Below are positions 1 through 64,000 of a stretch of DNA of 64,000 nt, piece by piece. The notes under the pieces were generated by a model, which saw nothing but the letters and a program-made list of their open reading frames with translations, ran no database searches and was not told where the DNA came from. Within the stretch, counting starts at the first letter, position 1; each line of letters starts with the position of its first letter. The stretch comes from Dimorphilus gyrociliatus (Eukaryota > Animalia > Annelida). The translations under genes were made by a program, and so were the position numbers. The stretch is taken from positions 682,001 through 746,000 of the forward strand of contig CAJFCJ010000016.1 in NCBI GenBank assembly GCA_904063045.1, in the 5' to 3' direction.

Positions 1-467
1 AAATTAGTTTAACTATTCAGAAATCTGCTGCCTTCTTGCTCTTTTAAAAGTAATATACAATACGGCAGAATAAATAAAGAGGCATAAAAAGTTTGACGAA
101 TAACAATAGAACGAATAACAAGTGCAATTTTAAAACTAAGAATAATGTTGAAAAGTCATTCGTGTGATATCAGGGAGCTAATTATAGTCAATTATACTAA
201 TTAAATATTTTTAAGTTGACTGGAAGAAAAAATAAATCAATGTTATTTTATCTATTCGTTCGTTAACAACACGAAATCGACAAATTTGCTTTAATAATGG
301 AAAATCTTTTAAATCTGCATGAAAATATCCTCAATAAAAAGATACTATTAGAAGTATTTGCTATTAAAAACCAGTCACGACCACTTTTATCACCAAATGT
401 AATAAGAGTTACGTATTAGATAACGCTGTAACCATCTGTTGCAGAAAGATTATCCCCACCGTTAGCC

Positions 468-3400
468 TTACATGACAGTATTATTTTGTAGAGTTTGCCC
501 ACCATCATCATTTTGGACGAGTAGAGTTGGTCTGTTAGGAGGTGCTTGAACGATTGGAATGGTCAGTGAAAGCGGTTGTATAGCGTTCACTTTGTTAACG
601 CCCCGCGATCTAGTGAGTATTTTCGATGTTTGCGGCATTGGAGTTGATTGCTGCTGTTGTTGTTGTTGTCGTTGAGCTGCCACGAACTGAGCTGTTAGCT
701 GTTGCGTCGAATTAGGGGTAATCTTTTGAAATTTTTGGGCATTAACGATTGCTATTGGCTTCGGTGAATGCTGTTTTAATTGGTCTGCTTGGGGACTAGA
801 TGTAGTCGTCTGTTACCAATAAAAAAATGAAAAAGAGAGATCAGTTGCTATTTTTCCATTATATATAGTATAAACCACTTAATTGTATGTTGATAAGCAA
901 GTGACACAAAAATAGTTAATTATCAACTAATAATACACCTAAGTTGAGACGCATGAAATATGCAATATAAAGCCAAGTGTAATCATCTTAACATAGATAT
1001 AGTGTATTTTGCAAATTATTTACCTGCTTAAAATGTTTAAGTAAGTTGTTCCATTGCAAACCAACCAACTGGCCATTGACCAGTTGAGTGGGGTCTACAC
1101 TTGCAACAACTATATTGACTCCTTTGTTTTGTTGCTGAGCTGTCGTTACTGTTGATAAGTTGGTAGGAACTGTTGTTTGAGGGACGTTATTCCTATTTCT
1201 ATCTCGTTTTAAAGCATTTATATTCAGACTTGTCCCATTTAGATGGAGCATTGCTGTCGAAGTCGTAGTTGGCGAGCCAGATGTCAATTTTTGAGCTATA
1301 CCAATTTGCCTTGTAGATTCGTTTAAGCCAATTTGATTTGATTCCAAACAAAGTTTCCTAGTTAATAAAAAAAATGGAATGATGAATATTGCAATTAAAA
1401 ACAATAAATTGTTCACAATTGGTAATTTAATACTTAATGTCAAATTTGAAATTATTCATATAGACTAGATGCAAAATACATTATTCTTCTATCATATATT
1501 CACTTTTTATGTTAAGACTAATTCTTGTTGTTCCAAGAAGACTTACAAGTTTATGTAGAAAATTATGTGATTTAGATAAGGATTTACATACTTAGCTGGT
1601 GGTTGCATTCCTCCAGACACAGCATCCTTAATTTTTAGTCCACCGCAGCTTATCAAGAAATTATTTGTTGAAGTTAGGGTAATAGACGGAGTCGTAGGTA
1701 CTGGTTGTGGAGGCTTTGCTGGTTTTGGCTCTAGTATTGACTTAGCAGCGGCCCGAAAAAGATTCACTGTTCGGGAGAAAATACGAGGTCCCTTCGGGCA
1801 GTTTGAGCAATGCCAATTATTTGCGGCCAACGGGTATAAGGTAATAGAGGTCGAAGTTTCATCCTCCGAGTCACTGTCGTCCTCATATCGCATATCTAAA
1901 TACCTAGATTGTGGACGAAATGATCTTTCCGAACTGTAGAGAAAACATTAAAAATTTAATTCTTTAATTTTGCAGCTTTAATAAAATATTCGTACGGTGA
2001 AAGACTAGTATACTGGAGAGTTTTTAGAGATTTCGGCTTCTGGTCTATTATCGTTCCATTGTTGTTATTATTATTATTATTATTGTTGTTGTTATTAATA
2101 TTGTTGCTGTTGTTGTTAGTAGAGACTGTAGCCGTAGTTGTATTAACAGTTGGATGTGGAGTGGCGCCTGCGGAAGAGTTCCTTGCCTTTCGTTCATCTC
2201 TGTGTTCCTGTAGAAGCTGATTGAATGCTTTTGAGCGTCCTTTTACAGCTCTTCTCAAAGAAAGAGCGTGAGTTTTGCAGGTTAAAGATCGAGTGCATTG
2301 TCGCTTCTGTTCTTCTAACCAAACACCGCAATGTTTATCTGGATCAAATTGCCTATCTGAAAAAGTTACCGGGTTTAGAGTAGAATTAAAGGAACGACAT
2401 TTTACAACAAGTGCTATAGAAAAAGAAACGCCTTTAGCTATATCATCTTTGACATAGGAAACTGAAGATTTAAATAATACATTATTGAAACAGCAACTGC
2501 TTTAACCAGTTTAGTAAAGAAGAAACTGTATAGCACGTAATACAAACTTGCTGATATTAATCAAAAATAACAATAGATCACATTGAAAAGAGTACCTTAT
2601 AATAAATTCAATATTATTCATAATACAATAAACATTTTAAAAAATACTATGAGATAAGAGCTTCTAATATACGCAGAAAAATCTAGTAAGAATTCATCTT
2701 ACAGCCTTCAAAGTGATATTGTTTAAAGAATAACTTATCTTATCAGTTATTATGATTTTAAAAGGTTATTTAGGGTATATAAATATAAGAGTGGAACAAC
2801 CGTTCTTGTGTAGGATGGAAATTATAAACGATATCTTTAGAGATTACCCAATAAATACCTGATTATGATCTCTATTTATTTAAAACAAAAAAATATAAAT
2901 TTTTGCTTTACAAATTGTAAATGTAAAAATCCGTTAAACCATTCCATTTGCCCCCAATTTTATTCACATATATTAATTGCGAATAAACGAAAGGAATCCA
3001 AAAGGTTTAGGTCGATTACTGTCATTTTATAGGTCAAGAGAACAAAGAGAGAAAATATGGAAAAACGAATGTTGCTTTAAAACATACATTTGATACCATT
3101 CAATTTGTTTTATTTATAAATATACAGCTGAATATCTTTAGGAGACAATTTTTAATTCTCAGAGCTGATTATTCACTCACGAATATTTTCCTTTATCCTC
3201 TTTGTTTCCAATATATTCGCTCAAAATAATTTACTGTCCTCTATTTATCGCAGCATGAATGGAAAGGATTACTCTTAAACAGGAACAGGATATCCCTATA
3301 TTGTACTTTAATCTTATGGGCAGCTTCACACGCTTATTTACGCCAAATTAGTCATATTTAGAAGTAAAGTCGGTTTATCTCAACATTAATTTAATTCAAT

Positions 3401-3495
3401 AGATATTATGACATTCCCGCTTTATGCTCTTTTTGTCAACGGAACACTTTGTTCAATACTTGTTTAATATTGCTATGCTGACAATTAAAAGGATG

Positions 3496-3540
<45 letters not shown>

Positions 3541-5535
3541 TAACGTTAAATATAATATATGTCTATGATAAAAGATAAAATGGCCTCTGAAAGCTACAAA
3601 CGTAATAGATATTATAAAAAGGAAGGAATCGATAAAACACAAAAAAATTCCATGGTTTAATAATTGATTAAGAGAATAGTATAAAAATACAAAGTAAAAA
3701 GAAAGTATCAAGATTTTTATGTTCATATATCAAAAAAAATGAAACCAAATATACTTATAATTATTAATGGAACATATTTGTTTGATGCTACATCATCTCT
3801 TGTGGTTATATAATATTTTATTAGCATTTTACAAAGACTACAGAGTCTTGTAGAGAATGTAGGTAACCTCTTTCAATTAAGTATTTCAAGGGTTATATAC
3901 TTTGAATATTAAGATAAAACCTACGAATATGACGTTCGATTAATAGATAAATAAAGATTTGTGTACATTAGCTACTGCATGAGATTAAGATATTAACAAT
4001 TGTCTCCCCTTTCAATGTCATAAATTACTATCAGGTTTTGTCTTGTGGCAAAATGAAGTCTAGTTGTCTATTTCCATATATATATATATATAACCAATAA
4101 GGCGCAAAGAAATTCGATCAAAGGTCAGGTTCAGAAGGCATGGAAACTGGGTTTCTATCGTCGATTAATAACAGTAACAAGGAATCAAATACTTTAAACC
4201 AACCTTTACACGGTAATAATTTATGATTTTTGACTTTTCCACCATTCTTCTCTCCATGTGAATTTCTTCTTTGGCTATCTTTCTCATTTGTAATGTTTTT
4301 CGATGATAGAATAGCAGCTACAGTTGAATGAGAACTACGAACGTTTGTCTCTTTCTTTTTCTCTTCTGCTGGGCTTACGGCGAACGAGAAGTCAGCCGAG
4401 CTTCTACGACTGATGTCACTATCATCATCCAAAAGTAACTTTTCAGGTGGTTCTGGATCATATTTGACTTCGGGCTCAGGTTCGTATTTTACATCTATTT
4501 CCGGTTCCTGCTTGATCCAGCCATTTTCACCGACGATGTCAGCCCATTCATCTACATCTGTGGTATTAATGGATTGATTCCTCCTGCGTTTTCGTTTATA
4601 GTTAATTGCGACATCCCTAAAATAAAAATAATTGAATTTGTTAAAAGTAGGTTAATTAGCGCAAATAGAAAAAGATAAATAGCTGCCAGCTCAAGAAAAG
4701 AACAGAATATTCTATAGAAAGTTTCATTCTTTGGAGAGAGCTGCAAAATTGTTTTTCTTTAATTACAGTTCCAATCTTAAGCAGATAACAAGAGATTTTC
4801 GTTATATAGAATAAGAGCCGTAATTGTAAAGAATAACCATTCTGAAGATATTCTAATGAGTATTTTTTTTTCTATCCGCATAGAATACATATATATATAT
4901 ATAATATTCAATTATTGAACAATTCGCTCTCGAGATGGATAACTTATTCTGCCAAGTGATGCTTAATTATCAGCACCAACTGTTCTGTACTTCTCCTTAG
5001 CATTGTTTGCAAAGATTAATATCCAGGTGGATTGTGGAGCTCTATAATTAAAAATACAGCTTTCCAAATTGCTTCAGAACGTCTCCAACCGTGGTATTAA
5101 TTACTTGCAATGACACTGGAATAGCTCAATTCTATATTTAAAAAATAAACTTGCCTATGAAGTGAAGTTATATGGTATTTTAAACCCTGTGCCCTTAAAA
5201 CGTGCCCGCAGACCCTACATTTGACGAGCAAAAAGTCGACACAAGGTCCTCGACTGTATAATCTCCTATCTAATTCATCTATAATATCTTCTTCTTCCGA
5301 TTCCTCAGAAGTTTCGGTTTTACCGTCGAATTTTCCGAGGACCTTGAGCGGAACAGTTAAATTTCTAGGCAGATCTGAAAAAAGAGAACATATGAACAAA
5401 GGTCTCAAATTTTTTTTAAAATATCTGTAAACCTAAATCATATTTTTTGCGCAGGTATTCGTCGGCCGTTTGCCAATTTTTACCGCCGCATTCTGACAAA
5501 ATTTCGCCTAAAAGGCTCTCGTATATCTCGGCCAT
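468..5535 (-). CDS. ATXN7: Ataxin-7 / Sgf73-like SAGA deubiquitination-module subunit (7 coding exons)
   Basis: Phase-consistent exons 5535-5433, 5374-5155, 4616-4204, 2356-1996, 1933-1592, 1357-1024, 809-468. N-terminal zinc finger VKCRVCGHVLRAQGLKYHITSLH. Spliced SCA7 domain DRQFDPDKHCGVWLEEQKRQCTRSLTCKTHALSLRRAVKGRSKAFNQLLQEH matches the recalled ATXN7-family motif FDPxxHCGV...CTRSLTCKTH...RRAV.GR. Poly-N and poly-Q low-complexity tracts downstream. Confidence 0.88.
3500..3538. repeat. (TA)n microsatellite in ATXN7 intron
   Basis: Uninterrupted TA dinucleotide run. Many similar runs occur elsewhere (e.g. ~24590, ~32085, ~37470, ~40985, ~43690, ~48595). Confidence 0.9.
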
Positions 5536-6801
5536 TTCGGCTGTTGGCGGCCATTAGAGCTGACAACGTTCTGTTATAGGTGGCGTTGTACTTCATGTAC
5601 ATGCAGATGTCACTAAAATCGAGAGATTAAGATTTTGTTTTGTGTGGTATTTACTATTTTAAGTTAAATGCTTTAATTTTTAAACTACTTATCTAAATAA
5701 GATCAGTATTGCGAAAAGCAGCTAAATTTAGAAAGTATGATATAAATTAATCGCCAAAAAAAGACTACATGAAAAAAGTCGTTACTCAATGAATAAATAT
5801 TTCCATAATAGTATACACGTCAGTTACTCTATACATCTTATATACACAAAAAAACACGCATATATGCCAGATCTAAGTCACCTTATACGTTTTATAGAGA
5901 TTGTCTTTCACATTTCTATTTTTCAAGGCTTATTACCCTCGTTCAATTAAGTAAAGAGAGAGCGTATAGGGTTAAGGGTTAGGTTTGAAGCGCTGATTGA
6001 AAAGACCTCTTCAATCAAAGAAAATTTCATTTCCATAGTTACAAATATGGATAATTATATCTTTATACAAACCTTTTTATTTCAATTATGTTAAAGATAC
6101 ACATACGAAATGATCAATTAATATTGTCTCTATTAACAAGAGATTAACATAATTTTCATATTGAAACTTTTAATTTTCGAAAAGAAATACATAAATGAAA
6201 TATTTATATAAAAACGATACACATTTATGACATGGTAATAAATAAGATAATAACATATTAAACCTAAAAGTGAAGGGGCTTTTACATGGGCGTTTTCTGT
6301 CAGAAAAATATGTATTTTCTGATTATTTTATAAGCATGTCCGTTTTCTATATTTCAATTAACAATAGATAAAACTACGCCTATTGCTAAGCCTATTTACT
6401 ACTTATAGATAGTAATAAAAAAGGTATGTTCAACGTACATAACATTTTGTACGCAATAACCAATGAACGTCATGTATTATCTTAATAAACATTATAAGAG
6501 ATTAGTGAATGAAGCGCTGTATGATTTTATATTTTCATTGATAATTTTTTATTCGGTTTATCTCTAGTTTTTCAATAAATAAAGAGAAATAAGCTGTAAT
6601 TCTCAACTCCTGTCTCTCTTCCTCTCTTAAAGACCTAAACGACGTAAGGTGTTTTTTTCTATTGTGTATCCTTGTGTATAATAACTAATTGCTTTGATTA
6701 ATGCACTTAATCAATCGGTTAAATGAAAAAAAATTTAGTAGTATCCGTGTTATACAGTGGAATTTTATTAGTTAATTCATTGTTCTATTCTATTTTAGAT
6801 T
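5536..6801. promoter_or_regulatory. Divergent (head-to-head) intergenic/5' region shared by ATXN7-like and period
   Basis: Lies between the ATXN7 ATG (5535, -) and the per ATG (6802, +). An acceptor-like tattttag just before the per ATG and a donor-like GAC|GTAAGG near 6643 suggest a non-coding per 5' exon. TSSs are not visible in sequence. Confidence 0.4.
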
Positions 6802-9800
6802 ATGTATTACACGAATAAAGATTCAACGTATGGAACTCAGTCAACTCCGTCTTCCAATAATAGTGGAAGTAAAATATATCATAATAGTATTAGTTCGTTA
6901 GAGGACAGATCAAAGAGTAGTGGACGATCATCTGACAATGTCAATACGCTGGAAAAGAAGTTTTTTAGAAAGAAACTTATGAAAAAATGTATTAAACAAC
7001 TGAAGACATTTGTTCCTTTGAACAAAACAAGAGGTAGAACTGATACACTATCGGCTCTGAAACATGCTGTAAATTATATGAATAAGTTAAAAGGTTAGTT
7101 GATGAACAAAATACCGCAATTCAGTGCATTTACCTGTATATTCACTTTATAGATAATCAACTGAATGCAAATGAAGAAAGAATGGAGGATAAATTAAGCT
7201 CATGTGGGTTAAAATTACCAATAGATGCAAAACAAAAATGGTATAAATTAGTACTATCCGATACTGATATGACACTATTGGAAGCACCAGAAGCTTTATT
7301 GAATAGAATATTGAATTATCCAAGAGTTAGTGCTAAATACTTTTTTTAAAACATATAGCTTATTAGTGTTTATGTTTTTGCCTATGCAGAATTTTTTGAT
7401 AAGGAAGCCGTTCGTTCAAATACTTCATTCAAATGATAAATGTACAATATCAACTTGCTACTCAAATTGTATTGATGCTAGATCGAAAGACGGTAAAGCA
7501 AGAAACTTACCATACCAATGTTTATATGAAAATATATATATGTATTTATATCTTTATACTCTATTTTAGAGGCGAAACAGAGGGAAGAAGATAAATTATA
7601 TCCATTCTACTTTCGACTAAAGAAATTTGATTTAGCTAGTTTTGCTAGTAAACAAGATGATTTTTCTGTTTTTAGTGGTGTTATGTATCCAACAACAGAT
7701 GATAATAGTAATACACAATCAAATGACTGGATAAATGATAATGAGAAAACTTATACTTTAGAATGCAGCCCGGTTGTTAGCTCTTATACAAGTAATAATA
7801 AACTAATATAGTATATACAGTATATATACATTTTTTCAATGGTCTGTTATAGATGGATTTTCTCCAAATGAAAGTAAATTCATGACACGACACACTGTTC
7901 ATTTGACGATTAACTTTCTGCATCCTCTTGCCGTTGGTTTAACTGGCTTTCTTCCACAAGATATTATAGGAACGTCAATACTTGATCATTTCCGTTCAAG
8001 TGACTGGAATTCTATAAAAGACTCTTTTGAACATGGTTAGAAAATATTTTTGAACGTTTTATATATGATTATTCGTTATTAAATGAATTACTCGTTAATT
8101 TTAGTGTTAACCACTGGACATCGTTCAAAAACAAAAATATATAAATTTCGCATAAAGAACGGTTCATTCATAACGACTAAGATTGAATGGTCACCAGTTT
8201 ATAACATTTGGTCGAAAAAATTGGACTTTATTGCTGGAAAATATACTGTTATTGGTGAACCAGAAAACAAGAACATTTTCTCGGATAATTCAAACTTAAT
8301 AAAGCATTCAACAGCCGAAAAAGAACTGCAATCAACTGTTAGGCGACATATTTTTGAATTATATTTAAATGTAATTTCATAATTGTATTTAAATACTGTA
8401 CAATTATCTCTAAATGAATATCTTTCAGACATCTTCTACTTCCGGAAGTTCAACTTTTTTTGAAACATCAGAATTTTACAGTACATCGCAAAAAACGTCA
8501 TCAGAAAATCAATTTATAGTTGAAACGTCGGAAAGTGAAAATAACGTAAGTATAGAGACGGCGGTGAATGAATAAAATATTTGTTATGTTTCATTTTTCT
8601 GAAAGGATGAAACTAAAAAGACAGTAGACGATATAAAAGCATCTTCGCTTATCTATAAACAACTAAATTATTACGAAATGTTAAACAAATTTCTCAAACT
8701 TCTACCGGACACAAATATTTCACTGCCAAATGATAATCCTTACGATAAGGGGTCAGGCGTTAAAGTTGATATAACACTTAATGTGCCATTGCATAAACCA
8801 CCGAGTTTTGCTAGTAGTACCAAAGCATTTATAGAAGCATCAGACCAAGAAGAGGTTATTTGTCCACCATCGCCAATTATTGAAGATGATTATAAAAGTT
8901 ATATGACTGAGGATGCATTGAATAAGCCAGTTAATTTAACAAGATCCGTCTTAAAGGTTCATAATAAAAGAAGTGAACAACGTTTTGTTGAGAGCATGAT
9001 GAATGGAATATCCAATGATCTCATGATAACTAAGAATGGCACGTTTCATATTAAATCAACAAAGGTTAGTTCATATAAAGTAAACTTCATAGAAATTGGA
9101 ACACCTATATATATTTATACATCTTGTCTTATATAATCGAAAATTAAAGGGAAGAATATCAAAAAGACGAATTAGCGATAGCATTAACAGCAGCGAGACG
9201 CCTTTTAAACCAAAACGGATGAGAGACTTTGAAGGTGACTACACGTCTGAGAGAGACAATGCTCGTGATAAATTGTCAAGAAATAAACATTTTAACAATG
9301 TGGAGAATGTAAATGAAGACTGTACGATTATAGAAAATAATAGAGAAAGAGCCAAAATCAAAAAAGGTAACTAAATTATTAAATGCAACACCTCAGTAAG
9401 TTCAATAGCTACATACAATCATAAAAAGATAGAATTTATTCCATAAATAATTAATTGTACATCTTAAACATTATTTGCTCTACAAATATGAAGCGCTAGT
9501 AAGCTTCATGAGAGAATATACAGTTTATATAAGGATATGAAGGAAAAATTCGTCACAAAGCCAGCTTGACTTGCAAGAAGCGCTTTAAATATGTGGACAA
9601 AGTGTAGCTTCATTATATTCTCTGTTCTAATCATTTCTTCAATTTTTTCGATTGATGTAAAAAAATTGAAAAAGAGAGAACGTGATTTAGAAGTTTTGGA
9701 ACGAATCGTTAATTGTTTGGCTGCAGAAAATTCAAAGGAAGCAACAAATGGAAAATTAGATGATGTCTTTTCGCTTCACCTGGCCTACTTTAAAGGTTTG

Positions 9801-11058
9801 ACTTTTAGGATTAAATTTCATATACTAATTTTTTTTATTGTTTTCTCTTTAGCAATGAAGAAATGTACCAAACAATTTCCTGTTTATATGGATAATAGCA
9901 ATCTAAAACTGTTTAAAGAGAAAAAATTTTCTCCCCCTTCAGCAAATCAATCATAATTGTTGATTAATACATATTTTATCTTAAAATATTAAAAATTCAT
10001 TCGATTTTTAACTTTGTTAAAATATAAGTTTCTGATTTGAATAGAAGATATTCAATTTGAATTTCTGGGGTAATCTTTTTTTCTGTCCAAAAGGTCCTCT
10101 CAAAAGTATAGTTTCATAGAACATTCATATGACAAACTGACACAGAACTTTAACTAAAACTAACTAAGTGTTAAATAGTTGTATTTAATTCTGTTTTCTA
10201 GCTTTTCGTAGTAAAAGATTGGCGGAGGAAACGAATTGTTTTGAAAATAAACGAGGCTTGACAGACGATTCATACTTATATGACAGATGTTCTAAAGGAG
10301 AATTGCTGTATACAAGAGAGATGCATTCTACTTGGAGTAGTGATTGTAATTCCAACTTAAAATATGAAGTTAGGCCACAAATTGAAAATAATAACAGGTT
10401 TGATATTTAATGAAAAATATTATATAATAATTAGAATTGAATGTATTTATTAGTTTGGAGCCTATTTATCAACCGTCACCCCTAAAGAAACAATTTATAG
10501 AACTTTTAAACGACAATAAAGCCTGTTCTATTGGATCTGAAATGTCGAAAGTTTGCTCAGCATCATGTTCAAAATTTACTTTGAAAAGTGTTTCAAACAA
10601 TAACATAAGCGAAGACGACAGTGATTCCAAATGCAATGTTGATGATAAAAAGACAAATGAAAGAGATGAGGAAGCTGTCTCCAATGAATTAATAATCAAT
10701 CTTGCCAAACATAAAGAAACTAACAGTGAATCATCATCAGAAGGCGAAAGGTTTTGTATTAAATTAAATGTAAATTTACTATTCATGGAGATCTAAATAA
10801 TGTCATTAATAAAACAGAGGTAAATGTTCAAGTGATATGACGTCAAGTGACAATAGATCTCAAGAAGGTAGCTCTTCATCAATGAAGGAGAGTGACAATC
10901 AAGTCGAAACTCTCAGGTGTACAACAAAGCGACTTGTGAAAACTAAAAGTGACAGTCACCTTTCTAAATTAGTCGAAACTAGGAGTGAAAATTCTTCATC
11001 GTCTTCTTCAAACGATTGGTTGAATGGTATATTCACAGATTTGCATATAAGACGATAA
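6802..11058 (+). CDS. per: Period circadian clock protein (PAS-A, PAS-B/PAC, CK1-binding and C-terminal regions), multi-exon
   Basis: Exon 1 (6802-7093) has the PER N-terminal helix motif KKCIKQLKTFVP...GRTDTLSALKHAV. PAS-A NFLIRKPFVQILHSNDK (7390-7492). PAS-B FMTRHT...GLTGFLPQDIIGTSILDHF (~7880-8035). PAC YKFRIKNGSFITTKIEWSPVYNIWSKKLDFIAGKYTVIGEP (cf. fly YRFLIQNG...WSRKLEFVVGHHRVFQGP). CK1-domain motifs LIYKQLNYYEMLNKFL and LTRSVLKVHNKRSEQRFV. C-terminal YQPSPLKKQF. Introns are ~55-75 bp GT-AG; some C-terminal exon borders (9530-10200) are uncertain. Confidence 0.9.
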
Positions 11059-11132
11059 CACAAACTAACAAATTTAAAAAGACAGTGCATTTAATATATT
11101 TCATATACAAAAGAAAAAAATAATTCAAATAT

Positions 11133-13011
11133 CTACGACATTGTTATAAGTCTTTTCGAGTCAATAATATCCTGCAGAGTTTTCTCCGTAAGCGACCTGT
11201 TAAAAGACAAGCGTGAAATATTTATATATCTTTTTATAAGAACAAAAATCTTTCATACCTCAAAGAGTACGATGAATTATTTTCTAAATATATTACTAAT
11301 AAAACATACTCATTTTCAAAATGAATGTAATATTTGTAAAGTGAGCAGACATAGCTAATTCCGTGTACCATTTTGAATTGATCTATTAAAAAAGTTATAT
11401 ATGCAGATTGATAGGTAAATGTACATTATTTAATTAAAATACCTTTGGCAAAAATAAGATGAAAATTTGTTTTAATTAGGTCTTGTAGAATTGTAGTTGT
11501 CAGTATAAATTTACCTTAAAGGGCAGATAATTGGTAGTGCTTCAACTCAAATGCATTATTTTTCAAGATATAAGACTAATACCTTTTGCTTGTAAGTCGG
11601 ATTTATAAATATTATAGGAGCACCTCTGTGATAGTTTATTTATTAAAATGTAACTGGAGAGTATATTGAAATTAATAATAAGCTGTGATGAAAGGTTTTA
11701 AGAGTTTTTAAAATAGATACCCCATTATATTTCTTTCAGATGCGCATTTTTCAGTTATGGGTATAAATTCTTTTAAACAACAGCTTCTCAATGGCTTATA
11801 TACAGCTCTCCAGAATCTTTCAACCATACTCTGTAATTCTAGTAGGCTAGGGGAAGGACCACAGATCAAACATACTTCAATGTCCTTTAATAATTCAAAT
11901 GTCACTAGACGGTGGGGAACCTAAAGACATCTTATTATAAATATTGAAGACTATGGTTACTGTATATAGATTTACTGTAGGACTGCTGTGAGGTAAGAAG
12001 ATTGGGAAATCTCGGCAGTGGGAGGCAGGTGATGAGAGTAAGAAATGATTTATTAAGGTTAGCTCAAGGGTAGATAATTTCCACCATTTATCAGTTGTAA
12101 CAATCGTGCAACCTTTTAATATTATCGATCCGTAGGGACTCTTTGCTCCTTCTGCCCAGGCATTCAAATGATCCTATAAGAAGTTGTTCATGTTTATTTT
12201 TTGTTATGTTTAACATTTTAGTAAAAATTGCTTTTTGAGAAATATATAGTTTAGTTACTTGTAAAATTGAAGAATCACAATATCCAACATCTACAGCATT
12301 ACAAACACTAGATAATAAGTGATAAGAACCTCTCCCAAGCAAAATATCAAAGAGATTAAAGGCAAGCTGGAGAAAGATTGCAGTCTTAAAATTAAAGTTG
12401 ATGTTAATTTATTTTAACTTAGAAACATTTACCTTAACATCTTTCTTGAATACTTCTATATTAGCACCAGATTTTAAACCTTCTATTTCACCTTGTCCGA
12501 ACAGCAGGATTAATGAATTAAAGCACAAATCCAACAGCCTTTCCTCATATTGTATCAGATTTATACTTTTTATATTACTCTTTGCACATAATATCATGGT
12601 TATTCTAATTGTAAAAATTATGAAATGATAAATACATTATTATTATAATAGTTTTCAATATTTCCTTGATTATTTACCTATTTAGGTAACTCTTCCATCT
12701 TATGCGGTAGTTACCTTTCTCGCAGGCAATTGTTTCAACGTCGTGGTTTTCATTAAATATTTGAATACCATTTAATACTCCAAAATATGATAATTCCGCC
12801 TTTAAGAAGAAAATATAAAATGCTTTGGTTAATTAAGATTTGTTATATTATTTAAATATTGGGCGATAATCGGTGAAATTCTTTTAATTGGAAAAGTAAA
12901 AATATCAATTTAAATGTAAACCTGCATAGATTGATCTGCAAGACGAGAAAATAGCGGTATACCACCCTCTTTCGTAAAACAAAATAGATTATATTCTGAT
13001 CTTTCTTGCAT
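11133..13011 (-). CDS. FUZ: Protein fuzzy (CPLANE/ciliogenesis longin-domain protein), multi-exon
   Basis: Spliced translation: MQERSEYNLFCFTKEGGIPLFSR (exon 13011-12922), GVLNGIQIF...WKSYLNRITMIL, DKWWKLS, CRDFPIFLPHSSPTVPHRLVTFELLKDIEVCLICGPSPSL, ...EYVLLVIYLENNSSYSLRSLTEKTL...TMS*. This is collinear with recalled human FUZ motifs (SSGVPLFCR; GSLNGV; WKSFHDSITL; RDYPVYLPHGSPTVPHRLL; LCLLCGPSP). The stop TAG is at 11135-11133. The apparent stop at 11708 is removed by an intron. Confidence 0.92.
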
Positions 13012-14131
13012 ACTTTATTAAGCAAGTTAGAACTTGAAATTTTGAACGATATTAGATGAAGTAATAACTTGTATTTTACCATGCAGATGGCGTTAAAATC
13101 GTTAAACAGCAAATACTTATTAAGCATAGACATGAGATAAAAGGAAAACAATATACACTTTCTATATAATTCATAGGTAAAAGAGGTTATGATTTATTAA
13201 TTCGTGATAATTCATTTATAAATATTCAGTTTATAGTGTTTCGAGGCTCATTCGTTATTACAAAAAGTAAACTATTTATTAGATTTTATTCAACAGAATT
13301 TTTTGACGGATGTAAATCTCTTTATCAAAGAGATTTCATGTTTGTCCGATATGACTTATTGAAATGTATCAATATTCCAATAATGGGGACGAACGCAATA
13401 ATTTGTGTCTAAACGAGGGGGAGGGATGATTTAGAGGGCGCGGTGAGAGGCGAGTTGAAAAATGTAAATCAGACATTCAATTTTTATTTAATCATGAATA
13501 AAGTTGAAGGTCAAAGAAATTATTTTATAGTAGATATAGAAGATAATATTTATTATTAGAAAATTTGGATGTAAAAATCTATAAAGTTTCATTGTTATCG
13601 AAGAAATGAATGCTGTTCAATCTGTAATTTACAAGAAATATAAATCTATTGCAACTTGATTCCAATTGGTAACATACTTTCACTATTACTGAGCCGTCAA
13701 TCTTAAATAATAGACATTAATCTCTTCTATCGTCTCTTTCAAAGTATAGTACTTTCTATACTATTTGTATAATTTAATAATATAATGACTGCTACAGGAT
13801 ATATGGCTTCGTTGAGTAATAATTTTATTCATTACGGAGTTCTGGTTATTCTCTAAGTAATTCGATGCTACTAACACGTGCAATAAAACATTGCTTGAAT
13901 TCTTTAGAGAATTGTAAATGGCGATTGTTGATGTTGTTTGGGAATTTTTGTACAATTTCTGATGAGTTAGATAAATTATGAATGTACTAAATATAGTTAT
14001 AAATTTTGTTGTTAAACTGGATGTTTTTGACCGGAAGTTATTTGTTGTATAAATATAGCGTGTCTAAAGATGCTATTAAGCATAAAGTGTTTTATTTACA
14101 CTTTTTAATTATTTCTTACCCTTGTAAAACA

Positions 14132-14494
14132 ATGGATGAATTAATCGAATGTTCAGTCTTTAAATTCATCATCATATACTGTATATATGTTATTTGCATT
14201 ATGTATATAACACTATAAGGGTTTTCGGAAATGATGAATTACTACTCTATCTTTCTAACAAATGAAGATAATAGATTGATAAAGGTAATTATAAATCTTT
14301 CATTATGTAACGAATTTCCAAAAATACATTAAAATGATTATTTATCAGTATAATTACGAATTATTAGTAAAGTTATTAAATGTTTATGACATTACTGTCA
14401 ATTGTATTGCGTAAGAACTTGATACATAGTTTGTAGTTCAAATTTTTTCAACTAGAACTAGAATAGTCTTTATATGCTTGGAATACTAAAATGA
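14132..14494 (+). CDS. Possible small hypothetical protein (4 short exons; may be the 3' part of a longer gene)
   Basis: Exons 14132-14150, 14220-14284, 14349-14410 and 14467-14494 join in frame across 69-, 64- and 56-bp GT-AG introns. Product: MDELIEWFSEMMNYYSIFLTNEDNRLIKYNYELLVKLLNVYDITVNCIALYMLGILK*. No recognised homology; the first donor (GTTCAG) is weak. Confidence 0.3.
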
Positions 14495-14660
14495 AAATCT
14501 TCTTATTTTATACTTCACCTATTGTTCTATTCTAGTGCAGAGGCATACTAATTATTTAGTATAGAATGTAAAGAGTTGTACGTTTTGCTCCAAGTGATAT
14601 TTTTATGTTAAACAATATTAAAGAAGACAACGGAAAAGTGATGAAAATGTGCGGTTTTCT

Positions 14661-17600
14661 TTATTTAAATTCGTGCATACTTTCTGGTAAAGCCAAATTT
14701 AAGGACGGAAGAGGTTTATTAAAATTATCTTTACCATTTAACCAATAAGTCTTCATTATACCTTTTCCTTTAACTTCCCTCTCACCCCGACATTCAAGAT
14801 CGAATCCTCCAATTTCATCTAGATGATTTGCAGTCGTCTCACTCATTTGAATCCTTAGCGCTTTTATTCAAGTTTTAATATGATTAAATGTATATATGAA
14901 TTTATGTATTCAAAATAACTATGAAAAATCTATTGCATTCTATCTACCTAAAGAGGATGACTCCATACGACTGGCTGTGTTAACTGTATCTCCAAATAAA
15001 CAATATCTAGGCATTTTAAGCCCAACAACACCAGCAACGGCTGAACCTTGAATAATAGTACATTTATTTAACTACCATTAAATTGTTTAAAAACTCATAC
15101 CCGAATGCATTCCGACCCTTAACTGCAAAGTCATATCTGGCATATGCCTAATTTTGAAGTTAGAAATGTCCGACATTAAATGGAGAGACATTGACGAAAT
15201 TTCTGAGGCATGGAGAATTCCATTTCTTTCTGGTAATCCAGAAACAACCATATCTATTTTGAGAAAGGATATATAGTCTTATTTTATATTTATATAAGAA
15301 TATATTAATTACAAGCATCCCCAATGGTTTCCACCTTGTAGACATCGTAATTGTCAAGTATAGCGTCGAAACATGAATACAAGTCATTTAAAAGGTCAAC
15401 GACTTGAAGAGGAGTACTATCTCTAGCAATGGCTGTAAATCCTACAATATCGCTGAAGAAGATAGTAACACTGGAAAAAGTTTCAGGTTCGACACTTCTT
15501 CCATTCTTCAAGTCTTCAGCGACCCTCTTTGGAAGCATCTGGGAGATTAGCTGCTCTGTTTTACTTTTTTCAATCTGAAGTTCTTGAGTTCTTTCCGCAA
15601 CAATGGCTTCTAAGCTTGTTGAATATTGTTCCAGCTATAAATCAAAACCAAAATAGATAGTAACTTCGAAAAGAAATGTTGAATAAAAAGTATGTTTACC
15701 ATAGAAACAAGATTATCAATCAGTTCACCCTTAACAGGGTTAATCTTACTTAATTTATCGAGTATTCCCTTGAAATCGGGGCGCTTCTTTGGGTCTTCGT
15801 TCCAACATTCATGAATTAAACTATTCACTTGTTTGGCAATCTCAATCTTATCTGGTAGTTCCTCTTCATTTATTCTTGGTCTTACATTTTCATTAGGATC
15901 ACCTCCGTGTTTTATCCAGGCCTATATTACGTGAATATAGTAAATACTATTATTATGAAATTCGTAAATAATAAAGTAATATATCATACATCAAAAGCTG
16001 TTTTGACATTAGTTGAGGTTTTATCTTTGACAAGACCTATAATGTCAGCTACTTCAATGTAAACCAATTCATTTTCAAATGCACCGCAACGACTAGCTAT
16101 TTCAGAAGCAATAATTGCATATCTGTGAAACACGGAATCGTTAGGTTTGTTTAGAAGTAATAACAAGTTCTTACGAGTAAACTAATGATGTTTTCGTTGG
16201 TAATTGATCATTGAGCAATTCTGGGCTCGTCCAAAGTAGTTCATTATCATTTTCAATTTCTTTGTTTATTAGAAATAGATCAGGTAAAGGAGGACGAATC
16301 TTGCAGGTCCAACGATTATCAATAATACATTGGCTTGATTTGATAGACTTGATTATACCAAAATGATTTTCCAGATAATCGAGACCTCTTGCGATATCTT
16401 TTAGGATAGAGAATCTAAAATCCCAACTTAATTTAATACTATCATTGGCTATAATGTCGTCAAGAGAGCCCTTTGAGCCAATTTCATATAAGATAGATAC
16501 ATTTGGGGATTCCAAACAAGCTCCAATAAATGATATTACATTCTTATGCCGAATTTCTCTCAATTTCAATATGCTATGCTTTATATTATCAACAGGAATT
16601 GATGGGCATTTTGGAAACTGTTTACAAAACACCTTTTGACTTTTCCATCTTACTACGTTAGCTTTAACGATTTCAGAATCTGTATTTGATGTTTTCAGAC
16701 TAACAGCTGATAGATAAGATACGGCTATTTTTAGGGCTTGAATATCTACCCAATTAACAACCCAATCGAGATTTAATAGAGCCGCTTCTCTTGCTTGGCG
16801 TTTAAGATACCATCGAAATAAGATGGCCAAGAAAACAATTAATGCTAAACCTCCAAGTACAGATGGTAGAATAACTAGTAATAATGATAAATCGCAACTA
16901 GATCCAGTGTAAAGGCCTTGACATTGGCAGGTATCTGGTGCAATACATTTACCATGTTCTTTATGGCATCCAAGTCTAATATGGAAAAAAAATTATTAAG
17001 AAGTTTCACTCCTTGTTAAACTTTACCTGCAAATAGCTTCGTCACATGCGCTGCCTGTCCATCCTGCATGGCACTGGCAAACTTCCGGTGTCACACATGT
17101 GCCTCGAATACAAGAAGAACAGATAACTTTTGAGCAATCACTATTCTCATAACCGGGACTACATTCACATTTTCCATGCTCGACGCATTTGCCAAATTGA
17201 TAAATATTTATATCATGTACATCTGTTTGATTACCTCCACACCCTTGGAGACAGAAATATGGTGCCATCACTAATTCTGTTCTAATGTGTTCAGATTCAG
17301 GGTCAGCTTCTCCATTTTGCGGAACAACTTGTTGAATAATTTCATCAAATACTCCCTTGTAAGACAAGTAACTATCAGAGAAAGATGAAAAGATTTGTTA
17401 TGATATTTAGGGCAAAACGTAATATTTCATTATTAATATATTACTTTCTTCGATTAAGAAACGTTGAATTTGGATAGAAAGTTACTTGATATTTCCAATT
17501 TAATGGCGGTATACTAAAATATATTGGAGCTAATGTTATCAATTCAATTTGCTTTTTGGAGGATTCATTCTCCATAATAAAGATCTTTGGTATAGTTATT

Positions 17601-20600
17601 AACTACAAGAGAATGAGAATTTTTATAAATAGATAAATGATTTATAGTTAAATAGTTTTATGAGACTAACACCAAGTCCTGGAGCGAAATATCTTCCTCC
17701 CAACGTAATAACAAATCCCATATAGCCGTGCCGATCTCCACTTTTGGTATAAGTAACATTTTGAGTTAATCCATTAAAAGAAAGCTGTAAAGCCAAGTGA
17801 TAAATATATGTATTCTGCAATATATATTCTCACTTGTCTAAGGGCTTCAACAACGGCTACCCCAGTTATTGTTTGATTTTTTGTTAAAGGCTCATTTATT
17901 GCCATTGCTAATGAAATAAGAGCGTCATATGCAGAACCTTTTTCAGCTACCAACTGAGTAAAGAATGTAATAATAGTACAATAAATGTTTCAGCTATATT
18001 TTATACAGTATAATATTACATTTTTTATTACTTACCCTAGTATCAGATGATAGTACTACACCTGAATAAATCGTCTTATCTCTGTTAGAGAACTTTTCCA
18101 TGAGACGATTCCATTGGGAACTAGATATACCACCAACAGAGTACAGTGGCCAAAAAAGATGCATACCAACCATTCCTTCAGTACATGTATAAGGAGACTA
18201 ATAAAGCAAAAGACCTTATATTAGATTAGCAACAGCAAATAATTATAAAAAACCATTTTGCAGAAAGGATGCTGATCGAGAATTGGAAAAGATTTCGTAG
18301 TAATACCGGCGGTAACCCATAAATAGCCATGAACTCCAGCCACTTCATAGCTAAAAGAGAAAGATATAATTATTTCATTACAATAGAAACATTGTACTTG
18401 AACACGTTAAAGTGATTTTGTATAGACTTTTTCTAGTAATTTTTAGGCCATTCCATCGAAATTAAATAATTAATATGTGTAATTAACTTATTTGCTCACA
18501 TTATTGCTGCTCTAGTCACATAGTACAACAAGGGAGGATTCATGTATAAATATACAATACGGCTAGCCGCTCGAGATATTCTTTGCATATAAGGCTTTAA
18601 AGGTGAAAAATCTTGTGAAGTATAGTCTATATCGGGAATGGTTATCTGCAACGAAAAACAGGGTACTTATCTATTTTATTATCAATAGAACAGAATAAAA
18701 ACCTCTTCGGTGATTTTAATTCCATGCAAGCTAGCCTTTTCATAGAAAGAGGACGATAATCGTAAATTCTTATATCTTACGATAATCTATTAGAAAATAG
18801 AGAAAATTTTATTTAAAAGGAAATTAGGATAATAAATTTTAGTTCTTATTAACAATTGATGTCCATTTACGTTCTTTAAATGATAATAGTATACTATTGA
18901 GTTGAGAAGCTTCACTATAACCAATTCTATTGTAGAATGGGTAGAATTTCTAGCAAATAAAAAAGAGAGACTGGTCACATTTTAGTAACAATAAATCTAA
19001 CGTCATATTCATTTAATACAATTACAAGGCCATGTTGATCTCAAAGTATAAAAATAGTTTGTATGTCTATTTTTATATTATGTTATTTACTTTATCGCTA
19101 AATTCTGCTCTTTCTTCCCTTATTGATAGTTGAGGCATATGATCAGCATTCAGTATGTGAGCCATCTTTTCAGTTATCGTATCATTATCGAAACCGATGA
19201 TGGCGGCCAATCTTTTCGACGGATCTTCTTGTGCTAATTGTTTTGATGATTCATATACTTCGTATGCCACTTTATCATCATTTTTATGATCGGCTTGATA
19301 AAGATGAAGGGTTCTTCCTAATTTCATGACAATGCGAGAATTTCATTCAAGTTATACCAGAATACTTATACTATCTATTATACCTTGTAATAAGTTAGAA
19401 AAGACTCCATTGTTTATGTCTTCAACAGCAAAATTCACATAAGTAGAATGAAAGCTTTGAACCAATGCCGCAACAGAGGAATCAATTGTCTTATCGAGAA
19501 TATGGCCGATATAAATATCATCTAATTGATGAAATAATTAATAATTTATTATCAAATTAATAGAAAGATCTTGTTTCATTACCTGTTACTTTTAATTCAA
19601 TATATTCAGTTGTTTTGATTGTTGTTCCTGATATAGCGCTGGTAGTTTCAAATTGTAATCGAACAAATGAGATTTTATTGCATATTGATCCATCATAAGT
19701 GCCTCTTCCTTCTTTTAATAAAATCTTTGAATCGATGGATAAGCAAGCAGTATTGGGTGTTAATACGGCTCGAACTATCTGGTATTTAGAGATGATTTAT
19801 TGCTTAATCAATTATATATTATAAAAAGAAATCATGCGTCTGTAGAGTATGCGTTGAGGTGTATACTCCGTGCATTATATCATTCTACATATATTATGTT
19901 AAAGTAGGGAATTTATAGCTTAATTTAATGTTTTATACTAGATTGCTGTTTTTTTAGGATTATAATTTTGTTAATGATGGAAAAGTTAATCAGTGCTTTT
20001 CCCCCATTAAAATCACTACAATAACGCAAAAAAGAAGATTTCATGTTCTATTATAAAAAATGAAATCAAAGAAATTTCCTTTTATTTATTTTCTTTTGAT
20101 AAAAAAAATTATAGAATAAAATTTCTTAGGCCTACCAATTTGCTGTCAGGTCCTGACCATATTCGACTTGACGATGCATCTCTTACTTCAATTATTGGCT
20201 TTTCGTAAAGTTGAAAATTAGCGGCTACTTTCGATCTTATATCTTTCAAGTTTACTATATGTATGCTGGTAGCTTCAACAGCTTCAACAATATTTAATTA
20301 AGTAGGATTGGAATTTTAAATAGATATATGTAACTGTTTATCTACCTTGAACTTTAATGGGTCTGCTTAGAATGAATCCTGGGCCTTCAAGATAGTCGGG
20401 TGGTAGAGTTAACAAAGTACCAACCGATGAACTGGTAGCAATGTAGAAATCTTTCTCTGAAAATATTTCAGGAGTCCTAATTGTAAAGCCATGAGGTCTC
20501 AATAAGGTGACATTTAGTCGAAGACCATCTTGAACGTCTAATAGTCTTATGTTCTCGAAGGTAGCTATGCCCTTATTAGCTCTAACAACTTTAATTAATT

Positions 20601-22408
20601 CATTAGTGGTAGCACTTTTATAGACCCCCTCTCCAGACAGTCTTTGCTATTTGATAACAAATTAAACTCATGTCTAAATACATATTTTGAGAATGGAACA
20701 AACATATTAACCTTAGTTTCGTGTTCAATAACCAACACACCGCTGTTGAATAGTTTATGCTGCCACGCAACAGTTAACATGACATATACGGTTGATTCTC
20801 CAGTATCAACTATTTCTTTACCTAATTTGTTTACAACTTGAATTTTTAAATCAAACTTAGAATTAATATTAATAAGTTTAGAGGGTTGAATTATCCATCG
20901 GGGCTGCCATGCCGGGTCTAAAAATAGAAGAAAATTTCATATATCCCTTTTGTATATTTATACATCTATATATACTTTACATATATTGTAAACACACATT
21001 AATATGTAACATTTCTAAAGGTAATGATTCTTAGAAAAGAAACTCACCCCAAACACGAAAGCCATTAGTATAACTTTTAATTGTACCTTCGGAAGTTTTT
21101 ACAGTAAATTCAATGTGCCTCTTCTTACTTGGAGCTAAAAATTGAGGATGATAATGCCAATACACGTCAAGTATTATTCTTCCTTTGATCACATTCGTTG
21201 TCAAAGTACCATTAACACCACAAGCCTGTCTTTTGAACAGATTTTCGTTTAATTAATTAATTTCAGCGATAAAATCTCAAAGAGAGAAAAAGAGAGAAAC
21301 ATTTTCATGTCTTACTTTCCATTATAAAAGTCAAATCTTGTTGGAAAATCTTGAGTCGACTGAGTATGCCAACATAGATTTCCTCCACTTTCAATCCAGT
21401 CATCTTTGTAGGACGTCTTACCTATGGCATCAGTTTCAATTGATCGATAGGTCACCTGTTTTGTTGTTTCATAAGAAATAAGATACAACTATAGGATATT
21501 CATAAGAATAATCAATTAACTCATTCTCAAAACATAATACTCTCTTTGATAACAATTTACAGATTTATAGATATTCTATAAGATCTGTAAGATACGGCTA
21601 TATCTTTTATAAATTTTCTTATTAGTGTTTTAATGAGGATTTCTAAGTATCTTTCGAGGGGTAAATTAATCCATTGTCATTTGTAATCATAAAAGGGTAG
21701 GAACACTCAGAAACAACAAAGTATATATGTTGATAAATTTTTACAAATTTTATATTATTATTTATTTAAAGTGACAACAGTAAAGTCTATATGTTTAGTA
21801 TTATGACGAGTCAGAGTTTTCACTCTTAATTGTACTTATTATCTTTACAAAAGATTCTAATATCGACATTTTTCTACTACTTTATTAGACGATAATAATC
21901 AAAATATGATTTTTCCTTTGCATGAAACATGAATATAATAGTATGTTGTCTATAGATTTATATATCACGCAAAAGTTACTACTTTTTTCCATACTTGTGG
22001 AGATTCATCTTTTGAAGTTGAACCTTTAAACGTATTATTGTTTTGTGAACTTGGTATAGCTCCTTTCTATTGAAAATATAAAGTACTATTTGCTAACAAA
22101 CATATATAAAGTATATATATATGTGCACAAATGCTATAACTTATATAAAAAAACAACGACGCTGATTAGGGATGGGGAACATATCTTACCGATGCTGAAG
22201 CATCACTTCCAGTTGTTAAACGTTGTCCATTCTTCATTAAATAGGCAAATATTGGTCTTATTACTTTTTGATTCAAACCGACACTATAAATTTGATTCTC
22301 ATCTGTAGGTATTATTTTAGGTGGTGAATAAACGCTATCGAAGACTAGAGTTATTGCACAATTTGTCAATTTAGTCAGTAAAAATATTCCTATTATCTTC
22401 ATCTTCAT
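14661..22408 (-). CDS. Receptor (transmembrane) guanylyl cyclase: signal peptide, Ig-like repeats, ANF-receptor/Venus-flytrap domain, 3 EGF-like repeats, TM, pseudokinase, cyclase domain
   Basis: Cyclase motifs [29 protein letters not shown] and [24 protein letters not shown] carry the GTP-specifying Glu and Cys. Kinase-homology domain ([24 protein letters not shown]). [28 protein letters not shown] repeats ~16890-17250. VFT motifs AVEDINN, AAIIGFD, PQLS...FSDK|[10 protein letters not shown]-terminal [18 protein letters not shown] signal-like segment. Short phase-consistent introns throughout. Confidence 0.92.
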
Positions 22409-24155
22409 TCGGCTAGAGGATAAGTTATAATGTCAGTTCGTCTACAAGCGTCAATTTTAATTAGTACAGTATCGGAAAAAAAACTGCTTTTTCACAAAGT
22501 GACGCCCCGCGAATTAAAGACGCAATCGTCAAAGAGCATCATTTTTTATTCCAAAAATGAGCTGTTGATTAATTACGATAAAGTTGAAAGAAACGTACTG
22601 AGTAGCTGAGCTAGTGCCATCTTGAGGAATATCGAATAAGATACTTGTAAAAAAAGGAATAACGTTTTCTTATAGAGCCGATAATTAACAGCTAGACATG
22701 GCATAGTGTTCAACAACAATTTCCTCAGGACACAGAACATTAGGCCTAGATATTGTACAAATGTAATGTACTATATAAAAAATGATGGCTGCAACATAAA
22801 TAAGGATTCCGCTACATTTACTTTTAAATATAGCTTAATCTTTAGAAATATAAGGAATAATAGTGAATTTCTTGCATGGTTTGTTCTGCATTAGCAGTTC
22901 TTAAGGGGAATGTAATACTGCTCAATAGCAAAAAAATTTCAAATTAATTATTAAGGTCAAGCTTGCAAAACAAACCTATAGGAAACGGGCGATAATTTCT
23001 AAAAATACTCTACTAGTGAATGAAAGTATTCGCTCTTCCATGACTTGTGAAATAGTAAAACCTTTTTAGTCCTTCTTATAAAAGAATTTATCTACTTATA
23101 ATCCTTTATCTTTTATCTACTAGTGACAATGTTTGACAGGGTAGCATAGTATTATTGTCTTATGCTGGTGGAGCCCTTCAAAACGCTGTTTCTTTATACT
23201 GTATATTTCTTTTTACAAACTCTCTGAGGATAAAAGATGTAGGAAGTGAGGAAAGCAAGGAAGGTAGTTAGTATAAGGGGAAAGCGGAGAAGCAGAAATA
23301 AATATGAGATAAAGAGAGTTAAAGAGCTATGAAGAAGAGCTAGAGTGGATAGCATAGTCAAATAAAAAGTGCTGGGAAGTGAGCGACAGAAGTATCTAAA
23401 AAAAAAGTCAAAGGATGCTCTCTTAGAGGGAAGGGACTGAAACTGTTTGCTCTAATACATAATTAGACGTAGTTTCCCCTACAGTTGTAGTCCACTATTG
23501 CTCAGAAGATACAAGTGAATGAAATACAGATTAATATATTTCTTTCTAGTATATAGTATTTCGGAAATATTCCATTATCTTGTCTTTAAATGTGGGTTAC
23601 AGAACTAAATTTAGCACAACAAGAACTTAGTCACGTGTTTAAGTGTCCTCTAAGAATATTGCGATTTTAGTAATTTATTAGAAATTTACAAATTAAATAG
23701 TAGAGTAATTTCATGCTCATCCTATCTTCCAGAAGTGTACATTAGGTAAAAGTTACAAGAAATAGGCCTATGAGGGTCGTTTTGGACTATTGGTGTAATA
23801 TTTCTGCTAGATTTAGGTTAAAAGTGAGAGCTTTTATTAATTGTAAAGAGGAATTGCAATAGTTTAGGATTTCGCTAAATGAGTTATGATAATTAATATC
23901 ACTTTTGATTATTTCTTTATATATTTATTTATTAATTCCTATAGATATACATATATTCATATATATATATATATATATACAGTATATATATATATATATA
24001 TATATAATTTTGTTCTAAATATAGCGGCGGAAGTAAATATTAAAATATTAAAATTGTCATACGTTTAACAAGTATATAAGAGGCTAATAAAGCATTTTGC
24101 ATGGCGCATATATACTAGTAAGCATCATAACCTCTTACGTTGCCTAACAGCCACC

Positions 24156-24585
24156 ATGCTTACAAGACTGGCTATAGTCTTTCTTCTCTTATTTTACATT
24201 AAAGCCGATGACCAGGTAATAAAAAATTATTAACAATTTAGCCAATTATCTCAGTGTATTAAAAAATATAAAAGAAAATTTATTTAATTTAATTTATCTT
24301 GCGTTTTATTCAACTTTTTCATTTAAGGTAGCGATATTAGCAGCATTTTCAAGGCTACTGTATATATATATATACATAGATTTATAAATATACATATAAA
24401 TATATATATATATATGTATATATTTAAGTTATAAATATAAAAGCCTTTTTTTGATATTTAATGTATGTATTATGTACACAAACTCTGTTGGTTGAATTTA
24501 TCTCAAGTCATGTTTTAACACTTTTATTTAAGTCTTTAGCTATGTTTTCTTTTGATAAAACTAGATATATGGTTTATACTTATCA

Positions 24586-24624
<39 letters not shown>

Positions 24625-25162
24625 TGTTTGCGTTCCGACTAGCAATATCAACCGTCTTTATTATATACTATATATGCTTGTTTTTTCAACGGAAGGTTAT
24701 ACCCATCAGAATTTGATGGTGAACTCAAGAAATATATATAATTATTTATATATTGTATATTTCACATATACTAATTGATGAAATAACGAAATTTGTTTAT
24801 ATTAACTTTAGCGTTCTTGTTGTGGTCGAGGTATTAAAAATATTCAAAACGTTGTACTGTGTCCGGAACATTGCTGCCTAGGATTAATGGAACATTGGAG
24901 TAATGCTCCTGGATTAAAGATAACTTGGTGTGATTTTCCAGATTCGGATAGGCCTTTTATGTTTAAGGTAAATTGTAGCAGGAACTATGCTTACAACTGT
25001 ATAGTTTTCTTTAAAGTATAAGGTTTATAGATAAAATGGATATCTATATATACATTATATTTTTCCTTCCAGAGAAGTACTAGCGCCAATAGACGTAATT
25101 ACTTTCCATCATCAGTAAGTTCAGTTTCTTTTATACTTTCTCGCAAAGAGAGCGTCTTGTAA
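24156..25162 (+). CDS. Small secreted cysteine-rich prohormone-like precursor (~101 aa, 3 exons; not in ORF track)
   Basis: Exon 1 (24156-24215) follows a perfect Kozak GCCACC-ATG, encodes the signal-like MLTRLAIVFLLLFYIKA-DDQ and ends CAG|GTAATA. Exon 2 (24812-24967; actttag| ... AAG|GTAAAT) is a stop-free phase-0 156-nt exon: RSCCGRGIKNIQNVVLCPEHCCLGLMEHWSNAPGLKITWCDFPDSDRPFMFK. Exon 3 follows the strong acceptor ttttccttccag| at 25073: RSTSANRRNYFPSSVSSVSFILSRKESVL*. An alternative donor GTAAGT at 25115 makes the C-terminus uncertain. Confidence 0.6.
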
Positions 25163-26002
25163 AAAGTCAAGTTTTAAAAAAGAATCTTTTTATCTATTCT
25201 CTCTTCAAATTTACATGATGAAAAAAAGAGAATGTTAAATTCTGATTGAATATAAATAACCCTTAAAACCATTCATTTCATTTTCTATATTAAATATACA
25301 TTTATATAAACATATATATATATATACTAAAATTTTCATTCAATATGAAGAAAGTCTTAATCAATCTATATTTTTTTCTCTTAGAAAAAACCCGGAAAGG
25401 AAATAAATGAAAGAAAAAGGCGGGATACTTTAAAAAGAATTTTAAATAGTTCTCGGTAGACAATCCATAATATATATATATTTTTTCTGGATAATTCGGA
25501 TCTTTTAAGGGCTGCAAATTGCCAATTAAAGTCCTTTGTGTTGTGTCAATTGTCAAAACAGAATATTTTACAACGAGGAAATATTCACATAATTGATATA
25601 TTCATTCATAGAATTTATAATATATTCTAATAGTTTTACTTTAATAAATGTTAAAATATATATTTTTTATGAAATAATATTTATGTAAATTACATTAAAA
25701 CCTTTAAATTTTATTGATTTGTTGGGGGAGTATTGAAATTTAACGCATATTTGTCGTTCACTTCCTTTGAGTGTAAAGTAAAACTTTCCGACGTCTTTGA
25801 GGGGATAAATTCTAAACTTAATAAAATGTAAAAACGCCATCTATCGATTAAATTCTTAGTTCTTTTTATTAAAATGGGTTCACTGTCTCGTGATTCGGTA
25901 TCAATTACACATTTATTTAGTTTAATTGTAATTAATCATAGCAATGATTTTTCCTTTCTCTCTTCTCTTTCCTTCCAAGAATTCTGAAAATCAAAGGAAT
26001 TC

Positions 26003-27273
26003 TTAAGATTTCCGGAAAGGTGTGGTAGACGCTTCGAATGCTTCGTCTAGCATCTGCTTTATTGTGTTACTACATTTGGCGCCTTCTAGGAATTCTTTCA
26101 GAGACAACTTTTTATCTTTGTTTATGTCCGCTCTCTCCAATATATAATTAGCCAAACATTTCATCGAATGCTCATCAACTTTTCCTCGAAGATTATGTAG
26201 CGACTACAGATGGCGTTAACAGTTATTAATAAAAAAGAAAATATCGTTTATGCAATGTTATATAGAAAAAAGATATCTGTGAGCTGTCTATGTATACATA
26301 TACAGGTTCTAGTCTATACGTACGATTATACAGTATACGAAAGTATATACACTATATACACTTGTTATACATATTATGTATACTCTAGAACTTGTATTAT
26401 AGAAATTAGAATGTATTATACATAATTTACCTTGAGCATTTGCCCTAATTCATCCTCGGTTATATAACCAGTTCCATCAATATCATACATTTTGAATAAC
26501 CAAGTTAATTTCTCCTCCAAAGTGCCTCTCTTTTGTATATGAAGTGAATTCAAGAATTCTCTGAAATCAATACGACCATTTCCATCTCTGTCATACGTGC
26601 GAAAAACGTGTTGGGCAAACTGATTGGCATCACCAGTGGGGAAGAGTTTAGAATAGATTTTCTTAAATTGATCGCGGGACATCGACATGCGACCTTCCGG
26701 ACATTCCTTTAGAAAGTTTCTATTGAAAAAAAGGAAGGTTCTTTTTTTATCAATGTCTTCTTAAAGACATTCATTGGATAGTCTATTCCTATAGTTTATT
26801 ACTTAGAGAGTAATCTGTGTGTCGTATAGCAGAATAAGTTAATCTAAACAATATTCTTTACTAAACAGAAACAATTACGATAAGAGGAATTTAGAAATGC
26901 TTTGTCATCTAATTTAGCAAATTGATTGATCTAATCTTTTCAATAGATTGAACAAGAGCTAACAAGTTATCAAAATTGAAATATTCATGTTGATCGTTTT
27001 ATGTATGAAAGTAGTCAAAAAAAATAAGGAATTCACTTCTAAGATAAGACATTATGTAGATAAGGCTTAAAGAATGTAGGAAATATACTGTACATACAGT
27101 TTGTATTGTATATCTTCATATTTGAATAATATTCCAAGCTACCAAAGATACATAATTTACTTAGACATGTCAATGTACCTGTAATATTCTCTTATCTCAT
27201 CAGCGTTAAAAGCGGTGCTCTCTTCCAAATCCGTCAGGACTTCCGGTCTCAAAGCAGATGCTTGATTACCCAT
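26003..27273 (-). CDS. Neuronal calcium sensor family protein (hippocalcin/neurocalcin/GCAP-like), 194 aa, N-myristoylation motif
   Basis: Exons 27273-27179, 26719-26431 and 26203-26003 give 585 nt in frame. Features: MGNQAS (Gly2, Ser6), LRPEVLTDLEESTAFNADEIREYY, non-binding EF1 KECPEG, EF2 DRDGNGRIDFRE, RGTLEEKLTWLFKMY, EF3 DIDGTGYITEDE, EF4 DINKDKKLSLKE. Confidence 0.93.
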
Positions 27274-27902
27274 AATTAGTTGAAGTCTAATGTATTTTGA
27301 TTACCGGCTATCACTCAGTAAAGGATAAGGAATCGACTTATCATTAATTTATCATTAAGACAGTAGATGTCGCTAAACTGAGATAAGAGTATATATAAAA
27401 AAAAATAACTGGTAGAAGGATATGGAGATATTTCCTCTTCACCTTTTTGTTCCCATAATTTATTTTTACAAAGAACTACTTAAAAAGAAAATGTCATTTG
27501 ATAAAAAGTTTTATGATTGATGGAAACATTAAAAAAAATCTAGAAGTAGGATAAAGAAGAGAAAACCGAACACGATCTTTTTCTTAAAGGAAGAAAAATT
27601 CTCAGAATGCTTTTTTACTCTAGATTATTTCTATAGAATTGTGATGGATTAGCAATAGAAATTCACTAGCCCGTTATAATCTTTCATTCTCAATTCTGAA
27701 CAAACGAATAAGTAATAGAATACGAGCAAAGTTTTTTCTGGAGAGTAATAGAGCATAAAGCTATCTATATCTATATTATTTAAGTTCTTTCTACTACTTT
27801 TACACTATAGGATGGCATTTCTCTCTCTCTATCTTCTCTATTTCTGTCTATGCTATTCTTTTATTCTCTTCTTTCGTTAAGTCATTAATTTACTAAACTC
27901 TT

Positions 27903-27927
27903 TCTCTCTCTCTCTCTCTCTCTCTCT
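27903..27927. repeat. (CT)n/(GA)n microsatellite upstream of the NCS gene
   Basis: Direct CT run. Confidence 0.9.
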
Positions 27928-30900
27928 TACTCTTACTATTGCTCTTTCCCCTTTTTGTAAAGCACTTGATCTTACTCGATTTTTCAGTCCTCTCCAACAA
28001 TTAATCTCCCAACCCACCCCTCCCTCTTCACTCACGTAAATTTTAAACTGCTCAAATGTATTTGTAACGGCCGGGTAAATTGTTAAAAAATGATTATGTC
28101 AATAACGTAAACGAACCGTTTCTAATTGTATTCATATAATTGATGATTTTATAGTAAAAACAATATAAATAATAAATATCCTCTCAAGCTGTTATCTTAA
28201 ACGTTTAATTATAAATTGTTTTCCTATTACGATATTGAATGAGTGCAATAAAGTCTTTAAGAAATAATAAAGGGAAATGGGTGATTATTGAATTATTCAA
28301 GTAGATACTGTGATTTCTCTTATCATTTTTATTTGACACCGAAGGTTAAAAGAACCAATTCCTATTTTATCATGTTAGATACGACTTGAAATAGCAGAAG
28401 CTGAAAGGTGTTGGATAACTCTATATATCATTCCCAGACCAGTAATAATGAGAATGTGGAATGTGTAGAATATTCTTAAGAGAACACAAGGCAATGCTCT
28501 ATATAAACAATTAAAGATCATCTGAGAATATAAATTATTTTCTTCATTCGGTTTTCATTTCTTTGCTTTATTTTTCGTTATTATGACAAAAGAATGAATA
28601 GAGAAAAAGTTTTTTTATTCTTTAGAGGAAAATAAGTAATCATGACAAAGAAAGGAGAGTTTAGAAATTATATCTTTATTTTCTTTCTTTTCGCGTTTTT
28701 ACTAATTAACATCATTAAATCATGCTGAGATATGATGGAAATCATACTGGCCTATGCTAATAACCGGCACGCTTTAAGAAAACATAAGTTTGTATAGACA
28801 GCTTTAAAAAGTACTACTCTATTTACCCGAAGAATATTGGTATAGAAGATGGAGAAGGATTGAAATAGTTGGAAAAAAAAAGTTACAAAGAATGTAACAG
28901 GAAAATGCTTGTGAAACACTTCTTGTTTACTTTCTTTCGGTTAGATTGCAGGATTAAAACGTTTAAATTAATACATAAAACATTAGCTAAAGGAAGCTAA
29001 TTTCATTCTTCTTCAGATAAGAGATTTTCAGTTAAGAGAATCGAAGTATTTCCATTTTAAAAGACGAATCTTGAATTATTTAATCACTTTCGTGATTAAA
29101 AAAAAAAAAAACCAATTAATAGAAATACATCGCCTTCTCAACAATGATTTAAGGGTTATTCGTGAGAGTCAGCGGACTAGCGTGCGGAAGATGTCGTTAA
29201 TGAGATTTGCATTGAAATTAGTAAATAAACAAATATAACTAGAATTGAAAAAGCAGAAAATGATGAAGAAGAAGAGAGAAGGAAATATATGGAAAATTCG
29301 ATTTTGTTGTGGTTTTTTTTTTACTAATCTAGTTAAAATAGACTAAAAAAGGAGCTTTGAAAATGAAATAAGTTTACTCAAGTACATTGAATTGAAAAGA
29401 GAATCTAATCGCATGCACTTAATCATACTAATATCTCTTTTATTTTGAGTTTTTGAGCATTTTATCCCCGAATTGATTATCCCGAAAAAATCCAATTAAT
29501 TGATATTAAAAAAGAAAATAACATGAATCAGAACTTTCTAGCTCTTTTTAAACTGTTCATTAGATTTATTGAATGTTTGCCAATACAGCAAGTTAATTAC
29601 TCATAATGAAAAATAGAACAGAAAAGAAAAATCATTAATAAACCTTCAAGTACGTAACGAAAGATTTTGGATTAAAATAAATGACTCTTTTGAAAGAAGA
29701 AGAAAAAAAAGAAAAAATAACTAACCTTGACCCTACACAATCAACGGCTGTTTGTAATATTTTTTTATCTAATTGCTAAGAACGTACATACTAATGGCGT
29801 ATAATCTATAAAGCGTCTATAAAATAGATAAAAAGTTCGATATGAAGGATTTAAATGATTTAAAGACAAGTAAAGTTAAGTATATTTGTCTGAGAATAGG
29901 ACAAAATCGGTATGAAAAGGAAGTCGGACACATCGTAAATACATCAAGGAAACGACCAGAGAACATAAAACTTCATTAAGCGGATTAAGAATTGCTATAC
30001 TATATAACATATCAGCCAAATTCTTTACATATCCTAAGTTTATAGAGATTTAGTATTTCTCTGGATTTAATTTACTATCAAAAATGATCCCAATCACATA
30101 TGTATCTCATAGCAGTTCCCTTTGAATAGCTTTTTGTTTTAGTATAAATGATATTGTACCTGATAAACTCTTCAATTACATATAATTCTGATAAAAACCA
30201 ATCAGAAAACCACTTCCTCTTTCCTAATTTTATTCCTAAATAACCGACGTATCATTTTACTCATCTGACTAAACAAACATTTATCTATACTAATACACAT
30301 GCTTTAATCATTGATATGGGATTTTATTCTTATATTTAATATATATATATTAAGAGTAGAAAGAAAATATAGGTAAGACCTAATGAGGAAGATTAGTTTA
30401 TGTTGGGGGTGGGGAGGGAGGAGGGGAGAGAGAGATATGGAGGAAGAGAATAGTTGAACATTTAAGTTGAGAGTTGATTGTACAGTAGTTTCAAACAAAT
30501 TACGTTCAACACGGTTCAACACGCAATTATTCTAGTTTTTACGTTTTTAGAACAAGATATGCAGTATTATATTTATCCTTAATTGTAGTATAGGTAGTTA
30601 ACTTGAGAACGTGCGTTGTCACGTTAAATTCCTGCCAGATTCTAATTAAATCTGTAAAAAAGGAAAAACTTTTGTAGAGCATCTACTTAGGGCTTAGAAA
30701 CGACAGCGGAATCCAGGGTATACGTGGTATATAGTTTTTCCACCCCCTCAAGCAATTTACGTAATCCTGTCGAATAAGTTTTTCCTTTTTTTACGAAAAA
30801 TTCGTTGATACCTTCTCTCTCTCTCTCTCTCTCTCTCTCCTTCTTTCTTTATCCACTTCCTCTTCTCTCTCTCCCTCTCTCTCTCTCTCTTTCCTACTTA

Positions 30901-32083
30901 TTCTGTCAAAAACACGCTTGCTTACGTACCGTATATTTGAATTAACGCTTGGCCCATATATCGAGAAATCTGTTACTTGTGGCCTATGTTTCAAAACGTT
31001 CAATGAATAATATAAACATTAATTTATTATCAATATTTTATAAAGACCTTCAGGTATTTTTTCAACGATCTAAAGTTTACTTACGGTTTCTTTCGCTATT
31101 CCTTTCCTACGTTCAGTCAATCTTTTCTTTTACCTTTTCATTTACCACAGTTCTAAGTTACAGATATGATTTTCTTAAATTGAATAATATGCTCAGAAAG
31201 TATTACGTTAACATATTTATAGAAATATCTTAATCATTTCTAGAAAGAGTAAATGAATATATCAATTTATCTAATTGTAGGATGATAAATATAATAAATA
31301 GAACAAAAAGTACAAGTATTTCCTTTTTAAGTTGATTGAAACACATGTAAACATTCTCATAGATTGAGAATGTAAACTTGGAAAATCTTTACCTTAATCG
31401 ATCTAAAAATAACCTAAATATAGTTTACAAGATGAAGACCTATAAAACTAAATATCCGTGATTTTTTGTTGCTTTATTTCGACATTCCCTCTCTTTCCTA
31501 GAAACTTAAATAATCAAACACAATATGATTAATAATAATCAAAAAAATATACTACAACCTATATTATTAACAATTTGGAAATGTGAGCGCAACAAATAAT
31601 AGGATTAATATATAATTAAATGTATTCAATATAAGGTGGCCTGTCTAATATTTTGATAAAATGTTAAAATAAAAAGAGAAGAGAAAGAAAACTACTGTAT
31701 TTGGGAGGTTGAGATGATAGAGAGAGAGAGAGAAAGAAAGAAATAAGAGAAAAACAATGAAAAAGGCGTTTCTTTTTCTATTTTTTAAACACTTTAAACA
31801 TAGTTTTTTACCATTCAAGCATTTGTTACGTAAATTATGTGATATTTGCACAATTTTTAAGTTAAGTAAACGAAATTTACTCGGAAAACATTCAACCTCT
31901 CCAGCCTGTAAAATATCAGTCATTTATAAAGGACGTCTCCTTTTTTTCCTTGCTTGCTCTGACGAAAAAAAATTAGCGAGGAAAGGAGTGGTTGAGTATC
32001 ATTTTCAAGGACGAATATTCACTAAGATTATAAATAAATTGCGTGTCTATTTTAAATTATACTTTTATAAGTATATATCTACA

Positions 32084-32120
<37 letters not shown>

Positions 32121-34643
32121 TGTATATATTGTATGTCTACCGAGTATAAAGATAGATTAATACAAATAAGCTGGATAATTTAACGAGATGATTAGAAAAG
32201 CAAATTTAATGAATGAAAAAATAGTTTTTTCTTTCTCTTTCATCATTAAATTACTTGTAATAAAGTATTAACAACTTAAAAGAAGACTATTCTAAACATG
32301 AAAAGTCAATACAATTCAATTTATTTAGTTTAGATTATATTCTTTACTTTAAAAAATAAAAAAATATGAAATATGTCTATTATTTAGAAAAGAAGGAAGG
32401 GAAATGGGCGGATTTTCTCTGTCAAAACACGTCTATTACACAGGTGAAACTAATTTTTTTTACCTTTAGGAGTGAACGTGCTAATAGAGTTCCTCTATAT
32501 TAATTTATATTTATATTAGTATATAATTTATATATACAGTATGTTCCCAATATTTAAATTCGTTATGATTAAACTTCATATATATACACACTCCAGTCAG
32601 AACCTAATTCCTTTTGTAATAAATCATTAGTCAATGGTTCTTTGTTTGGTTGTAGAGGATGCGAGACTTGTGGGTGACAAAATAGAAAAAAAGTTTCGCA
32701 GACCAACTGAGAAAGGGAAAGACGGAGAGGCAGAGAAAGAAAAGGGCTTGGGTGTCGGGTAAGATAAAAAAAAAGTAGGTATAAAGAGGGGATAAAGATT
32801 TTAGATACAAGAATTTAATCGTATCAGCCTTTTTCTTTCTCTACAATTATTGAATTAATTATAGAGGAAAAACAGCTGGTTTTTTTTAAAAGCTTGATGT
32901 AATTGATTCTTTATAAGGAAAAAAGAAAAAAAAGTTTATTTCGTGTTTGAAAGAGACCACCTTCGTGTCGGACTTTATTGGATTAAAGCATGCCAGACCT
33001 TATATTGACTTTTGAAGTTTAAAGAGTTGAAAAAGTCCAGGGAATAACGTAAAAAATTTCTCTTCTTCTAATGGAACTTCCTTAGGGTGAATATAACGAT
33101 TTCCTAAAAAGTAAAGAGGATTATATTAATATATCTATATAAGTTTGACTTTTATTCTTATTAGCGAATCCTACGATATATATATAACAAAAAATAATAA
33201 AGAAAAGGTTTTATGAGGATTAAATTGTAATGTTAATTGTTGACTTTCGTTAATAGGTCGTTTACCCACTTAAAATTGGTTATTTACTTGATTTATTGAA
33301 TTTTTATCATTGTTTCTTAAATCATAGAGAAAGTAATTAATTTGATAAATCTTTCTTTTCCTAAAATGTGATTTCTCTATTTGCTTTGATGGAGATACAT
33401 TAATAAGTTAGAAAAAAAAGGGATAAAAGGATAAAGACCACAAATCTAAATATATGAATTTATTTACTAAAGCATGTACATACATACGCATGAAAGACTA
33501 ATTTGAGCAGTAATTTTCCTTTTACACTGGGAATAATTTACTGCAATCAGAGGTGTTATACTCTATACAATCTTTAATGTTTGAGCTTGGCTTTCATTAT
33601 TAAATTAATATCAGAGCATAATTTTTATTAAGCAATTTAATTAGTAATTCAATTATTGCTGTATTCGAGCACACACACACAGATACAGACACAGTCATAT
33701 ATAAATACTGTATATATGTGATATTTACATCTACATCATACATAATAGATTAATTCACAAATGCCATAAAATACAAAACTCTAGCAGACGATATTGCGCA
33801 ATAAAAAAAACATTCCTATCTACTAGACTACGAAAAGAGAGGTAGAAAATTGTCTACTTAGGATAAAAAGAGATTTTTTTCAGATGGGAATTAGAGCACT
33901 AACTCATAATGAATCATTAAGACTTGCTATATAGAATTTATTTGTCAAAACGGATAACTAACGAATTAAGATTGGCAGTAGGGAAGTTTAATATTACAAT
34001 TGAAAAGTGTAAGAGGAAAATTTTGTAATTTGTTGGAATGTATTAGAACATAAATTAAGGGAGCGACATTAACAAAATAAGGGCAAAATAGTGTATAATA
34101 GATTAATTGAAAAACGGTTTAGGTAAAGAAGATAGAATGTATTTTTTAAATGGCTAGACGGATAGCGCTTTCAGGCCGAATAAAGAAAGGAAAGTGTAAT
34201 TAATCGCTGACGATTTTGAGTATTAAATGTAACATTTATTTGTCGATATAGATCGATGAAAGATACTATTAAGTGTCGTCGCAACGTATAGAGAAGTTGT
34301 TAAACCGTCACGCGATCAATTTTCTTGACGGCGAAGAGGGACAAGTATCCAACCTTAAGATTCCACTATAACACTATAAAATCTTCTATATTTTCTTGCC
34401 TTTGATCTTTATTTATTATAATATACTGTATATTCTCTGCTATTTGTCTATTTAAACATTTTATATATTTTAATGTTTAAAGTATTTCTTTAAATCTTCT
34501 TAATAACTAATTTCTTTTTCGATTTATTTATTTTTTATCTTTCCATTAGTTAAAAACTTTACTTGTTAAGAAGATAAGAGATCTTTAATGAATAAGTTAC
34601 TTACTTTCTCTTTCTCTCCTCCACCTTTCCCTCTTCGCCCCCT

Positions 34644-34682
<39 letters not shown>

Positions 34683-37600
34683 GCCTCCCTCTTGCATTTT
34701 GTTTATTTTTTCAATTTTGAGTTTATTGGTAATAAATCAAAATATCCAATTTTTTTAGGGTAAAGAGCAATGAAATTGGTGATTTTTCTCTTAGATCAAT
34801 CTATTTTAAGGTCAACTATAATATATAACGCAATATTAAATGTTACATACCTTGCGCACATTCTTTATAATTATGAGAAAATTCTCATTTTCTTTAAATC
34901 TGTCGGTTGAAAAAGAAAAACAACCGGAGAAAAAGTAATCTAAAGCCAGATATACATTATTTTTGATGCGCTTTATTAACTTTCATTTTCTCCTGCAAAT
35001 AGATACTTAATAAGAGAAGCGAAGGTTGTTTTTTCTTAATAGTACCAATGGATTTTATAGAAAATATCGTTCTTCCTCTCTTTCCTCTTTATTCCTTTCT
35101 CTTCTCTTCTCTCCCCCCTCTCCCCTTCCTTCACTCAATTTCTCTCTCTCCTTATTTTTCTTTCATTCTTTCAATCTTTCTTCATTTCTCCTCTCCTTTC
35201 CATAGCTATTCATTTTTCTAAATATGTGTCTCTTGTCTATCCTTCTCTCTCCCTCTCTCTTTCTCTCCTTGTTTTTCACTGTCCCCTATTTATCGCTGTC
35301 TCTATTTTCCATTGTGTTAATTATCCGAATATAAAATTTCGTTGATTTTAATTAGTATTCTTTCTTTTCCATCATACTTATCTTAATAGAATTAATGGAA
35401 TATCATAAAAAAGAGTAATTACTACGTCATATGTTTCTTCGTCACTCATTTTTATATTAACTAAGATGAGGTAGCTTAATAATTAAGAGTGAAGGAACTG
35501 CGAAGGCTAGCATAGAATTAATTTCAATCTAAAGAATATAGCTAACTAGTTTTAATAATTGCATTGTCTGTCAAATAATCAATTTATACATAGTTCTTAT
35601 TATTCTATATAACTTATACAGACTTTCAATTTTATATATTCTATGGATTACCAATAAACGTCTTGTTGAATTGATCTAAGCACAAAGTTAAAGGTATATG
35701 CAGTATATATTAAACAGGGCAGCATACGGTTTATTCTGTATATCCTATAATATAATGAATAAATAGTAAAGAAAGAAGAGGGATAAGGGGTGAAAGAGTT
35801 AGCGGGCAGGGGATAAAATGGGTATATTCTTCTTTACTACAGAGTCAGCCAATTAACTGTATCGCTGCACAAAACTAACAAAAACTCCGGAATAGGTTCG
35901 ATAATTAAAAACATATGAAGGGAGGGTTGTTTCTAATTTTCCTTTATCTAAAGTAACGTTTTCCTTTGCAAATTGTAGCTTTTTGGAAAAATTTCAACAT
36001 TCTTCATGGATTATTGAATAAGGAAGTTGATGATGATGATGATGATGATAATGACTTTGGTAGTGGCGATGGGGAATTTTTAGATTGTGAAAGGAGGAAG
36101 ACATATTATCTATTTTCTCCTCGAAGAAAGCAATTTTATAGATTTTATCTTATTAGGAAAAGAAGAGAAAAAGAGTCCTTCGCTTTATTACCTGTACACA
36201 AAATTTATATGTCAAAATGGGTCAATGTATCATAGACTATTAGGAGTTGTCACGACGCCAGTAGCGTCGTTAAACTGTCACGCCATTGGTTTTGAGATTT
36301 CGGATAGTTTTCTATCAATACGTCATCTTTGACCTTTCGTCCTGTCTTTTCGACCTTGATGTATCAAAAGCATTTCATCTTTGATTATAATTGGTGGTTA
36401 GCGTAAGTTCTTTAATTTTAAGCCAAGTTGGCTTCGTACAGCTATTATTAACAGTCGTTAGATTCCAATCGTGATGATCAATTATTCAAATACGGAGCCG
36501 AAGTTGGACGTCTCATAGCATAGATGAAGAGACATCTCTAAAAGATTTTCACATGAAAAAGTTTGCAACTCTGTAGAATATTTATTTAGAAAAACATCAT
36601 ATATGGACTCTGTTTACATACAAAATAATACATATAGAAAGATTACCTAATTACTGTAAGTAAATATGATTACTAATGCCTATATAAATTTATCGGCTCA
36701 AAGATAGGATAGTAGAATTAATAAACAACTAGGTGAAGCTCAAAGACTACTTGAAGAAGAAAATAGTATTAAGTTAAACCCACCCAAAGGGCATAGTCTG
36801 TTAACATAAACTTTTTCTTCATTTCTTCAATTCCTTCACTATTTATTCTTCTTTCCCTCTCCTTTTTCTTTCTTTCTATCATTTTGTTTTTAAGCTTTAT
36901 TTCTTTGACTGTTTCATAACAAAACAATATCCTGTATATATATACAGTATATACAGTATATATTGAATAAAACAATAATAATCTTCAATATTTCTTTTCC
37001 ATCTATTTTCTATTATTAAAAATAAAAACTTTTTCATTTATTAAACATAAAAATATTGAACAGAAATCGAATGAAATAATCAAACTTGAACATTTAACAT
37101 ATTAATATATACAATATATAGGTATTTATTAGTTTTTATCACTATTGTCTTTTTTTTCTATATATTCAATACAGTATATACATAATTACATATCTATACA
37201 GTTTATATATATATATATATGGTTTCTGATAAAAATATAGGATTACACGAGACGGCTTTTGTTCTTTTCTTGAATATTTATAATAAAAGTCTTTAATCAT
37301 CTTAAACTTGTATAAAAAGAAAAAGATTAAATAAATAAGGTTTTTTTGTTTTGATTAATTTTGCTAAAGAAATTGAAAACATTAAAATTACAACATAATC
37401 CTATAAGATGTTGAGCATTGCTACATGAACACATCATATACATAAATTGTAATTGATATATATATATACACATATATATATATATATATATATATATTAG
37501 TATATATATTATCTTTATATGTATACACATATACTACTTACATTTTTTATACATATATGTATATACATACGGTTTTTAGTATAAAGTATATGCAGTTTCA

Positions 37601-37731
37601 ATGTGAAATTATAGAGAAAGGGAATAGACCAACTTTTGATTGCTTTTTTTGTTTTTGGTTTTTTTTTCCGTGTCTTTAGATCAAATTGTCCAATGAAAAA
37701 GAAATGAAACGTTATGTTGATATAAAACACG

Positions 37732-39242
37732 TTAATTATCCGCCTTTGAATGTGTAGGTACCAATGTAAATTCTGTTTTATCCACCCTACTGTCCCTTGA
37801 GAACGTTTGTATGAACGCGTCACGGAATTGCTTTGACATTGCACAATAGATAACAAAATTAATACCGTTGTTGATCAGCGCCATTATATCAATAAGGTCA
37901 CCTAGAGGCTCGTAAATTTCTTCTCGAAATCCAGGTAAAGAACCATTTAATAACATGAGTATGCCCTGAGGCAATTCTGTAACGACAAAGAGGACTACTA
38001 CTGTCAAAAGCATCCTTGTCGTTCGATTAGTCTTTTGTGTTCTAATATTTGATGATTGTAGAACAAGTGTCTTCCTCTTTTCGTCTGCCTTCTTCATTGT
38101 TTTCACTAATAATATTGAGAGAACTGTCAAGCCCAAACACGGTATTAATTTGACGATTACAGCTTGAATCCAAAAATTAAGGCTATTTATGAATTTTTCC
38201 GCTGTGGTTTTTGTCTTGAACTGAACGTACCAAGTTTGTTCCGTCGCGTTAGGTTTTGAAATTGTAATTGTTATGAAATTAGGTATGCAGATTATGAGCG
38301 TCACAACATATACTAAGAATATTGCCACCTTGGCTCTAGGTAGAGTGCAATAGACGGTTCCATATCTTGGATAACGGATAAAGACATATCGAAAGACTGC
38401 TAAAGTAACTGTTAACCAAATAGAGACGCTGTGAACAACGACGCTAAAGCAGGCGTAGAAAAGCAAAAAACGTATTGCAGGTAAGGAATTACGTGAAGAT
38501 GTTGGTTTTACGCCGTATAAGCAATAAAAGCGTAGGGCAAAAGGGAGGTAGGCTGTCATTGTCAAGCCATCCGATACTGCTAAAGCTGTTAAAAGGGAAA
38601 AAAGAATAATTTTATCTAAATAAGTATTAGATAAGAAATAAGACAAAGAATGATAAAAGAAGGAGACAAAAACTGAATAAAGTTGAAAGCTGATATTTTA
38701 TATGGTTGTTATATATATATATAAGTTTTTTATGAACTAATTGCTTATGTCAAACGGTGTTTTTACACAAAAGTGATTAATCAGAGCGTTATTATTTAAA
38801 TTTTTCAATTATTTACTAGGTCATGAAAAGTTAAAAATTAATTAAAAGGTACAAAAAACAAATGTAATTAACTCATATATATATGTTTATATAAACAAAT
38901 AAAAACAGAGGGAGAAGAACAGGATGAAAAGAATAAAAAAAGGCCAGAGGTTGACGAGATTAAGAAGTTAGAAACGTTGTTAGTAGAGTCAACAAAGGTC
39001 GATTTGTTTAAGAGATGCACGTTGCCGTATTCTATTGTTTATAGTCACGATTCTTCACATACGTCGATAATATTTTAACTTTTACTCTATTCTTATGTAT
39101 TTACTAAGAACTTATTTAAAAAATTCATATATAAAGCAAACCAATTGTTGAAGAGAAAAAGAAGGATTTTTATTGCATTTTCAATTCAATTCTCAAGTTT
39201 TCCTCAACTTTTTCAAAGAAAATAAATAGTAATCAATATCAA

Positions 39243-39279
<37 letters not shown>

Positions 39280-40517
39280 TCTCCCTTTCTTCCTTATCTA
39301 TAAATCGTTATATCTCATTTTTTTTACGGTTTACTCTACCTTAAATCTAAAAGCTTGACACTTGTCAGGTATTATGATAACGAATATTTATCCTAAAATA
39401 CAAAAACAAGAAATATTGGAAGCGAAGAAAATAGGGCAACAGGAAGAGAATTTGGAAAGAAGAGATGTGGAGAGCAGAAAGAGTAGAGATATCGGAAAAG
39501 GAAAAAGGAAGGGCTAGGATAAGAGAATAGAGTAAAATGTGACTCATGTTATGAATGAATGCGTTAATTTAAAGTAAAGAAAAAGTAAAGACAAAAACCT
39601 TAAAAATTTTCTATTACTACGAAACTGCCGCATGAATATTTATAAGTTGTTTATCTAGGAAGAATACAGGAAAAACGAAATCCGCTAAAAACTATTGATG
39701 TCACTTTTTTTCTTTACTGTCCTTAAACGATTTTACGTTTTGATAAACGTTATATTTTTGGCCTTGATCAGCTGGAAAAACAGTTCTCTGATATCTTATG
39801 GAGTAAAATGATTTAGCAAATTGAAAAGGTTAAAAGATTAACAAGCCTTGAAACAGTAAAAGAATATAAATGTCCTAAAACATATGTTTGCATAAAAAAT
39901 TATATATAAAAGCTATGAGAGAAAGATAAATCGCAAGAATAAGGGATAGATAAGTCCTGGTAACTTCATTTAAACGTCTAAAGGCAAGAAAAGAGAAGTG
40001 TCCTTATGTCAATGATACAGTGTATGCAAACCAATTGTGAGTTGACGCTTGTTGTTTGCATGGAAAAATAGTTGCCAAATTACCCTTATGAAAAAGCTCT
40101 TTTCGTCTCTCTCTCTCTCTCTCTCTCTCTAACTATCTCTCTATCTGTCTACCTGTCTCCTAATTTCTCTAAATATTTAAATTATTTCTCCTCTGTTTTT
40201 CCTGCCAAGAACATTTTATCTTTTAATTTTTTTACCCGTTTTCCAAAAGGTGTCTATTTTAAAAGGTCTACATAAGAAAATATCAAATATCCTAATATTA
40301 TCCTGTTATTTAAGTATATTGTATAGATTTTTAATAGGAAAATTTCTAAAAGTAGCTAAAAAGAAAACTATATAAATTTCGCCTTAAAACTTTTATTGAT
40401 CATGAAAAATTTTCAAGTGTTTTTATAAGAATGTTTTTATCATTAAAAATTTACGAAATTTCTTTTTTATCGATTTCCTATAGAGATAATATGAAAACAA
40501 AAAATTGTAAAACACAC

Positions 40518-40548
<31 letters not shown>

Positions 40549-40980
40549 CTATATCCTTCTGCCAAAGAAATTAGTAATTATTTACCCATTATCCTTACTA
40601 TTCACTTATATTAACATTTAAATAAACTTCGTTAATAATAATAACCTTCTCAATTCAACATTCTGTTTATTTTAAATTAGCTGTTTTTTCTAATAATATA
40701 ACATGTAAATTTATAAAAGACTACGGATATGTTTTAAGCAACTCTCCGAGATAATGTAGAAATTTTCTTTCTCTTTGGGACATTTTTTAAGTAGTTTAGT
40801 TACACTTGGGGTAAATTTATAATTTCTTTATAGGTGTCTTTCAGGGTTATAATGTTAAGTAGCTTGAAGAAATCCTTGAGTGAGTATTTTAAACACATCT
40901 TATTCGATGTAGGTTTAAGTATAAATATATAGTATTTAATAAATATTCAAGTATTAATACGTTATTGTGCATTGTATATA

Positions 40981-41025
<45 letters not shown>

Positions 41026-42234
41026 ATATTCTTTTTAATAAACGGCACCTGTCTATTTTCTCTCTTTTTGTTCTGTGTTTTTTTTTGTCTTTTTTGCCTT
41101 TAACAAACTTATTAACACAACTCTGATTAGTCTGTTCTTTCAACACTACCTTTTGCTACTTGTAAGATATTTGTATATGTCCTGGATATGAAATAACATA
41201 GATCTGTATGAAACTTATGCAAATATACATAACACATATACTATTATAGCAATATGTACACTATATATATATATATATGGAAAGTATTACATGATATTAT
41301 TTGAATATATCGTTTTATGGAAGGTATTTCTTACGATTTTTGATTGATATCTACCCTTCTAGTAGTCGTCTTATCATTTATTTTAACTTTGAATGTCTGA
41401 CGTTACTTTAATATTTATAAATTATGATTAATAAGAAATGTTACAAATATGAACTTTATTAATGATAAATATGTTATATAATAGATATTTTGTCCAATTT
41501 AAATAGAAATAATCACTTGTGTCCTTTTCGGTCATTAAATTGTCTATTTCAAAATCATGAAATAGGCTTAAAAAATTAAATCTGATAGGAAAAATTATTA
41601 ATATTTTTGTTCGTTAATGAAACTTATGAGAAATTATTTTCATGCTAATTTACTTGATAATATATTTGACATTTGCTTTATCTTTCTTTAATTGTATTTT
41701 TTTTCCACCTTATTTCCTTTTGCTTTATTTCTTTTCTTAAATTTGAGGATAAACTTAATAAGTCGTGACAAGCTTAAGGCCTAACAGAATTAGAAGAGAA
41801 ATTAAAATGCCATTTAAAACCTAAGGCTTTTCGTTGATATGGTTCACGAAATATTAAAATAATCTATTTATTTTTTCTCCTTCTTTCCCGTTTTGGTTGT
41901 ATAGAACATTAAAGGTCCACCTATTTTCCATAAATACGACAAGAACAATTGTCTATATCAGCCAAGAATGTCAGTGGAAACCTTTGGAAGTTTAAGTAAG
42001 GAATCACCCTAAATGTTATTGTGCCGTTTTCCCCCATAGGAATTTTTAATGTAGTTTTCTTGATTAAGTTTCTTTCAGGACTTTGTCGTTTAATCGGAAT
42101 ACAATAATTTATAACGGTCCAATATATTTCTCACGAATAACTCATTCACTAGAAGACATAAATTACTAAAATAGCAATCGTAACAACAGGTAGGAATGAG
42201 ATAAAGAAAGGGAGGTAAGGGATTGAAAGATTTT

Positions 42235-42271
<37 letters not shown>

Positions 42272-43684
42272 ATATAGAAAGGAATAAGATTATTAATATA
42301 CATATAGTGGAAATTAGAAAATGAAAGGATATATTCAAAAATATAAACAGTAGCGACAAAAGTTTTCTATTAACTTTATCCTTTGTTTATTTCTATAGTA
42401 TAAAGCTCTATGTATAAATTTATAAAATGTGTTAAGCTAATGCTTTCATAGAGTTATTTTATTACATTGTTTAGCTAGTTTTTATTATTGAACATTCATC
42501 GAAATTGTGAACACGACCATGTCTATTTATTTATAGTTTACTTTAGCTTAGTTCTTATATTGATTCTACACTTGAAATAATTTATCTACAATTTCCATTG
42601 TCATTTTCATAACACTATTTTAATATAAAAGATAAAAGTAGAAGAAATCGTCAGAAGCCTATATTTTATATATGAATGTTTCTCATAATAATATTGTTCA
42701 CATCTCATAATTCATATTCATATCTTCGTTTAAAAAAAAACCAAATTTTGAACAGTAATTCTTTGTAAAAATAAGAAAAAGTGTAGAATTATTAGCCCAA
42801 AAGTTAATCGATTATTGCGTTAAAAGCATCAATGTAATTCCAAAGTAAATATTTATATAACTTTTTTTAATATATTGCTGATATTTCTTGATATGTTAAG
42901 GCAATATATTTTTTATTGTTGAAAGGTTTGTCACATTTTTATTTTCAAAAGACATTTTTCCGGCTTTATCTTTGTTATTCTACGATTTCTCAAACGACTT
43001 ACTCAAGTTGCGATGATACGGCTGCTTTACGAACGCTATTTTTAGACTTTTTTTCATTCTCATATTCTCCTTTTATTTTACGGTTAAAAAAATATTTTTT
43101 TACTAAAAATAAAAACACAATAAAGACAATCAAAGAAAAACGAAGTTGTTCTTTTCTCACCTCTTCTCTGTCTCTGTCTTTCTGTCTTTATCTCTCTTTC
43201 TGTCTTTCTCTCTCTCCCTCTCTGTCTCTGTCTCAATCTATCTTTTTCTTTATTTCATTAATTAGGTTTATTAAAAAACTATATTAATATTGTGATAATG
43301 AAATTAATTTCAGTCTCTTTAGATTAAATATTTCATTTGCTTGAACATGATTTAATTTTGTCCTCTTTGTCCATTTTTTGCTTAAATCTTTAAGAATAAG
43401 ATTCAATAAAGTGTAGACTACGCATCTTAATAATAAAACAATAAACTAACTTAGCTATTTTATAAAGGGACAGTATAGTTTTCTCTATAGAAAGACAATC
43501 ACCCAATATAATTAATAGTAAGTACACATAATGGTATTAATAAAAAACGAAAGAATTGTCTAAAATCGACATAAAAATTACATTGCACGTATTTTAGTAG
43601 TTATATTTATGCTTTATCATCATTTTTATGTACAGTTTCCCTTCATTAATTTCTATTTAACTTATTGTTAAATACATTCATACA

Positions 43685-43724
<40 letters not shown>

Positions 43725-45269
43725 TGTATGAATGTATGTGTACATATATATTGTTGAATAAAGAATACGTTAAAATATTGATGAGAAACAAAGAAAAAGT
43801 GAGCAAAAGTGAGCAAAGAACCGAAGGGGAAAAAAAGGCTACCTTTTAACCAAAATACTTTTACATTCACTATATTATTTAAGAGCCATTAATAATTAAT
43901 ATCTAAATATCATGCATTCTTTTTTCTCTATTACACTTCTGCCCCAATAATAAAGAAGAAAACTATCATTTTTCTCTTCAATTTAAATTGCTCATTTTAT
44001 TTATGTACTTTTATTAAAAGAGAAATGTTCTAACTCAATCTATCTATTTTTTACATTTCTATAATAAAGAAACACATTTGTTTTTATATATTAAAAAATA
44101 AGAAAAAGTAAGTTAATGATTAAAATTTAACGGCTTTATATTAAGGCAAATTACTTTGACAGGTGTATCACAGATTTGTCAACTTGATGAATTCATTAAG
44201 AGAAATGGAATGGGATTTATTGTAGATATGCCGTGTATAAATCTATCTATATCTATATAGTTTATATATATATATATCATTTTATATAATATATACGGGT
44301 ATATTAAACGCAAATATTTTCACTAATAATTAATAACAATGGCAGAAACAATGTAATTTTAAATTGTAAACCTATTTACTTTTATTTAGTTTGTCAGTCC
44401 ATTTGTTTATAAACATGATTCGAGAATAGAAAATCATAAATAAGTATATATATACAAATATATAAAGTTTAGTTTATACTAAACGGAAAAAAACAAATCT
44501 TTCTTTTTATATAAAAACGTACTATATAAGTATGGAGTATATGTAAACATAATATAACATATATTAGTAAATTTTGCAACAGACTGTCTATAAAAAGAAT
44601 CGTGTAACAGAATGTATAAACATAAAAACAAAAACAAAATAGGAAACTTAAAAAATAGTTGCATCCTCAAAAGTTTTGGTCTATTTTATATTCAGCAATT
44701 AGTAATTTTTTTTGTTAGATACAGATAGAGATAAAGATTAAGATGGACGGTAGGAGAGAGAGAGAGAAAGTGATATTTATATATAAAGTTATATAACAAA
44801 ACTGAAAAGACCAATACCGACAATGAAATATTCAAGAGGACAGGAATAGAAAAAAAAGGATAAAATTAACGAAACTTTGGCTATTATAGTATGATGTAAC
44901 TGAAGTATTAAGTCATCTAAACATCTGGTATCAATAGTCGATAGCGAATGCTAACAATGTTTAATAAAGAAAGAAATTGTAGTTAAAATTGTTCGTATTT
45001 ACTTTTTACGTTATATTTTACTAGGGTACTTTTCGATGAAAATACTAATCAGTACAAGAGTTGAACAACTTACCAGTTAAAATGCAGTTTGTAGCCGATA
45101 TCATATTCTTTCTAGTTAAAACTATAATATTCAAGGCATTAGCAACTATACCAAAACCGCAAACAGCAACTGCCAAATAACCATGTGCAATTTTATATGA
45201 TTGACCAATATTTCTAACAATTTGCGCGCCGGCGAACGTAAAGGACGGTTCTTCTGTGGAGTTCACCAT
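37732..45269 (-). CDS. Class A peptide GPCR, myosuppressin receptor (DmsR)/myomodulin-receptor-like, 349 aa, 2 exons
   Basis: Exon 1 (45269-45074, ends ACTG|GTAAGT) and exon 2 (38585-37732) join across a 6488-bp phase-1 intron. Motifs HGYLAVAVCGFGIVANALNIIVLTRKNM.S.TNCILTALAVSD, AVFRY, NFWIQAVIVKLIPC, RTTRMLL...TELPQG and ALINNGINFVIYCAMSKQFR closely follow recalled DmsR-family motifs. Confidence 0.92.
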
Positions 45270-45303
45270 GACTGCAGCGCAAATGCTTCACGCCTGTTTC
45301 ATA

Positions 45304-45311
45304 TGACGTCA
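45304..45311. promoter_or_regulatory. Perfect CRE palindrome TGACGTCA just upstream of the GPCR start codon
   Basis: Exact 8-mer 35 nt upstream of the ATG at 45269; function not demonstrated. Confidence 0.3.
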
Positions 45312-45349
45312 CACTCGATCTGTACTAAAGCGCCAGCTTTTTCCCCCTC

Positions 45350-45352
<3 letters not shown>

Positions 45353-45386
<34 letters not shown>
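45353..45386. repeat. (CT)n/(GA)n microsatellite ~85 nt upstream of the DmsR-like ATG
   Basis: Direct CT run. Confidence 0.9.
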
Positions 45387-45392
<6 letters not shown>

Positions 45393-45926
45393 TTCGTTTC
45401 ACTTTTTCTTTCTCTCTCTGTCAGTATAGATATCTTTTCTATGTTTTCTATTATTTAAACATATAATATATAAGAAATAATTTTATTTCTTTTCGAAGGA
45501 TGAAACAGCAAGAGAGACATTAGTTTATCCTTTTCTCAAAGTTTCAATATGGCTATTTACTATAATACATCATATTTAATGTATAGCTAATACTGTTTAC
45601 TTATAGACTACTTGTAAAAGTTAGATACGTGTTCTGGAGCGTTTTAGTGTTCTTGGAGCGTCAGTACTTCAGGCAAGAATTATATATAGAGCAGTGTACT
45701 CTTAATAGTCTTACTTCATTGTTATTTTAAACAATTTTATCTAATTTTTTTTACTCGGTCGTATAGAATAATATATAATTTGTATTTATATTTAAAACAT
45801 ACTTCGACCTTAAATATAATCATTTCGTTTTGTTTAATTGGCCTGTTCAGTATCATTTTTTATTCATTTCCTGTGAAACCTTGTTTATTTCAGTTATAGT
45901 AAAAAAAAAAGAAAAAAAAATGAGGG

Positions 45927-45928
<2 letters not shown>

Positions 45929-45967
<39 letters not shown>
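45929..45967. repeat. (GA)n microsatellite
   Basis: Direct GA run. Further GA/CT runs at ~30805-30890, ~34650-34680, ~39250, ~40090, ~42240, ~53310, ~55885, ~61395, ~61975-62008. Confidence 0.9.
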
Positions 45968-45969
<2 letters not shown>

Positions 45970-48590
45970 GGAGAGGGAGGGGGAGGAGGAGAGGAGGAGA
46001 AAAAAATGAAAAGAGAATTTTTTTCTTCTCTTAATAGACTCATAGGAATTTTATTATTGAAAAAAAAATCCTTCTGATAAAAAAAACAATTATTATTATT
46101 CAAATTTTGTCAAATAGATATTACACCATTTCTTTTTTTGTTCCCTTCGAAAATTTATAAACAGCCTTAGGGTCACTTTTATAAAAGTTAATTAAATTGA
46201 TTTCTCTCTTTATTCCATTATTTTGCAGGTAGAAGGGTTATATTATTATTATTTGCCTTCGTTTCTAACTCACTCTCTCTCTCTCTCTATCTCTTTCTTT
46301 TTTTCATTCTTCATTCTTGTGAAACTCTATGTCTATCTCTTATACACTCAGTCATTCGCTTTCTATCTACTACTTATTTTTTTTCTTCTCTTCTCCTAAA
46401 ATTTCTCGAGTATTGTTATTTCAGAAATTCATTTCATTTAAAATTTCTTTCTCCTATTTGTCATATTTTCATCCCGACTTGTTTTTTTTTTCATTTGAGT
46501 TTCTTAATTAAATATTTCATTTCCCCTTTTCTCGTATTTTTAATAAGGAATCACGTGATTAATAGATATGATTAGTTTTAAAACTTTTCATAATTGATTT
46601 CTTTAATAATTTAAGGTTGTATTGTTTAATTTTCGTCTTTAATTTAAAATTATTTCATATAAAATATGTCTTTAGTATGTTTCTATAACAGAAAGTGACT
46701 TATTTTCTTAATCTCATATATATATATGGTATACATAGTATATATGTATTTTTTTGTTACCTTTAATAACACAAGATGTCGCAACGATAGATTCTCTTCT
46801 ATTTTCTTTTCTTTTATTTTTTTAAGGTAGAATCAAAAAAGTGAGGAAAGTAGTAAGAAAAAAGAAGGATAAAGGGAATAAAATGAGACAGTAAAGGAGA
46901 AGGAGATAGAAAGGAGACTAGTCATAGTAAGAGTGAAAAGAACGTTCGGTTGGAAAAAAAAAAGAAACATATAAATTTCAATGCTATCCCATTCACTTGA
47001 TTTATCCAGTGACTTCTTGATTTTAGTCAAATTACAAGAGAGGAGAAAAAACGAGTAGGGGAGAGGATTGATAAACTTTAGCTAATCTTTAAAAAAACAA
47101 ACATAATCAAACAGATTCTGATTAGATTTTTACTGTATTTTCATTCTTTTTAACGAATGATGGATAAGTAATTTTTATTACTTATGAATCCTGGAAAGAA
47201 CCGATTTTTAGTTTAGATACATATATAATGATATACTAATGCAAAATGATAGATTAGTCTTCTAAGCATCCGAATTTAAGCGTTAAAATTTTCATATATA
47301 TGCAAGGATAGTATACAAATTTATATAATTTTGCTAGTTTCAATCTATATTTAGACATAGACTCCCAATTAAAATATATAATAAATATAGAACTATATAT
47401 ATATATATATATAAACACTGTGTATATTGATATATATTAAGGTCTTAGATTTATATATAATAGAACACATTTAGCGAAATAAATGCAACTAGTGTTTGGA
47501 GCTGTTACAATCCTTTCCTGTATAGATTTTTATAACATAAAAATGAACTCTATTGATTAAATATGAATAAAATAGGGTGCTTAAACTGATGTGGCGTTTA
47601 GTATTAGTGCCAATATAACCATACTTAAAATATCTTCTAAATACTGAATAGTATATAAATAAGCGTATTCTGTATATATACTAATATATATATATATATA
47701 CACTATATATATATATATATATTTAATATCGTTGTTTTCCAGTTGTATTACTTTCACCAAGAAATTTACTAAAAATAGGCCTAATTAAACTCTTGAAAAT
47801 ATTATTAATAACTATAAAAAATAAGAATTTATTAAAGAGTTGAAGGAGAGCGATATTTTTTAGTTATTAAGGAATAAAGAAGATAAGAAGAGGCGAGAGA
47901 CGAGAGGAGGACGAAGAGGAAGTGAGGGACAGAGAAAGCAGATAGATAACTTATTATAAATTGAATTGATACATTTGAAAGATTATTAAAATATTACAAT
48001 TATTAAAATAAAAAAAATACGAAAATATGGAAAGATACGAAGAATATAAAAAGGTAAATAAAGAAAAAAGTAGAATGCAATTTAAAATAAGAAAAAATTA
48101 AAAAGACGATTTTATTATACATATGAATTTTCGTGAAGAATTCCGCCTTTTAATCAAAAATAAGCAGCATGTGATTAAGGCAATTATAGGAGATGAATAA
48201 TAGAAAACAGGAAGCTAGAATCCTTAGTAAGGCGCTGCTGGCAAACCGGATCGAAACCGTTGTAGGATTTCGGTGATTTATGAAGACTTTGATAATCTGG
48301 CGCATGTTTTACTGTATATACTGCAAAAGTGTACTGTTTAGAAGTGTATATGCAAATGAGGCACTTTACTTGTGTTTTTTTCCTTATCTACCACACACAA
48401 CGTTCTGCATAGTCTTATCAAAGACGCAATAAAAACGATGGACTCGATGGAGATTAGATAAAAAATATTCCACATTTATCAATTTTCATTTAAAATACGG
48501 TTATAGTATTACTTTGTATATGTCAAGTAATGGTTTGATGTGTATCAAAAGGATTCCATGATGTATATCTATCTATCTATCTATACACAG

Positions 48591-48622
<32 letters not shown>

Positions 48623-51600
48623 GCTATGCAAAGATTTATCTTTATAACAGAATAGACTGTTTGTACTCTGTATATAATTTGTACATTTTCCTATTGTATA
48701 TACACGTCTATATTTTGAGTCTATACACGGATTTATCTACAAACATACCATGAATTTTGCTGTATTTTATTGTTTACTTATTTAGTTGTTTGTTTATATT
48801 TTTTTTACTTTGCTGTTCTAGATTAAATTTTATTTATTTGGACTTCCAACTTTAGGCACCTTTTATTTTTCACCCTCAATTAGTTTGATAGCCGAAGGAC
48901 CGACTTTTTTCTTAATGCTTTTGCCGCCGTCTAAATTCCATTTTTTCCATTATCTCTCACCAGGTGGAGCAATTTGTTTGGTATCATTTTGTATATTGTT
49001 TCGTGGAGTAGCTCTTGAGATGTAAAGGTATTGTAAGGGCTTATTCAACTACAAAAGTTTATTTTTCGGAAGTAAACAACTAATATGAAAGAGTGTTAGA
49101 GTACTACTACATCTCACAATCTTCTCTTAAACACAACAAAGGCTTACCTTACTTTAAGAAAATAGAAACGTATATAGTTGAATATTATTTATTATTACCA
49201 AGCCACCCCCACCTTTATACAACCTCAGTTCTATTAATAAAAGAGTTCTTGGAAAGTTAGTAATGGTAAACTCAGTCGATTTCCTTTCTCTTAATTACAA
49301 TTATATAAAAGTACAGTGTAAGCAATAAAATAAAGAAAAGAAAAGCCACAGAGAAACTCTCTTTAATCTGTCTATCTATTAGCATACTTCATACAGACTT
49401 ATATAATTTACGCTGTTATTATTACCTTTTTGTTTTTAAAAGATAATTTACCAATTAGACTGTCCTGGTATTCCTTCATTCAAGTATATTAACATTAATT
49501 TTGCATAAATTAGCTCACTTAAGTAATTTATGAATATATTAAAATTTTTCGGGGGCTAAATTCAAAAATTCTTATCTAATTGGTTAATTAGGTAATTAGA
49601 CGTAGATGGTAAGAAAAGAAACGGAGAGCGAGGGGTAGTTGTTGACCGGGAAATGTAGGATAGGAAGATGATAAGACATTAAAAGCGTTTAAGTACTATT
49701 ATATAGAAAAGAGAGTGTTATAGCTCTTTAATTTCCAATATTTAATATATATATATATACATATTTCCTTCCTAACTTTCTCCCTTTTAAAAAATTCAAA
49801 GATCATACAAACTATAAAGATATAAAGATAAATTATGGGAAAAGAGAGAAATCATTTATCATTTTTTATGTTTCTTTTATGTACTTTTATTAATTATTAC
49901 TCTTTTTTTCTTCTAATGTACTTGCCAAACATATTTTGAAAGTCTTTCTCTTACATCTTTTATTTCTTTATTCGTTTTGTTTCATTGACTCCTTTGTTTT
50001 GTTTATTTAGCTTCTTTTTTTTTTAACAAGAATATATATGCTCTATTTATTTCCCATTATTCTATTACTATATGAATAAATACATAAGCAAATAATAAAA
50101 TAACAGAGGGGTGTGAAGCATACTGGAAAGTTTTATTCTGAAATTTATTACCGAAATATGGCGCTAGTAGTATCTCTATTTTTTTATATTTTTTTTGGCT
50201 TTAAACGCCACCTATAATATTAAAGAGTAATTAGAAAAAAAAATTAACTTTTCTCTCTTGTATTCTTCATCTTCGAGTGGCTTTCGCTATACGATTTGAG
50301 GAAAAATAAAGTAAACTCTATGAATATCTAATAAAAAAATAGTAAAAATTTTAGCTAATTTGCATAAATCCAGCAAAACTATACGGAATAACCATTGAGA
50401 AAGGATGCAAATTGATGAGGAGGAAAGAGGCTTATTTACGTTGTATATATAAAAGAGAAAAAAGAAGAGAACATATCTTCCATTATATCTCCTTCCTGTA
50501 TTTTTTCATTAAGTGATTTTTTGTTAAAATATTCTTCGTTGTTACACCCCATTGATTTTATGGGAAGATGTTTAATTCTATACTTCTCCTTATTTTACCA
50601 ACATAAAAGTAGACAGCCTTGTCTTTATTGCAAACTTAACTGCTCTAAAGGGAAAATATTGACCAAAAAAGAGCTTAGATCTAATATACTAATGTTACAA
50701 TTCAACTTTTTTCCAAGGTGTTTTTAGCCTATAGTTATAGAATTATAGATCAACAAGCGGAAAATAAAAATTCAAAGAAAATAATGAGTCCATTAAAAGG
50801 GCATTGACAAAAGGATTTATCGCCTTCCATAAGTCTTAGAGCCTTGTAGCGAAAACAACTTAAGGGACCTAATTAAACTAGTTATACCTGATGTTTTCTC
50901 TCTAATCTCTGATGGATATACAGTATATAGTCAATAGGTAGAGAGGAGGGTTTGTCTATGGAAGATAATTATCATAAACTACTATCTAAGCTTTACTTAT
51001 GCAAAGCTCTTTTGCCCTGTTTCTATATATATTCAAATTTAATGTCAGATTACTGTATATAGTAAAAGTTAATACTGCATATGATAATCATTCATAGCTT
51101 TATATTAATTCTGTAATTGTAATAATATAAATGACAATGGCGAAAGCAATAGAGCAGGATATTTTATATATAAAGATTAAGTTTATATTCAACACTAGTA
51201 GAATTACCAATTAGAGTAATAGGAAATTGTTTATTTATAAAATAAACTCTTTTACGTGTTGTATTTGTATTTGAGTACGTGTTATATCAAAATCAGTAGT
51301 AACAATACTTTAATACTTACTCTCAGTTTTGCCGATTCTAACCATCTATACTATATCTTTTTTTTTTATGAATTTAACTTTCCCATTACTCTTAATCTCT
51401 CTTTCTTCTTTTCCCTTCATTCCTCTAAAAGAAGGCGAGATAAAGTAAAGCTTACCTAAAAGAAACTTAATAGGTCTACTGTTGCTCATTTTTTTTTCCG
51501 GTAAAGCTGAAGCTGTCTTTTTAGTGTATATTTTAAGAAAGTAGCCAATTCAGAGGAGGCTGTGTTGATCTTGAACTTGCGAAAAATTTATAAGGCCTAT

Positions 51601-54600
51601 ATGTATTTACTAATATACATATTTATATATGCAATGTATATATCTATATATATATATTAGTTTATAGTGTATATGTAATGGAAAAAGTTGGTTCCAGTTA
51701 GAGTTGTTCTCCAACGGAAATTCCTGTTTAAATAGATTTTACCGGAAATTTATTATTTTCTCAAGTTTTCCGTTTCCCTTAGCTACAATAGAATCCTTTA
51801 TGCCTTATCAGAATGATAAGGAAGAAGAAAAAAACGAAATTGTATAGGGGAATAAATTGATGAGTGATTAAAAATGAAATACACGACCAATAGATTATGA
51901 AGGAGAGCGAATACATGTAAACAGTATATGTTGTATATCTAGAGCATAAACATCATATACAATATAACAACACAAACGTTAAAAACAACTGGAAAAAAGA
52001 AGAGAAGAGAAAGAGAAGAAGAAAAAGAATAAAGGGAATAGAAGACGTCTAGTCAACTCCCATAATGGAAAAATAAAGCAAATGAAATACTATGTTGTAT
52101 TGTTAAACATTTTCCAGAAAAATGTTAACTAGGACATAAGAAAAAAATTTTAGTTTGATTTAATGTAGTCTTCGCTTGAGGTAGCAAATTTAAAACAAGA
52201 AAACAGAGATAATTGGTTTATAATGGGGCCAACCTTTAATAATGAAGTATTTGATAATATACTTTACGTATCTTTTAGTAGGTGGAAAGCTAAATGCTTA
52301 ACTATCTATATTATCTTAGATACGGATTATACAATAAACATTAATGGAGTAAATAGTAAAATTTTTTGAGGGTAATATCTTTCTATTAGTTTTAATGTTG
52401 TTCTGCTTATAATTTCTGTACTTGCTCTTTTTATCTCTCAAGCATTAGATATTTCAGAATGATTTATACTTAGCAATTCCCTGCCCTACTATCATTTTTT
52501 CATAAAAACTTTTCAGATTCGTCGATAATTCTTATTCAACATCTAAAAAGCGTCTACAGCTTGCGGGAATCATAAATTGTGTCTCCTAAATTTAGATGAT
52601 CTTAAAAGGCCTAGATATTTCACCCTTTGGCCTTGATTTAACCAATGAAAAAAGCATTGGACTCCATCTCTTTTAGATTTCTTATTGTTGTGCAATACGA
52701 GAACATCATTCATAATAATTTAAGGCGTATGATTTTATCTTCAGCAGGAATGATTACCGTTAAAGATTCTCTTTTTTCTCCATCTTTGCCCCAAAATTCA
52801 TGCTAAACCTTTTTAAAGGATTTTATTATATTGTATACAAACTGTTCATTCCTCTTCCCTTCTACAAAAGTTTATCTATAAATCTGTCTATCTTTCTGTT
52901 ACTAGTATAGACACTAGATGGTTTACTCTGAAATCGTATAGAGGGCACTATTAAAAAATATTTACTTTAAAATAAATTGACACTAATTAGATTTGTCTGT
53001 AAATCCATTAATTCCTATAATCCTGATTGAGATGTTTTTTAATATTTATGCCTTTCTTTAGTTTCAGTTAAACCTGTAAATCTGTATAATAAATTTATTT
53101 TTAGTTCAATCTTCGTTATTGCACGATTTCAAAAGAATTATTTGAAATAGAGAGGATAGTGTAAGATAAATTTTACTCTACTAGTCCAGAACATTAAACA
53201 GCAGGAATTACCTTTTCGAAAGGTTATCGATAAGGAGAAGAAGCTCTAAAGATAGTAATATCGATAAAGACACGTGATACAGCATCATCTATTTTATAAG
53301 AAACTTAGGCTAGTTATTCAAATGATTGATAACAAGTGGGGGATTTTAGAGGAGAGAGAGAGAGAGAGAGAGAATATAATCTAACTTTTTACAGAATTCA
53401 AAATATATTGAATGAAGAGAAAGATATTTTTTCAATAAAAGACTTTTGTTAAAGAGAAGAAAAGAGAAAAGGGAGAAATTAAATGAAAAAAGAATACTGT
53501 CTTTATTTTATTCTCGTAAGAGTCTCAAGGAGAATAAGAAATTAGCATTATAATATGCATAAAGTCTCTCATTCTACTGACAGACGTATACCTTTTTTTG
53601 TTTGAATTTTCTAAGAGGATTAATGAATATTCATAAAATAATTTAATAAATAATCATTTAATTTAGAACAGTAAGTTTAACTATATTAAGCGTTACTTTA
53701 TAGTATTATGATTGATTAAGGAAGCGTCACGTTGCGCACTTAATTGTATAATGTGCCTCTTAACGCTTCAGTACATAACGTAATTTATCAACAGGTAGTC
53801 ATAGGTTCTTATAATCCATAAATTGAATTTTTACCGAGATTACCATCAATTAGTATCAGAGAGGAATCTTAAAATGTAGAAATTTTTGTGACCTTTTTAT
53901 GTCCTTCTTTTCCATCATCAATTAGTTTTATAATTAATAGAGCATATAGAAAGAGGATAAAAAAAGACTTCGTAGATTGTAATTTCTGTCTTAACGTTTC
54001 TCTTTTTTTTTCTCTTTCGTTCTTTTAATTACATTACATTTTAGAAACAAGAAAAGACATAGAACATAGGAGGGAAGACAATACTGAAAGATAGGGAACG
54101 AGAAAATTGATAGAAAGAATGGAAGAGAGATAGAAATTAAGGAAATTAAAAAAGATGAATTTATTAAAATCTTAATGGTATTAATATTAATGCTATAGGC
54201 GATAATTTCTATTTAATACGTTAATAACATAAGAAACTTATTTTTGGACGAGTCTTTTAACAGTTTGCAACGAATTGTAGGAAGTATTGTCGATATTTAT
54301 CAACAGGAAATTTTTAATAATGCAATTCCACTAATGGTGAGCTACTTTTGATTGTCTTGTAATTAGTAAACAATTTATAAAGATAAGAGACTCAAATTAC
54401 AGGCTAACAACTGGGAAATTTATGCTTCAATTGTATTTTTCGTAAAGTAATCACCTACAAGATTTCTAAGAATTATAAATAGTCCTAGGTAAAGATGGTT
54501 ATTCATATTACTGATATTTAAAGTTAGTATTAAAGCAGAAACTTTAAGTATCTCAGCCCTTTTCAAAGCCATTAGTCATTTAGTAAAGTTTAATTGAAAA

Positions 54601-55159
54601 TTAAACAATGAGAATGTACTTCTTTCTCTCTTTATTTCTCTATTTCCTCCTCTCTTTCATTATCTATCTATCACTATCAATCTTTGTATCTAACCGTCTC
54701 TCTTCGTTTTCGCTTTTTTTTTGGTTTTTTATTCAAATTATAAACTTAGTTCTCCAAACAAAAAAAGAACTGATCTCTTTGGTAATCATATAACAAATAA
54801 CAAAAAACAGGATGATAAACAACTTCCTTTAGAGCTTTTAAACTTCAAAGTACCAAAGCGATTAGCAGGTTTAATTCTCTCTTCTTTCTCGGAATTATAT
54901 TTATAAAAAATAAAGTTGAAATCAAAGAGTATCAGTTAAAAATTCTTAATAACAATAACGAAAAATCAATAAAAATTCAAGTTAAGTTTCATGAATATGC
55001 GCAGTAGAGGAAGAGGAGTTAATGCATATATAAAAATAGCAATCTTTTTTAAGATGTACTCAAGTTAACAGGAATTTTATTAATAATTAACAAAGAATTG
55101 ACTGACCAAACTAGAATTCGGATGAGTAATAATAAATGAACGTTGAAGAGAGTAGCGGT

Positions 55160-55196
<37 letters not shown>

Positions 55197-56742
55197 TATC
55201 GTAGAAATTCTCACTACTTTTATAAGATAATAGTTGAAATTTCCTTTGAAGATTATTGACAACGTGAAAACATTTAGCGCTAAAAATTTACCTTCAAGAC
55301 AACCCTGAATTATACAGATATAAAAAGAGTAAGAAGGCTCTTCTCTTTGAATCCTTGAAAATAAATGGGAAATTTAATTATTTGATTAGGTATAAATGTT
55401 GAATATGTGTAAAAAAGAAAAGAAATATAAATCTTTTAGCTATCTTCTTCTTTTTCTCTTCGTGTTCCTGTCGAGGATTGTAAACTTTCAATATGAGACG
55501 GAAGGTTTTATTCAATATCATATTATATTAGTAAAAAGTCTATTTGCAGAATATGTAAAACGAAAGCAGAGAGAGGACAGATATAGAGAGTGAGTAGGGA
55601 AGTTGGAAAGGAAGACCTAGGGTGAGAGAATATAAAGATACATAGTATCATTTTTTTCAAGACAAATGAAGATAATTCACACAAAAAATTATCAGTTTCT
55701 AGATTCTTAATAAAGAGAAATTAATATGTAAAATGTTAAAAATAAATGCCAAGTTAACTGACTTGTAATTTAAAATAATGTGGTTTTCTTTTGAAATACT
55801 AAATTATATATAGATTTTTCTTTGTAACATAAAAAATGCTTATTAATATAACATTAAAGAGAAAGAAATAGTTTATCAAGCAGAGAGAGAGAGAGAGAGA
55901 GAAAGGCAGAGAGACAGAGAAACAGAAAGGTGGATGAGGGGAAGCTGCTTTTTCTGACTTGTAAGGATTATTTTTGCTAATTTTATTAATACGCGTAATA
56001 AACAATGATATCTTTTTCATTTATAATGCCAATATTTGAAATAAATCACTTTATTTAACTTAATCATATTGAAGAGAAAAACCATTAATCATTAAAGAAT
56101 TTTACAAAGTTCAATTAGCAGTGGTACTTTTTTTCTAATTTTTATAATAGAGGATAAGAAAGCAGAGATTATACTAAGGTGATAACTTAATGATTGTAAG
56201 ATATGTAGATTTCAGTAATTATTGATAATAGTACGAAAAAGAGAGGGGGAGGAGGGGGAGGAAGAAGAGAAAAAACAGAGGGAAAAAAACAGAGAAAGTA
56301 AAAGAAGAAATAAAGAATTATGAACATTTGATATAAACGTAGAAAAGCAGACACCGATAGTTGTCACAAGTTAAATCCAAAAAAAACATAATTATCAATA
56401 GTTTGTTTCTTTTATACATCAATAAGCTTCTATAATTATATCATTAATTAAAAATCTTGCCACTAAATTACTCTATATTTTTTGACTATCTTTATTATTT
56501 TTATAATATTATTTCTTTCGTGATCACTTTCTTTCACTTAATCAATATTAGTGATATACTCTTACATAAGACTCTCTACGATATACAGAGGAACTGGACA
56601 AAATAGATTAAGATTATTCCTATTCCATAGTATAAGAGTGTTGTTTTTTTATTTATAATCCGGCATACTATATGAATATAAAGGGATATACTGTATTAAT
56701 AGACTAATACGAAAATCTCTTATTTCTCGATATATACATATA

Positions 56743-56772
56743 TTAGGATCAACCTGAAAGTTTTACCCGTTT
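56743..56772 (+). repeat. Mariner terminal inverted repeat (left)
   Basis: 30/30 reverse-complement match to 57343-57372; preceded by TA at 56741-56742. Confidence 0.95.
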
Positions 56773-57342
56773 GTGTCTTACAGCTAAAAAACAAATTACA
56801 TAATATGTTTAGTCATAAATATTAATTAATGTCTTAGGTATGTCTATATAGCTTCGAATTCCCCATTATTGTCAATGCATGTTTGCCACCTGGCGGGAAG
56901 CATATCAATTCCTTTGGCAAAGTATTCAGGCTGTTTGGACCTTCTAGGTGAATAAGCCCTTCCCAGTTCCAAAACACACTTGCCATCAATTTGTCTGCAG
57001 ACGTACCTGTCTTAACCTTTTTTGGTGGTGGAGAAAACTTTGTATGATACTCTAAAGAAGCTCTTTTAGTCAATGGTTCATGATAGAATACCCATGTTAC
57101 TAAAAAAAAGCTTTCAGTTGCCTGTGAATATTGATTGCAATAACTTGCTGTGATGCAAGAAATTGAATAATTACTCTCTGCTTTATACAATCATTCATAC
57201 CATGACACCACTGAAGTCTCAATAACTTTTCATTTAGGGATCACAAGTTGTGAAAGTTTTTTAGTGATAGGGCATTAATGAATTCACTTTCTATTAATAT
57301 TGATAACATAGGCCTACAATGCACTGTTTTAAAATTACAGGG

Positions 57343-57372
57343 AAACGGGTAAAACTTTCAGGTTGATCCTAA
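57343..57372 (-). repeat. Mariner terminal inverted repeat (right)
   Basis: 30/30 reverse-complement match to 56743-56772; followed by TA at 57373-57374. Confidence 0.95.
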
Positions 57373-60300
57373 TATATATATATATATATAAAGCATACGT
57401 AATAAATCAATTACTATTTCTATTTCTTATAAAAGTTTATTAATAAAATGTATCATTATTTTCGTATTTCTTATAATTGTTTATAAATGTATTGTTGCTT
57501 GTTTTTAACGATCTATTTTTGACTTTGACTGTATTCATATATACAGTATATATATTTAAATACAGTAAATTTATATATAAATATAGAAAGGGTCAAGGTT
57601 AAAAAACACAACAGACTTTAAAATGACAAATGTTTTTACATATAAACTGATAGTAATAATAAGAATAATTGGAATATTAAGAATGTTTAACAATAAGAGT
57701 CTCTCTTTTGCACATCTACTCTGAAATGTTTCCTGCACTGAAGAGGAAAGCATCACTCGTACTGCAATACTCATTATTAAATAACACCCAATTATGAATT
57801 TCTTTTGAAAGTAATTTGTAATTTACACTTCATACTGTCTTTAATAGTACTTTGTATCATTGAATAACTGCTAACATTTCGAAATTCCATCGTCATTGTT
57901 TTTATTATAAGTGATGCTTCTCATTAGCGTTTTTTACAATCTATTTTTAGTCCTATGCTATAAGGAATTTTTTCATACTTTACATAGAAAACACATCGTT
58001 TAAGTCGAGTTAAATATAGCAAAATGTAATTCGGAATGAAATACGAAGAGAATAGGAGAGAGAAAAGGGAAAAGAAAAAACTTATTCATTTATATAAACT
58101 GATATCAATTTTACTAAAATGATATATAAAGGAGAAAGTAGAAGATTGTAATACATATAACGGAATATACTACTAACATACACTACTGTCTTTTTTATAC
58201 CTTACGTCATCATTAACCTTGATTCACAAGATTTACAATTTATACATATCTTTTGATTTAGTTTTTTAAGTCTTGTTATAATATTTTAAAGGCATATAAA
58301 TGAAAGAAATAAATAAGATACTTTACTTGGAAATGACAAATTCCTCTTCAAATAGTGGTGTAAAGATAAACAATACTCTGTGTGTATGTGTGACTGTCCT
58401 TTCTTCTCTTCCTACTCCTTTATATTTATTTATTTATTTATTTATTTGGATTTTTTGTATGGCTAATAATATATATAGTATTACAATCTATATATGGTTG
58501 TTGACTAGTTCTTTTAATGAAGAAAATTAAAACTAATAAGTCAAACATAATTAAAGTTTCTCTAAAAAGCAAAAACAAAATAGCAAAATTGGAAAAAAAT
58601 TATGGGAATATGTTAGATTTTATAAGGAAATAAGAGTGTGCTTATTGTATTTAAGAACGTACGGGTAACTACGATTTAATTCTCTTTAAATTAGCTTCAA
58701 ATCACTCTAATTATAAAATGTGTTTTTCGTTAGTAAGGTATCTTATAATGTGATATTTTATGCTTTTCATTTTTTGTTTGTTAACACTGAAAGCATAGGT
58801 ATCAACGTTTAGTGTTTCGTATACTATCCTACTTGACTAGGCTGATAATATCCGATTAAAAAGTAGGTTACTTGAACTTTTCAATAGTTAATAATATATT
58901 ATATACTGTATGTAGATACAGGAGCACTTTGATAAATACAGTTGGCGAGTTGTTATTTAAAAGGATTTTCAAAGTAGAAATAACTCAAAGAAACCTTTAG
59001 GTGTTCGTCACCTATCCTAAGGAGAAGACTGTATAAAATGTATATAAAGTATATATATACACCTTATAATTTTGTTGATATCTTTATAAACCCATTAGTA
59101 AAACATACCAGGCTACATATGATAATTCAGAACATTCTTCCTTCTAATCCCCTTCTTTGCTCAATTCGTTCTCCTATTTTTGTATTATTGTCTACTAATG
59201 CGAAAATATTTCTTCTACATTCCCTTATTATCATTTGTTTATCCTTTTGCACTTTGACTTCTCCATTAAATGTCCCAAAGGATACTATTTTTAATAGAAC
59301 GAAATAGAGTAAAGAGAAGATATTTTGTTTTAGCTAAAATTCTCAACTCATGTTTATGAATCATAGAGTTTGTAAAAATAGAAAACAAAACATCGAGCTA
59401 AACAAACAAACGTTACGGAGAGATAATTTAATAAGAAAGCCCTGTAGGAAAACTATTCAATGAATATAGTTAGAAGAGGAAGAACATAGTTTAAATAAAG
59501 AAATTATGGTGGAAAGTGTAGGAGAAAATAAAAAGAAAAAAAAGAACTGATTTTAATAGAACAAGATACGTAAAGAAACGGCGTACAATGACTAATGTAA
59601 ATGAGGAAATCTCTTTTATCTAATAGAAATTCAATCGTAAGCATGTATACTTTAAATAAGTATATGGTAATACGATGTTTATAAATGATCTACTTTCATA
59701 TGTTACCCTTAACACATTTATATCTTATATATCGTTATTACTACGGTACTAAGGGCTCATTGTGAAAATTATTAACCGTTAATTAATTACATATACTTTT
59801 TACTTTTACTTTTTTTTATTCAGGTTAATTTATGTTTCTACTATGTAAGAATTGTTATTACATTATATTTTCAATATGATAATAAGCCGATAGAGAACAA
59901 AGCAAGAATATAGGTTATTATTTTGGGGGATTTACGTTATATGTGCTACTCCTTTAGTAATTCACTCTTTCAGTCTCATTTCCCAGACTCTCCCCACTCC
60001 CTCTCCTGTCTCTGTCACTCTGCCTCTTCAAGCAAGTATTTGACAAATTAAAGCATATAACCTGTACACGGTGCTTTTGTAAAAAAAAACAAATAAATGC
60101 TGGAAAACGGTCTAAATCCAACTGTTGATAGAAAATAGAAATCATTAAATAATTGCAGCTTTTCTAATAGAGTACAATAGTGGATAATATGCATATATAC
60201 ACACATATATATATATATATATATATATGTACTGTATATGTATAAAAGTATCTTTTATACCAAATCATTGTTATTTATTTGATGGGAAAATAGTAGATTC

Positions 60301-61394
60301 TTATTGCCTATTTAGTAGATATGTTCGATATAATGGATCTAATAGAAACTAGAACTGCACTCTTATTCTTAATTATTATAAATCCATTTTTTTTCAGTTA
60401 ATAATAAAAAAGAAACTACAGTAAAGTGTAAAATTTGTGAGTGATGTGCTTTATAAATAAGCATAATGAGTAAATTTTTTACAATAATTAGGACAACTGT
60501 CTTGAGAATTAATAATTTGAACTGACAACATAAGAGAAATATTTATATTAATTATTTTATTTATTAATTAGTGCAATATTTTGCCATACCTTTGCTGATT
60601 TTTTATATTTTAGAATTTTGCATCCTAATACACTGATTAATAAGCAACTCATACAATTGTCTTGTATTTATATTGTATATACGATATAAATACATTATTA
60701 TATACTATCAAGTACGAACAGTGGATACCTATAGTACCGTATTTGAAACACTTCTTAATAAACCTTTAAAATATATTACATAAGTAGTATATAATGTAGA
60801 AAAGTTAGCCTTAGCATTTTTTCAATTAAAAACTATAATAGTACAAGAAAGAAGAAATACTATAGACTATAATAAATAAAGTAGAAGGAAGACTGTAACC
60901 TTATCTAAATATGTATACTTCTATCATGTTCTCTTTCCTTTATTTCTTACTACGTCAGCTGTTGTGAGCAACTTTACATTTCCATGAAAATAATTAGTAG
61001 AACGAATAGTTTCTTGTGAAACAGAAGACGTTAGAAAATACTAAATAAACAACTTTTCGATACAGGTAAACAAATAAATAAGCTAAAGAAGAAGAAGAAG
61101 AAGAAGAAGAGAAAACTATAAATACTCTCTATACAGACAAACTTTAAATATCAATGTATTACTTTATTTGCATATTATACATAAGAAATCATATTAATAA
61201 AATATAAGTGTGTATTATGAGCTTAAACAGCGTGATCAAGTGTCATTAATAATCATGCATGTATACAATATTTTTGATATCAATCTTTTATATTTTTTAT
61301 ATATATAAATATATATACTGTATTTGTAAATATGTATCGTATCATGAATTTCGTATTAAAAAAAACATAGATAAATACAGAACAAAAGAGAACT

Positions 61395-61426
<32 letters not shown>

Positions 61427-61970
61427 ATTTATAAAATGCATAATAATATGAGATAATAGTCAAATTTGCCTCATTTATAAAGCAATATTATGCAATTGTA
61501 CGAGAGACATTGATATTCATTTTTCTTCATAGCTTTTTTTTATCATAGTTTTATAGAAAATATACAGTAAAGAATCATAAAATTTCAATTAACTACTTTG
61601 AATTTAAAAGAGCAAAATTCAAAAATTATCATATAAAGAGAACTATTCAAGTAAACTTTATCCAAGATGTATCTGCATATATATGTATATACTGTTTTAA
61701 TAGTTCTTATTGTGTTTATTTCTTTTTCTTTATGTAAAAATAATATTCAATTCTCCTTAAATTTACAAAGTAAGATTTGCTAGTGAAAAGAAACAAAAGA
61801 TTTCCATACAACTGTGTTATATACAGTTTATACATAATATACACTTTGTTTAATAGTTATTAATATTTAAAATATTCTCAAAAGGCAAAGAGACAAAATT
61901 GGATAAGAAAAACATGAAATACCTTATAGTTTTTTTTTGTTTTAATACATAAAATAATGATATATAAAGA

Positions 61971-62011
<41 letters not shown>

Positions 62012-62059
62012 TTAAAAAAAAATACACAGGATAAAGTGAAAATGGAAGAAAAACCGGTT

Positions 62060-63094
62060 TCATAATTCAGTCGGCTTATTCCTCATTTTCTCAGTTTCTG
62101 ATTCTTTTCCTAAGCTTTTCCTTTGGCATGTTCGTAGCAATTGTATGGAACTTCGGCGATGATTTACATCAATTATTAAACAGAATAACGAATTGAATGA
62201 AAATTGTACGGTATTTGCCAAATTTGCTAAGCTTAATGAAAATCTAAATGCTAGGGAATATTCGTGATCGCATATTAAGAGATCAACTAAATCTAAAACC
62301 TCACTAGGCGTTGCCAAAATGGCAATCATCAAAGCCAGAACAATAGCCGCTATAAGAGCTCTTCTGGTAGCCTTCTTCGTCCTAGTACTTTTTGAAATGG
62401 AACATGTTCTTAATTGCTTAGTTATTAAAACAAAGCAAAAGCAGAGGATTACTAGTGGTATAAAAAATCCAATTGTTGACCAGGCTAATTTATATGCCAA
62501 CTGCTTGCTCTCTTGCTTAGATGCACCACTCTCTTTTGGGACTATTGTGGACCATTTTGTACCATTCGTATTATTCCATCTGTGCGACTGCTGTGTAAGA
62601 AAATCTGGAACGTGTCCTAAAACACAAATAAAGAAGAGCGTTAGAGTGGCCGCTGATAAATATCGAGGATGCACAATTATTGCTGCCAAGTCACTCCAAC
62701 AAATGCAGCAGTAATGGCATAGTACAATTAAAGTTGCCAATAGAACGGATAATCTGGATAGCATGTTCAACATTGCCGTACTATATAGGGCGTAGTAAAA
62801 TGTGAAATTCTTTTCTTCAAACCAAAACCGATTCGCGTCTTCGCTTGCTTTTGGTATGGCCATTATGCATATCAGAAAATTAGACATTGCCCAAGATGTT
62901 AAACAAATTAATAACGACCTCTCGATCGATATTCTAATATAAGAACTATGATTTGGCCATTTTTTTGAGCGTCTAGCCTCCTCCGAGAAAACTATACGCG
63001 ATGTGAATACAACAACGTTTAAGAAGTTTCCTAAGACGCCGCAACAGCTTATTAGAGGTATGGCAATATGATCAATAACATTAGTTCCCGTCAT
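62060..63094 (-). CDS. Divergent orphan class A GPCR (FMRFamide-receptor/B0563.6-like superfamily); an upstream coding exon is possible
   Basis: 344-aa ORF with seven hydrophobic segments. TM1 IPLISCCGVLGNFLNVVVF, IERSLL before TM2, TM6 ILATPSE, TM7 NLANTVQFSFN. The N-terminus before TM1 is very short, and an in-frame phase-1 acceptor (ttctcacag| at 63118) precedes the ATG. Confidence 0.8.
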   Translation of the reverse strand: MTGTNVIDHIAIPLISCCGVLGNFLNVVVFTSRIVFSEEARRSKKWPNHSSYIRISIERSLLICLTSWAMSNFLICIMAIPKASEDANRFWFEEKNFTFYYALYSTAMLNMLSRLSVLLATLIVLCHYCCICWSDLAAIIVHPRYLSAATLTLFFICVLGHVPDFLTQQSHRWNNTNGTKWSTIVPKESGASKQESKQLAYKLAWSTIGFFIPLVILCFCFVLITKQLRTCSISKSTRTKKATRRALIAAIVLALMIAILATPSEVLDLVDLLICDHEYSLAFRFSLSLANLANTVQFSFNSLFCLIIDVNHRRSSIQLLRTCQRKSLGKESETEKMRNKPTEL

Positions 63095-64000
63095 TAAAAT
63101 GTTTGAACCTCTTGAATCTGTGAGAAAAAAGAAAACTATAAATAAAATTGACTATATCTCTATTATCTAGACTATTTTTCAGTTGTGTTTCAAGTATATT
63201 TCTTTATCTTAACCATTTTAAAATGTCCCAGACGGTTAGGTGGTTTTTGTGTTGTTATTAATAATATATTGTTTTCAGTTCCGTAAACTTGCTATATATT
63301 GTCTATATTATGCTTAGAATAACAAGAGCTTAAAAACAATTTTGACAAAGATAAAAGAACAGAAAACAGTCTGAAATATGACCGCTTTCCTTTTCATTCC
63401 GATGAATAGCATTTGCTGGCGATCACTTATTTATTAAGTACAAAAACTTGGAATATTTTTAGATAACCATCACTATTGAAATAATATCAAAGATTTAAAA
63501 TTTCTCATATCAAACATCCAAAAGTTATTAAGGGATATTAAATGAAAATGACTTTATCCTTAGCATTAAACTCTTTATTTCCATGGCTATGTAAGCTATT
63601 AACATTCAAAGTATAAAAATGAGTATATCGATAAGAGGGAACGAGCGAAAGAGAGAGAGACAGAGACAGAGAAACGCTATCAAATGAAGATAAATCCTTT
63701 TCTCTCTCTCAAATGAATTTAATTTAAAATTATTTTGACATTAAAAGAATTCATATTTCTATAATCGGAACTAATTGGATGCAAGCATATATATTGTATA
63801 AATTATTTTACATTGTCAATATTGAAATACATCATGCAAAAAAACAGAAAATGAAAATTCTTTTGATTTCTATCGTTAATCCATAAGAATACTGTTGGAG
63901 TTGAAAGAGTATTTAAAAAAAAATATTGTACTTTCTACCTCTGCAAGTATCTTCGATTTTCGATTATCAATAAAATAAAATATAATAATCTAAAACTTTT

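Follow-up and report, generated by a model that had tools for sequence, protein, structure and literature searches.

The 64-kb stretch of Dimorphilus gyrociliatus DNA analysed here (the window) contains, on its forward strand, a short reading frame that after splicing would encode a secreted peptide with six cysteines. The locus raises three questions: whether this reading frame is a functional gene, whether its cysteine framework can be placed in a known family, and what its product would do. The features that bear on them, including those of a neighbouring receptor guanylyl cyclase, are collected in table 1.

Table 1. Features of the predicted peptide gene and of the neighbouring guanylyl cyclase, in window coordinates.
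Feature	Position	Strand	Reading or basis
TATA-like box TATATAAG, 76 bp upstream of ATG	24073-24080	+	sequence alone
Kozak context GCCACCATGC	24150-24159	+	sequence
Exon 1, CDS	24156-24215	+	reads MLTRLAIVFLLLFYIKADDQ; donor GT at 24216
Predicted signal peptide MLTRLAIVFLLLFYIKA, then DDQ	24156-24206	+	exon 1 translation
Intron 1, 596 bp, GT..AG, phase 0, (TA)n-rich	24216-24811	+	acceptor AG at 24810-24811
Exon 2, 52 codons, phase 0 at both ends, last codon K (AAG/GT)	24812-24967	+	reads RSCCGRGIKNIQNVVLCPEHCCLGLMEHWSNAPGLKITWCDFPDSDRPFMFK; donor GT at 24968
Conserved core CC-x12-C-x3-CC-x17-C (CCGRGIK...ITWC)	24818-24931	+	family alignments A2, A4
Intron 2, 105 bp, GT..AG, phase 0	24968-25072	+	acceptor AG at 25071-25072
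Predicted exon 3, CDS, 29 codons and stop (25160-25162), variable C-terminal tail	25073-25162	+	reads RSTSANRRNYFPSSVSSVSFILSRKESVL
Internal GTAAGT, strong possible alternative donor after ..NYFPSS	25115-25120	+	sequence alone
Receptor guanylyl cyclase, cyclase domain	~14.7-15.6 kb	-	domain matches
Receptor guanylyl cyclase, kinase-homology and transmembrane exon	16.2-17.0 kb	-	
Receptor guanylyl cyclase, EGF exon	17.0-17.4 kb	-	
Receptor guanylyl cyclase, start-codon exon	~22169-22432	-	

Reading the locus confirmed the elements on which the first-pass annotation had built its gene model. The ATG lies in a Kozak context, GCCACCATG, at 24150-24158 on the plus strand, and the signal peptide ending in IKA, the GT/AG introns and the exon junctions 24215/24812 and 24967/25073 are present in the sequence. 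By inspection, the signal peptide has R4 in a charged n-region, an 11-residue hydrophobic core, I at -3 and A at -1. The whole six-Cys domain is held by exon 2, and translation of this exon gives the proposed framework, CC-x12-C-x3-CC-x17-C. Both dibasic sites are also there in the exon translations: K from the last codon of exon 2 and R73 from the first codon of exon 3 form a KR right at the junction, and RR (25091-25096) follows downstream of STSAN in exon 3. The TATA-like box is weak evidence because the GC content of the genome is 26-30%; the window itself is AT-rich animal DNA, with 24-35% GC per 2-kb bin. A 105-aa 'ORF' within intron 1 (24461-24778) is of low complexity. One sequencing run of unstated type (60 M letters) holds 27% of the sampled words, which fits exon-only and sparse DNA coverage alike.

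The 3' end of the model could be read in a second way. Use of the internal GTAAGT with a strong acceptor near 25383 would, judging from the sequence alone, append KKPGKEINERKRRDTLKRILNSSR to the peptide. There is little room for such an alternative exon, since a converging calcium-sensor gene ends near 26005. The relatives described below, a Lingula gene and the Dimorphilus paralog P2, end in a short third exon, which makes use of the internal donor less likely. Their exon plan thus supports the predicted 3' exon, although it does not prove it.

We searched the Dimorphilus genome (77.9 Mb, 349 contigs) with the exon-2 peptide, which revealed two tandem exons on contig C12 (E 8.6e-9 and 4.4e-6). 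A search with the family profile returned exactly three loci, namely the window gene and these two C12 paralogs. Each paralog has a signal-peptide exon (MVMFSQTWSAVFFFCLFSSYTYVSSE and MSPKSDTLFLLFLLISFSYSEDQ) that ends at GT, with ..EDQ or ..SSE as its last residues right before the domain exon. The C12 domain exon has 47 codons, begins one codon before CC and keeps all six Cys. In paralog P2, an intron of ~103 bp occupies the place equivalent to intron 2 and is followed by a terminal exon of 29 codons, the same length as window exon 3; the tail sequences are not conserved.

To find relatives in other organisms, we ran a three-paralog exon profile with HMMER against 1.84 billion representative proteins (E up to 1e-3). 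Of 13 matches, 12 were short proteins with the same six Cys (E 1.5e-11 to 8e-4) and one was a spurious repeat protein. The sole named relative is the 'uncharacterized protein LOC106174919' of Lingula anatina (XP_013412146/7), while the others come from JGI/ENA environmental or eukaryote contigs. Window exon 2 and LOC106174919 are 49% identical over a 39-residue core (pairwise BLASTP, E 2e-12), and hhalign gave a probability of 97.8% when the three paralogs of the window genome were aligned with four environmental members. In the Lingula locus, a signal-peptide exon is followed by a domain exon of 45 codons (AMCC...WCAVDK) and a last exon of 15 codons. The domain exon is in phase 0 at both ends and starts two codons before CC, like window exon 2. 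The two genes are thus alike in Cys framework, in the phase-0 intron before CC, in a domain exon ending in K and in a short last exon. They differ in the tail, which in Lingula is AYVKGGRNNSFLFLQ, in the exon junction, which reads DK/AY and forms no KR, and in an annotated N-terminal extension upstream of the Lingula signal peptide that has no counterpart in the window gene.

We then scanned JGI metagenome contigs with four closer sequences as queries. The scan revealed 27 loci that fall into three subfamilies, CCMKGLK.., CCPRGPK.. and CCNEGFK..; in the last of these A replaces W, and one copy has Q for E. In all 26 metagenome loci with a full core, an AG lies 2-4 codons before CC, and most of these sites are clear pyrimidine-rich acceptors (e.g. 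TTGCAG, TTACAG or TTTCAG). In the window gene, in both paralogs and in Lingula, the acceptor of intron 1 stands one or two codons ahead of CC; with the metagenome relatives included, the range is 1-4 codons. Two environmental full-length members, P0009 and P0022, carry a hydrophobic signal-type N-terminus and the domain in one unbroken ORF. The gene plan found in the window gene, the paralogs and Lingula is a signal exon, a phase-0 intron, one domain exon and a short tail exon. Since the architecture is shared, it lends support to the two predicted exon junctions.

These comparisons bear on whether the locus lacks a functional gene, the ORF having arisen by chance or belonging to a family copy in decay. 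The spliced peptide is indeed missing from the 1.84-billion-protein collection, even though a control, the single-exon GPCR ORF of the same window, is present there. This absence agrees with the gene being unannotated but does not prove it. Against a non-functional locus stand the intact cysteines, six in all, and the equally intact conserved residues G, K, E and W, as well as a frame that stays open over three exons with canonical GT/AG, phase-0 junctions at conserved positions. It also has a signal peptide, a Kozak ATG and the core identity to Lingula given above. Because the paralogous exons and the relatives keep all six Cys, the six-Cys ORF is more than chance, and we regard the absence of a functional gene here as very unlikely. 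As read from the DNA and its relatives, the predicted three-exon gene is real and compact, with a preproprotein of about 101 residues.

Further searches defined what is known of the family. A word-index protein search with the Lingula domain returned nothing but itself, and a search with the full-length family alignment returned known members only. The exhaustive search of 1.84 billion proteins yielded no annotated protein from a mollusc or another annelid, so the taxonomic breadth of the family is uncertain. We found no paper for the Lingula accession and locus names in a literature search. The family motifs did not occur in the supplementary files searched of a brachiopod/nemertean/phoronid neuropeptidome paper (PMC8557429) and of the Dimorphilus genome paper (PMC7854359).

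Conservation within the family is concentrated in the core. In 15-sequence alignments (A2, A4), Cys17, Cys21-Cys22, Cys40, K9, E27 and W39 (exon-2 numbering) are invariant; G7 and the first Cys pair vary only rarely. The alignments and searches show that the predicted window gene belongs to a conserved, unnamed family with the framework CC-x12-C-x3-CC-x16-20-C, in which G, K, E and W (or A) are kept. Between relatives, the core dN/dS is 0.02-0.25 (Nei-Gojobori), which is strongly purifying; for one pair, changes were counted at 23 of 24.3 synonymous and 1 of 92.7 non-synonymous sites. The suggestion of a new family made from the window sequence was therefore borne out by profile matches, alignments, metagenome loci and dN/dS, all of which point to a real conserved family.

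The dibasic sites behave differently. The domain exon ends in K (AAG/GT) in the window gene, P2 and Lingula, but the R that follows is found only in the window copy, so KR is not a feature of the family. The exon 2/3 junction of P2 reads LK/EA, again with no KR. Among the relatives compared, KR and RR are not conserved and were found in the window copy alone; some distant members carry RKR or KKR ~20 residues downstream. The description of the family as a neuropeptide precursor with dibasic cleavage, which the window sequence had invited, did not hold: P2 (LK/EA) and Lingula (DK/AY) lack the site.

We next asked whether the framework or its fold matches any described family. No Pfam family fitted the window exon (hmmscan) or the 15 family members, a profile search of PDB sequences found no relative, and the ESM Atlas, searched by features and by shape, gave nothing usable. 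The first-pass annotation could not assign the framework to any known family, and the searches of Pfam, PDB sequences and the ESM Atlas agree with it. AlphaFold2 run on the family alignment modelled the window domain with a pLDDT of 87.8 and strands at 7-11, 26-32 and 35-41 (DSSP). When the Lingula domain was the target, a separate, independent run reached a pLDDT of 88.0 with strands at 10-14, 28-35 and 39-46 (DSSP). Both predicted models are triple-stranded antiparallel beta-sheet mini-domains.

Foldseek of the model against the PDB gave no significant match (best E 1.7). In an exhaustive VIA-align search, inhibitor-cystine-knot (ICK) peptides headed the lists for both models. J-atracotoxin-Hv1c (1dl0) matched with Z 3.4-3.6 and an rmsd of 1.8-1.9 A over 35-36 of 37 residues, Hc3a (8uwf) with Z 3.3-3.8 and tachystatin B (2dcw) with Z 3.0-3.5, while conotoxin GS (1ag7) showed 29-32% identity in the structural match. 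Across these knottin superpositions the rmsd was 1.8-3.0 A over 35-38 of 37-39 residues, with Z below the caution level of the tool. For this reason we call the predicted shape knottin-like and not a demonstrated knottin.

The resemblance raises the possibility that the peptide is a defensive or effector knottin, that is, a tachystatin-like antimicrobial peptide or a channel modulator like the ICK peptides of spiders and cone snails, acting in mucus or on surfaces. The best structural matches of both models are ICK toxins and tachystatins (weak, Z 3.4-3.8), Pfam gives a weak match to Toxin_24 (E 0.71), and the family is multigene with tandem copies. Diversifying selection is usual for toxins and for many antimicrobial peptides. 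The family core shows the opposite pattern, with dN/dS of 0.02-0.25 and saturated synonymous sites. By residue count of exon 2 the window peptide is net acidic, so the mature peptide would be no cationic antimicrobial peptide, and its Cys framework differs from the C-C-CC-C-C of knottins. Among the hosts that are identified, neither Lingula, a brachiopod, nor Dimorphilus is venomous. We therefore think a defensive or effector role unlikely. Of the earlier label 'toxin-like', only the predicted knottin-like shape stands, since very strong purifying selection does not fit it.

A different resemblance, to eclosion hormone (EH), had been noted from the sequence with the caution that it was weak. 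EH is rejected here on the absence of an HMM match, other Cys spacing, an unconserved tail and an all-beta predicted fold. The reading that has to be weighed is that of a divergent EH-type ligand, possibly acting on the neighbouring receptor guanylyl cyclase. Like EH, the window peptide is a single-domain six-Cys secreted-type peptide of similar length. In arthropod EH sequences taken from a supplement, the canonical spacing is C-x3-C-x2-C-x12/13-C-x3-C-x10-C, of which the window peptide shares only C-x12-C-x3-C. In the window copy only, the last Cys is followed at about nine residues by ..PF; in arthropod EH, too, F stands nine residues after the last Cys. The first two Cys of EH (C-x3-C-x2-C) are, however, replaced by CC, and there is an extra Cys after Cys4. 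Searched with hmmscan at E up to 10, Pfam Eclosion (PF04736) matched neither the window exon nor any of the 15 family members. In a six-frame search of the whole genome PF04736 had no match at the window locus either; two weak Eclosion matches elsewhere in the genome (14-15 bits) are EGF or laminin-type repeats. The EH-like tail, DFPDSDRPF after the last Cys, is confined to the window copy, and the tails of the paralogs, Lingula and environmental members are unrelated. EH is regarded as helical, whereas both the window and the Lingula models are all-beta. The absence of the tail from every relative and the beta-rich predicted fold bear out the caution.

EH ligands with guanylyl-cyclase receptors have been reported in annelids and other lophotrochozoans, and EH was always reported with six canonical Cys (PMC6660194). 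The neighbour of the window gene is a receptor guanylyl cyclase. The start-codon exon of the cyclase, at ~22.2-22.4 kb on the minus strand, places the two genes head to head, with the divergent cyclase 1.75 kb upstream of the peptide gene. The genome holds 111 exon-level matches to cyclase domains, an estimated ~50 or more loci. From the C12 paralogs the closest cyclase lies at a distance of ~33 kb, and its ectodomain is unrelated to that of the window cyclase. The Lingula gene has no cyclase closer than 10 kb, and the 27 environmental loci have none in their 2-kb flanks. Comparison of the C12 paralogs, Lingula and the environmental flanks thus gave the peptide-cyclase linkage no support beyond adjacency. 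A divergent EH-type ligand seems to us extremely improbable. A related reading keeps the family separate from EH and takes it as a previously unrecognised spiralian peptide-hormone family, with the window copy as the cognate ligand of the head-to-head guanylyl cyclase. This too we hold to be highly improbable; if true, it would be a new peptide-guanylyl-cyclase pair with a fold unrelated to those of eclosion hormone, natriuretic peptides and guanylin.

Taken together, we favour a real three-exon gene of a conserved unnamed family, probably encoding a secreted mini-protein that most likely serves as an extracellular signalling ligand and is not EH. The N-terminal 17 residues would serve as an ER signal peptide, with cleavage following IKA (A17). 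The exon-2 domain would then fold oxidatively into a three-stranded beta mini-protein with three disulfides and be secreted. Outside the cell it may act as a hormone or paracrine factor on a conserved receptor. In the window copy only, a prohormone convertase could cut at KR, remove the tail and so yield a peptide of 54 residues. A signalling ligand is favoured over a toxin or antimicrobial peptide because the core is nearly frozen in copies that have diverged deeply, the peptide is net acidic and the identified hosts are not venomous, and we infer an endogenous ligand with a conserved receptor. The initial proposal of a new neuropeptide or hormone, pheromone or toxin-like family therefore survives in part: the six-Cys secreted-type precursor and the real family stand, while the dibasic sites as a family feature do not.

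Most likely, then, the locus encodes a secreted mini-protein rich in disulfides, whose framework is undescribed and which belongs to an undescribed spiralian family. Catalogues of spiralian neuropeptides and hormones rest mostly on similarity to known families and on cleavage-site motifs, and both routes miss a ligand that is a single disulfide-rich domain and has no conserved dibasic sites. A core of ~40 residues that is nearly frozen while synonymous sites are saturated implies a conserved binding partner. The peptide is therefore a concrete orphan ligand to use when deorphanising receptors of annelids and brachiopods.

Among known systems, knottins offer the closest likeness in shape. The predicted compact three-stranded antiparallel sheet with three disulfides resembles theirs, the structural matches cover nearly the whole toxin, and the local motif C-P-x-x-CC-x-G is similar. 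The CC-C-CC-C framework of the window peptide, which on this predicted knottin-like scaffold matched no named family in the searches made, nevertheless differs from the knottin C-C-CC-C-C (C1-C4, C2-C5, C3-C6), and no more than two of the knottin's three disulfides can have a counterpart in it. Judging by the alignment with J-atracotoxin, two knot disulfides may be kept, one from Cys1 or Cys2 to Cys5 and one from Cys4 to Cys6, and the third may be re-routed from the other N-terminal Cys to Cys3. Knottins differ further in having no sequence-level relationship to the family, which is under strong purifying selection and whose identified hosts are not venomous. As a working analogy we take agouti/AgRP and the arthropod agatoxin-like peptides. 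They have no sequence relationship to the family and differ in Cys number and framework, and AgRP (1hyk) is a weak structural match (Z 2.0). The likeness lies in what these peptides are: small disulfide-knotted secreted ligands whose targets are receptors or channels on cells of the same animal.

The exon plan of the six-cysteine peptide gene (a signal-peptide exon, a phase-0 intron, a six-cysteine domain exon and a short tail exon) recurs in two tandem paralogs on contig C12 of the same genome. These copies are spaced by ~1.4 kb; for the downstream one, no third exon could be delimited.

Environmental sequences contain further family members. The metagenome contig L038 carries one open frame in which two successive copies of the six-cysteine domain are separated by a gap of only ~10 residues, and the protein P0001 likewise has two consecutive copies. 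Two copies in one frame suggest that some six-cysteine relatives may be two-domain proteins, or may carry a tandemly duplicated exon. A full-length member, P0022, is encoded by a single uninterrupted ORF on a 1.5-kb environmental contig (L018, JGI Ga0170824_127615924), with a signal-type N-terminus followed by a Q-rich propeptide, the six-cysteine domain and an RLRKR site. This contig resembles a spliced transcript. We take the Ga0170824 data set to be a forest-soil metatranscriptome, and the Ga0056xxx/Ga0209xxx contigs presumably derive from gutless marine oligochaete samples.

Within the window, the peptide gene is convergent with a downstream EF-hand gene, the stop codons lying ~840 bp apart. 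Two GPCR-like reading frames were also located. The rhodopsin-class receptor is 82% identical to P0025, a 270-aa protein in Logan assemblies, and public sequence data therefore exist for a close relative of Dimorphilus gyrociliatus.

Upstream, a receptor guanylyl cyclase gene stands head-to-head with the peptide gene, with 1.75 kb between them. Across the whole 78-Mb genome, PF00211 gave 111 exon-level matches, and by our estimate these represent some 50 cyclase loci or more. Tandem clusters, on contigs C22, C33 and C62, hold several of the loci. Judged by these matches, the guanylyl/adenylyl cyclase complement is large.

Features located in the window, in the source genome (G000) and on a metagenome contig
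Feature	Position	Strand
Receptor guanylyl cyclase gene	window 14664-22432	-
cyclase domain exons	window 14664-15634	-
kinase-homology, transmembrane and EGF exon	window 16174-16992	-
further EGF exon	window 17026-17397	-
signal-peptide exon	window ~22169-22432	-
Neuronal-calcium-sensor-type EF-hand gene	window 26006-27300	-
exon with start MGNQASAL.., myristoylation-type	window ~27160-27300	-
two more exons	window ~26419-26760 and ~26006-26203	-
Second single-exon GPCR-like ORF, 304 aa	window 37732-38646	-
Single-exon rhodopsin-class GPCR (PF00001)	window 62063-63094	-
Two tandem peptide-gene paralogs	G000:C12:490476-493066 (L004:4476-7066)	-
Double six-cysteine domain	L038:2001-2320 (Ga0209788_1014473)
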